From positions 1 through 64,000 of IMG/VR virus record IMGVR_UViG_3300035497_000162: a stretch of DNA of 64,000 nucleotides; one strand, given 5' to 3'. Each line of letters opens with the position of its first letter. The stretch's first letter is position 1. Below the pieces are notes generated by a model. That model did not search any database. It saw only the letters and a list, made by a program, of their open reading frames with translations, and had not been told where the DNA came from. The stretch is from a virus. Lineage: Duplodnaviria > Caudoviricetes. A program made the translations under genes and the position numbers. Shown here piece after piece: positions 1 to 64,000 of this stretch.

Positions 1-111
1 TCTAATGGAACTTTATACTCACAAAGTATAACTTTAGATACTAATGTTAAAAATCTACTATCAGATGATGATATTCAGATTTTTACCGATAAAGGTTGGA
101 CTTTAAGTTAA
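1..111 (+). CDS. 3' end of a BspA/DUF285-like protein paralog (truncated by window)
   Basis: Nt 1-127 are identical to 1168-1294, the C-terminus, stop and RBS region of the next gene. Confidence 0.75.
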   Translation, partial: SNGTLYSQSITLDTNVKNLLSDDDIQIFTDKGWTLS

Positions 112-141
112 AATTTTTAGAAAGGAGGATGATTTTATACT

Positions 142-1278
142 ATGTCAAATAGAGATGAAATAAATAATTTAAATAAAAAACTAGAAAATAATAATACTGA
201 ACTTGATACTTTGATAGAGAAAGCTAAAAATTTACCGGTATATTTAGATACTTCGGACGCCAACGCTACTATTGAAGATATAGTACAAGGTAAAACCGCT
301 TATGTTAATGGAGAAAAAATAGAAGGTACTTTAGATACATCTTCTATAGGAGGGAAAATACCTTTATTAGATGGAATAAAATTTAGTCTTTCTACAGTTA
401 CAGATATATCAGAATTTTTTTCTAATTTAGATACCTCTAATGTTACCAATATGTCTAATATGTTTTATAATTGTACTAATTTAAAAAATATACCTAATTT
501 AGATACCTCTAATGTTACTAATATAGACCGTATGTTTTATAATTGTACTAATTTAACTACTGCGTCTAACTTAAATTTTGGAAATGTAAAAAGTATGTCA
601 AGTTATGTGTTTTATAATTGTACTAATTTAACTACTGTGTCTAACTTAAATTTTGGAAGTTCAAACACTGTATATCAATCGTTTATCTACTGTACTAACT
701 TAATTACTGTATCTAATTTAGATGTTAGTAATGTTTCTTCATTAAGAAGTTTATTTTATAGATGCACTAGTTTAGTTAATGCTCCAGTTTTAAATATAAC
801 AAATGTTACCGATATGTCTAATATGTTTTACTTCTGTTCTAATTTAAAAAATATACCTGAGTATGATTTTAGAAATTCTAAAGTTACCGATATTAGTAAT
901 ATGTTTTCATATTGTACTAATTTAACTGATGTTCCTAATTTATACACTGATAATATTAGTTCAGTTGAAAATACATTTTCAGTTTGTTTTAATTTAACTA
1001 ATTTAGGAAGGTTAGAAAATTTAGGTAAGTCATATCGTTGGCCAAGTACGAATTATAGGACTTATTGTTTAAACTTATCCGCATCTGCAAATTTAACATA
1101 TAATAGTGTAATGAATATAGCAGATAGTATATATAATTTATATAATAATCCTAATATGTATAACTCATCTAATGGAACTTTATACTCACAAAGTATAACT
1201 TTAGATACTAATGTTAAAAATCTACTATCAGATGATGATATTCAGATTTTTACCGATAAAGGTTGGACTTTAAGTTAA
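142..1278 (+). CDS. BspA/DUF285-like leucine-rich-repeat protein, probable receptor-binding/adhesin
   Basis: Repeats of LDTSNVTNMSNMFYNCTNL; N-terminal DANAT.EDI..GKTAYVNGEKI.GT tail-fibre-type motif; C-terminal KGWTLS. Confidence 0.75.
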   Translation: MSNRDEINNLNKKLENNNTELDTLIEKAKNLPVYLDTSDANATIEDIVQGKTAYVNGEKIEGTLDTSSIGGKIPLLDGIKFSLSTVTDISEFFSNLDTSNVTNMSNMFYNCTNLKNIPNLDTSNVTNIDRMFYNCTNLTTASNLNFGNVKSMSSYVFYNCTNLTTVSNLNFGSSNTVYQSFIYCTNLITVSNLDVSNVSSLRSLFYRCTSLVNAPVLNITNVTDMSNMFYFCSNLKNIPEYDFRNSKVTDISNMFSYCTNLTDVPNLYTDNISSVENTFSVCFNLTNLGRLENLGKSYRWPSTNYRTYCLNLSASANLTYNSVMNIADSIYNLYNNPNMYNSSNGTLYSQSITLDTNVKNLLSDDDIQIFTDKGWTLS

Positions 1279-1302
1279 AATTTTTAGAAAGGAGAATAAC
1301 TT

Positions 1303-1539
1303 ATGTGGACTTATGAAGATAATGATACTCTTATAGAAAATATTATAGTAAGGGCTAAATATAAAGATGGAGTACATAAAAATAATACTCTATTACCTGT
1401 AAACGGTTATATGATTCATTTTAAAAATCAAGAAACTCAAGACGAAGAGGGTAACTCTATAGAACCTTCTTATTCAAGTCAAGTGATATTACCTATTGCT
1501 TCTAGTATCTACGATTATGAAGCTGTAAAGATAGATTAA
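1303..1539 (+). CDS. hypothetical protein
   Basis: ORF with AAGGAG RBS. Confidence 0.6.
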   Translation: MWTYEDNDTLIENIIVRAKYKDGVHKNNTLLPVNGYMIHFKNQETQDEEGNSIEPSYSSQVILPIASSIYDYEAVKID

Positions 1540-1560
1540 ATTTTATTATCTCTGAAGCCC

Positions 1561-1635
1561 TAGAATAAAAATATAGACATTTTATTATTAAAGTAATGGA
1601 ATTATATTACTTAATTGTTAAAACTTTTTAAGACT
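1561..1635. repeat. dispersed palindromic intergenic element, partial copy
   Basis: Core AGACATTTTATTATTAAAGTAATGGAATTATATTACTTAAT matches 14378-14459. Confidence 0.7.
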
Positions 1636-1790
1636 ATTTTAATAATTAGTATTTACTTTTTTAATAATTAGTTTTATAATACAAAAAATCTAATTAACAA
1701 TTTTAAACTCTATAATGAAAGTTGATTATCTTATTATTTTATAGAACGATTCAAAGTAATTTTGTAGTAATTTTAAAGGAGGTAATATTT

Positions 1791-2831
1791 ATGATAGATA
1801 TAATAATACCGGCTTATAATAGTCATGATACTATAGTAAGAACTCTAAGCTCTATAGCAATGCAATTAAATAGAGATGAATTAGTAGTAACTATAGTAAA
1901 TGATGGTGGTAAACCTTATTCTAATATAGTAGATATATTTAAACCAATATTAAATATTCAAGAAATAGGGTATGCATCTAATAGGGGTCCTGGATTTGCT
2001 AGACAATATGGTATAGACAATACTAAACAAGATTTTATTACTTTTATAGATGCTGATGATACATTTTATGAAGCTTGTTCATTGAGTTTATTATCTAAAC
2101 CTATGAAAGATACTTCAGCTAAATTTATAATTTCACCTTTTATGCAAATAGGTAAAAACTGTGAACAAGGTATGATGAATGCTAATTTAGTCTGGATATT
2201 TGGTCATATGTATAGAAGGAGTTTTTTAAATGAACATAATATTAGATTTACTAGTACTAGAGCTAACGAGGATGTTGGATTCAATAATATGTGTAATTTA
2301 ATAGCTCAAAATGAAATGGGAGCTGAAGGTGGAAAAGTACTAAGTACACCTACTTATGAATGGCACTATAACGAAGCTAGTATTACTAGAAGAGGTAAAG
2401 ATGAATATGAGTTTGGAATTTGTACTCCAGGATATATTTATAATCTACATCAAGCCTATAATGTAGCTCAAAGAGAAGGAGTATCTCTTAAGGAGATAGC
2501 TCCACATGCTTTAGAAACTGCTTTTAGTTGCTTTATATATTATAATGTAGCTTTAGCTAAAAATGTACCAGAAGAAACTTTAGGAGCTATAGAAGAATTG
2601 AGTAGAAAATTCTATTATGAATATTATAAACAAATACAAGACTATATTTCAAAAGATGAATATAATATAATGTATACTAATTCCTATAATAGCAAAGGAA
2701 ACCATTTACAAGGTATTATATTCAAACAGACTTTAGATAACTTTATAGATTTAATGTTTAGTAAACCTGTAAATAATACTACTTATGAAGAGATAGAAAG
2801 TAAGGTACAAACGATAGCTGAAAATCTATAA
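1791..2831 (+). CDS. glycosyltransferase family 2
   Basis: IIIPAYN, IVNDGG, GPGFARQYG, FIDADD (DxD), ED motif; ATG 1791 follows AGGAGG. Confidence 0.9.
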   Translation: MIDIIIPAYNSHDTIVRTLSSIAMQLNRDELVVTIVNDGGKPYSNIVDIFKPILNIQEIGYASNRGPGFARQYGIDNTKQDFITFIDADDTFYEACSLSLLSKPMKDTSAKFIISPFMQIGKNCEQGMMNANLVWIFGHMYRRSFLNEHNIRFTSTRANEDVGFNNMCNLIAQNEMGAEGGKVLSTPTYEWHYNEASITRRGKDEYEFGICTPGYIYNLHQAYNVAQREGVSLKEIAPHALETAFSCFIYYNVALAKNVPEETLGAIEELSRKFYYEYYKQIQDYISKDEYNIMYTNSYNSKGNHLQGIIFKQTLDNFIDLMFSKPVNNTTYEEIESKVQTIAENL

Positions 2832-2845
2832 GGGGAGGTAAAACT

Positions 2846-3124
2846 ATGACACATCAAGTTCCTTGGTCCGCTAAGCTACTAGATAATTTTATTAAATTAG
2901 GTCTGCTTAATGATGAGGAAGAGTTTGTTATTAGAACTAGAATAAAAGGTTGGTCACAAGTAAAACAAGCTTTAGAATTAGGAGTTAGTACTTCTACTAT
3001 AGCTTTAATATGTAGAAGATTAAAAAATAAATATGATGATTTAGTCATTCAATATCCTGATATATTTCCAGAGAGGAAAAAATCTAAAGCCGAATTAAAA
3101 AGAAATTCTAAAGATCCTAAATAG
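2846..3124 (+). CDS. small HTH DNA-binding protein (LuxR/sigma region 4-like)
   Basis: LNDEEEFVI...GWSQVKQALELGVSTSTI HTH pattern. Confidence 0.65.
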   Translation: MTHQVPWSAKLLDNFIKLGLLNDEEEFVIRTRIKGWSQVKQALELGVSTSTIALICRRLKNKYDDLVIQYPDIFPERKKSKAELKRNSKDPK

Positions 3125-3190
3125 TAGTTGTAATAACTTTACAAAAAATTAATTAAAATAAGATAAATAACTTAAAAATAAATAATAAAA

Positions 3191-3232
3191 AGATGATAAC
3201 AAGATGATAATTTGTTATCATCTTTTTATTTT
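3191..3232 (+). terminator. hairpin followed by T-run (terminator or operator)
   Basis: AGATGATAACAA / TTGTTATCATCT inverted repeat followed by TTTT. Confidence 0.55.
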
Positions 3233-3270
3233 ATAATCTTATCATAAAATAAAAATGGAGGTAATGCTAT

Positions 3271-3462
3271 ATGGAAGATAAGATTTCTAATAAGATAAAT
3301 GATTTTATCGAAAATATCTTAAATAAAGATGAGATTACTTATGATGAATATAAAATACTATGTGATAGAGAATCTAATTATCGAATAAATAGAATGACAG
3401 CTACTTTATCTAATACACTATCTTTAGACCCAAAAACTACTTGTAATTGTAATAAAGAATAA
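3271..3462 (+). CDS. hypothetical protein
   Basis: ORF with GGAGG RBS. Confidence 0.6.
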   Translation: MEDKISNKINDFIENILNKDEITYDEYKILCDRESNYRINRMTATLSNTLSLDPKTTCNCNKE

Positions 3463-4088
3463 TGGAGGTAATTGATATGTATAATCCAATAGATATAAGT
3501 AGAATTGATAGACAAATAGAAGATTTACAGAGGTTAAAAGCTAGTTATCAAAATATGAGTCAACCACCAATAAATAATATAATAGCTACACAACCTGTAC
3601 AACAACCTATAACACCACAACCTATACAAGATACTAGACCTAAATTTGAAGCTAGGTTTACTACTGAAAACCCTTCTGATGTATATGTTCAAAATAAAAC
3701 AGCTTTTATTAATTTAAAGAATAATATTTTAACTATTAAAGAAACAGATGGTGATACTAAAGAATATACTATAGTTCCACCTAAAGATGAGAAAGATATT
3801 CGTATACAACAATTAGAGAATGAAATAAATGTAATTAAAGAGAATTACATGAAACTACAGTCTAATACAATAAATAATTTAAGTAATGTTCAAAGTAATT
3901 TACAGTCTAATCAGATACAACATTCTGACCCTATAATTCAACAACCTATTCAAAGTAATTTTCAACCTGAAACAATTCCACAAGATAATATGCCAAAACC
4001 TATAATTTATAATAATGAAAATAACTATACCATTTCTGAACAACCTACCTTAACTGACAAAATAAAATCTAAATTTAAAAAACAATAA
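3462..4088 (+). CDS. Gln/Pro-rich hypothetical protein (start may be 3477)
   Basis: ORF; GGAGG precedes ATG 3477. Confidence 0.65.
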   Translation: MEVIDMYNPIDISRIDRQIEDLQRLKASYQNMSQPPINNIIATQPVQQPITPQPIQDTRPKFEARFTTENPSDVYVQNKTAFINLKNNILTIKETDGDTKEYTIVPPKDEKDIRIQQLENEINVIKENYMKLQSNTINNLSNVQSNLQSNQIQHSDPIIQQPIQSNFQPETIPQDNMPKPIIYNNENNYTISEQPTLTDKIKSKFKKQ

Positions 4089-4103
4089 AAGGAGGTAATA
4101 ATT

Positions 4104-4316
4104 ATGGATTTACAAAGTTTAATAAATCAATTATCTGTTAGTAAAAACCCTTTAAACATGTTAATGGGTTTATTCCCTAATCAAAAAAATATCTTATCTA
4201 GTATATCTAATGCTGGTACAGATGAACAAAAGGCTCAAATATTAGCTGATTTATGTAATAAAAATGGTATTACTAAACAACAGCTAGAGCAAGAGCTAAG
4301 ACAAAGAGGTTTCTAA
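4104..4316 (+). CDS. hypothetical protein
   Basis: ORF with AGGAGG RBS. Confidence 0.65.
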   Translation: MDLQSLINQLSVSKNPLNMLMGLFPNQKNILSSISNAGTDEQKAQILADLCNKNGITKQQLEQELRQRGF

Positions 4317-4454
4317 GGAGCTATAGCTCCTTAGAGAATTTATAAAAGTATATTAAGTATAATTAGTATATTTCTATAAGTTCCTTATACCTATTAATTT
4401 AAGTGCACCAGATATAAGCGAATTTAAAAATAATATTAAATAGGAGGTATTGCT

Positions 4455-5222
4455 ATGGGAGAAGGATTAAGTGCTGGAGATATATTAGCCCTTACTAAAA
4501 ATAGTAATAGTGGAGACTGTAATGGAATGGCTGGGAGTTATTTTTGGTGGGTTATTATTTTCTTCATAATTGCTGGAGTATTTGGAGGTGGTAACTTATT
4601 CGGTAACAATAATAATGGAACTGAAGCTGCTGTATTAGCTAGTGCAATGAATGGAAACAATAGTCGTGCTGGTTTAGCTTTAGGAGAAGAGTTTATCACT
4701 AGAGATATATTTAGTACAAATCAAAATGTGTCTGATACAGGTAACCAGACTCAAAGAGATATATTAGAAAGTCGTTATACAAATCAATTAGGACTACAAC
4801 AATTACAGTCTAGTATGCAAGAGTGTTGCTGCTCAACTAAACAACAAGTAATGCAAAATAATTATGATAATGCTATAGGACAAGCTAATATAACTAAGGA
4901 TATGTTACTAGGACAAGCTAATAATCAAAAGGATATATTATTAGGAAATAAAGATATTCAAGCTCAATTAGCTCAATGTTGCTGCGATATTAAAACTACC
5001 GTAAAAGATGAAAATGCCATGACTAGAGATTTAATACAACAAAACTATATTTCAGAATTATCTGATAAGTTAAATGTTGCTAGATCTCAAATATCTAATT
5101 TTGAACAATCTCAATATCTATTAAATACTATTGGAAGATATAATGTAGTTAGTGTACCACCTTATGGATCTTATAATCCATATTTTGGTAACCAATACTA
5201 TGGAGTATCTAGTATAGCTTAA
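4455..5222 (+). CDS. membrane-anchored coiled-coil protein with CCC motifs
   Basis: WWVIIFFIIAGVFGG TM segment, Gly/Asn-rich linker, two Q.CCC motifs. Confidence 0.65.
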   Translation: MGEGLSAGDILALTKNSNSGDCNGMAGSYFWWVIIFFIIAGVFGGGNLFGNNNNGTEAAVLASAMNGNNSRAGLALGEEFITRDIFSTNQNVSDTGNQTQRDILESRYTNQLGLQQLQSSMQECCCSTKQQVMQNNYDNAIGQANITKDMLLGQANNQKDILLGNKDIQAQLAQCCCDIKTTVKDENAMTRDLIQQNYISELSDKLNVARSQISNFEQSQYLLNTIGRYNVVSVPPYGSYNPYFGNQYYGVSSIA

Positions 5223-5241
5223 TGAGAAAGGAAGGATTTAT

Positions 5242-5664
5242 ATGTTAAGAGCTTATTCTAAAAATATAACTGGTACTGCTAATACTGGAATAGAATTTGA
5301 TACTAATAAAATTTTAACTAATACTAGTGTTACTCACACTGAAGGTTCTGCTAATATAGTAGTTAGAACTCCTGGATATTATGCAGTTACTGTAAGTTCA
5401 TCTTTTAAAGCAGCTACTACTTCTACTACAGAAGATACTCAAGCTACTAGTACTGATATAAGTTTACAACTATTTGCTAATGGAATAGCTATACCAGATG
5501 CATTGGCTTCTGATACAGTTAGTAGCAATGTTGAATCAATATCATTTAGTACTATAATAAAAGCTACTCCTGGAACTTTTGGAAGTAACGTAACACTAAC
5601 TGTAGTACCTACAGCAGATATAGATATTAGCAACATTGCTATAGGTATTAATAGAATAGCTTAA
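5242..5664 (+). CDS. beta-sandwich protein (BclA C-terminal-like)
   Basis: PGYYAVTVS and LQLFANGIAIPDA pattern. Confidence 0.45.
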   Translation: MLRAYSKNITGTANTGIEFDTNKILTNTSVTHTEGSANIVVRTPGYYAVTVSSSFKAATTSTTEDTQATSTDISLQLFANGIAIPDALASDTVSSNVESISFSTIIKATPGTFGSNVTLTVVPTADIDISNIAIGINRIA

Positions 5665-5682
5665 TTGAAAGGAGATATTAAA

Positions 5683-6108
5683 ATGGATTTTTTAAATAAA
5701 GTAAGCAGAGAAGATCTAGAAGAGATGATAGAGTCTCTTATGGAAGATATAGAATCAGATTGTCCTGATCTAGCTAAGAAATATAAAGCTGAATTAGAAG
5801 AATACATCTATTGTATCTCTATGAATCAAGCTCATGAAATAGTACATAAAATGTTACCTTATGGAGAAAAATTTTCTTACGATTTAGTAGAACAATTTCT
5901 AGCTAATAAAGAGCCAGGATTAGAAGAATCAGATATTATAGATTATTATTTAGTAATGAATATGTTTTATAACGATTATAAAGAGTGTTTTGATAAATAT
6001 TCTAACTTAAATCAAAAAGATATTTATTATGATTTCTCAAGGGCATTTATACACGATAAAGATGCTCCAAAATATAAAACAGAAAAATATTTTCTATTAT
6101 TTGGATAA
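5683..6108 (+). CDS. conserved hypothetical protein
   Basis: YYLVMNMFYNDY...AFIHDKDA motif; ATG 5683 follows AAGGAG. Confidence 0.6.
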   Translation: MDFLNKVSREDLEEMIESLMEDIESDCPDLAKKYKAELEEYIYCISMNQAHEIVHKMLPYGEKFSYDLVEQFLANKEPGLEESDIIDYYLVMNMFYNDYKECFDKYSNLNQKDIYYDFSRAFIHDKDAPKYKTEKYFLLFG

Positions 6109-6123
6109 TAAATATATTATTGA

Positions 6124-6156
6124 AAAGGAAGTACATTTACTTGTACTTCCTTTTTA
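6124..6156 (+). terminator. intrinsic terminator
   Basis: AAAAGGAAGTACA / TGTACTTCCTTTT hairpin. Confidence 0.7.
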
Positions 6157-6286
6157 TATATTCTATTAAAGGAGGATAACTATGTATAATAATTTAATAT
6201 TATTTATTACTAAAATCCACCCAAACATATATGACTAGAATATCTAAGTATTATCTATAAATATGAAAATGAAAAGGGGTGATAAT

Positions 6287-7055
6287 ATGATATGGGCAGA
6301 AGCTTTTAAGGAATATTTAGAAATAGGTTTCCTTGGATTATGTGGAGTTTTAGTAATAGTGATGTTTTACAGATTTCTAACTAAGTCTCAAACTGACGAT
6401 ACTAAAAAGGATGAAACTATCAAAGAAAAAGATAAGGTAATAGAAGATAGATTTGACCAAATGATAAATATATTACAAGAATATCAGAAGTCTCAAACTA
6501 AAGATACAGAAGCTTTTATTACTTCTATAGTAAATGGTGTTACTACACATACTACTCCAAGAGATGAAAATAAAAAACTCACTCAAGTAACTGAAAAATT
6601 AAATGATACACTAAAGCAGATGTTAATAGATACTAAAGCTGATAGAGCTTATGTAGTTCAATATCACAATGGTGGTAGAGGTATTAATAAACAATCTTTT
6701 CTAAAGATGTCTATTACTAATGAAGAAGTTCAAATACGGAATTAAACCAATGATAATGGATTTTAAAGACCAATTTAGAAGTGTACTTGCATATTTTAAT
6801 AAAGAGCTAAATCGTAACGGATTTTGTTTTATTGAAAATTCTGAAACTATACAAAATATAGATTCTAGTATGTATGAATTTTTAATAGATAGGAACATTC
6901 AAGCACAATATGGTCTAGCAATACATGATAAGGAAAATATGATTATAGGTTATGTTTGCTTAGACTTTGAAGATCATTCCAAAGCTTCTTTAGAATCAAT
7001 CAAAAAAGTATTTAATGAAAAACAAGAAGTAATAGAAACATTACTTAGTTTATAA
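6287..7055 (+). CDS. holin-like membrane protein with C-terminal GAF-like domain; one gene joined by a +1 shift at CGG 6737-6739
   Basis: N-terminal TM segment; frame 1 ends EEVQI-R-N-stop, skipping C6737 gives EEVQI-GIKPMIMDFKDQF continuing to 7055; lies before the lysin. Confidence 0.6.
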
Positions 7056-7068
7056 AGGAGGTATTATT

Positions 7069-7395
7069 ATGAAATGGATTCAAGAAAATTGGTTACCATT
7101 AACTATTATAATACTAGTTATAGTAATATTTATAGTATATTTAATATACAAATGTAAAAAAAGCAGTCTTAGACAAGTAGCTTTAGATGCTATACTTTTT
7201 GCAGAAAAACATTATGATACTACTTCAGGAAAAGAAAGACTAAATTTAGCAGTAAAATACGTTTATGAATTTTTACCCCTAATAGTTAGAATACTATTAC
7301 CAGTATCTGCTATAGAGTTTCTTCTAAATAAATTAATTCAAAAAACGTTTGATGAAACTAAGTCTTTATTAGATTATCATAAGGAGGTAAAATAA
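7069..7395 (+). CDS. phage holin-like membrane protein
   Basis: N-terminal TM then AEK.Y...SGKERL..AV motif; adjacent to lysin. Confidence 0.65.
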   Translation: MKWIQENWLPLTIIILVIVIFIVYLIYKCKKSSLRQVALDAILFAEKHYDTTSGKERLNLAVKYVYEFLPLIVRILLPVSAIEFLLNKLIQKTFDETKSLLDYHKEVK

Positions 7396-8769
7396 ATGAA
7401 AAAGAATAAAAAATTATGGTTTTTACCATTAGTTATAGTAATTATATTAATATTATTAGTTGGATGCTCTAAAACGTGTCCTGATTCATCTAATACTATA
7501 AATAATGAAGTATTAGATAATAGTACTATAGAAACTACTGAACTTCCTAGTGGAATTACTGAAAATGATGAAACTAACTTAGAACAAGAAGGTTTTGAAG
7601 AAACATCAGATGAATTGATATATGGTACTAAATATGATGATATATCTGGAGATTCTGTAGTAAGTTTATCTAAGTCAGATACTGCTAGTACTAGTTTTGT
7701 ATATTACTCTCAAATAGATAGTAGATGGAAAAATCATTCATATACTATATTAGGAGATAGTTCACAGAATATAGGTAGCTCAGGTTGTGGTCCTACTTCA
7801 GCAGCAATGGTAGTATCTTCATTATCTGGAACTTATGGTCAATATACTATAAATCCAGCAGAAATGGGAGATTTATATGTATCTCATGGTTTTAGAACAG
7901 AAAATAGTGGAACTTATTATAGTGCTTTTCAATGGACCGCTACTTATTTTGGACTTGAGTATAATAGAGTATACTCTGTAGATAGTGCAGTAGAATTAAT
8001 TAAACAAGGATACTGTGTTATAATATCTTGCTCTAGTGGATTATTTACTTACAGCGGTCATTTTATAGTAGCTTATGGTTTAGATGGAAATAATATAAAA
8101 ATATATGACCCATATTTATATAATGGAAAATTTGATACTTCAGCTAGAAAAAATAAAGTAACCATATCCGGTAATACAGTATATTGTAGTATAGATACCT
8201 TTAAAAATTATGCTAGTAGCAAAGCTTATTTTGGATTTAAAGGTACTAATAACATAATAGATAATACTACTAATGATACTACATCAAGTAATACTATTAT
8301 AAAGTATGTAAATACTAATAGTGGTAATCTAAATGTTAGAAGTAATAGTAATACTAGTAGTAAAATAATAAGCAGCTTAACTAAAGGTACTCAAGTAGAA
8401 ATAATAGATACTGTTGGAAATTGGAGTAAAATTTCTAATCCTATATCTGGTTGGGTAAATAATAGTTATTTATCTAGCATTAATCCTATTAATACTTCTA
8501 CTGTTATAACTAAATATACTACTGGAACTTATAAAACTAAATGTAACGTAAAAGTAAGAAGTGGTGCTGGTACTAATTATTTAGCTAGAACTTATTCTCA
8601 ATTAACTTCTAATGCTAGACAACAAAATAAAACTTTAGGTAATTACTATTACAATGGTTATTTAAAAGGTGTTAAATTTACTGTAACTAAAATAGTAAAA
8701 GTAGGTAATTATTATTGGGGTAAATGTGCTTCAGGTTACGTTAGATTAGATAATTGTACTAAATTATAA
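7396..8769 (+). CDS. cell-wall hydrolase/endolysin: signal peptide with lipobox, peptidase C39-like domain, SH3b domains
   Basis: LLVGC lipobox; YYSQ.D..W, GCGPTSAAM, GHFIV, IYDP; LNVRS...GWV SH3b. Confidence 0.8.
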   Translation: MKKNKKLWFLPLVIVIILILLVGCSKTCPDSSNTINNEVLDNSTIETTELPSGITENDETNLEQEGFEETSDELIYGTKYDDISGDSVVSLSKSDTASTSFVYYSQIDSRWKNHSYTILGDSSQNIGSSGCGPTSAAMVVSSLSGTYGQYTINPAEMGDLYVSHGFRTENSGTYYSAFQWTATYFGLEYNRVYSVDSAVELIKQGYCVIISCSSGLFTYSGHFIVAYGLDGNNIKIYDPYLYNGKFDTSARKNKVTISGNTVYCSIDTFKNYASSKAYFGFKGTNNIIDNTTNDTTSSNTIIKYVNTNSGNLNVRSNSNTSSKIISSLTKGTQVEIIDTVGNWSKISNPISGWVNNSYLSSINPINTSTVITKYTTGTYKTKCNVKVRSGAGTNYLARTYSQLTSNARQQNKTLGNYYYNGYLKGVKFTVTKIVKVGNYYWGKCASGYVRLDNCTKL

Positions 8770-8781
8770 GGAGATTAAAAT

Positions 8782-8952
8782 ATGAATATTAAAGTTAATG
8801 ATGATAAAATAATACTTAATACTAATATAGAAGATTCTAATAAAGAAGAAATTCTAAATTTTATCGAAAATTCTAAAAATAGAAAAGCTGATATTGTACC
8901 TACCTATAATATAGAAGGTGAAATTTCAGGTTTAATTCTAAAACTATCATAA
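8782..8952 (+). CDS. small protein resembling the N-terminus of 9115-9837
   Basis: Not in ORF track; MNIKVNDDKIILN...GEISGLILKLS resembles MNAEIKSSNRILIN...GDFGGILLNI; AAGGAG RBS. Confidence 0.5.
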   Translation: MNIKVNDDKIILNTNIEDSNKEEILNFIENSKNRKADIVPTYNIEGEISGLILKLS

Positions 8953-9096
8953 TTGTAAAAAAGGTTACAGAATAAGAAACTTAGCAATTATGAAATTATA
9001 ATTTTAAGACTTTGCTTACAGAATAATAAAGTTCAAAAATTTAGTAATTCTAAAACTATCATAATTGTAAAAAAGGTTACAGAATAAGAAACTTAG
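8933..9096. repeat. 52-bp direct repeat (8933-8984, 9045-9096) with a degenerate middle copy
   Basis: TAATTCTAAAACTATCATAATTGTAAAAAAGGTTACAGAATAAGAAACTTAG twice, 112 bp apart. Confidence 0.85.
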
Positions 9097-9114
9097 AAAG
9101 GAGAAATTAATATT

Positions 9115-9837
9115 ATGAACGCAGAAATAAAATCTAGTAATAGAATATTAATCAATAGATTAGATGAATCAGAAAAAATATTACTATCTGAAATTTATAA
9201 TAAATATGAAGAATTAAATTCTACAGTAAATGTTACATCTATTATAGACGATGATGGTGACTTTGGAGGTATTTTACTTAATATAGTAGATGGAGATAAA
9301 AAAGATATAGATGTACTTATACCAACAGAAGTATACCTAAATATAGGTGATTATACAACTATAGAAGTTAATACTAATGTAAAAGATAATAATATTACTA
9401 TATTATCTTATATAAATAATAATAATCAAGTAAATGTAAATATTGAAAATAATCTTATTAATATAGCTCCTATAGAAAATCAAGATATTGGAAAAGTTAC
9501 TTTACAATATATAATAACTGCTGATGAGTATAAAGACTATAAAGGTACTTTAATAATTAATATAGTACCAAATGATAAAGCTAAAGTAATTCTAGAAGCT
9601 ATAGATGAAGATACTTCTGATAAAGTAGAAGCATCATTCACAGTAGAAGATAAAGATAATACTATTATAATACCTAATGAAGATAATACTTATGATTTAG
9701 AAATAGGTACTTATACTATTAAAACTACTTCTAAAGATGCTTTACATACTAATAATATAACTTCAATTGAAATAATTTCAGATGATTTATCTAAGTCTAG
9801 TATTACTAAAACCATTACTTTATCTACAATATTATAA
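9115..9837 (+). CDS. Ig-like/beta-rich hypothetical protein
   Basis: ORF with RBS; YDLEIGTYTI Ig-like motif. Confidence 0.55.
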   Translation: MNAEIKSSNRILINRLDESEKILLSEIYNKYEELNSTVNVTSIIDDDGDFGGILLNIVDGDKKDIDVLIPTEVYLNIGDYTTIEVNTNVKDNNITILSYINNNNQVNVNIENNLINIAPIENQDIGKVTLQYIITADEYKDYKGTLIINIVPNDKAKVILEAIDEDTSDKVEASFTVEDKDNTIIIPNEDNTYDLEIGTYTIKTTSKDALHTNNITSIEIISDDLSKSSITKTITLSTIL

Positions 9838-9913
9838 AGCTATCATTTTTAATACTAATATAATAAGACTAGGTATATTAATCCTAGTCTTTTATTTTTA
9901 AGGAGGTATTTGT

Positions 9914-10153
9914 ATGAGAAAAATAGAATTAAAATTTATAGATCCTACTTCTTTCGTTACTATCACTTATATAGATGAAGATGATAACAAATTTACTTTC
10001 TATGCTGAAGAAAAAAATAAATTAGAACCTAATGGTATTATATATAAAGGTAAAAAATATTCAAGTGTTCCAGATTTCCTAAATGATAAAATTAATGATG
10101 TAGAAAATTATATCATATTATATATTAACTCATTAAAATCTTTAAAAATATAA
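9914..10153 (+). CDS. hypothetical protein
   Basis: ORF with AGGAGG RBS. Confidence 0.6.
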   Translation: MRKIELKFIDPTSFVTITYIDEDDNKFTFYAEEKNKLEPNGIIYKGKKYSSVPDFLNDKINDVENYIILYINSLKSLKI

Positions 10154-10296
10154 TTATTTTATTTACATTTTTAAATTATTGTGATATTATTATATAAAAT
10201 ATAAAATTTGATTGATTAGAATGATAATAGAGGTATTTTTATTTTTTAGTTAATTAAATTATATTAATTAAGTAGTAAAGTTTGTAGAAATGGAGT

Positions 10297-11235
10297 GTGA
10301 TTTACTTGAATTTATATAAAAAATCTAGGAAAGAAAAAATGATATACATTTCTAAATTTGTAACTAATAATACTAATTTAGAGAGAAAATGTCAAATTTG
10401 TAGTAATTATGCTAATATAGTACATAATGAAAAAGACCCATATAATATACAAATATTATGCACAACTTGTAGAACTAGTTTAGAAAAAGATTCTACTAAA
10501 ATGTATATAGGTATTCCATTAATAGATGTAAGAGATTATATAATCGAGAGCCATCCAAATTTAAAAAATAGAGCATATAAATTAGATAATAAAGTTATTA
10601 AATTAGTTGAAGATATTCTTAACACTGATATATCTAGAAATAATCTACCTGTAAAATTAGGAGTATCAGAACGATATATAGAAGATGCTATAGATTTATA
10701 TTCTAAAGAGGTAGATCCTGATATTAGAAATAAAATAGATGAAAGATTAGAGTATAATAGATTAGCTATATTAAAGAATACTAAGCAAAGAGATGAAATA
10801 AAGGTAAATACATATAATAATTTAACTAAGTTGAAAGTGGAAAGAGGTCTTTCTAATAGAGAAATACAAAGTTTATCTAATAATAAAATCTATGGGAGCC
10901 ATGTATCATTAATATGTAGTGGTAAGGTTGACCCTAATATAGAAACTAAATGTATATTAGCTGAGTTATTTAATGTATCTGTAGCTGATATATTTCCAGA
11001 TGATTATTTATTCAATAATATATATAATTATAATGATTATATAAATCTTAATAAAAAAGCTAAAAATAGATTAAAAGAATATAGACAATCTAATAATATT
11101 AATATAATTACTTTATCTAAAAGTTTAGATATTAAATATAATACACTATATGATTTTATAACTAAAGATAGATTTAATTTAAATCATGATAATTTATTAA
11201 AAGTAAACAATTTTTTAAAAGGAGAACTATTATGA
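10297..11235 (+). CDS. multi-HTH transcriptional regulator with N-terminal CxxC/CxxC
   Basis: CQIC...CTTC; XRE HTH NLTKLKVERGLS...P.IETKCILAELFNVSVADIF. Confidence 0.7.
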   Translation: MIYLNLYKKSRKEKMIYISKFVTNNTNLERKCQICSNYANIVHNEKDPYNIQILCTTCRTSLEKDSTKMYIGIPLIDVRDYIIESHPNLKNRAYKLDNKVIKLVEDILNTDISRNNLPVKLGVSERYIEDAIDLYSKEVDPDIRNKIDERLEYNRLAILKNTKQRDEIKVNTYNNLTKLKVERGLSNREIQSLSNNKIYGSHVSLICSGKVDPNIETKCILAELFNVSVADIFPDDYLFNNIYNYNDYINLNKKAKNRLKEYRQSNNINIITLSKSLDIKYNTLYDFITKDRFNLNHDNLLKVNNFLKGELL

Positions 11236-11786
11236 GAGATATAGAAGAAATATTAAAGGATAAAAGAATTAAAAATATTTGGAGAAATGTTCAAAATGAT
11301 AAAGCTATTCAATTAAAATTAGATGTTTATTCTGTATATAACAATAAAATAGCTTTAGCTAAATTTACTAAAGCTTTAGGTTGGGAACATTTAAGTATTT
11401 CATTTTCAGATGAAACTCCTTCTTGGGATTTTACTCAAGAAATGAAAGAATTATTTTGGAAGGATGATGAAGTTTGTTATCAGCTACATCCAACCAAAGA
11501 TAATTATATTAACAATGATGAACACTGTCTCCATTTATGGAAACCTATAGATGAAGAAATACCTTTACCTCCACCTATATTAGTTGGGTTTAGAAAAGGC
11601 CATGAAGAAGATAAAGCTATTCTTAAACAGGTACAAGAAGAATTAGGTAACCCTATGACTGATGAAGAAATAGATTTTATGTATCAAGTTTCCTTTAATA
11701 ATAAAGAAGAAATAGAAAAAATTATTGAAGGTTTAAGTCTAGAACAAGCAGTGAATTTACTCATTAATGGTAGATTTAACAAGTAA
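11232..11786 (+). CDS. conserved phage protein
   Basis: GWEHLSIS...PSWD...QLHP...HCLHLW motif common in phages. Confidence 0.65.
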   Translation: MRDIEEILKDKRIKNIWRNVQNDKAIQLKLDVYSVYNNKIALAKFTKALGWEHLSISFSDETPSWDFTQEMKELFWKDDEVCYQLHPTKDNYINNDEHCLHLWKPIDEEIPLPPPILVGFRKGHEEDKAILKQVQEELGNPMTDEEIDFMYQVSFNNKEEIEKIIEGLSLEQAVNLLINGRFNK

Positions 11787-11818
11787 CTAAACAGAATAAT
11801 AAAATTGTTAAAAATCTA

Positions 11819-11847
11819 TTTACATTAAATAATTATTGTGATATATT
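11819..11847 (+). promoter_or_regulatory. sigmaA-like promoter of guide cassette 1
   Basis: TTTACA-17 nt-TATATT with TG extension. Confidence 0.6.
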
Positions 11848-11859
11848 AAATATAATATT

Positions 11860-11929
11860 GAGGTAGTTTATACCTTTAAAGTACATCGTTACTCATATAG
11901 AGTTTAGGTGTAAAGTTATGTTATTTGAA
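11860..11929 (+). ncRNA. TnpB-type guide scaffold (omegaRNA/tracr-like), cassette 1
   Basis: GAGGTAGTTTATACCT hairpin, TACAT...GTGTA stem, anti-repeat TTATGTTATTT; conserved at five loci. Confidence 0.75.
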
Positions 11930-12139
11930 GTTTTATATGTATATAAAATAACATAGTAATAAAACGATGGCATTCTCATTTTTTCTAAGTTTTATATGTA
12001 TATAAAATAACATAGTAATAAAACTAAGTATCTTCTTCTCGTATGTTTTTCTATGTTTTACATGTATATTAAATAACATAGTAATAAACTTTTGAAAATA
12101 ATTAATATTATATATTAAAAATAACATAATAGTAAAAAC
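11930..12139 (+). CRISPR. mini CRISPR array 1: three 36-nt repeats plus a degenerate terminal copy
   Basis: GTTTTATATGTATATAAAATAACATAGTAATAAAAC at 11930-11965, 11989-12024 and variant 12055-12090; spacers 23 and 30 nt. Confidence 0.9.
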
Positions 12140-12208
12140 AAAGACTGGTTTAATAGCATAAAATAAATAGTAACTATCTATTATAAATTATAAATTATAA
12201 CTATAGAG

Positions 12209-12324
12209 TTGAGGTAGCAAAGTTCTTAATACTTATAATTTCAAAAACGAATTAATCGTTTACTTCTTTTAACCCTAACGATGACTCTCATTAAGAATAC
12301 TCAAAGTACGAGTAGCACTCGTAC
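12209..12324 (+). ncRNA. candidate structured RNA
   Basis: Nested inverted repeats TTGAG/CTCAA, TTCTTAAT/ATTAAGAA, ATCGTT/AACGAT, then hairpin GTACGAGT/ACTCGTAC. Confidence 0.35.
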
Positions 12325-12408
12325 AGCTTGTAAATATTTTGTTTAATAGATAGATACTTTTTCCCTATTAGTATCTATCTATTTTATTATTTTATAGGAG
12401 GTGACATT

Positions 12409-12738
12409 TTGAAATTAACAAGAGAAATAAAGAATTTAATTATTTATAATATAGTATCTGATAGTTTATTTAAGTTACATACAAGTCAGATGCTATTCCA
12501 GTGTGTATTAATTGCTATAGTGATAATATTTGATAATATCATAGTTTCTATATTTTTAGACTTAGATGAACAAGCAAAATTTATTATTACTATTATGAAT
12601 TTTATATTATCACTTATATCTATTATTAATACTACTGTATTTTCATATATTTGGAAAAAAAGTAATAAGAATTTATATAATTTTTTTGAAACATTAGAAA
12701 GAGTAGAAGAAGGAGAGGAGACAGAAGAAAATGATTAG
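12409..12738 (+). CDS. two-TM membrane protein
   Basis: Two hydrophobic segments; GGAGG RBS. Confidence 0.6.
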   Translation: MKLTREIKNLIIYNIVSDSLFKLHTSQMLFQCVLIAIVIIFDNIIVSIFLDLDEQAKFIITIMNFILSLISIINTTVFSYIWKKSNKNLYNFFETLERVEEGEETEEND

Positions 12739-12940
12739 AGAAGATTGTTTCGCTTATAATAGTGAACTTAATGAGTGTAATTGTTTAACTACTTTAGTAT
12801 GTAAAAAGAAAGATTGTTCTTTTTATACTAATAGAGAAGAGGTATCTTTAAAATCTATAGAAAATGCTATAAATGGATATTCAGCTAAGAGCCTTAAAAA
12901 ACTTAATAAAAGTGAGGACTACTATGAAGAAAACCAGTAA
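12731..12940 (+). CDS. small Cys-rich protein
   Basis: DCFAY...C.CL..L.C....CSFY motif. Confidence 0.6.
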   Translation: MIREDCFAYNSELNECNCLTTLVCKKKDCSFYTNREEVSLKSIENAINGYSAKSLKKLNKSEDYYEENQ

Positions 12941-13280
12941 AAGAACATATATGTTAAAAAAATTAGAGCTTAAATTTTTAAGACTTGTTATAGATGAATT
13001 AGATAAAGATACTTGGGATGAAACTAGTTTAAATAAAATATATAAAAATTTTTTAAAATTTAGTAAAAAGATAGAAACAGATGAGCTTAGTCTTTTAAGA
13101 TTTGGAGAAGTCTTTTTAAGAGAATGTATTAATGTTACTACTATAAATAAAGATAATTCTAAAAGTATTATATTAAGTATATTAAACAATATAGAAGAAC
13201 TAGAAATTCCAGTAGTAATAGTTATGATAGCTGCGATAGTTAAACTATCTTTATGTAACGATGAAAATAAGGAGGATTAA
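12924..13280 (+). CDS. hypothetical protein
   Basis: ORF; ATG 12924 follows GAGG. Confidence 0.55.
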   Translation: MKKTSKRTYMLKKLELKFLRLVIDELDKDTWDETSLNKIYKNFLKFSKKIETDELSLLRFGEVFLRECINVTTINKDNSKSIILSILNNIEELEIPVVIVMIAAIVKLSLCNDENKED

Positions 13281-13282
13281 TT

Positions 13283-14374
13283 ATGATTTGCCCAGATTGT
13301 GAACTATCTGTAATTAGATTAACTAGTAATAATAGATGTTTTAATTGTGATCGTAGAGCGTCTAGTATTACATATAGAAATAAAGTAAATAATAAAGATG
13401 ATATTTATATCCCTATAAAAGAGCTAAAAAATATTAACCCAATAGAGTATAATAGATCTATGGGTAGAAGGATAGCTAAATTTAATAAAGAACACCCTGA
13501 TAATACTCTAACTTTAGAAGATGTAAAAAATGGATTAGTAAAAGATATATATGATACTAAAGAGCCTATTAAATCAAATAAAACTAAAAAATCTATTGAC
13601 AAGACTAAAGATATTAATGCTTTAAGAAATAAATATTATTCTGTAGTAGCAAAGGATTTAAATACAGCTTTTGATGATGCTAAATTATCTTTAGATTATT
13701 TATCTAATAAAAACTTAGATTCTTGGGTGGAAACTTTATATTGTTTGGTTCAAGAAGATAATTTTATTACAGATGCTAAAAAAGCAGAACAGATTTATAA
13801 TAACCTAAAGAATACATATAATCATGCTTTAGAAAGTTTATCTTGGGATAGTATAGATGAAATAACTAATGTTAATTTTTCTTTAAAAGCATTATCTGAA
13901 CTTAGACGTCCAACTAAAGAATTATTAGATTTTTATAATGTAATAGGACCTTTAATAGAATATTTAAAACAAGATAGTAATTTTATGTCTATTTTATCTG
14001 ATATACGAATTAAAGTACTTCAAAAGTCTGATAATCATGAGAACCCTGTATATTATTCTAGTATAGAATCTAATGTAACTAAAAACATTGATAACATAGT
14101 AACTGATAAATCTAATATCAAACGTGTTAAATTATACGACTGTACTGTATATTGTTATAATTTAAATGGTGACATTAATCGTAGATTATTTAGAATGAAT
14201 AATGGATTATATGCTAAAAATTTTACAGACGCTAAATTAAATTTTAAAAGGTTTTTATCAGAAAAATTTTCTAATGTTACTTATAGAGATCAAGATATTA
14301 GTATAGAAGAAGTAGATTCTATAGATACTATAAAGAAACGAATTTTAAGTGACCATAAATATATTAATAAATAA
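13283..14374 (+). CDS. hypothetical protein with N-terminal zinc ribbon
   Basis: CPDC...CFNC. Confidence 0.65.
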   Translation: MICPDCELSVIRLTSNNRCFNCDRRASSITYRNKVNNKDDIYIPIKELKNINPIEYNRSMGRRIAKFNKEHPDNTLTLEDVKNGLVKDIYDTKEPIKSNKTKKSIDKTKDINALRNKYYSVVAKDLNTAFDDAKLSLDYLSNKNLDSWVETLYCLVQEDNFITDAKKAEQIYNNLKNTYNHALESLSWDSIDEITNVNFSLKALSELRRPTKELLDFYNVIGPLIEYLKQDSNFMSILSDIRIKVLQKSDNHENPVYYSSIESNVTKNIDNIVTDKSNIKRVKLYDCTVYCYNLNGDINRRLFRMNNGLYAKNFTDAKLNFKRFLSEKFSNVTYRDQDISIEEVDSIDTIKKRILSDHKYINK

Positions 14375-14377
14375 TAC

Positions 14378-14459
14378 TAGAATGAAGATATAGACATTTT
14401 AATATTAAAGTAATGAAATTATATTACTTAATATATAAAGTGTCTTAAAATTCATTCTA
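14378..14459. repeat. dispersed 82-bp imperfect palindrome, reference copy
   Basis: TAGAATGAA..AGACATTTTA..AAGTAAT/ATTACTT..TAAAGTGTCT..TTCATTCTA; near-identical at 60258-60338 and 58774-58862. Confidence 0.85.
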
Positions 14460-14475
14460 ATAAGGAGGATAAATA

Positions 14476-14859
14476 ATGTTAACTGTAAATATTATAAATG
14501 AAGATACGAAAGAAATAGAACAATCTTTTAATAAAGTTCCATTTTTAATACTTGCAACAGATTGTAATTCTATTATATGTGGCTCTAATTTTGATTTTTC
14601 AGATTTAATATATGGAGTATCAGAACTTATATGTTCTATGTATGATGTATATTCTGACCATATTGATAAGATGAAAACAAGTTCTTTTGATGATATGCTA
14701 AATAGAATAATTAATACAGCTAAACTTAATAGACATAAACATTCATTAGATATAAATATTGAAACTGAAGATGGAAATAATATAAATTTTAATATACTTG
14801 ATTTAATAGACCAAATGATAGATTTAGAATTAGGAAATACTACTAATACTGATGAATAA
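14476..14859 (+). CDS. hypothetical protein
   Basis: ORF with AAGGAGG RBS. Confidence 0.6.
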   Translation: MLTVNIINEDTKEIEQSFNKVPFLILATDCNSIICGSNFDFSDLIYGVSELICSMYDVYSDHIDKMKTSSFDDMLNRIINTAKLNRHKHSLDINIETEDGNNINFNILDLIDQMIDLELGNTTNTDE

Positions 14860-15136
14860 TTTATAAAATTAAATACTAAAAATTATAATTATATAAAATG
14901 AGTAGCATAATATTTATTATGAGCTACTCATTTTATTTTTATAAGGAGGTATTAAATGAACACAGAATTAGTCAAAGAATCTATAGAATTTATGAAACTT
15001 AGTAGAGCTAGAAATATTAAATATATGGACCCAGTTAAAAACTTAGGATTTTCTATAGAAACTTTAAAACACTGGGATAAACTGTATGACTTTATTATTA
15101 AAACTTTAGAGGATAAATTAAACTAGGAGGTGTAAT

Positions 15137-15709
15137 ATGGATAAACTTTCATTAGAAACAATACGAAATGCTCAACCACTAAAAAGGTTACTTTGGAATT
15201 TAAAAGATGAAGAGCCTGAGATGTTTAATAAAATTAAATCTTCTAATTATAATTTAGACGTTAGATTAGACTATAATAATAGCTTTATATTAATTTCTAA
15301 TGAACAAATTTATAAAACATATTCTATATTTGGATTAATGAGTAATTACAAAAGAAACGTTAAGTACTCAGTAATAGATATTAATATGATACTATCTGTT
15401 TGGTATAATGAATCAGAAATTAAAAAAGATGATATATTAAAAAGTCAAATTTTAATAATACATGGTAAAGCTAATAATAAATTTCATGAAAATATAGACG
15501 ATGTTTTAGCTGAAATTTATAGCATTAGAAATACGATGATGAAATGTACTTGGATATATCTTATAGAAGATTATTCTGAAGATTTAGATTCATTATATCC
15601 TAAAATAACTAGTATGATTAAAAAAGTAACTCATGTTAAAGTTACACCTAATAAAATAGAGAATGAACAGGAGAAGGTATCTGATGGAGAAAGTAAAGAT
15701 GGAAACTGA
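15137..15709 (+). CDS. hypothetical protein, possible helicase loader by position
   Basis: ORF overlapping the start of the helicase gene; function not recognised. Confidence 0.5.
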   Translation: MDKLSLETIRNAQPLKRLLWNLKDEEPEMFNKIKSSNYNLDVRLDYNNSFILISNEQIYKTYSIFGLMSNYKRNVKYSVIDINMILSVWYNESEIKKDDILKSQILIIHGKANNKFHENIDDVLAEIYSIRNTMMKCTWIYLIEDYSEDLDSLYPKITSMIKKVTHVKVTPNKIENEQEKVSDGESKDGN

Positions 15710-17132
15710 TTTAAGACTAGAGAACATTTTCGTATCTCTAAATCCTAATACTTTAAATAAATTAGACGATCTATTAAATACTAAAGAATTAGAACTATCT
15801 GACAAAAGTTCATTAGATAAGTATATTTTACTAACTAATCAAATTCAAAGAACCCCTAGTATAGAAATACTTAAAAAAGAATTTCCAGACTTATATTTCG
15901 ATAATGTGGAAATTCTCTCTGAAAATGAAATAGATGATTATATTAGATTATTTATATCAAATGTAAAAAATTTAGCTATTTCTAGAAAACTAGTAAATAT
16001 AGCTTCTCAAATTAGAACTAGTGGTATTAATGAACATATTATTAATGATTTAGATAATATTACTAAATCTGATGTAGTATCTATTCCATATAGTGATATT
16101 GGTAATTCTATATTAGATGTTTATAAACAGAAAGTAAATGAAGATGGTATAAAAACTGGTGTAAATTCTGTAAATAAAGATACTGGTGGTCTACATCCTG
16201 GAACTCTTACTACTATGTTAGGTTTTACAGGAAATTTTAAAACTACCTGGGCACTAAATGTTGCTTATAATGCTATTATAGATGGATTTAACGTCTTATA
16301 CTTATCTTTAGAAGTAACTAAAGAAAACATATATTACAATATGTTAAGTAGACACTCACTTAATAAAGAATTTAGTAAGAAAATAGAGCACCTAGATTTA
16401 AAAAGAAAAACTTTAAAAGATGAAGATTTTAAGTATCTTGAAGATAATATTTATCCAGACTTTAAAAATAAAGCTAAAGGCCTATTTATTATAGATGAAA
16501 CTGAGTTAGAAAATTATAGTTTTTTCTCTTTACAGAATAAATTTATAGAAATAGAAAAATTAGCTATACAGAATACTGGCAAAGGTATAGATTTAATAGT
16601 TATAGACCATGCTCAATTACTTAAATTCGATAATTCTATGAAAGGTATAGGTAATGAAACTAATGTAGTTAATGCTTATGTATCTTTTTTTAGACAACAA
16701 GTATTAAATTGGTGTAAAACTGGTAGACAAATAGCTGGGTTAATATTATCACAAGCATCTAGAGAAGGTTGGAAAGACGCCGTTAGAAATGAAGGTCAAT
16801 ATAAACTTACGGCTTTAGCAGAAGCTAATGAACTAGAACGTGCTAGTAGCTTAGTATTATCTGTATATAGTTCTAATTCTTTAAAACAGATTAAAGCAGC
16901 TAAAATACAAATACTTAAAAATAGAGACGGACAGGCTTGGTCAGAACCTCAAGAAGTATTTGTAGATCCTGCATATTATATGTTTGGTGATTCTTCTGAG
17001 AATGAATCTACTTCTACTAACTTTAATATGGAAGATCTAGGTAGTTTATTTAATATGAGTAGTGATAACTTATCAGAATTATCAACCTTATCAGAAGAAG
17101 CTAATATCAATAATATTGACTTAGAAATATAG
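15663..17132 (+). CDS. dnaB: DnaB-like replicative helicase (true start probably slightly downstream)
   Basis: Walker A GFTGNFKT, YLSLE, IVIDHAQLL, LSQASRE, KNRDG. Confidence 0.9.
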   Translation: MNRRRYLMEKVKMETDLRLENIFVSLNPNTLNKLDDLLNTKELELSDKSSLDKYILLTNQIQRTPSIEILKKEFPDLYFDNVEILSENEIDDYIRLFISNVKNLAISRKLVNIASQIRTSGINEHIINDLDNITKSDVVSIPYSDIGNSILDVYKQKVNEDGIKTGVNSVNKDTGGLHPGTLTTMLGFTGNFKTTWALNVAYNAIIDGFNVLYLSLEVTKENIYYNMLSRHSLNKEFSKKIEHLDLKRKTLKDEDFKYLEDNIYPDFKNKAKGLFIIDETELENYSFFSLQNKFIEIEKLAIQNTGKGIDLIVIDHAQLLKFDNSMKGIGNETNVVNAYVSFFRQQVLNWCKTGRQIAGLILSQASREGWKDAVRNEGQYKLTALAEANELERASSLVLSVYSSNSLKQIKAAKIQILKNRDGQAWSEPQEVFVDPAYYMFGDSSENESTSTNFNMEDLGSLFNMSSDNLSELSTLSEEANINNIDLEI

Positions 17133-17141
17133 GAGGCATTT

Positions 17142-17459
17142 ATGAAGGATGATTTTAAAAGTGGTTACTGGAATTATAGAATCATAGAAAATTCTATTGA
17201 AATTCCAGATGTTAATACTATAGAACATTTTTATAATATCCACGAAGTATATTATGATTCTAATGGAGTACCATTTGCATGGTCTAGAGAACCTATGACT
17301 TTATACTTCGAGGATATTAAAGATATAAAAACTAATAAAAGACAAATTAAAAAGGCTTTAAATTCTACAGTATTAACTATAGAAAATGATAACTTAATAG
17401 ATACTAAACTAAAGATTAAGAAATTATTTAAACTAAGAAAGTGTGGTGTTATAGAATGA
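17142..17459 (+). CDS. conserved phage protein
   Basis: WNYRII...IHEVYYD..G.P motif. Confidence 0.65.
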   Translation: MKDDFKSGYWNYRIIENSIEIPDVNTIEHFYNIHEVYYDSNGVPFAWSREPMTLYFEDIKDIKTNKRQIKKALNSTVLTIENDNLIDTKLKIKKLFKLRKCGVIE

Positions 17460-17910
17460 TAAAACATATAGACCTAGCTACTGAAAGATACATAATAAAT
17501 AAATTTATTAGTATGCCTAAGCTATTTAGTGATTTAGATATAGATTATAGAGAAAATGGCAATATGTTTTGTCCTTGAAACTATTTCATCAAAATGAGCA
17601 TACTCCATCTGCTAAGTTATATCACGATGATTATGGATATAGATTATGGTGTTTTTCAGAGGGTAGAATGTATAGCTCCTGGAATGTATATAAAACATTT
17701 TGTAAAAATATAAATACAAATCAGTTAGCTTTATATATACTAAATCATTTATCAGAAGAAGATAGAAATAAAATACTAGAAGATATAGGTAATGAACAAG
17801 AAATAGATTCATTACCTTTTAAAAAAGAATTACTGAATTTTAAAAGAAGCAATATTACTTATAAAGAATTACTTCGTAGAATTTCTAATTATTATATAGA
17901 TGAAACATAA
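17456..17910 (+). CDS. primase-type CHC2 zinc-finger protein interrupted by 8 nt at 17576-17583
   Basis: ...GNMFCP then TGAAACTA then FHQNEHTPSAKLY...WCFS; removing 8 nt gives FCPFH...TPS. Confidence 0.6.
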
Positions 17911-17934
17911 TATTATAGTAAGGAGGTAATAATA

Positions 17935-19959
17935 TTGGGTAAAGTTACAAGTGAATATAAAAGATGGGTACCTAAAGCTGCTCCATCAGAATTATTTCCA
18001 TATGCTTATACTCTAAAATGGATTAAAACTATAGATGAACTAAAAGAAATATTATCACAACCTACAGATTATATGGGTTTTGATACTGAAACTACAGGTC
18101 TTAATCAGGAAGAAATAGATATAGTAGGTTATTCTTTTTGCTTAGATGGAAAAATTGCTTACTACGTACCTGTAAATCATGATAGCTATAAACTAGGTTT
18201 AGAGTCTGTGGATTTAATTTATGAAAAAATGTGTAATACTAAAACAGTAGCTATGTTTAATATGCGATATGATGTTAGAGTACTAGAGTATATAGGTTAT
18301 AAAGAATTATTTAATCAGATACAAGAGAAAGACTATACAGAAGATTTTAATATCTTAGTAAATAAATATATTAGTTTAGGTAAAAAGTGTCCTTATTCTA
18401 ATTCTGATGAGCTTAAAGAAGCTAAAAAATTAGAGCTTAGTAATAGGGCGTTTTATAAGTACGATATGAGTAAAATCAATACCTATGATGTACAAGCTGT
18501 AGTTTATTTAGCTGATACTAATGTAAAATATCCTTCTTTAAAAGCTTCTGAAGAATGGTATCTAGGATGGAGAGGATCTTCATTTGAACAGACAGTATCT
18601 AATGCAGCTGATGAAAGAGCAGTTACTATGAAGAAAGATACTAAAACCGGAGAAATGGTAATTAAAGACATGAATTTCTATTACCTTACCCCAGAAGAAG
18701 CTTATGAATATGCTGCTATAGATGCTTTAGGTACTTATCTATTAGGAATAAAATGTAAACCTTTTTATGATGAAGCTAAAACTTCAGGATGGTTAGATGT
18801 AAACTGTCTAATGCCTTTAACTAGGTTTGAAAACGAGCTTACCCTAATAGATACGAATAGACTAAAACAATATAGTGATAGATTATCTAAAAATATACAA
18901 GATTGCGAAAATAGATGTTGGACTACTGCTGGTAAAGAATTTAATCTAGGTAGTAATAAAGAAACCAATGAAGTACTAAAATCATTAAATATTCATACCG
19001 GTATAGTCACTAAAAGAGGTGAAATGTCTACTAGTAAAGAAGCTATAAAGGGCTGTTTGGATAAACTAGATAAGAATGACCCAGCTAGACAGTTTTTACA
19101 AGATTTAACTAATTATGGTACTTATACTAAACAAAAATCTTCATACATTGATAATATTATAGAAATGTGTGAATCTAATAAACATCATAAAAATAGGCTT
19201 AGATTTAGTTATAAAACTACAGAAGTACCATCTGGTAGACTTGCTGCTGGAGGTGATAAGAAAAATCAATTCTTTGCAAATTGCAATATTCAAAACATTA
19301 CAAAGCCTCATGTAACTAATCATTATAGTATTACTGAAGAACAATGTAAAAAATATTATCCAGATGTATGGGAAGCTTTAGATAATTCAGGTACTAGAGA
19401 AGAATGTAGTACTCCATTATATTATTATGACAAAGAAAAATTAAATAAATATCTTATAGATGCTGGTATAGATATAGCTAATTATAAAATAGAAGGTAAT
19501 AGATGGAGTTATAGAATTTATGGATATGTATTTTCAGAACAACCTTGGATTATCCCTGAAGAAGAACTAGTAGTAGAAGGATTTATTCAAGACTTAAATA
19601 TAAGAAGTTGTTTTTTACCAGATGATGATTATTACTGGGTAAGTTGTGTAGATACTAATTCTATTGTTGAAATTGAAACTGGAGAAAAAGTACCTATATC
19701 ATTTTTTAATAATATAGAAAATAGAAACAATCATAAAATTAAGAGCTTAAATACATACCATAAGGTAGAGCACTACTTCGATAAAGGTCAACAAAATAAA
19801 TGTATATTAAAAACTAAATTAGGTAAATCTTTAAATTGCACCAAAGACCATAGATTTTATGTACTTGACGAAGATGGAGAACTTTTACTTAAAACTTTTT
19901 CCGAATTAAACATTGACGACTACATAATATCTATAGAGGAGGATGAAAATAATGAATAA
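17935..19959 (+). CDS. polA: DNA polymerase A, N-terminal part (3'-5' exonuclease, thumb) ending in N-half of a split intein
   Basis: GFDTETTG, FNMRYD, YAAIDA, FNLGS, SGRL, NIQNI, IRSCFLP. Confidence 0.9.
   Translation: MGKVTSEYKRWVPKAAPSELFPYAYTLKWIKTIDELKEILSQPTDYMGFDTETTGLNQEEIDIVGYSFCLDGKIAYYVPVNHDSYKLGLESVDLIYEKMCNTKTVAMFNMRYDVRVLEYIGYKELFNQIQEKDYTEDFNILVNKYISLGKKCPYSNSDELKEAKKLELSNRAFYKYDMSKINTYDVQAVVYLADTNVKYPSLKASEEWYLGWRGSSFEQTVSNAADERAVTMKKDTKTGEMVIKDMNFYYLTPEEAYEYAAIDALGTYLLGIKCKPFYDEAKTSGWLDVNCLMPLTRFENELTLIDTNRLKQYSDRLSKNIQDCENRCWTTAGKEFNLGSNKETNEVLKSLNIHTGIVTKRGEMSTSKEAIKGCLDKLDKNDPARQFLQDLTNYGTYTKQKSSYIDNIIEMCESNKHHKNRLRFSYKTTEVPSGRLAAGGDKKNQFFANCNIQNITKPHVTNHYSITEEQCKKYYPDVWEALDNSGTREECSTPLYYYDKEKLNKYLIDAGIDIANYKIEGNRWSYRIYGYVFSEQPWIIPEEELVVEGFIQDLNIRSCFLPDDDYYWVSCVDTNSIVEIETGEKVPISFFNNIENRNNHKIKSLNTYHKVEHYFDKGQQNKCILKTKLGKSLNCTKDHRFYVLDEDGELLLKTFSELNIDDYIISIEEDENNE
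19645..19956 (+). mobile_element. split intein N-fragment (about 104 aa)
   Basis: Starts CVDTNSIV after YWVS, block B CTKDHRFY, acidic tail EEDENNE-stop. Confidence 0.85.
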
Positions 19960-21088
19960 ATTAAGTAATTTAGATTTTGATAATTATTTAAATGAATTTA
20001 ATATGATACATAATTCTAATTTAATTAGGTTAGAAGAATATAAAGATATACACACTAAATTAGCTATATTAAATAAAGATTATAATTATAAATTTAATCT
20101 CTCATTAAAAGAGCTTAAAAATGCTTTAAAAAATAATAGTGAATTATGTAAGGCAAAACCCTGTCACCATAAAAATTGTAGTTACTCTAAATGTATACAT
20201 CAAGAAGCTTGGGATAATTTTTCTCTTATAAAGAATATATATATAACTTCTAATAATTCACAACAGGAAATAGCAGACTTATTACATATTAGTAAGGAAC
20301 AGGCTCATCACATAATGACTGAGTTAGATTTATTTAATTTATATGGTAAAGATAGGAAACAAAACAAATACTATAAAACTTATTGCTATAATCCATTCTA
20401 TGAATTAGATAGACCTGAAATAAATTGGTTACTAGGTTATATTATGTCTGATGGGAATATTAATATTAGAAACGATAGACAGATTAAAACATTAAATATA
20501 ACTTCAGTAGACCTAGAATTGATTGAATACTGTTGCGATTTATTTAAATTAGATAAAAAACAGATTAAACCAACTTATAATAAAACACTTTGCTATAGGT
20601 TAGATATACCAGATAATAATATCTGTGATAGACTTCTAGAGCTAGGAATAAAACCTAGAAAATCCTATATTGAAACTACTGAAATTAAATTTAATCCATA
20701 CTATAAATTTGACTTTTTACGAGGCCTTTTTGATGGTGATGGCTGTGCATCAAATGGAAATTTTAGTGTTGTAGGTCACCCTTCTTATATAAAATGGCTA
20801 CATGATAACTTCTTTAACTTCACTAGGTTTTATTATAAAACAGGCTCTAAATTAGCATCTATGGAAGTCAGTTCAATACCAAAACTAGTATTTTTATATA
20901 ATAAAATGTATTATAACGATACTGTTCCATGCTTATCTAGAAAGAGAACTAAACTAAAATCAAAAATTAAAGGCCTTAAACTAGATAAAGTCTCAGATTT
21001 AATTTATACTGATGAAATTATTCCAGTATGTGATATTACAGTTCAAGGAGTACATACATTCAATGTAAATGATATTTGGACTAAAAAT
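19952..21088 (+). mobile_element. LAGLIDADG endonuclease fused to split-intein C-fragment
   Basis: WLLGYIMSDG, FLRGLFDGDG; ends VCDITVQGVHTFNVNDIWTKN before extein Cys. Confidence 0.85.
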
Positions 21089-30258: not shown

Positions 30259-31728
30259 ATGAGATTATCTGAAAAAATAAGTGGTGGAAATACTTATAAC
30301 TTTTTAAATTCTTTGAATGAATCTTTTGATACTGTTTCTAAAGATATTTTAAATAAAGGTAAAAGAAAAGGAATGACTAAAGATAGAGCTGATGCTATAG
30401 CTGCTAATATAGGTAGAAAGAAATATGGAAAAGAAAAATTTCAAAAAATGGCTCAAGCAGGGAAAAATGAAGGTTGCAAAAATAATACAAATAAAGAATT
30501 AACTGAAAATAATGAAGAAATAAATGAAGCTAGAAGTCATAAAGAAGATAATGAAAAAGTAGCTCCTAGAAAATCTACTATAGACAGTGTAGTAACAGGA
30601 GATTATAAATATGGTGTCTATGACGATAAGGATGAAAGAAATTATAAAGATCGTTATAAAGAACCAATAAATGCAAAGAGAAATAAGGTTAGAAACTTTG
30701 ATTCTAAGAATTATGGTGCTAAGAATGTCGGATTTAATCCAAAAGATATGAATGATAGACTTAATAAAGGTATAACGCATAAAGATTATGAAAAAATGCC
30801 TAATGAAAAATCAACTGAGTATAAAAGGTTAAAAAAAGTTGAAGAAACTAATGAGGCTTGTAAAAATAAAATGAATGAAGAATCATCACTAGAAAAATAT
30901 TGGGATGGTACTGAAATAGATAGAGAACTATTTAAAGTTTTACTTAAATTAAACTCTAGTGATAATGAATTTATTGTAACTAACGATGGTAATGAAATCG
31001 GTAGATTTAGAGCTAATTCTAATGAAGAGGCTAAAAATAAATTTAGATCTGAATATGTAACAGAATCTTCAGAATTTTATACAGATAGTGCTGAAGATAT
31101 TTATTCAAAAGTACAAAATGAATATTCAGATGAACAAAGAAAAGAATTATTTAAGAAATTTAATGATAAAGAACCAAATAATATGGATGAATTTTGGGAT
31201 TGGTTTGAATCATTAGATAGTGATGAAATAGATTCTTTAGAAGAAAATAAAAAATTAACAGAAGATAATGAAGAAGAAATAAATGGTCCAGAAGAGACAA
31301 CTAATGAAGATAATGAAAGCTCTAAACTAGATGCCATCATTAAAGAGTTTGAAGATGTGAGTCCACTATATAAAAGAGTAGTATCTGAAATAGTAGAAGA
31401 TAGTGAAGATTACGAAGGAACTAAACTTGAAAAAATCCAAAAGAGACTTGGTGATGTAACATATGGTGGTTTAGGCAATGGAAATGTAACAAGTTTAATA
31501 TACTACAAAGATACTCTAGCATTTTATAACGAATATGAAGATGATATATTTGATTTTGTAGAAGATTTATGCTCTGGAGGTCTAGAACCACTTGAATCTT
31601 TAAAAGCTACTTGTGGTGAAGCTGAAGTAATAATGCAATCAGATAGAGTTAAAAATCAAATTGTATGGATGGTCTATGAAGAGATTGCATATAGACTTGA
31701 ATCTGAGTTAGAAGGAATAGAAGAATAA
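30259..31728 (+). CDS. modular putative internal head protein
   Basis: SLNES, ELTE, INEA, MNEE, KLTE linkers; acidic C-terminal domain LIYYKDTLAFY. Confidence 0.55.
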   Translation: MRLSEKISGGNTYNFLNSLNESFDTVSKDILNKGKRKGMTKDRADAIAANIGRKKYGKEKFQKMAQAGKNEGCKNNTNKELTENNEEINEARSHKEDNEKVAPRKSTIDSVVTGDYKYGVYDDKDERNYKDRYKEPINAKRNKVRNFDSKNYGAKNVGFNPKDMNDRLNKGITHKDYEKMPNEKSTEYKRLKKVEETNEACKNKMNEESSLEKYWDGTEIDRELFKVLLKLNSSDNEFIVTNDGNEIGRFRANSNEEAKNKFRSEYVTESSEFYTDSAEDIYSKVQNEYSDEQRKELFKKFNDKEPNNMDEFWDWFESLDSDEIDSLEENKKLTEDNEEEINGPEETTNEDNESSKLDAIIKEFEDVSPLYKRVVSEIVEDSEDYEGTKLEKIQKRLGDVTYGGLGNGNVTSLIYYKDTLAFYNEYEDDIFDFVEDLCSGGLEPLESLKATCGEAEVIMQSDRVKNQIVWMVYEEIAYRLESELEGIEE

Positions 31729-31815
31729 AATACTTAAATAAGCTATCAATTAAAGATAGCTTATTTTTATTTCCCTAATAAATAGCATATTATATTTTTA
31801 GGGGAGGTAAATACA

Positions 31816-32103
31816 TTGAAATATTTAGAAATTAATGAATTAGAAATTAATGATAGTGATGTTAAATTTGAAACAGAAGAAAAGCCAATATTAAAAAATG
31901 GTACAATAGTTTATTGTAAAGGTCACGAAGGAACAAGCTCTTTTTACGGAATAGTTTATGAAGATGGCATACTAGAGCTAAAGAATGGTTCAAATGCTTA
32001 TATCCAAACTAAAGACTATTTACATCTAGGTGATAGAATAAACTATTGGACTATAGAAAAAGCTTGTAAAGCTAAATTAATTATTGAAAATTATATAGAA
32101 TAA
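31816..32103 (+). CDS. hypothetical protein
   Basis: ORF with GGAGG RBS. Confidence 0.55.
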   Translation: MKYLEINELEINDSDVKFETEEKPILKNGTIVYCKGHEGTSSFYGIVYEDGILELKNGSNAYIQTKDYLHLGDRINYWTIEKACKAKLIIENYIE

Positions 32104-32115
32104 GGAGGATTAATT

Positions 32116-33430
32116 ATGTCTAGAAGAAACGAACTATTAGAAAGATGTATAGAATTAGGACTAGAGCCAGAAAAATCTAGAAATAGAATAGATAAAGATA
32201 CTGGTAATAAATATAAAGAAAGTACAGTAAAAGATTGTCAAAAAGCTATACAGTCTTATTTTATTGAAAAATATAAATCTGAGGGTACTTTATCCCCATT
32301 CATAGAAGATATTATGAAGATGGATAGCCCTATGTTAGCACTACAATCAAAAGATAAGAAACTAGACTCTATCAGAGATGAAATTTGGAAAGATAATAAT
32401 AAATGGATATTTCAAGAGAAAATAGATCGGATGTAGATGTATTGTTTGTTATGATATAAATTATGGTTGGGATTTTTATAGTAGAAACCCATCAGTAGTA
32501 GATGAATTACCTACTAGTTATAGGACTAAATTATTAGTACCTAAATTAGATAATGAATTACTTAAAGCTAATGGAATTACTAGCTTTATTATAGATAGTG
32601 AACTAGTACCACTTAATCATAATATTAGTGATAGTGTAGTTGCTGATACACAATTAAATTTAGTAACTAGTATATTAGGTAGTTTAGATGATTTATCTCA
32701 TCAAATGCAAGAAGATAATCCACTTAAATTTATAGCTTTTGATATATTAAAATTAAACGATGAATGGAAAGTAGATTCAGAATATAAAGATAGATATAAA
32801 ACTTTAATTCAAACATTACAAATAATCATAAAAGCTGGTATGAATGATAGAATCAACTTAGTACCTTCTACTATGACTAACAAACATCAATTTTATGATA
32901 ATATTATATCTATTGGTGGTGAAGGATGTGTTGCAAAAGACTTAACTAGCACTTATGATATGAAGGGTAAAAGGGCAGGTCAATGGATTAAACTTAAACG
33001 TACAGTATCTCAGTCTATATTAGCAGAAAAATTAGGTGATACTATAGATGCTTTCGTAACTGGATATAAATTAGGTAACTCAGGTACTAATAGAGAAAAT
33101 CAAGTATCTGCTTTAGAATTTTCAGTATACTTAACTGACGATAACAATGATTATTTACTAGATGAAACTGGAAACCCTATAGTACACCATATCGCTACTA
33201 TGTCTGGGTTAACTGATGAACTTCGTGAGATATTAACCCAATCTGACTCCTTAACTGGAAAAATAATACTTAATCCTATGTTTTACGGTAAAGTGGCTGA
33301 AATAGATGGACAAGACATCTCTAGTAGAAATCTTAGGTTCGCTCATGCCATATTTAAAGGTTGGAGACCTGACCGAAGTTCAGATAGTTGTAAAATGATG
33401 AAATCTTTATTAGAAAGATTAATTTTATAG
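32116..33430 (+). CDS. ATP-dependent DNA ligase; one gene joined by +1 shift at CGG 32428-32430
   Basis: Motif I QEKID-GCR (KxDGxR) is restored only by skipping C32428; IIDSEL, FIAFDIL, EGCVAK, WIKLK follow in the +1 frame. Confidence 0.88.
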
Positions 33431-33495
33431 TATTCAGATTAACTAGAAAATTATGATAGATAAAATTAAAGAGCAGTTAGAAAGAGAGGATAAAT

Positions 33496-33882
33496 ATGGC
33501 AGATAAAACTGAAGAATTAGATGATATAATTAGTAAAGTGGAAGAAATGTTGAGTAGAAGAGTTACATATTTTGCTAATACTGAAAGAAAACTTTTAGAT
33601 GGAGATGACGAAATTGTTATTACTAAATTATTAGATAAAACTTATAGCTTGATACAAGAAAATATAAAATTATCAAACGCTAATACAGTTTATATAAAAA
33701 GTATTCAAAATATAGCACCAGTTCTTACAAACGAGTATATAGAAAAATCAGTAATAAAAGAAAAGATAGAAGAATACAAAAATTTAATAAAAAAAGTATT
33801 AGAAGATGAAGAATATTGTGGAGAAATACCACTATATGAACACGATATACAAATTTTAGAAGAATTATTAGAGAGCGAATAA
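33496..33882 (+). CDS. hypothetical protein
   Basis: ORF with RBS. Confidence 0.55.
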   Translation: MADKTEELDDIISKVEEMLSRRVTYFANTERKLLDGDDEIVITKLLDKTYSLIQENIKLSNANTVYIKSIQNIAPVLTNEYIEKSVIKEKIEEYKNLIKKVLEDEEYCGEIPLYEHDIQILEELLESE

Positions 33883-33966
33883 CACACGTAAGTATTGTGA
33901 AGAAGATTTTGATGGATATTATACACCACTAGATAAAAACACAAATAAATTTAAGGAGGTATATTA

Positions 33967-34257
33967 ATGAAAAAACATAAAATTAATAATTTAGAGCTAA
34001 GAGTATCTGAAGGATTCAATAGTAAATTTAAATATTTAGAGATAGTAGAATGGTCTAATGACTTTGACCATTGTTGGACTATAATTACTTATAAATATGA
34101 TGAGGACTGTGACTGCTATGAATTAAATAGTTGTGGTGATAGACTAAATGACAATAGAATAGACTGGTATGACTTAGGCTGTTTAGTAAAACTTGGATAT
34201 ACTTGGCTAAAAGATAAAGATTTATTTTCTATAAATAAGGAGGAAGATAATGAATAG
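33967..34257 (+). CDS. hypothetical protein
   Basis: ORF with AAGGAGG RBS. Confidence 0.6.
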   Translation: MKKHKINNLELRVSEGFNSKFKYLEIVEWSNDFDHCWTIITYKYDEDCDCYELNSCGDRLNDNRIDWYDLGCLVKLGYTWLKDKDLFSINKEEDNE

Positions 34258-34786
34258 AATATTATATACTAGTGATTTACACTTTGGTCATTATAATATT
34301 ATAAAATATGAGGATAGACCTTTTACAACACTAGATGATATGACTCAAGGATTAATATATAGATGGAATAAAAAAGTAGATACTAATGATACTGTTTATA
34401 TATTAGGAGATTTTGCTTTCATATCTGGAAAATTACCTACTTTAGAAGTTAATAAAATACTCGGTAAATTAAATGGAGAAAAACATCTTATAGTAGGTAA
34501 CCACGATACTTGGATAAATAAAAAATTATTCAACCCTAGAATGTTTGAAAGCATTAATTATTATTTAGAAATTAAAGATAAAAATAGAGATGTAGTACTT
34601 TGTCACTATCCCTTAGAAAGCTGGAATGGAATGAGATATGGTACTATACATCTACATGGTCATCTACATAGTATTCCAACTAAATTAAATCTACAAAATA
34701 GATATAATGTTGGTTGTGATAATTGGAACTATGAACCTGTTACTTTAGATGAGATTATACAATCTAAAAGAGATTATAATATTTAA
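34250..34786 (+). CDS. calcineurin-like metallophosphoesterase
   Basis: SDLHFGH, LGDF, GNHD, HGHLH. Confidence 0.9.
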   Translation: MNRILYTSDLHFGHYNIIKYEDRPFTTLDDMTQGLIYRWNKKVDTNDTVYILGDFAFISGKLPTLEVNKILGKLNGEKHLIVGNHDTWINKKLFNPRMFESINYYLEIKDKNRDVVLCHYPLESWNGMRYGTIHLHGHLHSIPTKLNLQNRYNVGCDNWNYEPVTLDEIIQSKRDYNI

Positions 34787-34844
34787 AAACTAAAAACAAT
34801 CATAAATATATCTACGAAACATTATAATAAGGAGTGATTAATTT

Positions 34845-37023
34845 ATGATAAAAGTATTAGAATTATTTGCAGGTATAGGGGCTTGTAGTAAAGCACTTGA
34901 AAATCTAGGTATTGAAAGTGTGATTGTTGATGCTGTTGAAATAGATAAGTATGCAATTACAAGTTTTAACGCAATACATAATACAAACTTTGAACCTCAA
35001 GATATTACAAAGTGGGATAAAGATATAGAAGTTGATTTAATAATGCATGGATCACCTTGCCAAGATTTTTCACTTGCAGGGAAACAAGCTGGTGGAGATG
35101 AAGGTAGCGGAACTAGAAGTAGTTTAATGTACGAAACTATAAGAATAGTTGAAAAATTAAAACCAAAATATGTAGTGTGGGAAAATGTGAAGAATCTATT
35201 AAGTAAGAAACATAAACATAATTTTGATGCTTATATAGAAACAATGGAAAAGTTGGGTTATAGCTCATATTATCAAGTTCTAAATGCTAAAGATTATGGA
35301 ATACCACAAAATAGAGAGAGAGTTTATACAGTAAGTATTTTAGGTGATAGAAAGTACGAGTTTCCAGAGGGGGTTAAATGTAATAATGAAGTAGAAGTAT
35401 TAGGAAATTATATGCCTAACGGACACGATGCTTCAAGAATTGTCGACGAAAATGGTATAGTTTCAACAGTAAAAGAGAACCATGGAACAGTTACAGCGGT
35501 ACTACAAAGATTTAAATTTCCACCAAAAGAAGGATTAAAACTAAGACTTAAAGATATGCTTGAAGAAAATGTAGATGAAAAATATTATCTAACAACAGAT
35601 AAGATAAATAAAATACTACATTGGAAATCATATCAAAAGACTTTTGAAAAGGTACTGGGGAATAATAGTATATTTCCTATATTAACTGCTAGAGGAGCAG
35701 GAGAAGAACATAGTGGAATGATTACATATAGCGAAAAACTTGAAGAAACAACTAACTTACAAGGACAATGCTTACATATAAAAAATGCAACTAAAAAAGG
35801 ATACTTAGAAGCTAAAGATGGAGATGGTGTCTATATAACAAATATGGATAAAAAAAGAGGTACAGTGCAAAAAGAAATGATACCAACACTTAAAACATCG
35901 CCTGACATTGGAGTAGTAATTAAAAACACTACTAGTAAAGCTAATGAAGATTGTGTAGAATCTAAAATAACTACACAAAACATAACACAAACAGTAAAAG
36001 TCAGAAAATATCCAATAGAGATAGAAACAGATGAAGTTGATGAAAGTATTAGAAAAGATATAGATAAATATAATTTTGTTTTTCCACCAAAAGAAGAACT
36101 AAGATTAAGATTAAAAGATCTATTAGAGGATGAAGTTGATGAAAAATATTATTTATCAGATAAAATGGTAAACTTCTTTTATAAAAACGAACAAAAACAA
36201 ATAGAATTAGGTAATGGTTTTCGATTTAATGTTACTGATGGAAATGTTATAGCTAAAACAATCACAACAAGAGCAGGAAGTAGAATGGATGATAACTTCC
36301 TGAAAATAAAAAATAATAGAGAAGATCCTAAGTGTTCACTAGTAGGGAACTTAGCAGGAGGAAAGTGGGATAAAATAAATGAAAGTTGTAGAAGAGTTTA
36401 TTCTACGGATGGAATAAGCCCTACTATACACACTTGTCAAGGAGGCAACACAGAACCTAAAATTATCAAAAAAGAAGAGATAACTTCTAATTCTCAAGTA
36501 GGTCAAGTTTACTTAGATGAAGAGCGTGATGGTGTATATGAAAAATCTAATAGAGTATATGATGAAAAAGGTTTAGCACCAACACTTACACAACAAGTAG
36601 AAAAAGTAACTGTAAGATATAATAATAAAGAAGTGGAACTACCTACAATCTGTGCTAGTAGAGGTAGAAATCCTAACAATCCAAGTGATCGCACCGCTGG
36701 AATACCTACGCAACAACGAATTGAAGTAAATACTAGAGGTGTTTCTAATACATTAACAACAGTTCAAAAAGATAATCTTGTTCTTGAATCTGAGATACCT
36801 AACTTAAAAAATGACGGATTAAGAATTAGAAAACTTACTCCAAAAGAGTGTTGGCGTTTGATGCGGATTTGATGATGAAGATTTTGAAAAAGCAAAAGAA
36901 AGCTTAAATAAAACATTCTATAAAGGAAAAGATAAATCAAACTCACAACTTTATAAACAAGCAGGAAACTCAATCGTAGTAAATGTATTAGAAAAAATAT
37001 TTAACAATTTATTTAAGGAGTGA
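34845..37023 (+). CDS. DNA cytosine-5 methyltransferase with very long variable region; +1 shift at CGG 36864-36866
   Basis: LFAGIG, GSPCQDFS, ENVKNL, PQNRER; RLM-GFDDEDF and LYKQAGNSIVV (motifs IX/X) only after skipping C36864. Confidence 0.9.
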
Positions 37024-38220
37024 TTATATGAATGATATTATACATGATGATTGTTTAAATTATATGAATACAATAAAAGATAATTCAATAGATTTAATAT
37101 ATTTAGATCCACCATTTTTTACACAACGTACACAAAAAGGAATTTTAAGAAATGAAGAAAGAATAGTGGAATTTCAAGATTCGTGGAAAGATATAGATGA
37201 ATACACAGAATACATAAAAGTTAGATTAATAGAAATGAAACGAATTTTAAAAGATACTGGAAGTATTTTTTTACATTGCGATAAGATAGCTTCACACTAT
37301 TTGAGAGTTTTACTTGATAATATTTTTGGAATGAATAATTTTCAAAGTGAAATTATATGGTCTTATAAGAGATGGTCAAATTCCAAAAAAGGATTATTAA
37401 ATTCTCATCAAAATATATATTTTTATAGTAAAAGTGCAAGATTTAAATTTAATACTATATATACAGATTATTCTGCTACAACTAATATTGATCAAATATT
37501 ACAACAAAGGAAAAGAGATGAAAATGGTAAATGCGTTTATAAAACTGATGAAAATGGAAATATTATATCTGATAATGAAAAGAAAGGGGTTCCACTTTCT
37601 GATGTATGGGAAATTCCATTTTTAAATCCTAAAGCAAAAGAAAGAGTAGGATATCCAACTCAGAAACCTATACTATTATTAGAAAGAATTATACAAATTG
37701 CAACAGATGAGGGAGATATAGTATTAGATCCTTTTTGTGGAAGCGGAACAACATTGGTAGCATCAAAACTATTGAATAGAAAATATATCGGGATAGATTT
37801 TTCAGAAGATGCAATAAAGATTACGAAAGATAGAATTAACAATCCAATAAAAACTGAATCAGAATTATTAAATAGTGGAATTGAAAAATACAAAAATAAG
37901 AATGGAAAAGAGCTAGAAATTTTAAATTCTATAGGAGCTATACCAGTCCAAAGAAATTCTGGAATAGATGGTTTTATTTTAAACAAAGAAAAAAATGAAA
38001 AAATTGCTATAAAAATCCAAAAGAATACGGAAGAATTAAATGAAGCAAAGAAAAAATTAATTGTTGCTGCATCATCGAAAGGATGTAATTATAAAGTTTT
38101 AATAAAAACAAATGATAATATAGAGCAGCAGAATCTATTTAATAATATTAAAGAAGATGATGTATTTGTTATAGAAACATATAAAGAAATATTTAACAAT
38201 TTATTTAAGGAGTGATTATA
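36995..38220. repeat. 34-bp direct repeats flanking an MTase gene (36995-37028, 38187-38220)
   Basis: AAATATTTAACAATTTATTTAAGGAGTGATTATA twice. Confidence 0.85.
37028..38215 (+). CDS. DNA amino-methyltransferase (beta class) with extra C-terminal domain
   Basis: YLDPPF, YPTQKP, LDPFCGSGTT. Confidence 0.9.
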   Translation: MNDIIHDDCLNYMNTIKDNSIDLIYLDPPFFTQRTQKGILRNEERIVEFQDSWKDIDEYTEYIKVRLIEMKRILKDTGSIFLHCDKIASHYLRVLLDNIFGMNNFQSEIIWSYKRWSNSKKGLLNSHQNIYFYSKSARFKFNTIYTDYSATTNIDQILQQRKRDENGKCVYKTDENGNIISDNEKKGVPLSDVWEIPFLNPKAKERVGYPTQKPILLLERIIQIATDEGDIVLDPFCGSGTTLVASKLLNRKYIGIDFSEDAIKITKDRINNPIKTESELLNSGIEKYKNKNGKELEILNSIGAIPVQRNSGIDGFILNKEKNEKIAIKIQKNTEELNEAKKKLIVAASSKGCNYKVLIKTNDNIEQQNLFNNIKEDDVFVIETYKEIFNNLFKE

Positions 38221-38400
38221 ATGTTCAAAACTAAAAAACAATTAATAGAATCTAATCAAGATATGTTATTCTATAAAACTCAGATAAGTTTAATAGAACA
38301 AGTTCTTAGAGAAGCAAAAGAAACTAATGAAAATCCTTACATCACAATAAGAAAAATTAGAGATAAAGTATATAAATTTTAAAAACTAGATATTATTCTG

Positions 38401-38429
38401 TTTACATTTTTAAAAACTAGGTATATAAT
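38401..38429 (+). promoter_or_regulatory. sigmaA-like promoter
   Basis: TTTACA-17 nt-TATAAT. Confidence 0.65.
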
Positions 38430-38470
38430 TGAATAAATATTATATATTATATTAGAGGAGCTGATTAACT

Positions 38471-38860
38471 ATGAATTTATACACTCTACTTAAAGAAGAT
38501 TCTATATTAAATGAATTTAAGGATAGAATTACTGAAAAGGTTCATTATTCACAAAATTTAATAGATACTTATTTATTAGTGGATGATACCGATGAAGAAT
38601 ACCTTGAAACTTTATCTAAATTATATAATGTATTAGATGAACTTAGTTTAGATTTTAAAAATGTTGGATATGATTATGACCCAGAAGTAGTTCCTGATGT
38701 AGAAGAAGGTGTATTTAGAAATACTCTATCTAAATTTAAAGAACAACTATCTTACATGCTAAATCATTTTAGCGAAGATCTATTCACTAGTGTTAGTACA
38801 GAGATACGATATACTATGAACCTAATAGATGTACATAAAACTAATTTTATAAAAATATAA
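38471..38860 (+). CDS. acidic protein (LxE leader family)
   Basis: LLKED, ILNE at the N-terminus. Confidence 0.5.
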   Translation: MNLYTLLKEDSILNEFKDRITEKVHYSQNLIDTYLLVDDTDEEYLETLSKLYNVLDELSLDFKNVGYDYDPEVVPDVEEGVFRNTLSKFKEQLSYMLNHFSEDLFTSVSTEIRYTMNLIDVHKTNFIKI

Positions 38861-38874
38861 AAGGAGGATTAATT

Positions 38875-39645
38875 ATGAAAAGTAATACTATAGATTTTGT
38901 TAATTCAATTGAGAAATTCAATAACATAACTAAACCAAAAAGAAAACTTACTGAAGCTGAGGAAAATCCAAGTATTAAATTATTTATGAATACTTGGGGA
39001 AACTATAATACTAATGGTGCTGATACTGATTCCATTAAAGGTGGTTGGATGACCCCAGATAAAGCTTTAGTTTGGTGGGAAGAGATGAATAAAGCAGGTG
39101 AAGAACCTTTTATAAACGACGTAGACGATGAAATAGGTTTACCTTTTGAAATAGGTGAAAATGATTACTTACCTGATGTTGTTGATAAAATAAATTTCTA
39201 CATAAATTTAGATGATTATGATATGGAAGTATTTAGTGCTATTATGGAAGCTATGGGTACAGATGATTTTGATGAGGCTAAAGATACTTTTGAAAGTGAT
39301 GATTTCCAATACTTCTCAGGAGTTACAAATGATAAAGAGCTAGGTGAAGCTTATGTAGATGTTTATGGTATGGATGGCATTCCAAATCTAGAAATTTATT
39401 TTGATTATGAAGAACTTGGTAGAGATTTAAGTATTGAATATTATCAAGAAGATGAAGATATGCCTGAAACTGCTGCTGAATATTATACAGGGGATGAAAA
39501 TTCTACTGATCATGAAATAGGCGAAGCCTATGTAGAAATGAATGGTATATCAAATATAGAAAACTATTTTGATTATAAGGCACTTGGTAGAGATTTAAGT
39601 CTTAATGGTCAATACACAGATAAAGGATTTATTTTTATTTATTAA
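38875..39645 (+). CDS. ardA: ArdA-family antirestriction protein with basic N-terminal leader ending KLTEA
   Basis: NTWGNYN..G....GGW, two YFDY..LGRDL motifs, strongly acidic. Confidence 0.8.
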   Translation: MKSNTIDFVNSIEKFNNITKPKRKLTEAEENPSIKLFMNTWGNYNTNGADTDSIKGGWMTPDKALVWWEEMNKAGEEPFINDVDDEIGLPFEIGENDYLPDVVDKINFYINLDDYDMEVFSAIMEAMGTDDFDEAKDTFESDDFQYFSGVTNDKELGEAYVDVYGMDGIPNLEIYFDYEELGRDLSIEYYQEDEDMPETAAEYYTGDENSTDHEIGEAYVEMNGISNIENYFDYKALGRDLSLNGQYTDKGFIFIY

Positions 39646-39668
39646 TATAATGAAAGAAGGATTTAACT

Positions 39669-39977
39669 ATGAAATTTATTGATGACGAAAATAATGAAAA
39701 CAGACTATTATCTAAATACTCTCTAGGACAATTAGATAATATTATTAGAAACAATTTTGTAAATTGTCAAATGTATCAATTAATAGAAGGAGGAACTTCT
39801 ATTAAAATAATATTTAATGAAACTATCAAAATATATAAAATTATAATAAATGATAATGGAGATTTAGAAGCTTATGAAGTTACATCTACAGGTGAAAAAA
39901 TAGGAGATTGTTTTATTTTATATAGTAAACCTAAAACACATTATATAAATGATGATTTCTATGATTACAATATATAA
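39669..39977 (+). CDS. hypothetical protein
   Basis: ORF. Confidence 0.5.
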   Translation: MKFIDDENNENRLLSKYSLGQLDNIIRNNFVNCQMYQLIEGGTSIKIIFNETIKIYKIIINDNGDLEAYEVTSTGEKIGDCFILYSKPKTHYINDDFYDYNI

Positions 39978-40070
39978 AATATTACACCTTATTTATATAT
40001 ACTAATAGTAGAATAATTCTTGGATTAATTCTACTTAGTTTTATATATCCATTATTTTAACAGTGGAATA

Positions 40071-40102
40071 AAAGGAGGGAATAAAACCTCCTTTTATTTT
40101 TT
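40071..40102 (+). terminator. intrinsic terminator
   Basis: AAAGGAGG / CCTCCTTT hairpin followed by T-run. Confidence 0.65.
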
Positions 40103-40130
40103 GCATAATATAAATAAGAGGTGATTTTAA

Positions 40131-40676
40131 TTGAATAATATAGAGCATATTTATAATACTATGAAAGACGTTACTAATAAGACTCCGGTACTTTTAGTTG
40201 GAGGTGCTATGTTTATCTTCAAAAAAATGTACAGAGGTAATATTTATAGACTAGAAAATACTGACGATGCCAAAGATTTTATAGAGCGTTTTTATAATAT
40301 AGAATATAATAAACCTATAGTAGTAGAAGATATATCTCTACTATATAGAGATACTATACTCCTTAAATTAGTCGAAGAAATAAAATTACCATTAATTTTA
40401 TTAGCTTCTGAGGATAATATTAGTAATACATTACAAAGTAGGATTAAAACTTATATCAAATATCCTGTAAATGAAATTAAATGTTCTTATAATAAAATTC
40501 TAGAATCATTAGATTATATCAATCAAAATGATTTATCTAGTAAAGATTTAGATATTTATATATCTAATAACTGCCCAGAATTAGCTAGATTAAACCATAA
40601 AATGAAACTTAGAAAAAATAAAGATAAATTACAACAAATATTAGGTAGTATCATAGATAATAAGTCAAAAACATAG
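40131..40676 (+). CDS. clamp-loader-like subunit (delta-prime-like degenerate AAA+)
   Basis: VVED...LLKLVEE..LILLAS...TLQSR. Confidence 0.6.
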   Translation: MNNIEHIYNTMKDVTNKTPVLLVGGAMFIFKKMYRGNIYRLENTDDAKDFIERFYNIEYNKPIVVEDISLLYRDTILLKLVEEIKLPLILLASEDNISNTLQSRIKTYIKYPVNEIKCSYNKILESLDYINQNDLSSKDLDIYISNNCPELARLNHKMKLRKNKDKLQQILGSIIDNKSKT

Positions 40677-40703
40677 ACAGAATAATAAAATTGTTAAAAT
40701 CTA

Positions 40704-40732
40704 TTTACATTTTTAACAATATATAATATAAT
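40704..40732 (+). promoter_or_regulatory. sigmaA-like promoter for cassette 4 and tnpB
   Basis: TTTACA-17 nt-TATAAT; inverted repeat TTGTTAAAA/TTTTAACAA. Confidence 0.7.
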
Positions 40733-40745
40733 TAAATATAATATT

Positions 40746-40848
40746 GAGGTAGTTTATACCTTTTAAGTACATCATTACTCATATAGAGCTTAGATGTAAA
40801 ATAACATAGTAATAAAACAACGGCTTAAAAGTTTAGAACTATACTAGA
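40746..40848 (+). ncRNA. guide cassette 4: scaffold lacking the anti-repeat, half repeat (ends 40818) and putative spacer
   Basis: GAGGTAGTTTATACCT...GATGTAAAATAACATAGTAATAAAAC then unique sequence. Confidence 0.7.
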
Positions 40849-40881
40849 TAACGTAATATTATTAGAATGTGAGGTACGATT

Positions 40882-42126
40882 ATGAAATTAGTACATAAAA
40901 AACTATTAGCTTATAAAGTTAGACTATATCCTAATAAAGAGCAAAGAGAATTTATTAATGGTCAATTAGAAACTTGTAGAATATGCTATAATGAAATGCT
41001 TAATAAATATAATGAAGATTATAAAGCATTTAAAGAAGGATTAATTGACGAAAAACCTAACTTAAATTTTAAATATGGCTGGATAAAAGAAAAATATCCT
41101 TGGATGAAAAAATATAATAGCTCACCATTAGATTTTACAGCTAGAAATTTACAAGAGGCTTTTATTAAATATTATGATAATTTTAACCCAAAAGATCCTA
41201 GCTTAGGTAAACCTCAATTTAAAAAGAAGTATAAATTAAATTCTTTTAAATTAAAAAAGGTTCAATTAAAAAATCTAGAGCTTAATTCTTTTGAAATTTC
41301 TAAGTTAAAAAATAAAATAAAATTTATAAATCATAGAAATTTTGATATTTCTAATACTAATAGTATATCTATTATAAAATCTAAATCAGATAAATATTTC
41401 GCAGTATTTTATTTGGAACAAGATTTATTCCCTAAGCTAGATTGTGAACCTAATAACAAAACTATAGCTATAGATTTAGGCGTTAGAAAATATTTTACTT
41501 GGATAGATTCTGAAGGAAACCAAGGTATTATTGAAAATCCTAAAGCTTATAAAGATGAAATGAAACGTATTATATTTTTAGATAAAGTACTAAAACGTAA
41601 AAAGAACGCACACAATAAAAGATATAATTTAAATCATAACGATGGACATATTGAAGAAATACATAAATACTCTAATAGGTACCAAAGAGTTAGAATACAA
41701 AGAGCTAAACATTATGAACATTTAGCTAATATTAGAACCAATTTCTTAAATAACCTTACTACTAAACTAGTAAAAGAATATAATAAAATTATAATAGAAG
41801 ATTGTAGAGTTACTGAACTAATAGATAAAACTACTAAAGAATTTAAGAATAAATCTAGACAAGCTAGAAAGAATATACATAAAGCTCAATATGATGTTGG
41901 TTGGTATAACTTTAGATTAATGCTAGAATATAAATGTAAACTTAATAATAGAGAATTAATAATAGCTGATGAATTTTATAGGTCTACTCAAGAATGTAGT
42001 AATTGTGGTTATATTAATAAAGAGCTAGAAGATGTTAATATTAGAGAATGGACTTGTCCTGAATGTAACACTTATCATGATAGAGATATAAATGCTTGTG
42101 AAAATTTAATGAAAAGATATAATTAA
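40882..42126 (+). CDS. tnpB: RNA-guided nuclease TnpB/Cas12f-like, 414 aa, RuvC triad intact
   Basis: AYKVRLYPNKEQ N-terminus, GKPQFKKK, AIDLG (RuvC-I), IIIED (RuvC-II), CSNCG..CPEC, HDRDINA (RuvC-III). Confidence 0.93.
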   Translation: MKLVHKKLLAYKVRLYPNKEQREFINGQLETCRICYNEMLNKYNEDYKAFKEGLIDEKPNLNFKYGWIKEKYPWMKKYNSSPLDFTARNLQEAFIKYYDNFNPKDPSLGKPQFKKKYKLNSFKLKKVQLKNLELNSFEISKLKNKIKFINHRNFDISNTNSISIIKSKSDKYFAVFYLEQDLFPKLDCEPNNKTIAIDLGVRKYFTWIDSEGNQGIIENPKAYKDEMKRIIFLDKVLKRKKNAHNKRYNLNHNDGHIEEIHKYSNRYQRVRIQRAKHYEHLANIRTNFLNNLTTKLVKEYNKIIIEDCRVTELIDKTTKEFKNKSRQARKNIHKAQYDVGWYNFRLMLEYKCKLNNRELIIADEFYRSTQECSNCGYINKELEDVNIREWTCPECNTYHDRDINACENLMKRYN

Positions 42127-42136
42127 ATATAATATT

Positions 42137-42223
42137 GAGGTAGTTTATACCTTTTAAGTACATCATTACTTTTAATGGAGTTTAGGTGTAAAATTATGTT
42201 ATTATATAACATAGTAATAAAAC
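42137..42223 (+). ncRNA. natural single-guide scaffold (87 nt) immediately 3' of tnpB, cassette 5
   Basis: Same fused architecture as cassette 3; begins 10 nt after the tnpB stop. Confidence 0.8.
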
Positions 42224-42280
42224 GTGGCAAGTACTATCGTATTTCAGGTATTTATTTTATATATAACATAGTAATAAAAC
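42205..42280 (+). CRISPR. mini array 5: half repeat, 30-nt spacer, shortened repeat
   Basis: Spacer GTGGCAAGTACTATCGTATTTCAGGTATTT (42224-42253); repeat ATTTTATATATAACATAGTAATAAAAC (42254-42280). Confidence 0.8.
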
Positions 42281-42327
42281 TAATCATCTTTTCTATATTG
42301 CATATTATATAATAAGAGGTGTAATAT

Positions 42328-42999
42328 ATGTTAAACATAATAAATCATAGTGTTAGAACAAATGATATAGGATTAATTCAATTTATGTACCCTAGTTACA
42401 TTATAATAGATAAACCACCAATTTATTCTGATAAACCTATATTATTTGTTGGAGAAACTAAATATGTTAATAAGATTAAAGAGCTAAATGTTAATTACAT
42501 TATAGTATCTCAAGTAGGAGAAATAGATCTTACAGATAGATTAACTTTATTACAAGTAGCTTTTAGTAAATATAATAAGAATATACCTAAATATTTATTA
42601 TCTTTTTATAACGATTTAGATGATAATACTTTTATGGAATTATTTAAACAGTATTGGATTACTGGAAAGTGGAATCTTAAATCGTATGATAATACTGGTG
42701 CTTTTTTAGAGTTCCTTTATAGTTTTAAGACAGATACTTTCACTATGGCTAAAACTTACTTAGAATTGTTAAATAAAGTAGGTGCTGAATATATAGAAAT
42801 GAGCTTACTTACATTTTTAAATAGAGTAGTAAATACAAGCGGTAATCTATCTAAATGGTACATGAAACTTATAAATGATTATAAATATAGTAAATATAAC
42901 TTAATAGAACCAGCTTTAGAAAAATATATGTCTACTAAAGTATATAATTCAGAGCTTAGAATTTTTAATTTAATACTAGACTTAAATAGGAGAACTTAA
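42328..42999 (+). CDS. hypothetical protein, possible second clamp-loader subunit
   Basis: ORF; position next to 40131 once the tnpB cassette is removed. Confidence 0.5.
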   Translation: MLNIINHSVRTNDIGLIQFMYPSYIIIDKPPIYSDKPILFVGETKYVNKIKELNVNYIIVSQVGEIDLTDRLTLLQVAFSKYNKNIPKYLLSFYNDLDDNTFMELFKQYWITGKWNLKSYDNTGAFLEFLYSFKTDTFTMAKTYLELLNKVGAEYIEMSLLTFLNRVVNTSGNLSKWYMKLINDYKYSKYNLIEPALEKYMSTKVYNSELRIFNLILDLNRRT

Positions 43000-43089
43000 T
43001 AAAGATTAAGTTCTCTTTATTATATTTATTTACATTTAATTTATTTATATAAATAGGAGCTAAAAATAGTAATTTTAGGAGGAATTTAT

Positions 43090-43371
43090 ATGGAAAAGAT
43101 TAAATGCCCAGAATTTAGAGTAAAAAAAGATACTGATACTAAATCATTAGCATCTGCTATTTTTACAAACATTAAAACTGTAGACAAAATAGAATTGAAG
43201 TGTATTGGTATACCTGCTGTAAATCAAGCTGTAAAAGCTGTAATTATAGCTAGAGGATTATCAGCACCTACTGGGTTTGATATAATTATAAAACCTTATT
43301 TTGATATGATTTCAATACAAGGTGAAGAAAAAACAGCAGTAGGAATGATATTAGAAAAAATAAACTTTTAG
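43090..43371 (+). CDS. spoVS: stage V sporulation protein S family
   Basis: SLASAI...IG..AVNQAVKA.IIARG..AP.G.D...P.F..I.I.GEEKTA. Confidence 0.88.
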   Translation: MEKIKCPEFRVKKDTDTKSLASAIFTNIKTVDKIELKCIGIPAVNQAVKAVIIARGLSAPTGFDIIIKPYFDMISIQGEEKTAVGMILEKINF

Positions 43372-43384
43372 GAGGTAATGTTTA

Positions 43385-45835
43385 ATGTTAAACAAATTAA
43401 GTTTTAATTTAATGAATTCACTAAACGAAAGTGAAACAAAAACTTATCAAGTTAAAAAGAAAGTAATAGTAGAAAGTACCGGAACTAAAACTATAGTTGA
43501 AGAAGTACAAAAACCAAAAATATCTCAAGAAGCTAAAGATTCATTTACATCTTTAAAAGATATAATAGAAAATGATGATAACAAAATAAATGTAAATGGG
43601 TTTTGGTTATCAGATAAAGCAGTAGCAATAATTAAGAGTTCAAATACAAACTTTCATCTAAATAGTTATATGAATTTAAATATATCAGATATAATAAATA
43701 TGGTTAAAGATAATGATACTATTGAACAAGCTATAGATGAATTATATACAGATTATGATAGTAATAGTGCTTATTCGTGGGCAGAAAACTTTATATCAGT
43801 ATTAGAGAATTTAAATTTTGATATTGAAAATAATATAGTAGAAAGTACTAGAACTAAAACTATAACTAATGAAAGTAAAGAAAATAAAGAAGATCTTAAA
43901 GTAAAAACATATCACATGGAAGATTTAGGTGGTAATACAATGGCAGTATTCGGTCAATTAGAAAATGGTTTATATTTTGCAGGTAACGAAGATGGAATTC
44001 GTATTTATGATATAGACACGTGGCCATATCATGAAGGAGATGGAGATAAAGAATTTGTAGATTGGTACAAATTAGAAAATGAACATAATATTGAAGATTA
44101 TGAATATGGAGATAAAGAATTCAAAGACATAATGTTACAAACAGGATTTAAAGATGAAGATTACTTCAATACTAGTTACTATAATGATGATGAATTAGAT
44201 GAATCCGTAGACCAAGATATAGAAAATGCTAAAAAAGATTCCATAGAAAAAGGTTTATACTCAGAAGCTGATGAATCAATTGGAACATTAAACGTAGAAT
44301 TAAACACAGATGTATTACCTTTAGTAGATGTAAATATGTACTCAATGGATAGTTTTATTAGTGACTATGATATAACGTTAGAAGAGTTAGATGATGTAAC
44401 AAAAGAAAAAGCAACCCCTTTCATTGAAAAGTCAATAAAAGAAATACTACCTAGTGCAAATATAGAATCAACAAAAGTATATCATCCAAAAGAGTACAAC
44501 TATTCTGGAGATGAACTAGAATTCACATTATCATTTGATAAATCAGAATATGAAGCATTAAAAGAAAAAACATTAAACAATAAAAACTTCGATAAATTTC
44601 TAAAAGATAATTACGCATCTACTAGTAACTTTATATCTAATATGGCAGACAATAAAAAGGATTTTGAAACACAGGAGGAGTGGAAACAAGTAGCACAAGT
44701 TATAATGTTTAATATCCCAGAAGGAACTATTAACAATAATAACGAAGCCTATATAAACGATTTTGTTGATTATGTAAGTGGTAATTTTCAAGAAATTAGT
44801 GGTTTAGATGAAGCTGATGAATCAACTGAAACAGTAGAAAATACAAATACTGTTGATGAATTTGAAAATATGGAAGAAAGTTATTTCTTAGAATATTTAG
44901 CAGCTATGCTAGGAATAGAGGAAGAAGATATATTTGATGCAGAAAGTCGAGCATCTAATATAGTATCTAATTGGGGTGAACCTTTAGAGTACGATGAAAC
45001 CACCGGATATAGTTTAAATGTAATAGATGGGTCTAAAATAGAAGGTTGTAAACCAGTAAAAGCTTATTATATAGTAATTGATCAAGATGAAAATGAAGGT
45101 GGCGATTATGCCTATGAATTATTTGATAATGAAAAAGAAGCAAGGGATAATGAAAAAGAAGCAAGGGATAAATACAATGCTTTAACAAACAAAATAGAAG
45201 AATCTTCTTTAACTGAAGCTAAATTAACAGACTATTTAGGAATAATGCAAATTAAAGACTTACTAAATAAAAACAAAAAAACTGCTAATAAAGAGTTTGC
45301 AATAGTCGATAATATGGAAATACAAGTAGGTAAAGGCAAAGATGCTAAAGTATACAAAGCAATTAAAAATGATGATGGTGAATGGGAATTAGAATTTATT
45401 AAGAATTTTTATGAGTCAGCATTAACTGGAGCTGATGAATCTTGTAAATCTTTAAAAGAAGATACCAATAGAGTAAAAGTATCATTTTATGTAGATACAA
45501 ACCAAACTCCTAAAGAAGAAATACAAGCTAAATTAGAAAATTTACTCGCTAATTCTGGATTAGCTTCTACTAAAGAAGATATAGAAATAGAAGATGATTT
45601 AGATGAAAATTGTAAATCTCTAGAAGAAGATACTAAGGAAATGGAAGTCAATAAATCTAATGTAATAAAAAGTCAAGGTAATATTCACATGATAGAAGCT
45701 GATGGTCAATATATAGTAGGTGAAGATTATAATTCAGATACTAAAGAATTAGCTAATGCTGAAGTATATGAGGATAAAGAAGCAGCAGACGTAGATTACT
45801 TAAATAGATGTGAAATTAGTACATCAAATAAATAA
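43385..45835 (+). CDS. large acidic modular putative internal head protein
   Basis: SLNES, IVES, LDES, ADES, LTEA, LKED linkers. Confidence 0.6.
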   Translation: MLNKLSFNLMNSLNESETKTYQVKKKVIVESTGTKTIVEEVQKPKISQEAKDSFTSLKDIIENDDNKINVNGFWLSDKAVAIIKSSNTNFHLNSYMNLNISDIINMVKDNDTIEQAIDELYTDYDSNSAYSWAENFISVLENLNFDIENNIVESTRTKTITNESKENKEDLKVKTYHMEDLGGNTMAVFGQLENGLYFAGNEDGIRIYDIDTWPYHEGDGDKEFVDWYKLENEHNIEDYEYGDKEFKDIMLQTGFKDEDYFNTSYYNDDELDESVDQDIENAKKDSIEKGLYSEADESIGTLNVELNTDVLPLVDVNMYSMDSFISDYDITLEELDDVTKEKATPFIEKSIKEILPSANIESTKVYHPKEYNYSGDELEFTLSFDKSEYEALKEKTLNNKNFDKFLKDNYASTSNFISNMADNKKDFETQEEWKQVAQVIMFNIPEGTINNNNEAYINDFVDYVSGNFQEISGLDEADESTETVENTNTVDEFENMEESYFLEYLAAMLGIEEEDIFDAESRASNIVSNWGEPLEYDETTGYSLNVIDGSKIEGCKPVKAYYIVIDQDENEGGDYAYELFDNEKEARDNEKEARDKYNALTNKIEESSLTEAKLTDYLGIMQIKDLLNKNKKTANKEFAIVDNMEIQVGKGKDAKVYKAIKNDDGEWELEFIKNFYESALTGADESCKSLKEDTNRVKVSFYVDTNQTPKEEIQAKLENLLANSGLASTKEDIEIEDDLDENCKSLEEDTKEMEVNKSNVIKSQGNIHMIEADGQYIVGEDYNSDTKELANAEVYEDKEAADVDYLNRCEISTSNK

Positions 45836-45872
45836 TAAATACCAATAAGCATAATACTTTATTAAGGAGGTT

Positions 45873-46262
45873 ATGCTTATGGATTTATCATCATTAAACC
45901 AATCATTAAACATATTATCTAATAAAATTAAATCTTATTTAGATAATCCTGTAAATATAGAATTCGCTAACTATGAACAACAAAGAGATGTAGTATATGT
46001 TAGTAATAAATATAATGAAATAGTACACTATTATTCAGACTTATTAAGTCTTATTACTGAAACTCAATATTTTATAAGTCAATGTAAAAAGGTATCTAGA
46101 TTATTATCTTCTAATACTAGTTTAGAAAAAGCTCAAAAAGATAAAATTAAAACAGCTATTTCTATCATAGAAGAAATATCAGTGCCTCTATATAATGAAA
46201 AAGAAAGATTAAAAACTATAGAAATGATGTATCGTGCAATATATAATCAAAAAGATTTTTAA
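45873..46262 (+). CDS. hypothetical helical protein
   Basis: ORF with AAGGAGG RBS. Confidence 0.55.
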   Translation: MLMDLSSLNQSLNILSNKIKSYLDNPVNIEFANYEQQRDVVYVSNKYNEIVHYYSDLLSLITETQYFISQCKKVSRLLSSNTSLEKAQKDKIKTAISIIEEISVPLYNEKERLKTIEMMYRAIYNQKDF

Positions 46263-46280
46263 TTTAAAGGAGGTTAAATT

Positions 46281-47006
46281 ATGTTTAAAAAATTAAAATT
46301 AGTAGACTCTAATAAACTTACAGAAGCACCTGAGGACGAAGAGCTAGATAATACTATATCAAATGAAGATACCGAAGAAGATTTACAAAATACTATAGAC
46401 TCTGAGGTAGACCAAGAAGAAAATCCTATAGAAGAAGATTCTATTTTAGACCAACAACTAGATGAACTACGTGAAATATTAGTAGATTTAGATATGAACT
46501 TATATCAAATTATAAATAAAGAAGATACTAATAATATTGTTTATATTATAGGTAAAGTAGCTGAGGACTCTAACGATGTATTAATGCTAGTTGATACTAA
46601 ACCAGAAGAGATTAACGATGATACTGAGGATATTGAAAATAAACCTATAGTAAATAATATAGATATTAAAGAAGATGATGAAGAATCTAACCCTGATGTT
46701 TCTAATGATGAAGAAAATATAGAAACAGATTTAGAAGATAGATTTGATTTTGTACCTTTACCTAATACTTTTGAAGAAATTAATAAATTAAATCCTAGAT
46801 ATGGAGAAGAACTAACTCCAGACCATCAAGCCATTGTAGATTATCTTATGAATTGTCTAATAGAAATTAATCCAGATGCAGCTGAAGAAATACAAAATAA
46901 TCAACAAGAAGATTTACCCGCACCTACTGAAGAGCCTATAGATTCTGATTTAGATACTGACTTAGATGTAGGTATAGATATTGATGACGAAGATGAGGAG
47001 GTGTAG
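46281..47006 (+). CDS. very acidic protein (LxE leader family)
   Basis: MFKKLKLVDSNKLTEA leader. Confidence 0.55.
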   Translation: MFKKLKLVDSNKLTEAPEDEELDNTISNEDTEEDLQNTIDSEVDQEENPIEEDSILDQQLDELREILVDLDMNLYQIINKEDTNNIVYIIGKVAEDSNDVLMLVDTKPEEINDDTEDIENKPIVNNIDIKEDDEESNPDVSNDEENIETDLEDRFDFVPLPNTFEEINKLNPRYGEELTPDHQAIVDYLMNCLIEINPDAAEEIQNNQQEDLPAPTEEPIDSDLDTDLDVGIDIDDEDEEV

Positions 47007-47009
47007 TAA

Positions 47010-49445
47010 TTGAAAACTAGTGTAAATATATTTAATAATTTAAATGAAAGTTTTGAAAATGAATTTAAAGTTAAAAAGAAAGTAATCATAGAATCTGATT
47101 CTATAAAAGAAGAGGTAGAAAGATTCGATGGCGGAACTCTAACTATATTAGAAAAAGGATTAACACCTGATGAGTTTGATAGTTATATTGAAGATCAAAG
47201 GGCTCATTTTGAAGGTGAAGTTTTTGATACTGAAAGTTCTATGCCTTGGTATGACGACGTTACAAGACTTATTTTATATTCAGATGATGATAGCGAAGGT
47301 GAAATAATCATATTTTATAAACAAGATTATGATGAAACTACTGATAGCATTACCTATACTATATACGATACTGACAGTCTTAATGAATCTTGTAAGAAAT
47401 TAAAGGAAGAAGTAGATTTAAAACAATTTAATGATAAAGATGATGAATCTAAGTATCAAATGCTAGATAGATTAAGACAGGATTGTGAATATTTCTTAAA
47501 TAATCAAAGAAGTGAAAAAGCATTATGGACAGGAAATGTTAAAGACCAAATTGCTAAAATGAAAGAATTATATAATCAAATAAAAGAAAAACCAGAATGG
47601 TTAACAATGCAAGACATTGAAGATTATGAAAAGAAAATGACTTCAAATGATATAAATGAAAACACTTTAACAGAAGAAGATAATACTGAAGAAATAACCC
47701 CAGCAGAAAAGAAAATACTCGATGCAGCTCAAACGTCTAATTCTGAATATACATTAGACAATATATCAATTGAAACAACTTCAGAAGGAAATACACACAT
47801 TATGACAAAAGATGGAAAAGATATTGTTACAATTGGTCCACTATCTGATGATGAAAAAGAAGATTTAAGATTAAATGGTTATTATAAAACTAATTTAGAT
47901 ACTAATGAACCTTCTACCAAAGAAAATTCAGATAATTTAACAGAAGAAGATACTGTATTAGTACCTAACGTTGAAGTAGAGCCTGATTATATCATTAATG
48001 ATGTTACTGTACTTAATCAAATAGATGATGGTGACGTTCAAGCACCTGATATAGAAGGTTTACTTACTTTAGTTAATGAAAACTTGTCTAATAAATATGG
48101 TAATAATTGGGGAAAAATTAAAACTTTATCTAGTAAAGTAAACGATAATAATTCCTTTGCTTTAGTTGATATTTACACCCCAGAAATCATTAAAGAATTT
48201 GAAGAAAAAGGTATCTCAGATGTAGCTATAGGTAAAAGTTTAATTCTTGAAAATGTTGGTAAATTATTAGAATTTAAAGTAAATTCACTAAATGGAGTCA
48301 CTAGATACAGCAAAAAAACTCAAGACCCAGTAACTACTATTACTGAATGGGTAGAAACTGAATTTCTACATGAAGCTATGGTGAAAAAAGCTGAGGAAGC
48401 TGAATTCTTAAAAGTAAAAAATGAAGAAGATACTATAGCTGATTATATTAATAATCGTCCAGAATTAAAAATGGAACTAGAGAATATTAAGATGTTTATA
48501 GACTTAAGTAAACAAGTTAAAGCTGAAGAAGAAATGAAACCTTCTATTCAAGATAGAATGTATGGTTTTGCAACTGAATTCCCTGCTAGCATACAAATAT
48601 CTAATAAAAACGATAAATATGAATTATCATTTACTACACTAGACCAAATAGTAGAAAAATTATTCGGTAAAGAATGGGTAAAAGAAACTAGTGAGGATAA
48701 TAAAATAGTAGGATTAAAAGAGTCATATTCTCAATTTAATATCGGAGATATAGAGGTAGTATTTAATCCAGATACTTATGAATGTTTATACTCTATTCCA
48801 GCAGCTGATGTTAAAGATAAAAAAATTAATTTAACTAAAGTACCTTCTGTAGAAACTCCATACGATACTGATACTATTATTAAATCTTATGTAGAAACTA
48901 AATTCGGTCAAATTCCTACTGAAGAAGAAAAAGAAGTAGATAATACTAATCAAGAAATCGAAACCCCTATAGAAAATACAGATAATACTGATAATATTGA
49001 TAATACTACTTCTACAGAGATAGACCAAGAAACAAGTGAACCTGAACTACATGAAGATGAATTACCAGATGAACCTACTACAGATAATGTTCCTACTGAG
49101 AATGATACTGAAGAAGTACAATCTGAAACTGGAGAAGCTTCTTTCGTTAAAATAAGACCTAATCAAGAATCTAATATAGAAGCAGTTAGAGCTAGAATGT
49201 TAGATGGAGATACCCCTAAATCTAGTTATATAGTAGTAAATACTATAGATATTTCAGCAGAAGAATGGAATAATCTAATAAATAATTTATCAGCTCCACA
49301 ATCTTTCTTAGAAAACGTAAAACCAATAGATAGAAAAAACTATAGTTTTAACGTTGTAAAAGTAACTAGTCAAGCGTCTGATACTGTATTATTAATAGAC
49401 CCATTAGGATATAATTACCCTAGATACTTAAGTATAGAAGGGTAG
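47010..49445 (+). CDS. large acidic modular protein containing an LPD11-like domain
   Basis: NLNES leader; YQMLDRLRQDCEYFL...KPEWLTM.DIE.YEK. Confidence 0.65.
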   Translation: MKTSVNIFNNLNESFENEFKVKKKVIIESDSIKEEVERFDGGTLTILEKGLTPDEFDSYIEDQRAHFEGEVFDTESSMPWYDDVTRLILYSDDDSEGEIIIFYKQDYDETTDSITYTIYDTDSLNESCKKLKEEVDLKQFNDKDDESKYQMLDRLRQDCEYFLNNQRSEKALWTGNVKDQIAKMKELYNQIKEKPEWLTMQDIEDYEKKMTSNDINENTLTEEDNTEEITPAEKKILDAAQTSNSEYTLDNISIETTSEGNTHIMTKDGKDIVTIGPLSDDEKEDLRLNGYYKTNLDTNEPSTKENSDNLTEEDTVLVPNVEVEPDYIINDVTVLNQIDDGDVQAPDIEGLLTLVNENLSNKYGNNWGKIKTLSSKVNDNNSFALVDIYTPEIIKEFEEKGISDVAIGKSLILENVGKLLEFKVNSLNGVTRYSKKTQDPVTTITEWVETEFLHEAMVKKAEEAEFLKVKNEEDTIADYINNRPELKMELENIKMFIDLSKQVKAEEEMKPSIQDRMYGFATEFPASIQISNKNDKYELSFTTLDQIVEKLFGKEWVKETSEDNKIVGLKESYSQFNIGDIEVVFNPDTYECLYSIPAADVKDKKINLTKVPSVETPYDTDTIIKSYVETKFGQIPTEEEKEVDNTNQEIETPIENTDNTDNIDNTTSTEIDQETSEPELHEDELPDEPTTDNVPTENDTEEVQSETGEASFVKIRPNQESNIEAVRARMLDGDTPKSSYIVVNTIDISAEEWNNLINNLSAPQSFLENVKPIDRKNYSFNVVKVTSQASDTVLLIDPLGYNYPRYLSIEG

Positions 49446-50056
49446 TGATAATAATGTTTATTTCTAATTTAATTATTAGAACCTTATTTGAAAGTGATGA
49501 CTTAAATTCAGAGCTTAAAAATATTAGTAATAAAATAGTTGATAATATTTTTAATACTAATGATAATAATTATTTTATATCATATGATACTATAGATAAT
49601 TCTGTTAGTACTTATGAAGATGATATAAATGATATTATAAAAAGAATCCACCCTAATTGGTTTGATGAAGATGAAGAATTAGATTATCACTATGAATATG
49701 ATTATGATAATTTTATTAATGATATAGAAAACTACTGTACTGATTTAATCGAAGCTAAAGGTTTTATTCATGACCCAAATAAAGAAGGTTACTCTAAATT
49801 AAACAAAGTACAAGATAAATATGACGAAATAATAAACTGGTTAGATTCTGAAAATATAAATTATGAAGTTAGTAATAGTACTCAAGCAGGTATGCTACCA
49901 TCTATTTATATAAAAGATGAAGATAATGATACTGTACTTAGAATAGCTAATCACTATAATCATAGTACTGATAGTCATAAATATAAACTATATTCAAATG
50001 ATGATTACTTCTATTGGGAAACTAGAATAAAACCAGATATATTAAAAGTAGTATAA
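49445..50056 (+). CDS. acidic protein (LxE leader family)
   Basis: TLFES near the N-terminus; LRIANH motif. Confidence 0.5.
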   Translation: MIIMFISNLIIRTLFESDDLNSELKNISNKIVDNIFNTNDNNYFISYDTIDNSVSTYEDDINDIIKRIHPNWFDEDEELDYHYEYDYDNFINDIENYCTDLIEAKGFIHDPNKEGYSKLNKVQDKYDEIINWLDSENINYEVSNSTQAGMLPSIYIKDEDNDTVLRIANHYNHSTDSHKYKLYSNDDYFYWETRIKPDILKVV

Positions 50057-50122
50057 ATAGCATATTATTATACAAGGATATTTTTATCCTTGTATTTTTT
50101 ATTTTAGAAAGGAGAATTTACT

Positions 50123-50578
50123 ATGGAAGATTTAATGAATTTAGAGGCTACAGAAGTATCTAGTAATATAAACTTATTAGATGATAATAAAAATGCCTTA
50201 GAGGGTACTTCAAGTTCACCTACTGACTTATTAAAAGAGTACTCAGACTTTGAAAGAAAAAACTTAGAAGTTCAGAAAAAATTAGAAGATTTTAGACAAG
50301 CTCATTTGGAGATATTTGAAGAGTATCAAGCTATGCTAGATGAAATAGAAACTAACATTAAACAACAATCTAATTTAAAAGACCCACTAACTAAAGCTAT
50401 GAGTGCTAATGAACTTAAAACTATATCTGACGATTTATTTAAAGTTACATATGTAGCACCTACTACTAGAAAGAATTTTGATAAAAAGAATTTTGAGAAA
50501 GACCACGAAGAATTATATAATCAATACATTACCATTTCAGAAGTATCTGATTATGTAAAAATTACTTCTGTAGATTAG
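50123..50578 (+). CDS. coiled-coil phage protein
   Basis: VTYVAPTTR..FD...F.KDH.ELY.QY C-terminal motif. Confidence 0.55.
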   Translation: MEDLMNLEATEVSSNINLLDDNKNALEGTSSSPTDLLKEYSDFERKNLEVQKKLEDFRQAHLEIFEEYQAMLDEIETNIKQQSNLKDPLTKAMSANELKTISDDLFKVTYVAPTTRKNFDKKNFEKDHEELYNQYITISEVSDYVKITSVD

Positions 50579-50591
50579 GAGGAATAATTTT

Positions 50592-50846
50592 ATGGAATTT
50601 TACACTACTATTGACTTTGGAAATAAAGACTATGCTAAAATTTGGTTAGGAGTGAAACAAAACCAATTAGTAATAACTGAAAATACTAATAAAAATATTA
50701 AAGTAGGAGACCAGTTTACACAAAATAATATAAATGATATAGGAAATCAGGTAGTTTTAAAATTTAACAGCTCAGAAGATGTTAATAGATTAATTAAATA
50801 TTTAGAAGAAGTAAAAGCTAATCTAATACTGGTGGAAGCATGTTAA
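50592..50846 (+). CDS. hypothetical protein
   Basis: ORF with GGAGG RBS. Confidence 0.55.
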   Translation: MEFYTTIDFGNKDYAKIWLGVKQNQLVITENTNKNIKVGDQFTQNNINDIGNQVVLKFNSSEDVNRLIKYLEEVKANLILVEAC

Positions 50847-51055
50847 GTTTATTTTTATCAATTATATACTTAATCTATATCATTATAGCTTTTATATTTT
50901 GTATTGCTTTTATACAAGAATATATCATTATAATAAATATTAAAACAGATGAAAGAATATGTAAAAGCAAATTTAAAATAATATTCACGTATTATATATG
51001 TGCTTTAATTTGGCCATATATTCTATATAAATTAAATAAAGATAAGGAGGAATAA
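50840..51055 (+). CDS. small membrane protein
   Basis: Two hydrophobic segments. Confidence 0.5.
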   Translation: MLSLFLSIIYLIYIIIAFIFCIAFIQEYIIIINIKTDERICKSKFKIIFTYYICALIWPYILYKLNKDKEE

Positions 51056-51058
51056 ATT

Positions 51059-51505
51059 ATGATTACATACGAAAATGAAGAAATGGCAATTTCAATTCTT
51101 AGTTATTCATACCCAAATATACAAAGTCAAAAACTATCTATAGAAGAAGTTAAGGAACTACTAAAAGGTAAAAGTATAGCTTTAAGTCTACAGGATAATA
51201 ATATTTTAGTTTTATCATTAGATAGCTCTAGTAAAAATATTAGTTTCGGTGAAGCTATCGAAGAATTAAAGAAAGGTAAAAAAGTAGCTAGAAGGGGTTG
51301 GAATGGTAAAGATCAATATATTGAATTAGCTACTTGTATTAGTTACAAAAATAATAAAGATGAAGTTATAAATCCAAACCACTATAATATAGGTAATAAA
51401 GCAATAGCATTTGTTGGAACATCAGGGGTTCAATTAGGATGGTTAGCAAGTCAAGCTGATATGTTAGCAGAGGATTGGTATGTAAAGGAGGAAAATAATG
51501 GGTAA
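51059..51505 (+). CDS. DUF2829 / Tad2-like (Thoeris anti-defence 2) domain protein
   Basis: SFGEAIE.LK.GKKVAR.GWNGK...GWLASQADMLAEDW. Confidence 0.8.
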   Translation: MITYENEEMAISILSYSYPNIQSQKLSIEEVKELLKGKSIALSLQDNNILVLSLDSSSKNISFGEAIEELKKGKKVARRGWNGKDQYIELATCISYKNNKDEVINPNHYNIGNKAIAFVGTSGVQLGWLASQADMLAEDWYVKEENNG

Positions 51506-51788
51506 TAATAAATTTGAGAATCTATGTGTAGACATAGTTAGAAATTATGCTTTAGCTCATTTAGATAAATCTGATGATACTCCAGAATTTGAAGTATATG
51601 TAGTATGGAGTTGTAAAACACTACAAAATAATAAGGCTTTGTTAAGCACTTCTCTTACAGATGGTATGTACTATGAACTTACTTATAATGGTGATGAAAA
51701 AGAATTATACTTTGATGCCTATAAAAAGTTTGAAAACCAATGTATCGAAATACCAGGTGTATACTACTTAAAGGGGGAAGATGTATAA
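51498..51788 (+). CDS. DUF6275-like phage protein
   Basis: VYVVWSCKTLQNNKALLST...DGMYYELTYNGD..ELY.DAYKK. Confidence 0.7.
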   Translation: MGNNKFENLCVDIVRNYALAHLDKSDDTPEFEVYVVWSCKTLQNNKALLSTSLTDGMYYELTYNGDEKELYFDAYKKFENQCIEIPGVYYLKGEDV

Positions 51789-53227
51789 TGAATATTCTGG
51801 AAACTGAAAAAACACCATTAGATATATTTTGTGAAGCTAGTGAAATATTAAACGAAGCAGTAGCTCACACTTTAGGTCCTAATGGAACTAATACAGCTAT
51901 ACAAAATAAAAACGGACATTATGAAATAATAAACGATGGTAAATCTATTATAGAAACCATTACTAGTTTAGATCCAGCAATAGCTCCTGCTTTAGAAACT
52001 TTAAAACAAGCTAGTTTTGAAACTAACAAAAAAGCTGGAGATGGAACTACTTCTACTACTATATTAATGAACAGTTTACTTCATGGAGCTAGAAAATACT
52101 TAAATACTATACACGAAGGATTATCTGTTCAAATAGATTTATTTGATTTAATAGATAGTAAATCTAATTATTACAAAATAACTCCTGTAGATTTAAGGAA
52201 CACTTTATTAAAAATAAAAGATGCTTTATTACTTAAATTAGATGAAAATAGAATAGAAATAACCGAGGAAGATTACGAAAAAGTAGCTACAGTGGCTTTA
52301 GGTGATGATAAATATTCTAAAATAATAGCTGATACCTATAAATTTTTAGGTAAAGGTAGGAGACCTACCTTAATAAAATCAGATACTTCTAATATAGAAG
52401 TAGAAAAAATAGATGGAATTAGTCTTACTAAAACTAGTATGGTTAGTAATTTATTTAATAATACTACAGAACATCATGATATAGATGTTATATGTCTATT
52501 TAGCCCAGTAAATAGATTTCAAGAAATGACTCAATTTTTAAGAAAAGTTCAACAATCTGGAAGAGAAACTATATTATTTTATAACCAACTATCTTCTGAT
52601 ATATTAGAAAATATTTTATTTAACTATACTAATGGAGCTATTAAACTTATACCTATTTCTTTACAAGGATATGGTAAGGGTACTTACTCAGTAATGACAG
52701 AATTAGCTGACTACTGTGAATGTTCTATTATTGATAATAATGAATTTAAAATATCTGACGTAAATAAAATTACTTTAGGTAAAATTGATTATTCTGTCAT
52801 CAATTCAGACCAAGTCATTCTGAAAAAAAATTCTAAAAAATTAGAAAAAAACTATTTACATTTAGATGAAAAAAGTATAATAATACACATAGGAGGAACT
52901 AACATACTAGAAAGAGAGGAGGTTTACAGAAGAATAGAAGATGCTATAAATAGTCTAGGTAATGCTATAGATTATGGTATTGTACCTGGTGCTGGAGTAA
53001 CCTACTCTAACCTACTAAACTTAGTTCTGAACGATGAAAACATTAATATAGAAATTCCAGATTTTGTAAAAACTTCTATGAATTTAATTAGAAAAACAAT
53101 CAATGCTTCAGATACTTCTAATATTTACGACTCAGCTATGGTAACTAAAGAAGTTATCGAAAACGCATTTACTATAGTTTCTCAAGTTATAACTACACAC
53201 GTAGTAATACACGACAACATAAGATAA
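51788..53227 (+). CDS. groEL: phage chaperonin, GroEL-like
   Basis: TLGPNG, INDG.SI, AGDGTTST, IEDAI, GIVPGAG. Confidence 0.88.
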   Translation: MNILETEKTPLDIFCEASEILNEAVAHTLGPNGTNTAIQNKNGHYEIINDGKSIIETITSLDPAIAPALETLKQASFETNKKAGDGTTSTTILMNSLLHGARKYLNTIHEGLSVQIDLFDLIDSKSNYYKITPVDLRNTLLKIKDALLLKLDENRIEITEEDYEKVATVALGDDKYSKIIADTYKFLGKGRRPTLIKSDTSNIEVEKIDGISLTKTSMVSNLFNNTTEHHDIDVICLFSPVNRFQEMTQFLRKVQQSGRETILFYNQLSSDILENILFNYTNGAIKLIPISLQGYGKGTYSVMTELADYCECSIIDNNEFKISDVNKITLGKIDYSVINSDQVILKKNSKKLEKNYLHLDEKSIIIHIGGTNILEREEVYRRIEDAINSLGNAIDYGIVPGAGVTYSNLLNLVLNDENINIEIPDFVKTSMNLIRKTINASDTSNIYDSAMVTKEVIENAFTIVSQVITTHVVIHDNIR

Positions 53228-53331
53228 CGTAATATAATAAAATAAGGAAAATTTAAACATAGTAATAAATATAAATATACGAATCGATAAAGTTGTCAAG
53301 CTTATTAACTTAAAGAGAGGAAGATTTAACG

Positions 53332-54030
53332 ATGAAAAATAAGTTTGCAAATAAAACACCAATGGAACTAACACCTGAAGAACTACTAGAATTAACAGAA
53401 CAAATTTCTTATATAGAATACTCTAGAAGGAGCGATATTAGAAAGTTACAAGATTATAGAGATGGAGCTCAAGAATTACTTACATACTGGTATGAGAAAT
53501 CTGCTAGAGGTAAAACTGGTATCAATGAAATAAAACAAAAATATAATAATATGGCTCATTTTACTAACTTATTACATTTTGAAAGTAGAAATGGTATTAA
53601 TTATATTATTAGAAAAAAGAAAACACAAATTCATCTATATAATACAGATTCATTAGAACAGTCAGTAAGATTAGAAAACTCTAGTGAAAGTGGTAAAGTA
53701 TTATTAGATACAATACCAGACAGAACCCATATTAGACAAATAGAAGATAGTCTAGATATAGACTTAATTTTATCTAGAATAGATAATACTATAAAACCAG
53801 ATTATATTATAAAATATAATGATAAAGATTTATATAAGTTTAGCTATAGAAACTTAGCTAAAACTTATTTAGATTTATTTAGAGGTGTTAAAATTTCTAA
53901 TAAAGATTTAGATGGTGTACTAATTAAGTCTGAGGATAATACACCTTTAAATAAAGAAGAAATTAAATCTATAATGCATGACTTTAAAAACTATATTAAA
54001 AATAGTAATATTTTAGGAGGTGCTTACTAG
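53332..54030 (+). CDS. possible sigma-factor-like protein
   Basis: D.AQE...F..L....SRNGI.YIIR...SLEQ spacing recalls sigma70 regions 2-3; weak. Confidence 0.4.
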   Translation: MKNKFANKTPMELTPEELLELTEQISYIEYSRRSDIRKLQDYRDGAQELLTYWYEKSARGKTGINEIKQKYNNMAHFTNLLHFESRNGINYIIRKKKTQIHLYNTDSLEQSVRLENSSESGKVLLDTIPDRTHIRQIEDSLDIDLILSRIDNTIKPDYIIKYNDKDLYKFSYRNLAKTYLDLFRGVKISNKDLDGVLIKSEDNTPLNKEEIKSIMHDFKNYIKNSNILGGAY

Positions 54031-54311
54031 TGAAATTAACACAAGACTGGATGATAGTTCAGGAAATTCAAAAAGACTTTATAATAGATGGACTATTACA
54101 AAAATACGATGATTCAGACCCTATAATGTTAGTAAAAGTATTACAAGCTAATAGCTTAGTAGAAAGTGATATTACATCTATAACTGGAACTTTAGAAAAT
54201 GCTATCTTATTAATAAATAGATGTAATAAAACAGCTTGGCATGGTAACTATTTAGCTAAAGGTGAAAATATCATAGCTATAATGACTAAAGATGAGTTAA
54301 ATCAACTTTAA
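54030..54311 (+). CDS. small protein, possible GroES-like co-chaperonin
   Basis: 93 aa, MKLTQDWMIVQ...ENIIAI ends, near groEL; weak. Confidence 0.35.
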   Translation: MKLTQDWMIVQEIQKDFIIDGLLQKYDDSDPIMLVKVLQANSLVESDITSITGTLENAILLINRCNKTAWHGNYLAKGENIIAIMTKDELNQL

Positions 54312-54326
54312 AGGAGGAACCTACTT

Positions 54327-54689
54327 ATGGAAGAAAACAATGAAGTTAAAATGAACCCAGAAGATTTAAAACTATTAATAGAGCAGAATGAATATCTTAA
54401 ATACGTTTTAAAAATCATGAACGATATTCCACTAGATGATGAAACTGAAGTAGACTATCAAGAATTATGGAATAAAGTATCTTTAACTAAAAATATAGAC
54501 CCTGGAGAAGTAAATTCTGATGCTATATACTTTTACTACATGTTATTATCTACTGGTCTAGATAACTTTGGTGAAGGATTTATAAGACATATGAGTAATA
54601 CAGCTAATGAACCATACTTAGCTTATGCTATAAAATGTTTATTAGCTGCAATGACTCAATATGAAGAAAATTCTAATTCAGATAACTAA
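54327..54689 (+). CDS. hypothetical protein
   Basis: ORF with AGGAGG RBS. Confidence 0.55.
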   Translation: MEENNEVKMNPEDLKLLIEQNEYLKYVLKIMNDIPLDDETEVDYQELWNKVSLTKNIDPGEVNSDAIYFYYMLLSTGLDNFGEGFIRHMSNTANEPYLAYAIKCLLAAMTQYEENSNSDN

Positions 54690-54789
54690 TAATTTAATCT
54701 AAGTGCATAATATATACTAGGATAGCAAATTAGCCTCTAAGAGCTTTAGCATTATCCTAGTATATTTTTATTTTATAGGAGGAATTTTT

Positions 54790-55758
54790 ATGAATGATGA
54801 ATTAGAAAACCAAATGAAAATGTTAGAAGGGATAGACTTCGATAATCTTAGTACTGTTGAAACAGCAGATACTTTATTAGGTAACCAACCACTAGAGCCT
54901 ACACCACAGTTAAATTCAAATACTATAGTATCACAGTCAGTACAACCTACAGCAACTACACCTAACGTAGTAACTAAGACTACCTTAGATACTAGCACAG
55001 TCAATCCAAATACTGTAGTACCACAACCAATACAACTAGATATGAACGCAGCCCCTGTATTTGTTAATCTAGGTGAAAGTACTCAAATGACTAAAACTAA
55101 TTTCTTAAAACTTAAAGAAAACGAATGTACTAGAGCAACTATCATTAATTACAATGCTTCTGGTACTCACTTCCACTATGAACCTGGCTTAGGATATTTT
55201 AAATGCTTATCTGAATATACTCCAGATAATCCTAATTACCCAGCTATTAAAGGTATCTGTTGTTTACAACCAGATGAAAAAAGTAAAATTGGTATCGTAG
55301 GTAAAGGTAAAACTAAAGTATTTTTACCTGTAATAGAATATCCAGTATCTCATACTGATGGTAAAACATTAGAACCAGGTAAAAAACCTACTCTTAAAGT
55401 ATTAGCTTTAAGTGGTCAAGAATATCAAACTTTATTCGAGATTAAAAAAGAATATGGTGACGATACTTCTACTTTTGACTTATCAATATCTCGTAAAAGA
55501 AGTGATAGAGGTGGTTTCTTAGAGTATACTATTACACCGGGCCCTTCTTGGAGATCTAGATTTTTAGCAGATATTCAAGTAGAAGCTTCTAAAATTACTA
55601 ACGAAACTTACAACTTAGCTTCTGAAGAATTCGCTAAAACTCTTTCAGTAGAACGTGTACAAAGATTCTATGCTGAAAAAGCTAAACAAGATTTAATGGC
55701 TACTCAAATAGCTAATCAACAAGTTCCAGGAGTAGATTCTCTATTTCCACAAATGTAG
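54790..55758 (+). CDS. gp32-like single-stranded DNA-binding protein
   Basis: HFHY..G..YFKC...CC, PVIEY, FDLSISR...Y.ITP. Confidence 0.55.
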   Translation: MNDELENQMKMLEGIDFDNLSTVETADTLLGNQPLEPTPQLNSNTIVSQSVQPTATTPNVVTKTTLDTSTVNPNTVVPQPIQLDMNAAPVFVNLGESTQMTKTNFLKLKENECTRATIINYNASGTHFHYEPGLGYFKCLSEYTPDNPNYPAIKGICCLQPDEKSKIGIVGKGKTKVFLPVIEYPVSHTDGKTLEPGKKPTLKVLALSGQEYQTLFEIKKEYGDDTSTFDLSISRKRSDRGGFLEYTITPGPSWRSRFLADIQVEASKITNETYNLASEEFAKTLSVERVQRFYAEKAKQDLMATQIANQQVPGVDSLFPQM

Positions 55759-55833
55759 TAAAAATTATTTGCAAACTTAAAAGAGTAGATTTTTATTTAT
55801 CTGCTCTTTAATTTTTATAGTGCCTAGATTAAC

Positions 55834-55890
55834 TAGAATCAAAATAAAGACACTTTAATATTAAAGTAATATAATTTCATTACCTAATTT
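55834..55890. repeat. palindromic element, core in reverse orientation
   Basis: GTAATATAATTTCATTAC is the reverse complement of the reference core GTAATGAAATTATATTAC. Confidence 0.7.
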
Positions 55891-55906
55891 AGAAAGGAGT
55901 TTAATT

Positions 55907-56086
55907 ATGAGAGATATAGAAAGAATAGAACCTATATGTAATACAATTAAAGAAATTTGGACTGAAAATCCAGACTTAAGATTAGGTCAACTACTATGTA
56001 ACGTAATACCAGAAGGATATATCTATTTTATAGAAGATGATGACCTTATTAATACTATTAAAAACTATTACAAAGGAGGAATTTAA
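55907..56086 (+). CDS. small conserved phage protein
   Basis: Not in ORF track; MRD..RI...W..NPDLRLGQLL...YFIEDD. Confidence 0.7.
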   Translation: MRDIERIEPICNTIKEIWTENPDLRLGQLLCNVIPEGYIYFIEDDDLINTIKNYYKGGI

Positions 56087-56087
56087 T

Positions 56088-56687
56088 ATGGATGACGTAA
56101 ATCAACATAAAATTTATGTTACCTTAGGTGCTAGTAATCATTGTAAAGATGATAGAGCAGACCTGGATTTTTATAATACTAACCCCGAAGCTGTAAAGGT
56201 TTTACTAAATAAACTTAAAGAAGATAACATAGAACTACACCAAACTATTTGGGAACCCGCTTGTGGTAATGGTCTTATTAGTAAAGTATTAGAAGAATAT
56301 GGATATAACGTAATATCTTCAGATATAGTAGAGAGAGAGTACTCAAATATGATTATTAGAGATTTTTTAACTTATAATGAACCGATGAATACTCAAGTAG
56401 ATATTTTAACAAACCCACCTTATAAATATGCACAACAATTCGTAGAAAAAGCTTTAAGCTTACAAGATGATGGTTATTACACTATTATGTATCTAAGAAT
56501 ACAGTTTTTAGAAGGTAAAGCTAGATATAAATTATTTCAAGAGTACCCACCTAAATATGTATACGTTAATTCTACTAGAAGAGGTTGTAGTAAGGATAAT
56601 AATTTTAGTGGTGGTGCAGTTTGTTTTTGCTGGTTTATTTGGGAGAAAGGATTTACTGGAGAACCTATAATCAGATGGCTAAAATAA
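56088..56687 (+). CDS. DNA adenine methyltransferase
   Basis: DFYNT.P, WEPACG.G, TNPPY. Confidence 0.85.
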   Translation: MDDVNQHKIYVTLGASNHCKDDRADLDFYNTNPEAVKVLLNKLKEDNIELHQTIWEPACGNGLISKVLEEYGYNVISSDIVEREYSNMIIRDFLTYNEPMNTQVDILTNPPYKYAQQFVEKALSLQDDGYYTIMYLRIQFLEGKARYKLFQEYPPKYVYVNSTRRGCSKDNNFSGGAVCFCWFIWEKGFTGEPIIRWLK

Positions 56688-56718
56688 ATAGTCATAGAAA
56701 GTCACAGAACAATCATAG

Positions 56719-56772
56719 GAGCATTTTATTATCTAAGTAATATAATTTTATACCTTAAATAATAAAATGCTC
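56719..56772. repeat. palindromic element, divergent reverse copy
   Basis: GAGCATTTTATTAT / ATAATAAAATGCTC arms around AAGTAATATAATTT. Confidence 0.6.
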
Positions 56773-56802
56773 AAATTTTTAATTTAAAAGGAGGTAATAA
56801 TA

Positions 56803-57435
56803 TTGTCTAATACTAAAATAAATCACTTTATGGGAATCGATCCATCTTACAAAGGTTTTGGTTTATCTTTCATAAATTCTGAAAATAAAACTATTACTTT
56901 TAAAGAATTATCTGTTGAACTAGGTCATGGAACTTTTGCTGAAGTATGTAAAGCTTCTGAAGATATGGTCGATAAATTTCTTACAGAAGCAAAAGACTTT
57001 ATTAGATGTAATGTAATGATAGGAATGGAAATTCCTCCGGTACAAGGAATGTATGCTGTTAAGTTATGGGCTTTAGATACCCACATTTATAACTCATTAG
57101 TTTTTACTGAACCTTACTTATTTAATGTATCATATCTAAAATTTATTAATAAAAAATATGAAGGTAAAAAAGATACTATTAATATGATAAATCAAATACT
57201 AGAATCATTTAAAGATAATGGTTACACTATAATACAAGATTTAAAAGATAAAAAAGGTAAACCTCGTAAACTTACCTCTAATGAATGCGATAGTTTTATC
57301 TATACTATTAGAATGTTTGTTAAATACCACTACGACAATGGAATAGAAAATCCAATGTTAGCTGAAATCATAAATATTAATGATAAATTTTTAGTAGAAA
57401 AAGAAACTTTATTAGGAAAAAAGATAGTAGATTAA
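56803..57435 (+). CDS. RuvC-like Holliday junction resolvase
   Basis: MGIDPS..GFG, IGME, N.CDS acidic triad pattern. Confidence 0.7.
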   Translation: MSNTKINHFMGIDPSYKGFGLSFINSENKTITFKELSVELGHGTFAEVCKASEDMVDKFLTEAKDFIRCNVMIGMEIPPVQGMYAVKLWALDTHIYNSLVFTEPYLFNVSYLKFINKKYEGKKDTINMINQILESFKDNGYTIIQDLKDKKGKPRKLTSNECDSFIYTIRMFVKYHYDNGIENPMLAEIININDKFLVEKETLLGKKIVD

Positions 57436-57471
57436 ATATGAAAATTACAATATAAATTTATAAAATAGTAG

Positions 57472-57576
57472 CGTTCAAAAAAATACCTGACTCGTTCAAA
57501 AAAATACCTGACTCGTTCAAAAAAATACCTGACTCGTTCAAAAAAATACCTGACTCGTTCAAAAAAATACCTGACT
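57472..57576. repeat. five perfect 21-bp iterons; putative replication origin
   Basis: CGTTCAAAAAAATACCTGACT x5, followed by AT-rich tract and hairpins CCGAGTC/GACTCGG and GTGGGAGC/GCTCCCAC. Confidence 0.85.
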
Positions 57577-57960
57577 CAAAAATTTTGTGTCTTGTAATCT
57601 TAGGGAGATAAGGCTTTCAAGACTTCTTATGCTTCCGTATAAATAATATTATAAATATATATTATAAATAAAAATTATAAAGAGTGGTTATACCGAGTCG
57701 AGACTCGGATTTTTTTCACTTCTTCTTTTTCTTTTATTTTTCATTAAAATAAAATGAGTGGGAGCTTCGCTCCCACGAAAAGAATTAGTTAGAAATTAAA
57801 AATATAAAATTAAACTTTTAAAGTTAAACTTTTAAAGTTAATAGCATAATATAAATAAAGAGGTTTATTAAAATTAAAACGATGATTGTGGCGTGATATA
57901 TAAACTTTATAGTAAAGTTTTACTATCAAATAAAAATAAAGAATAAAGGAGATTACAATT

Positions 57961-58755
57961 ATGAAAAATGAAGGACTTAGTATTCCATATTTTATTTTAA
58001 ACAAAAGAGAATTTAACTCAACAGATAAAATAGTATTAGGATTTTTAATAAAAAATAATAATAAAAGGGATTATTATACTATAAAAGATTTAATAAAATT
58101 TACTTCTTTACCAAGATTAACTTTATTAAGAAGTTTAGAAAAATTAAATAAGATACAAATTATTTATTTTAATAAAAATGATGAATCTTGTTATATTGAC
58201 ATTAATTATGAGATTAATAGAATTCAATTATATAAAATATTAAAAGATAAATATAAAAAATTATATATTCCTAGGAATATTTTATTTAATAAAGATTTAA
58301 CTAGTACAGAAAAATTAATACTATCTTATCTAACAGCATTTGAAAGAAGTAAAAAGAATTGTTTTACTAGAAATAAAACTATTTTAGAAACTTTAGGAAT
58401 TAGTAAATCAGTATTAAATAAATCTATAGAAAAGTTTAAATCTTTAGGTTTAATTGGTGTTCAAGGAAAAAATGATAAGTATAATTGTAATAGAGTTATT
58501 AAAGCAGATTTAGATAAAATACATAATTATTATGAAAATGTAAAAATAGGTAAAATTGAAACTGAAGAGGTTAATATAGAAACTGTTGATAATATTAATG
58601 AATTAAAAACTAAAATTATGAATATTAATACTATGAAAGCTGAAAATAATGTAGAAATTAAATTACCTGATAATATTACCATTGAAGATGTGGAATTTCT
58701 AATGAATAAATTAAAAGATAATTTTAATTTAAATAGTTTTAGTTTGAGATTATAA
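57961..58755 (+). CDS. tandem winged-helix protein, putative replication initiator
   Basis: Two IP..IL....L.ST.K..L..L...HTH repeats; lies just downstream of the iterons. Confidence 0.65.
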   Translation: MKNEGLSIPYFILNKREFNSTDKIVLGFLIKNNNKRDYYTIKDLIKFTSLPRLTLLRSLEKLNKIQIIYFNKNDESCYIDINYEINRIQLYKILKDKYKKLYIPRNILFNKDLTSTEKLILSYLTAFERSKKNCFTRNKTILETLGISKSVLNKSIEKFKSLGLIGVQGKNDKYNCNRVIKADLDKIHNYYENVKIGKIETEEVNIETVDNINELKTKIMNINTMKAENNVEIKLPDNITIEDVEFLMNKLKDNFNLNSFSLRL

Positions 58756-58773
58756 TTTTAGATATACGAAATT

Positions 58774-58862
58774 GGAATGTGAATATATCTATTTTCACTT
58801 TTAATATTAAAGTAATGAAATTATATTACTTAATATATAAAGTGTCTTAAAAACTTATTCTA
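58774..58862. repeat. palindromic element copy
   Basis: TTTTAATATTAAAGTAATGAAATTATATTACTTAATATATAAAGTGTCTTAAAA identical to reference. Confidence 0.85.
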
Positions 58863-58909
58863 ATACTTTATAAAAAATAAACATATTATAATTATAAGGA
58901 GATGATATT

Positions 58910-60226
58910 ATGGCAAAAGAAATAAAATCTATAGAAGATTTATCTTCTGAGTTTAATTTATGGAATGAAGAGCCAAAAATAGTGAAATTAAAAAATCCAA
59001 TATTAAATGGAATGTTTCATGGAGGATTACCTCTAGGTAGTGTTATACAAATAGCTGCTCAATCTGGAGTAGGTAAATCTACTTTAGCTATACAAATTTC
59101 TAAGGAACTGTGTGAACTTGGATATAAAGTATCTTATATAGATGCAGAAAAGGGTTTAAACGTAAACATGTTAAAATCTACTGGTATTTATAAATTCGTA
59201 CATAGTAAAAATAATCCAGATGGAACTTTTTCTATACTTAGAATAAATGATTGTACCCAAGTAAACCTTGCTATACAACAGTTAAGTAATAATAAATTAG
59301 TAGATGTAGTAATACTAGATAGTTTAGGTTCATTAGATTCTGGTTTATATAAAGAAGGTGGAGTAGAAGCTGATAATCCTAAAGTAGGAGCTGATACTAA
59401 AAGTTTAAAGATTATTATGAAAACTATGAATTCTATGGCTATAAGTAATAATACTACTTTTATTTTTATAAATCATTTAGCTCAGTCTATAGGTACTTAT
59501 ATACCTACAGAAAGCCCTACAGGGGGTAGAGCCCCTATTTATCTTTCTGACATTATAATAAAGCTAACTAAAAAATCTAGTGATTTTGAAAAATTAAGAC
59601 TAGGACAGAAAGTAGAATATGAAGCTATGAAATCTAGATTTGGTCCTGGAAAGTCTAAAATGCCTTTTTATATTTTCTATGGCCAAGGTATTTGTTTAGC
59701 TCCTACTTATCGAGAATTTATAGACCAAGTAGATACTATTTATAAAGGTAAACCTCATAAATTAGTAGAATTAAGAGGTGCTGGTAACGGCTCTATGTTT
59801 ATTAATGATGAAGAAGTTAAATTTAGAGGCGAAAACCAACTTATGAATTTAATAGGTAAAAATTTAAAAGAAATTATGAGGATTGTTCCAGAAGATGTAT
59901 TTATTGTAAAACCTCCAGAATTACCTGATTATATAAAGTCTAGTATAGATACTGAAAAAGCTGTTTATAATGAATTAGAATTACCAGATAAATTTAAAGA
60001 TTTAGAAATATTATATAGTAGTGGTACTAAAGTATATTTTCATAAAGGAATAGATCCTACAGGTCAAGAATATAGTTTATCTTATGATATAGCTAAGGAT
60101 AAACTAATACTAAATATGGATGGTATAGAAGATACTATTAAATCTCCTAGTAAAGAAGATTATAATAGTAATTTAGAAGTACTTAATAATTATTTGGATA
60201 AAACTAAAAAAGAAATGGAGTCTTAG
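58910..60226 (+). CDS. recA: RecA/UvsX-like recombinase
   Basis: GGLPLG, AQSGVGKST, YIDAE, ILDSL, IFINH, PTGGRA. Confidence 0.88.
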   Translation: MAKEIKSIEDLSSEFNLWNEEPKIVKLKNPILNGMFHGGLPLGSVIQIAAQSGVGKSTLAIQISKELCELGYKVSYIDAEKGLNVNMLKSTGIYKFVHSKNNPDGTFSILRINDCTQVNLAIQQLSNNKLVDVVILDSLGSLDSGLYKEGGVEADNPKVGADTKSLKIIMKTMNSMAISNNTTFIFINHLAQSIGTYIPTESPTGGRAPIYLSDIIIKLTKKSSDFEKLRLGQKVEYEAMKSRFGPGKSKMPFYIFYGQGICLAPTYREFIDQVDTIYKGKPHKLVELRGAGNGSMFINDEEVKFRGENQLMNLIGKNLKEIMRIVPEDVFIVKPPELPDYIKSSIDTEKAVYNELELPDKFKDLEILYSSGTKVYFHKGIDPTGQEYSLSYDIAKDKLILNMDGIEDTIKSPSKEDYNSNLEVLNNYLDKTKKEMES

Positions 60227-60257
60227 AATTATAATTTAGATATATGAAATTTTAATC

Positions 60258-60338
60258 AGAATGAAGATATAGACATTTTAATATTAAAGTAATGAAATTA
60301 TATTACTTAGTATATAAAGCGTCTTAAAATTCATTCTA
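60258..60338. repeat. palindromic element copy
   Basis: Differs from 14378-14459 at only a few positions; followed by the same TAAGGAG RBS. Confidence 0.85.
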
Positions 60339-60352
60339 ATAAGGAGTAATTT

Positions 60353-61540
60353 ATGAATTTTAAAGTAAACATAAAAGATTATCAAATTATCAAAAAAGCA
60401 TCTTTAGAGTTTATACCAGGGCTTAATGTAATAGTAGGTCCTAGTAATAATGGAAAATCTAGTATTTTGAAAGCTATAAAAGCTTGTATTTATACTGTAC
60501 CTGGAGCTAATCCTATTAGGGCAGGACAAAATCAATACTTAGTAGGTATAGAATATAATGGTCATACTGTAATATTACAAAAAGGACTTAAAGAGTCCGT
60601 TTATATAGTAGATGGAGAAAAGTATACTAAATATGGAACTACTACTCCAAAGGTTGTATCAGATGCTTTAGGTTTAAAGGAGTTAGTATTAAATAATAAT
60701 AAAGAAATATTAAATTATTGGAATCAGATGGATTATCCTTTTTTAATAGACAGAACTTCAGTGGAGTTATTTAGGTTTATAGTAGACTCTGGAGAAAATG
60801 ATAGAGTATCAGATGCTTTAAAAAGCATGGTATCTGATAGGCAGTCTATTTCAAAAGATATTAATTTAATTCAAGGTGGTATAGATACTGTAGACTTAGA
60901 AATTAAGTCTTATAAGGACAAATTAGATAAATCTAAAGAAATTATTGATACGTGTAATAGTATTATAAAATTACAACCTTTGGTAGCTAAATTAAACTTA
61001 ATGAAAAATATTAAGGAGTCTTGCTCTAAAATATTATCAGATTTATCTAAAACAAATGAAGAATTAGTTAAAAAATCTAATATTTTAGATATTTATACTA
61101 ATTTCAATAAATCTATTACAGGAAATAATAATAAATATTGTGCTTTAGTAGATAAATTTAATATATTACGTTCTATTATAGAAAATTTATCTACTGTAGA
61201 ATCTAAAATTAATTCATTAAAAATTATTTTAAGCTTATCTTCAATAGACACATCAGGATTAAATTTAAGGAAAGAAATTTTAAATAAGATAAATTATATT
61301 AATAATGAATTAAAATCTCTTAAATCTCAACCTAGTGCTAAATTTGATATATCTAATGATACTATTGAAAGGTATTTTAATTTAAAAAATATAAAAGATA
61401 AATTAATAGATTTTGATAATCAAAAAATAAGATTAGAAGATAGTAAATTAAATTGTGATAATAGCATAGAATTATATAAGGAATTAAAATTACTTTTTGA
61501 TTTTTGCCCTTATTGTGGTAGTGGGCTATCAACTACCTAA
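60353..61540 (+). CDS. SbcC/Rad50-like ATPase, N-terminal half
   Basis: GPSNNGKSS Walker A, Q-loop, coiled coil, CPYCG zinc hook. Confidence 0.85.
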   Translation: MNFKVNIKDYQIIKKASLEFIPGLNVIVGPSNNGKSSILKAIKACIYTVPGANPIRAGQNQYLVGIEYNGHTVILQKGLKESVYIVDGEKYTKYGTTTPKVVSDALGLKELVLNNNKEILNYWNQMDYPFLIDRTSVELFRFIVDSGENDRVSDALKSMVSDRQSISKDINLIQGGIDTVDLEIKSYKDKLDKSKEIIDTCNSIIKLQPLVAKLNLMKNIKESCSKILSDLSKTNEELVKKSNILDIYTNFNKSITGNNNKYCALVDKFNILRSIIENLSTVESKINSLKIILSLSSIDTSGLNLRKEILNKINYINNELKSLKSQPSAKFDISNDTIERYFNLKNIKDKLIDFDNQKIRLEDSKLNCDNSIELYKELKLLFDFCPYCGSGLSTT

Positions 61541-61577
61541 AGGAAAGAACAAAGAATTTAAATCACTAGGGTTTGAA

Positions 61578-61610
61578 TTAAATGAAGTGGTTTATACCTT
61601 GTAATAAAAC
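61578..61610 (+). repeat. minimal guide-scaffold remnant
   Basis: TTAAATGAAGTGGTTTATACCTT joined directly to repeat end GTAATAAAAC. Confidence 0.6.

Positions 61611-64000: not shown

Follow-up and report, generated by a model that had tools for sequence, protein, structure and literature searches.

TnpB proteins have been joined to CRISPR arrays on many occasions. In type V-U, 40 branches represent independent recruitments of TnpB to downstream arrays that lack cas genes (PMC10691335). The TranC category was published by Jin et al. (Cell 2025, doi 10.1016/j.cell.2025.09.004), as relayed in PMC13565253 and PMC13639567. Its clade 9, represented by CauTranC9, is outlined as phage-borne, with proteins of ~414 aa on average (bioRxiv 10.64898/2026.03.27.714800). 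Cas12r, a TnpB-like nuclease of the Thermus Lalka phages, interferes with plasmids and phages in experiments; its arrays have a common last spacer and variable spacers close to the nuclease gene, and adaptation by the host was inferred (bioRxiv 10.64898/2026.04.20.719267).

In this study, we analysed a stretch of 64,000 nucleotides (the window; positions 1 to 64,000 of IMG/VR record IMGVR_UViG_3300035497_000162). The record is a T4-like phage genome of 119,730 bp, 94% complete according to CheckV. A sequence-only reading of the window had inferred a compact type V-like system encoded by the phage, with an omegaRNA-like scaffold merged with a CRISPR repeat, and had offered it as a candidate new intermediate between TnpB and Cas12. 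The plus-strand fold, the 3' guide and the array turnover reported below support such a system. The claim of novelty did not hold, as the category is already published (TranC, type V-U, Cas12r, CauTranC9).

Results

The tnpB gene and its product

The phage carries an uninterrupted tnpB reading frame with no internal stops and no CGG codons:

40882 to 42126, plus strand: tnpB, 414 aa, predicted TnpB-family RNA-guided nuclease (Pfam, NCBIfam)

Assignment of the product to the TnpB family is firm. The family architecture is defined by PF12323+PF01385+PF07282, and the domains HTH_OrfB_IS605, OrfB_IS605 and Cas12f1-like_TNB all scored above their cut-offs. The NCBIfam model NF040570 gave 207 bits against a cut-off of 100, which places the protein in the family. 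The IS200_TnpB model of the 'exception' type, NF038281, gave 239.6 bits, below its cut-off of 425. ISDra2 TnpB matched residues 10-411 (phmmer, E 1e-32). In an alignment of 53 sequences, the RuvC residues D198, E306 and D402 are invariant, so the 414-aa protein does possess all three RuvC acids that the earlier reading had ascribed to it. The C4 zinc finger (C372, C375, C392 and C395) is invariant in the same alignment. The phage protein lacks the ISDra2-type C-terminal domain, shows no REC/WED expansion in length or alignment, and has a 20-aa insert (residues 243-262) that occurs only in array-linked lineages.

The AF2 model (pLDDT 87) had 8h1j and 8iaz as its top fold matches in Foldseek. 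The fold is nearest to the TnpBs of ISDra2 and ISFba1 (TM 0.69-0.78), with LaTranC and Cas12f behind. LaTranC matched the C-terminal 150 residues only, at 62 bits versus 117 bits for ISDra2 TnpB. The Cas12u4 and Cas12f profiles of PADLOC match the protein at E 1e-37 to 1e-39. It is not a Cas12f by structure, with TM 0.55-0.59 versus 0.69-0.78 for TnpBs and no REC/WED expansion, and none of the solved Cas12f chains matched it by phmmer at E <= 1.

Searches of the whole 119,730-bp record found no Y1 TnpA, Cas1 or Cas2, in agreement with the earlier statement that tnpA is absent, and exactly one copy of tnpB. The plus strand carries 92 of the 93 long ORFs, together with the tRNAs and the promoter modules of the cassettes described below.

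Layout and fold of the guide-RNA cassettes

Ten scaffold cassettes, all on the plus strand, were identified in the phage genome. Seven are split, two are fused single-guide forms and one, the copy upstream of tnpB, is collapsed. A split cassette consists of a ~70-nt scaffold with a terminal anti-repeat, followed by 36-nt repeats and spacers of 27-30 nt. The 36-nt scaffold core occurs four times in the window (0.00 expected) and the 16-nt repeat tail 11 times (0.54 expected). Away from tnpB, the window contains:

11858 to 12138, plus strand: cassette 1, split; scaffold, 3-4 repeats (the last degenerate) and two bounded spacers
26135 to 26374, plus strand: cassette 2, split; scaffold, three 36-nt repeats and two 30-nt spacers
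27983: cassette remnant
28869 to 29021, plus strand: cassette 3, fused; single-guide first unit, 29-nt spacer and degenerate 36-nt repeat

Cassette 2 lies directly 3' of an ORF, with the junction ATTTGAG/GTTTT (the slash marks the scaffold-repeat boundary). The repeat of cassette 3 is of full length (36 nt) though degenerate. The 3' ends of tRNA-Thr and tRNA-Cys are 3-5 nt before scaffold starts, and tRNA-Gln starts at the end of a 30-nt guide. The scaffold-repeat junction ATTTGAG/GTTT is exact in five of the seven split cassettes and carries ATTTGAA in two; in related phages it carries ATTTGAC or ATTTGAT. The same sequence is the conserved leader-repeat junction of type II-A Group 1 arrays (PMC5382924). 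In format the cassettes are thus type II-A arrays, with a 36-nt repeat GTTTT...AAAAC, ~30-nt spacers and this junction. An Rfam scan of positions 40000-43000 in E-value mode found no known RNA family and returned one sRNA match at chance level.

The cassettes share a fold of two 5' helices followed by the anti-repeat paired to the 3' half of the 36-nt repeat; ~8 nt (AAUAAAAC) and the guide remain unpaired at the 3' end. The plus-strand consensus fold has -12.97 kcal/mol and 25 pairs, six of them compensatory, with conserved G.U pairs, whereas the minus strand gives -0.44 kcal/mol and nine pairs. Paired cells amounted to 95.3% versus 30-56% in slid controls, the covariation score was reached by 1 of 500 shuffles, and single-sequence folds reproduced the same three helices. 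As the covariation comes mostly from one diverged lineage, it represents few independent events. The anti-repeat:repeat duplex is 11-12 bp long in every split cassette and ~30 bp in the related phage L126; its sequence changes between lineages and its pairing is kept. A covariance model of the scaffold (R1) finds L126 and L008, neither of which is among its training copies, at 46.6 bits, and had no match in 30 ordinary TnpB loci. Because the fold exists only as plus-strand RNA with the guide at the 3' end, the geometry is that of TnpB/Cas12 and not that of Cas9. At ~70 nt the scaffold is short for a TnpB omegaRNA, which counts against reading it as a TnpB guide.

Two structural candidates were rejected. 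A palindrome in the 5' half of the repeat, which has another sequence in the relatives, was dismissed as a conserved RNA helix because it is broken in four of the seven own copies; it may be a DNA-level motif. A weak R1 match in L126 (7858-7943) is a terminator hairpin and not a scaffold.

The two cassettes that bracket tnpB

The cassettes on either side of tnpB are only two of the ten in the genome. Their parts are:

40677 to 40742, plus strand: predicted promoter module of cassette 4; 23-nt block ACAGAATAATAAAATTGTTAAAA, then TTTACA-17-TATAAT
40744 to 40818, plus strand: cassette 4, collapsed scaffold; helices P1 and P2/P3, single-stranded tail
40819 to 40834, plus strand: 16-nt guide-position sequence AACGGCTTAAAAGTTT, directly after the repeat tail of cassette 4
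42135 to 42223, plus strand: cassette 5, fused single-guide scaffold (R1, 89.7 bits)
42224 to 42253, plus strand: cassette 5 spacer GTGGCAAGTACTATCGTATTTCAGGTATTT, 30 nt, between the repeat tail and the next repeat
42254 to 42280, plus strand: cassette 5 shortened repeat ATTTTATATATAACATAGTAATAAAAC, 27 nt

The 23-nt block of the cassette 4 module is found in identical form upstream of cassettes at 11791 and 28786. The stretch from TTTACA to TATAAT (40704-40732) is the best sigma-70-like match of the region, with 11 of 12 positions. It is a prediction only, because promoter-like matches are common in AT-rich DNA; the 34 promoter calls compare weakly with 28.9 expected at 26% GC.

Cassette 4 scored 76.5 bits against R1 (E 1.4e-11) and matches repeat family D2 at 90%. 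It has no anti-repeat:repeat hairpin; the scaffold is joined directly to the last ~21 nt of a repeat (40798-40818), and the minimum free energy fold consists of two helices and a free tail (z -2.0). Cassette 4 and the 16 nt in guide position together resemble a one-piece omegaRNA. Without the third helix, cassette 4 may be inactive. The earlier reading had placed the same scaffold on both sides of the gene. Two copies are indeed present, but the upstream one is this collapsed form.

Cassette 5 runs through P1, P2/P3, the anti-repeat UUAUGUUAU, a UAU loop, AUAACAUAG and the free tail UAAUAAAAC. It folds into three helices at -20.4 kcal/mol (z -2.9), and its P3 differs in sequence from that of cassette 4 with pairing kept. 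The scaffold stands at the 3' end of the ORF and its guides are array spacers. The conserved part (TTGAGG) begins at 42135, 8 nt past the tnpB stop. A 54-nt block at 42117-42170 (plus strand) is 100% identical to 40726-40779 (repeat family D1); it spans the last codons and stop of tnpB and contains TATAAT, and a candidate promoter TTGTGA-16-TATAAT lies at 42096-42123 (10 of 12 matches). The downstream copy had been said to begin 10 nt after the stop. It does follow closely, but the conserved start is at 8 nt and the identical block begins within the last codons. The proposed order of scaffold, repeat 3' part, 30-nt spacer and repeat was correct, except that the last repeat has 27 nt. Set against the complete repeats at 11930, 26207 and 28986, ATTTTATATATAACATAGTAATAAAAC has lost 9 nt from the 5' half of the 36-nt consensus.

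Spacers and related phage lineages

Two spacers match the phage's own genes at 28 of 30 positions, and one of these near-self targets is ~640 bp upstream of its own cassette. The 5' flanks of the two sites (AACCT and TTAAT) show no clear common TAM. The matches point at close kin, in keeping with the earlier suggestion that competing phages are among the probable targets. No true protospacer was found in INPHARED (searched with three array stretches), IMG/VR or the loci of relatives, and the assignment of a target class therefore rests on the two near-self matches. The cassette 5 spacer had no match at <=6 mismatches in the phage's own genome or the 21-kb loci of relatives. Its single 18-nt match in IMG/VR was discarded as chance, since matching stops after 19 nt.

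The 16-mer AACGGCTTAAAAGTTT follows a repeat twice at the distal array end in L126 and L008, which belong to a lineage with 54% identity in TnpB. This conserved guide is bounded to 17-18 nt in L126, and all other spacers differ between the lineages. It had no other match in the phage's own genome and 0 matches in IMG/VR; 24 scattered matches among GTDB species genomes have unrelated flanks and were attributed to chance.

In the present phage lineage and two related ones, the scaffold comes after the tnpB stop. L126 and L129 preserve the gene order (181-aa gene, tnpB, array, 223-aa gene, SpoVS-like gene); their TnpB is 51-54% and their neighbouring genes 60-82% identical to those of the window. 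As far as the loci of these lineages show, the cassettes go with tnpB, a point on which the sequence-only reading had asked to be checked. Between L008 and L126, which are 97-99% identical, the 722 nt that follow tnpB contain 25 differences; 22 of these lie in the scaffold-proximal spacer, a clean swap of that spacer. Both related lineages have a complete split cassette next to tnpB; the fused and collapsed states of the present phage therefore appear to be derived by deletion.

More distant TnpB relatives (P0139, P0140 and P0141) have 37-41% identity. The catalytic residues are lost in P0139 and P0141, and the triad is intact in all three array-linked lineages. Protein-seeded scans of IMG/VR and JGI metagenomes, from which records close to the phage's own genome may be missing, returned only ordinary TnpBs of <=33% identity. 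In the same collections a repeat 15-mer gave single chance matches only, and a two-repeat pattern gave none.

Discussion

The locus is likely to encode a domesticated TnpB, vertically inherited in T4-like phages, that serves a minimal CRISPR-like system of TranC/type V-U grade as its only effector, judging from sequence. Transcripts would start at the cassette promoters or be released from the tRNA flanks. The first unit of each cassette would fold in cis as a one-piece guide, and later repeat-spacer units would pair in trans with the tracrRNA-like scaffold and be trimmed by host RNases or by TnpB. Loaded TnpB would then cut DNA bearing a TAM and a guide match. Its main targets would be close phage relatives that co-infect the same cell; the phage's own alleles would escape through mismatches, and the arrays would escape with the repeat sitting at the TAM position. 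Because the phage lacks an integrase, host adaptation enzymes probably write new spacers at the scaffold-repeat junction, ATTTGAG/GTTT being the proposed site as in type II-A arrays. Downstream of tnpB, cassette 5 would represent a deletion-derived fused single guide with one extra unit. Upstream, cassette 4 is likely to be part of the tnpB 5' leader, and its 16-nt guide is conserved across lineages.

It is possible, though not likely, that the cassettes are RNA-guided homing units, each with its scaffold and guides, for which TnpB cuts the alleles of sibling phages. Repair from the cassette-bearing genome would copy the cassette and flanking markers into the rival. Some cuts would fall right beside the cassette, as with the target gene variant 640 bp upstream, and host type II-A enzymes would write guides at the ATTTGAG/GTTT junction. 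Homing would explain scaffolds that are multiplied and scattered, instead of one tracrRNA for one array. Seg and Mob are homing endonucleases of T4, to which such units would be a programmable counterpart.

An ordinary IS200/IS605-type (IS1341-like) insertion, with a selfish tnpB flanked by transposon ends or omegaRNA, would account for the top sequence and fold matches, which are transposon TnpBs, for the start of the scaffold at the ORF 3' end, where omegaRNAs lie, and for the existence of stand-alone scaffold copies. We consider this extremely improbable, and we say the same of its extension, in which a host TnpA would have moved the other copies as MITE-like derivatives. With no Y1 TnpA, a single tnpB and a position that is syntenic in three lineages while TnpB has diverged to 51-54% identity, the gene is not transposon-resident. 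The flanking copies repeat one element directly and do not form a separate left and right end, spacers in the 36/30 repeat-spacer arrays are replaced in a polar fashion, and R1 detected no scaffold likeness in the 30 ordinary TnpB loci. It is also very unlikely that the cassettes serve a host Cas9, as type II-A-style arrays or sgRNA mimics that hijack or block it, and that the adjacency of tnpB is incidental. Phage sgRNA mimics of Cas9 do exist (10.64898/2026.06.01.729453); the 36-nt repeat, ~30-nt spacers and junction are those of type II-A (PMC5382924), and on the minus strand the fused form reads as guide, repeat, loop, anti-repeat and hairpins. However, the structure is specific to the plus strand (-12.97 vs -0.44 kcal/mol), for which reason the decoy reading was rejected. 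That strand also carries the promoter modules, the tRNAs and 92 of the 93 long ORFs, all three lineages have the scaffold after the tnpB stop, and pairing of the anti-repeat with the repeat 3' half puts the guide 3', as in Cas12/TnpB. Given the 3' guide, the plus-strand structure and a phage without Cas1 or Cas2, this is not a type II-A CRISPR-Cas system.

Two further explanations concern what the cassettes do. TldR and Cas12m bind without cutting. A mainly regulatory TnpB would likewise use short or mismatched guides to bind phage or host promoters, which we find distinctly unlikely; the idea that the conserved 16-nt guide upstream of tnpB is the key regulator stands no higher. Retention of this one guide across lineages while all other spacers differ, its bounds of 17-18 nt in L126, the position of cassette 4 in the probable tnpB leader and the distant relatives without catalytic residues (P0139, P0141) would suit regulation. 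Against these, the three array-linked lineages have an intact, invariant catalytic triad, most guides turn over and have a length of 27-30 nt, and no target of the conserved guide was found in the phage. Alternatively, cassettes 4 and 5 might be decayed, functionless products of deletion, leaving only the seven split cassettes to work as guides. This is unlikely as well, although the fully split copies that adjoin tnpB in the relatives make the fused and collapsed states deletion-derived, cassette 4 lacks helix 3, repeat 2 of cassette 5 is short by 9 nt, and a further remnant exists at 27983. Helices P1-P3 are nevertheless kept in cassettes 4 and 5, with P3 compensated in cassette 5; the fused hairpin looks like a designed single guide, the guide of cassette 4 is conserved in another lineage, and the 54-nt block has remained 100% identical.

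If the domesticated, array-linked TnpB is indeed the effector, one genome holds three guide-RNA states (collapsed omegaRNA-like, fused single guide, and split tracr-plus-array) beside a protein that is still TnpB-sized and TnpB-like in fold. The route by which a transposon guide is split into CRISPR RNAs could then be tested with one protein and its native RNAs. At 414 aa the effector would also be very small, and its guide scaffold would measure about 86 nt. If the near-self spacers denote real targets, T4-like phages direct programmable nucleases at their own kin and rely on machinery of the host to write the spacers.

Comparison with known systems

ISDra2 TnpB (8h1j, 8exa; PMC10097598) is the closest solved relative (sequence E 1e-32, fold TMt 0.78), with the same domain order and the same RuvC and zinc-finger residues. 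Its omegaRNA/reRNA also presents a 3' guide on a structured RNA at the 3' end of the gene, and its guide length, 16 nt, equals that of the conserved guide of the phage (PMC10097598). In contrast, the phage gene lies outside any transposon in a genome without TnpA, and its scaffold, about half the length, is wholly past the stop codon. Anti-repeat and CRISPR repeat make up the guide-proximal stem, the guides are array spacers of 27-30 nt, and the protein lacks the C-terminal domain and has insertions at residues 243-262 and 319-331.

Virus-borne mini-arrays resemble the cassettes in having 1-3 spacers, a scattered distribution in the viral genome, spacers against close relatives and repeats of host format (PMC11656645). 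They depend on a host effector, whereas the present phage encodes an effector itself and equips every array with a private scaffold. In the Cas12r-CRISPR of the Thermus Lalka phages, a TnpB-like nuclease is likewise followed by a short array in a lytic phage without adaptation genes, and the polarity of the array resembles the spacer swap between L008 and L126 (bioRxiv 10.64898/2026.04.20.719267). Cas12r differs in its size (564 aa), its 29-bp repeats and single array, its independence from a tracrRNA and its position on another TnpB branch, and its spacers match integrative elements and not sibling phages (10.64898/2026.04.20.719267).

The system shares much with TranC, which is outlined as an effector of 300-600 aa with a downstream array, no cas1 or cas2, and an omegaRNA/reRNA scaffold in two parts, one tracrRNA-like and the other a crRNA derived from the repeat. 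The phage has a TnpB-like effector of 414 aa, an array downstream of it in three lineages, no Cas1 or Cas2 and, at the level of sequence, a tracrRNA-like scaffold with anti-repeat and a repeat-derived crRNA. By its published description, clade 9 shares the lack of an ISDra2 C-terminal domain and of a REC/WED expansion; CauTranC9, described as coming from a Caudoviricetes genome with spacers that match phages, fits too, except for 38-bp repeats in one array of five, against 36-nt repeats here. The phage system departs from TranC in having ten dispersed cassettes with a scaffold copy in each; some are fused single guides and some are flush with tRNAs. In the published texts consulted, dispersed per-array scaffolds, fused guides and tRNA-flush cassettes were not found. 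The phage system thus appears to be a rare and unusually arranged lineage of an already described half-way stage between transposon and CRISPR.

Results

The TnpB protein and its genomic setting

The window covers the initial 64 kb of a single IMG/VR virus record, a 119,730-bp genome (26% GC; CheckV completeness 94%). The genome encodes a T4-type Gp23 capsid protein, and its long ORFs lie 92 on the + strand vs 1 on the - strand. The 414-aa TnpB of the window (P0001) contains all three Pfam domains of TnpB, scores 207 bits against an NCBIfam TnpB subfamily (cut-off 100) and aligns over its full length with ISDra2 TnpB (E 1e-32). D198, E306, D402 and four zinc-finger cysteines are invariant in an alignment of 53 sequences. 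Because the protein stops 12 residues past the last catalytic Asp, the ISDra2 C-terminal domain is absent. Compared with ordinary 357-aa TnpBs it carries two insertions, and that at residues 243-262 is confined to array-linked lineages. The folds nearest to its AlphaFold model (pLDDT 87) are ISDra2 and ISFba1 TnpB (TM 0.69-0.78), followed by LaTranC (TM 0.58-0.65) and Cas12f (TM ~0.55-0.59).

Features of the tnpB region (window positions)
40882..42126, + strand, tnpB ORF (P0001, 414 aa)
34845-36872, methyltransferase ORF

Y1 TnpA, Cas1, Cas2 and a second tnpB were not found in the whole 119,730-bp genome. The neighbours of tnpB encode DNA methyltransferases, an ArdA-like anti-restriction protein and a SpoVS-like protein. 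Two methyltransferase genes and the ArdA-like gene (34845-39645) lie immediately upstream of the tnpB module, which places it in a counter-defence neighbourhood. The triplet CGG does not occur within tnpB (count 0).

Ten scaffold cassettes in three forms

The sequence-only reading had described the same scaffold on both sides of an intact tnpB with no tnpA. This observation held, with the correction that these copies are two of ten cassettes and are in different states. A 54-nt block is identical at 40726-40779 and 42117-42170. Counts of the scaffold core and repeat tail are far above chance, and a genome-wide search located ten cores.

Scaffold cores (record positions)
11860, 26137, 28871, 40746, 42137, 71855, 75668, 76573, 76867, 89991, all + strand

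Seven of the ten are split: a scaffold of ~70 nt with the 3' end TTATGTTATTTGAG is followed by one to four 36-nt repeats, GTTTTATATGTATA(T/C)(A/T)AAATAACATAGTAATAAAAC, with 27-30-nt spacers. Two (28871 and 42137) are fused, a TAT loop linking the anti-repeat to the 3' part of the repeat, which resembles a designed single guide. The remaining cassette (40746, upstream of tnpB) is collapsed, its anti-repeat being gone as well. This upstream cassette and two others have in common an identical 23-nt block and a promoter-like site, TTTACA-17-TATAAT.

An eleventh, heavily deleted remnant at 27983-28030, just ahead of an ORF start, retains the P1 hairpin AATGAGGTAGTTTATACCTT, to which a degenerate repeat-like tail, ATAAAATAATAACAGTAGAAAGG, is attached. 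The 13-mer GATAACGTAATAT has exactly two exact copies in the genome, one just 3' of the guide of the upstream cassette (40847-40859) and one at 53223, 20 nt upstream of the degenerate repeat tail AACATAGTAATAAATA (region 53223-53271); it could represent a scrambled piece of a cassette or a regulatory motif common to both sites.

Some cassettes follow a tRNA at a distance of 3-5 nt, and tRNA-Gln starts exactly at the end of one 30-nt guide; these boundaries fix the scaffold 5' end at about UUGAGG.

tRNA-flanked cassettes (positions in the whole record; in its stretch L155)
75589-75876; 4590-4877
76789-76972; 5790-5973

The 3' ends of tRNA-Thr and tRNA-Cys lie a few nt before scaffold starts. 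Guide RNAs flanked by tRNAs would be released by host RNase P and RNase Z. Beyond the last repeat at 76744 of the record lies a tRNA-like 3' half, GGTTCAAATCC, which ARAGORN did not call.

The scaffold as an RNA

Consensus folding of eight copies, drawn from three lineages, with RNAalifold gave -12.97 kcal/mol on the + strand and 25 pairs, of which 6 are compensated, vs -0.44 kcal/mol for the reverse complements, in which the anti-repeat duplex was the only structure. When an explicit structure was imposed on eleven copies, 95.3% of cells paired vs 30-56% in slid controls; five pairs had changed on both sides, and the covariation score was reached by 1 of 500 shuffles. Several pairs are G.U in most copies and are valid on the + strand only, and P3 has compensated variants within this genome (CUC/GAG, ACUUU/GGAGU, ACUUC/GAAGU). 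These patterns indicate a scaffold RNA transcribed from left to right, as the + strand. All six copies folded singly adopt a common architecture of P1, P2/P3 and an anti-repeat:repeat helix. The last 8 nt and the guide are left unpaired. The guide is therefore 3'-terminal, the arrangement of TnpB and Cas12, whereas Cas9 has a 5' guide.

Related phages

A search of 5.8 billion clustered proteins gave only three 90% clusters with more than 50% identity to P0001: that of its own phage and those of P0003 and P0004, from two related phage lineages. In the contigs of these lineages (L008 and L126 with P0003 and P0122; L009 and L129 with P0004 and P0138), a homologous scaffold begins ~10-13 nt past the tnpB stop and is followed by arrays of 36-nt repeats. 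A covariance model built without L126 and L008 recovered both (E 8e-6) and matched none of 30 ordinary TnpB loci. An exhaustive search of 50% representatives added only three lineages (37-41% identity), two of which have lost catalytic residues. Of these two, P0139 has HDRC instead of HDRD, and in P0141 the three RuvC positions hold N, P and N; the sequences suggest that both are offshoots of this branch that have lost nuclease activity.

The related lineages keep the order of genes around tnpB, with neighbouring proteins 60-82% identical and TnpB 51-54%. Such conservation with divergence is more consistent with a long history in the phage lineage than with recent insertion. The copy adjacent to tnpB is split in both relatives, so that the fused and collapsed copies around tnpB in this phage are most simply read as deletion derivatives and not as ancestral omegaRNAs.

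Array behaviour and guides

Array behaviour is CRISPR-like. The DNA of L008 and L126 is 97-99% identical; over the 722 nt that follow tnpB, 22 of their 25 differences fall in the first, scaffold-proximal 30-nt spacer, a clean replacement at unchanged length. Polarity of a similar kind has been reported for the experimentally validated Cas12r arrays of phages, which likewise lack adaptation genes and in which nuclease-proximal spacers differ while the last is shared (bioRxiv 10.64898/2026.04.20.719267). The scaffold-repeat junction reads ATTTGAG/GTTT (slash at the boundary) in five of seven split cassettes. Group 1 type II-A arrays have this sequence as their conserved leader-repeat junction, and spacer integration there requires it (PMC5382924); this analogy suggests that spacers are written by host enzymes.

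Palindromic repeat 5' halves
26207-26226 of the window, TATATGTATATA
11354-11373 of L129, TATACCTGTATA
11386-11405 of L126, TATAGCTATATA

The repeat 5' half is palindromic in all three lineages, each with its own sequence. Read as an RNA hairpin, it is broken in four of the seven copies of this phage; the palindrome may instead act at the DNA level, as a motif that an integrase recognizes.

For two spacers, 28 of 30 positions agree with a site in the phage's own genome, a likeness that chance cannot produce.

Self-matches (record positions)
71192-71221, 28/30, within the ORF ending just ahead of that spacer's cassette
33969-33998, 28/30, start of a 96-aa ORF

Competing phages, plasmids or host DNA had been proposed as probable targets; the self-matches point to close kin of the phage, at which viral mini-arrays are likewise aimed (PMC11656645). 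No exact protospacer was found in the phage's own genome, the relatives' loci, INPHARED or IMG/VR, and hence no TAM could be derived.

One guide is conserved. The 16 nt AACGGCTTAAAAGTTT that follow the upstream cassette's repeat tail (window 40819-40834) recur twice behind distal repeats of the arrays in L126 and L008, where TnpB is 54% identical; in L126 the copies (11751-11766 and 11854-11869) are bounded to 17-18 nt by degenerate repeats. All other spacers differ between this phage and that lineage. No target was found in the phage's own genome, IMG/VR or GTDB species genomes. AACGGCTTAAAAGTTT may have been selected to target a conserved external site, may serve in regulation, or may be an ancestral guide that has been preserved.

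Discussion

The system combines an effector of TnpB size with an array downstream of it and a scaffold divided into tracr and crRNA, and as judged from its sequence it is by definition a transposon-CRISPR intermediate. The proposal of a compact type V-like system is supported at this level, while its suggested novelty of kind is not: earlier work had catalogued independent associations of TnpB with arrays as V-U6 to V-U45 (PMC10691335), the TranC class was described by Jin et al., Cell 2025 (as cited in PMC13565253 and PMC13639567), and a phage-borne member, CauTranC9, appeared in a 2026 preprint (bioRxiv 10.64898/2026.03.27.714800). LaTranC is, by sequence match, clearly a different branch from P0001. 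The CauTranC9 clade, set beside P0001 by description only, averages the same 414 aa and likewise lacks the ISDra2 C-terminal domain; its spacers match phages. However, CauTranC9 is reported to have one array of five with 38-bp repeats, whereas the present phage has 36-nt repeats and ten cassettes. In the published descriptions compared, no multiplication of the scaffold into ten dispersed cassettes was found, nor a coexistence of fused and split states, nor cassettes that directly abut tRNAs. The kind of system is already known, and what appears new is the lineage and its cassette architecture.
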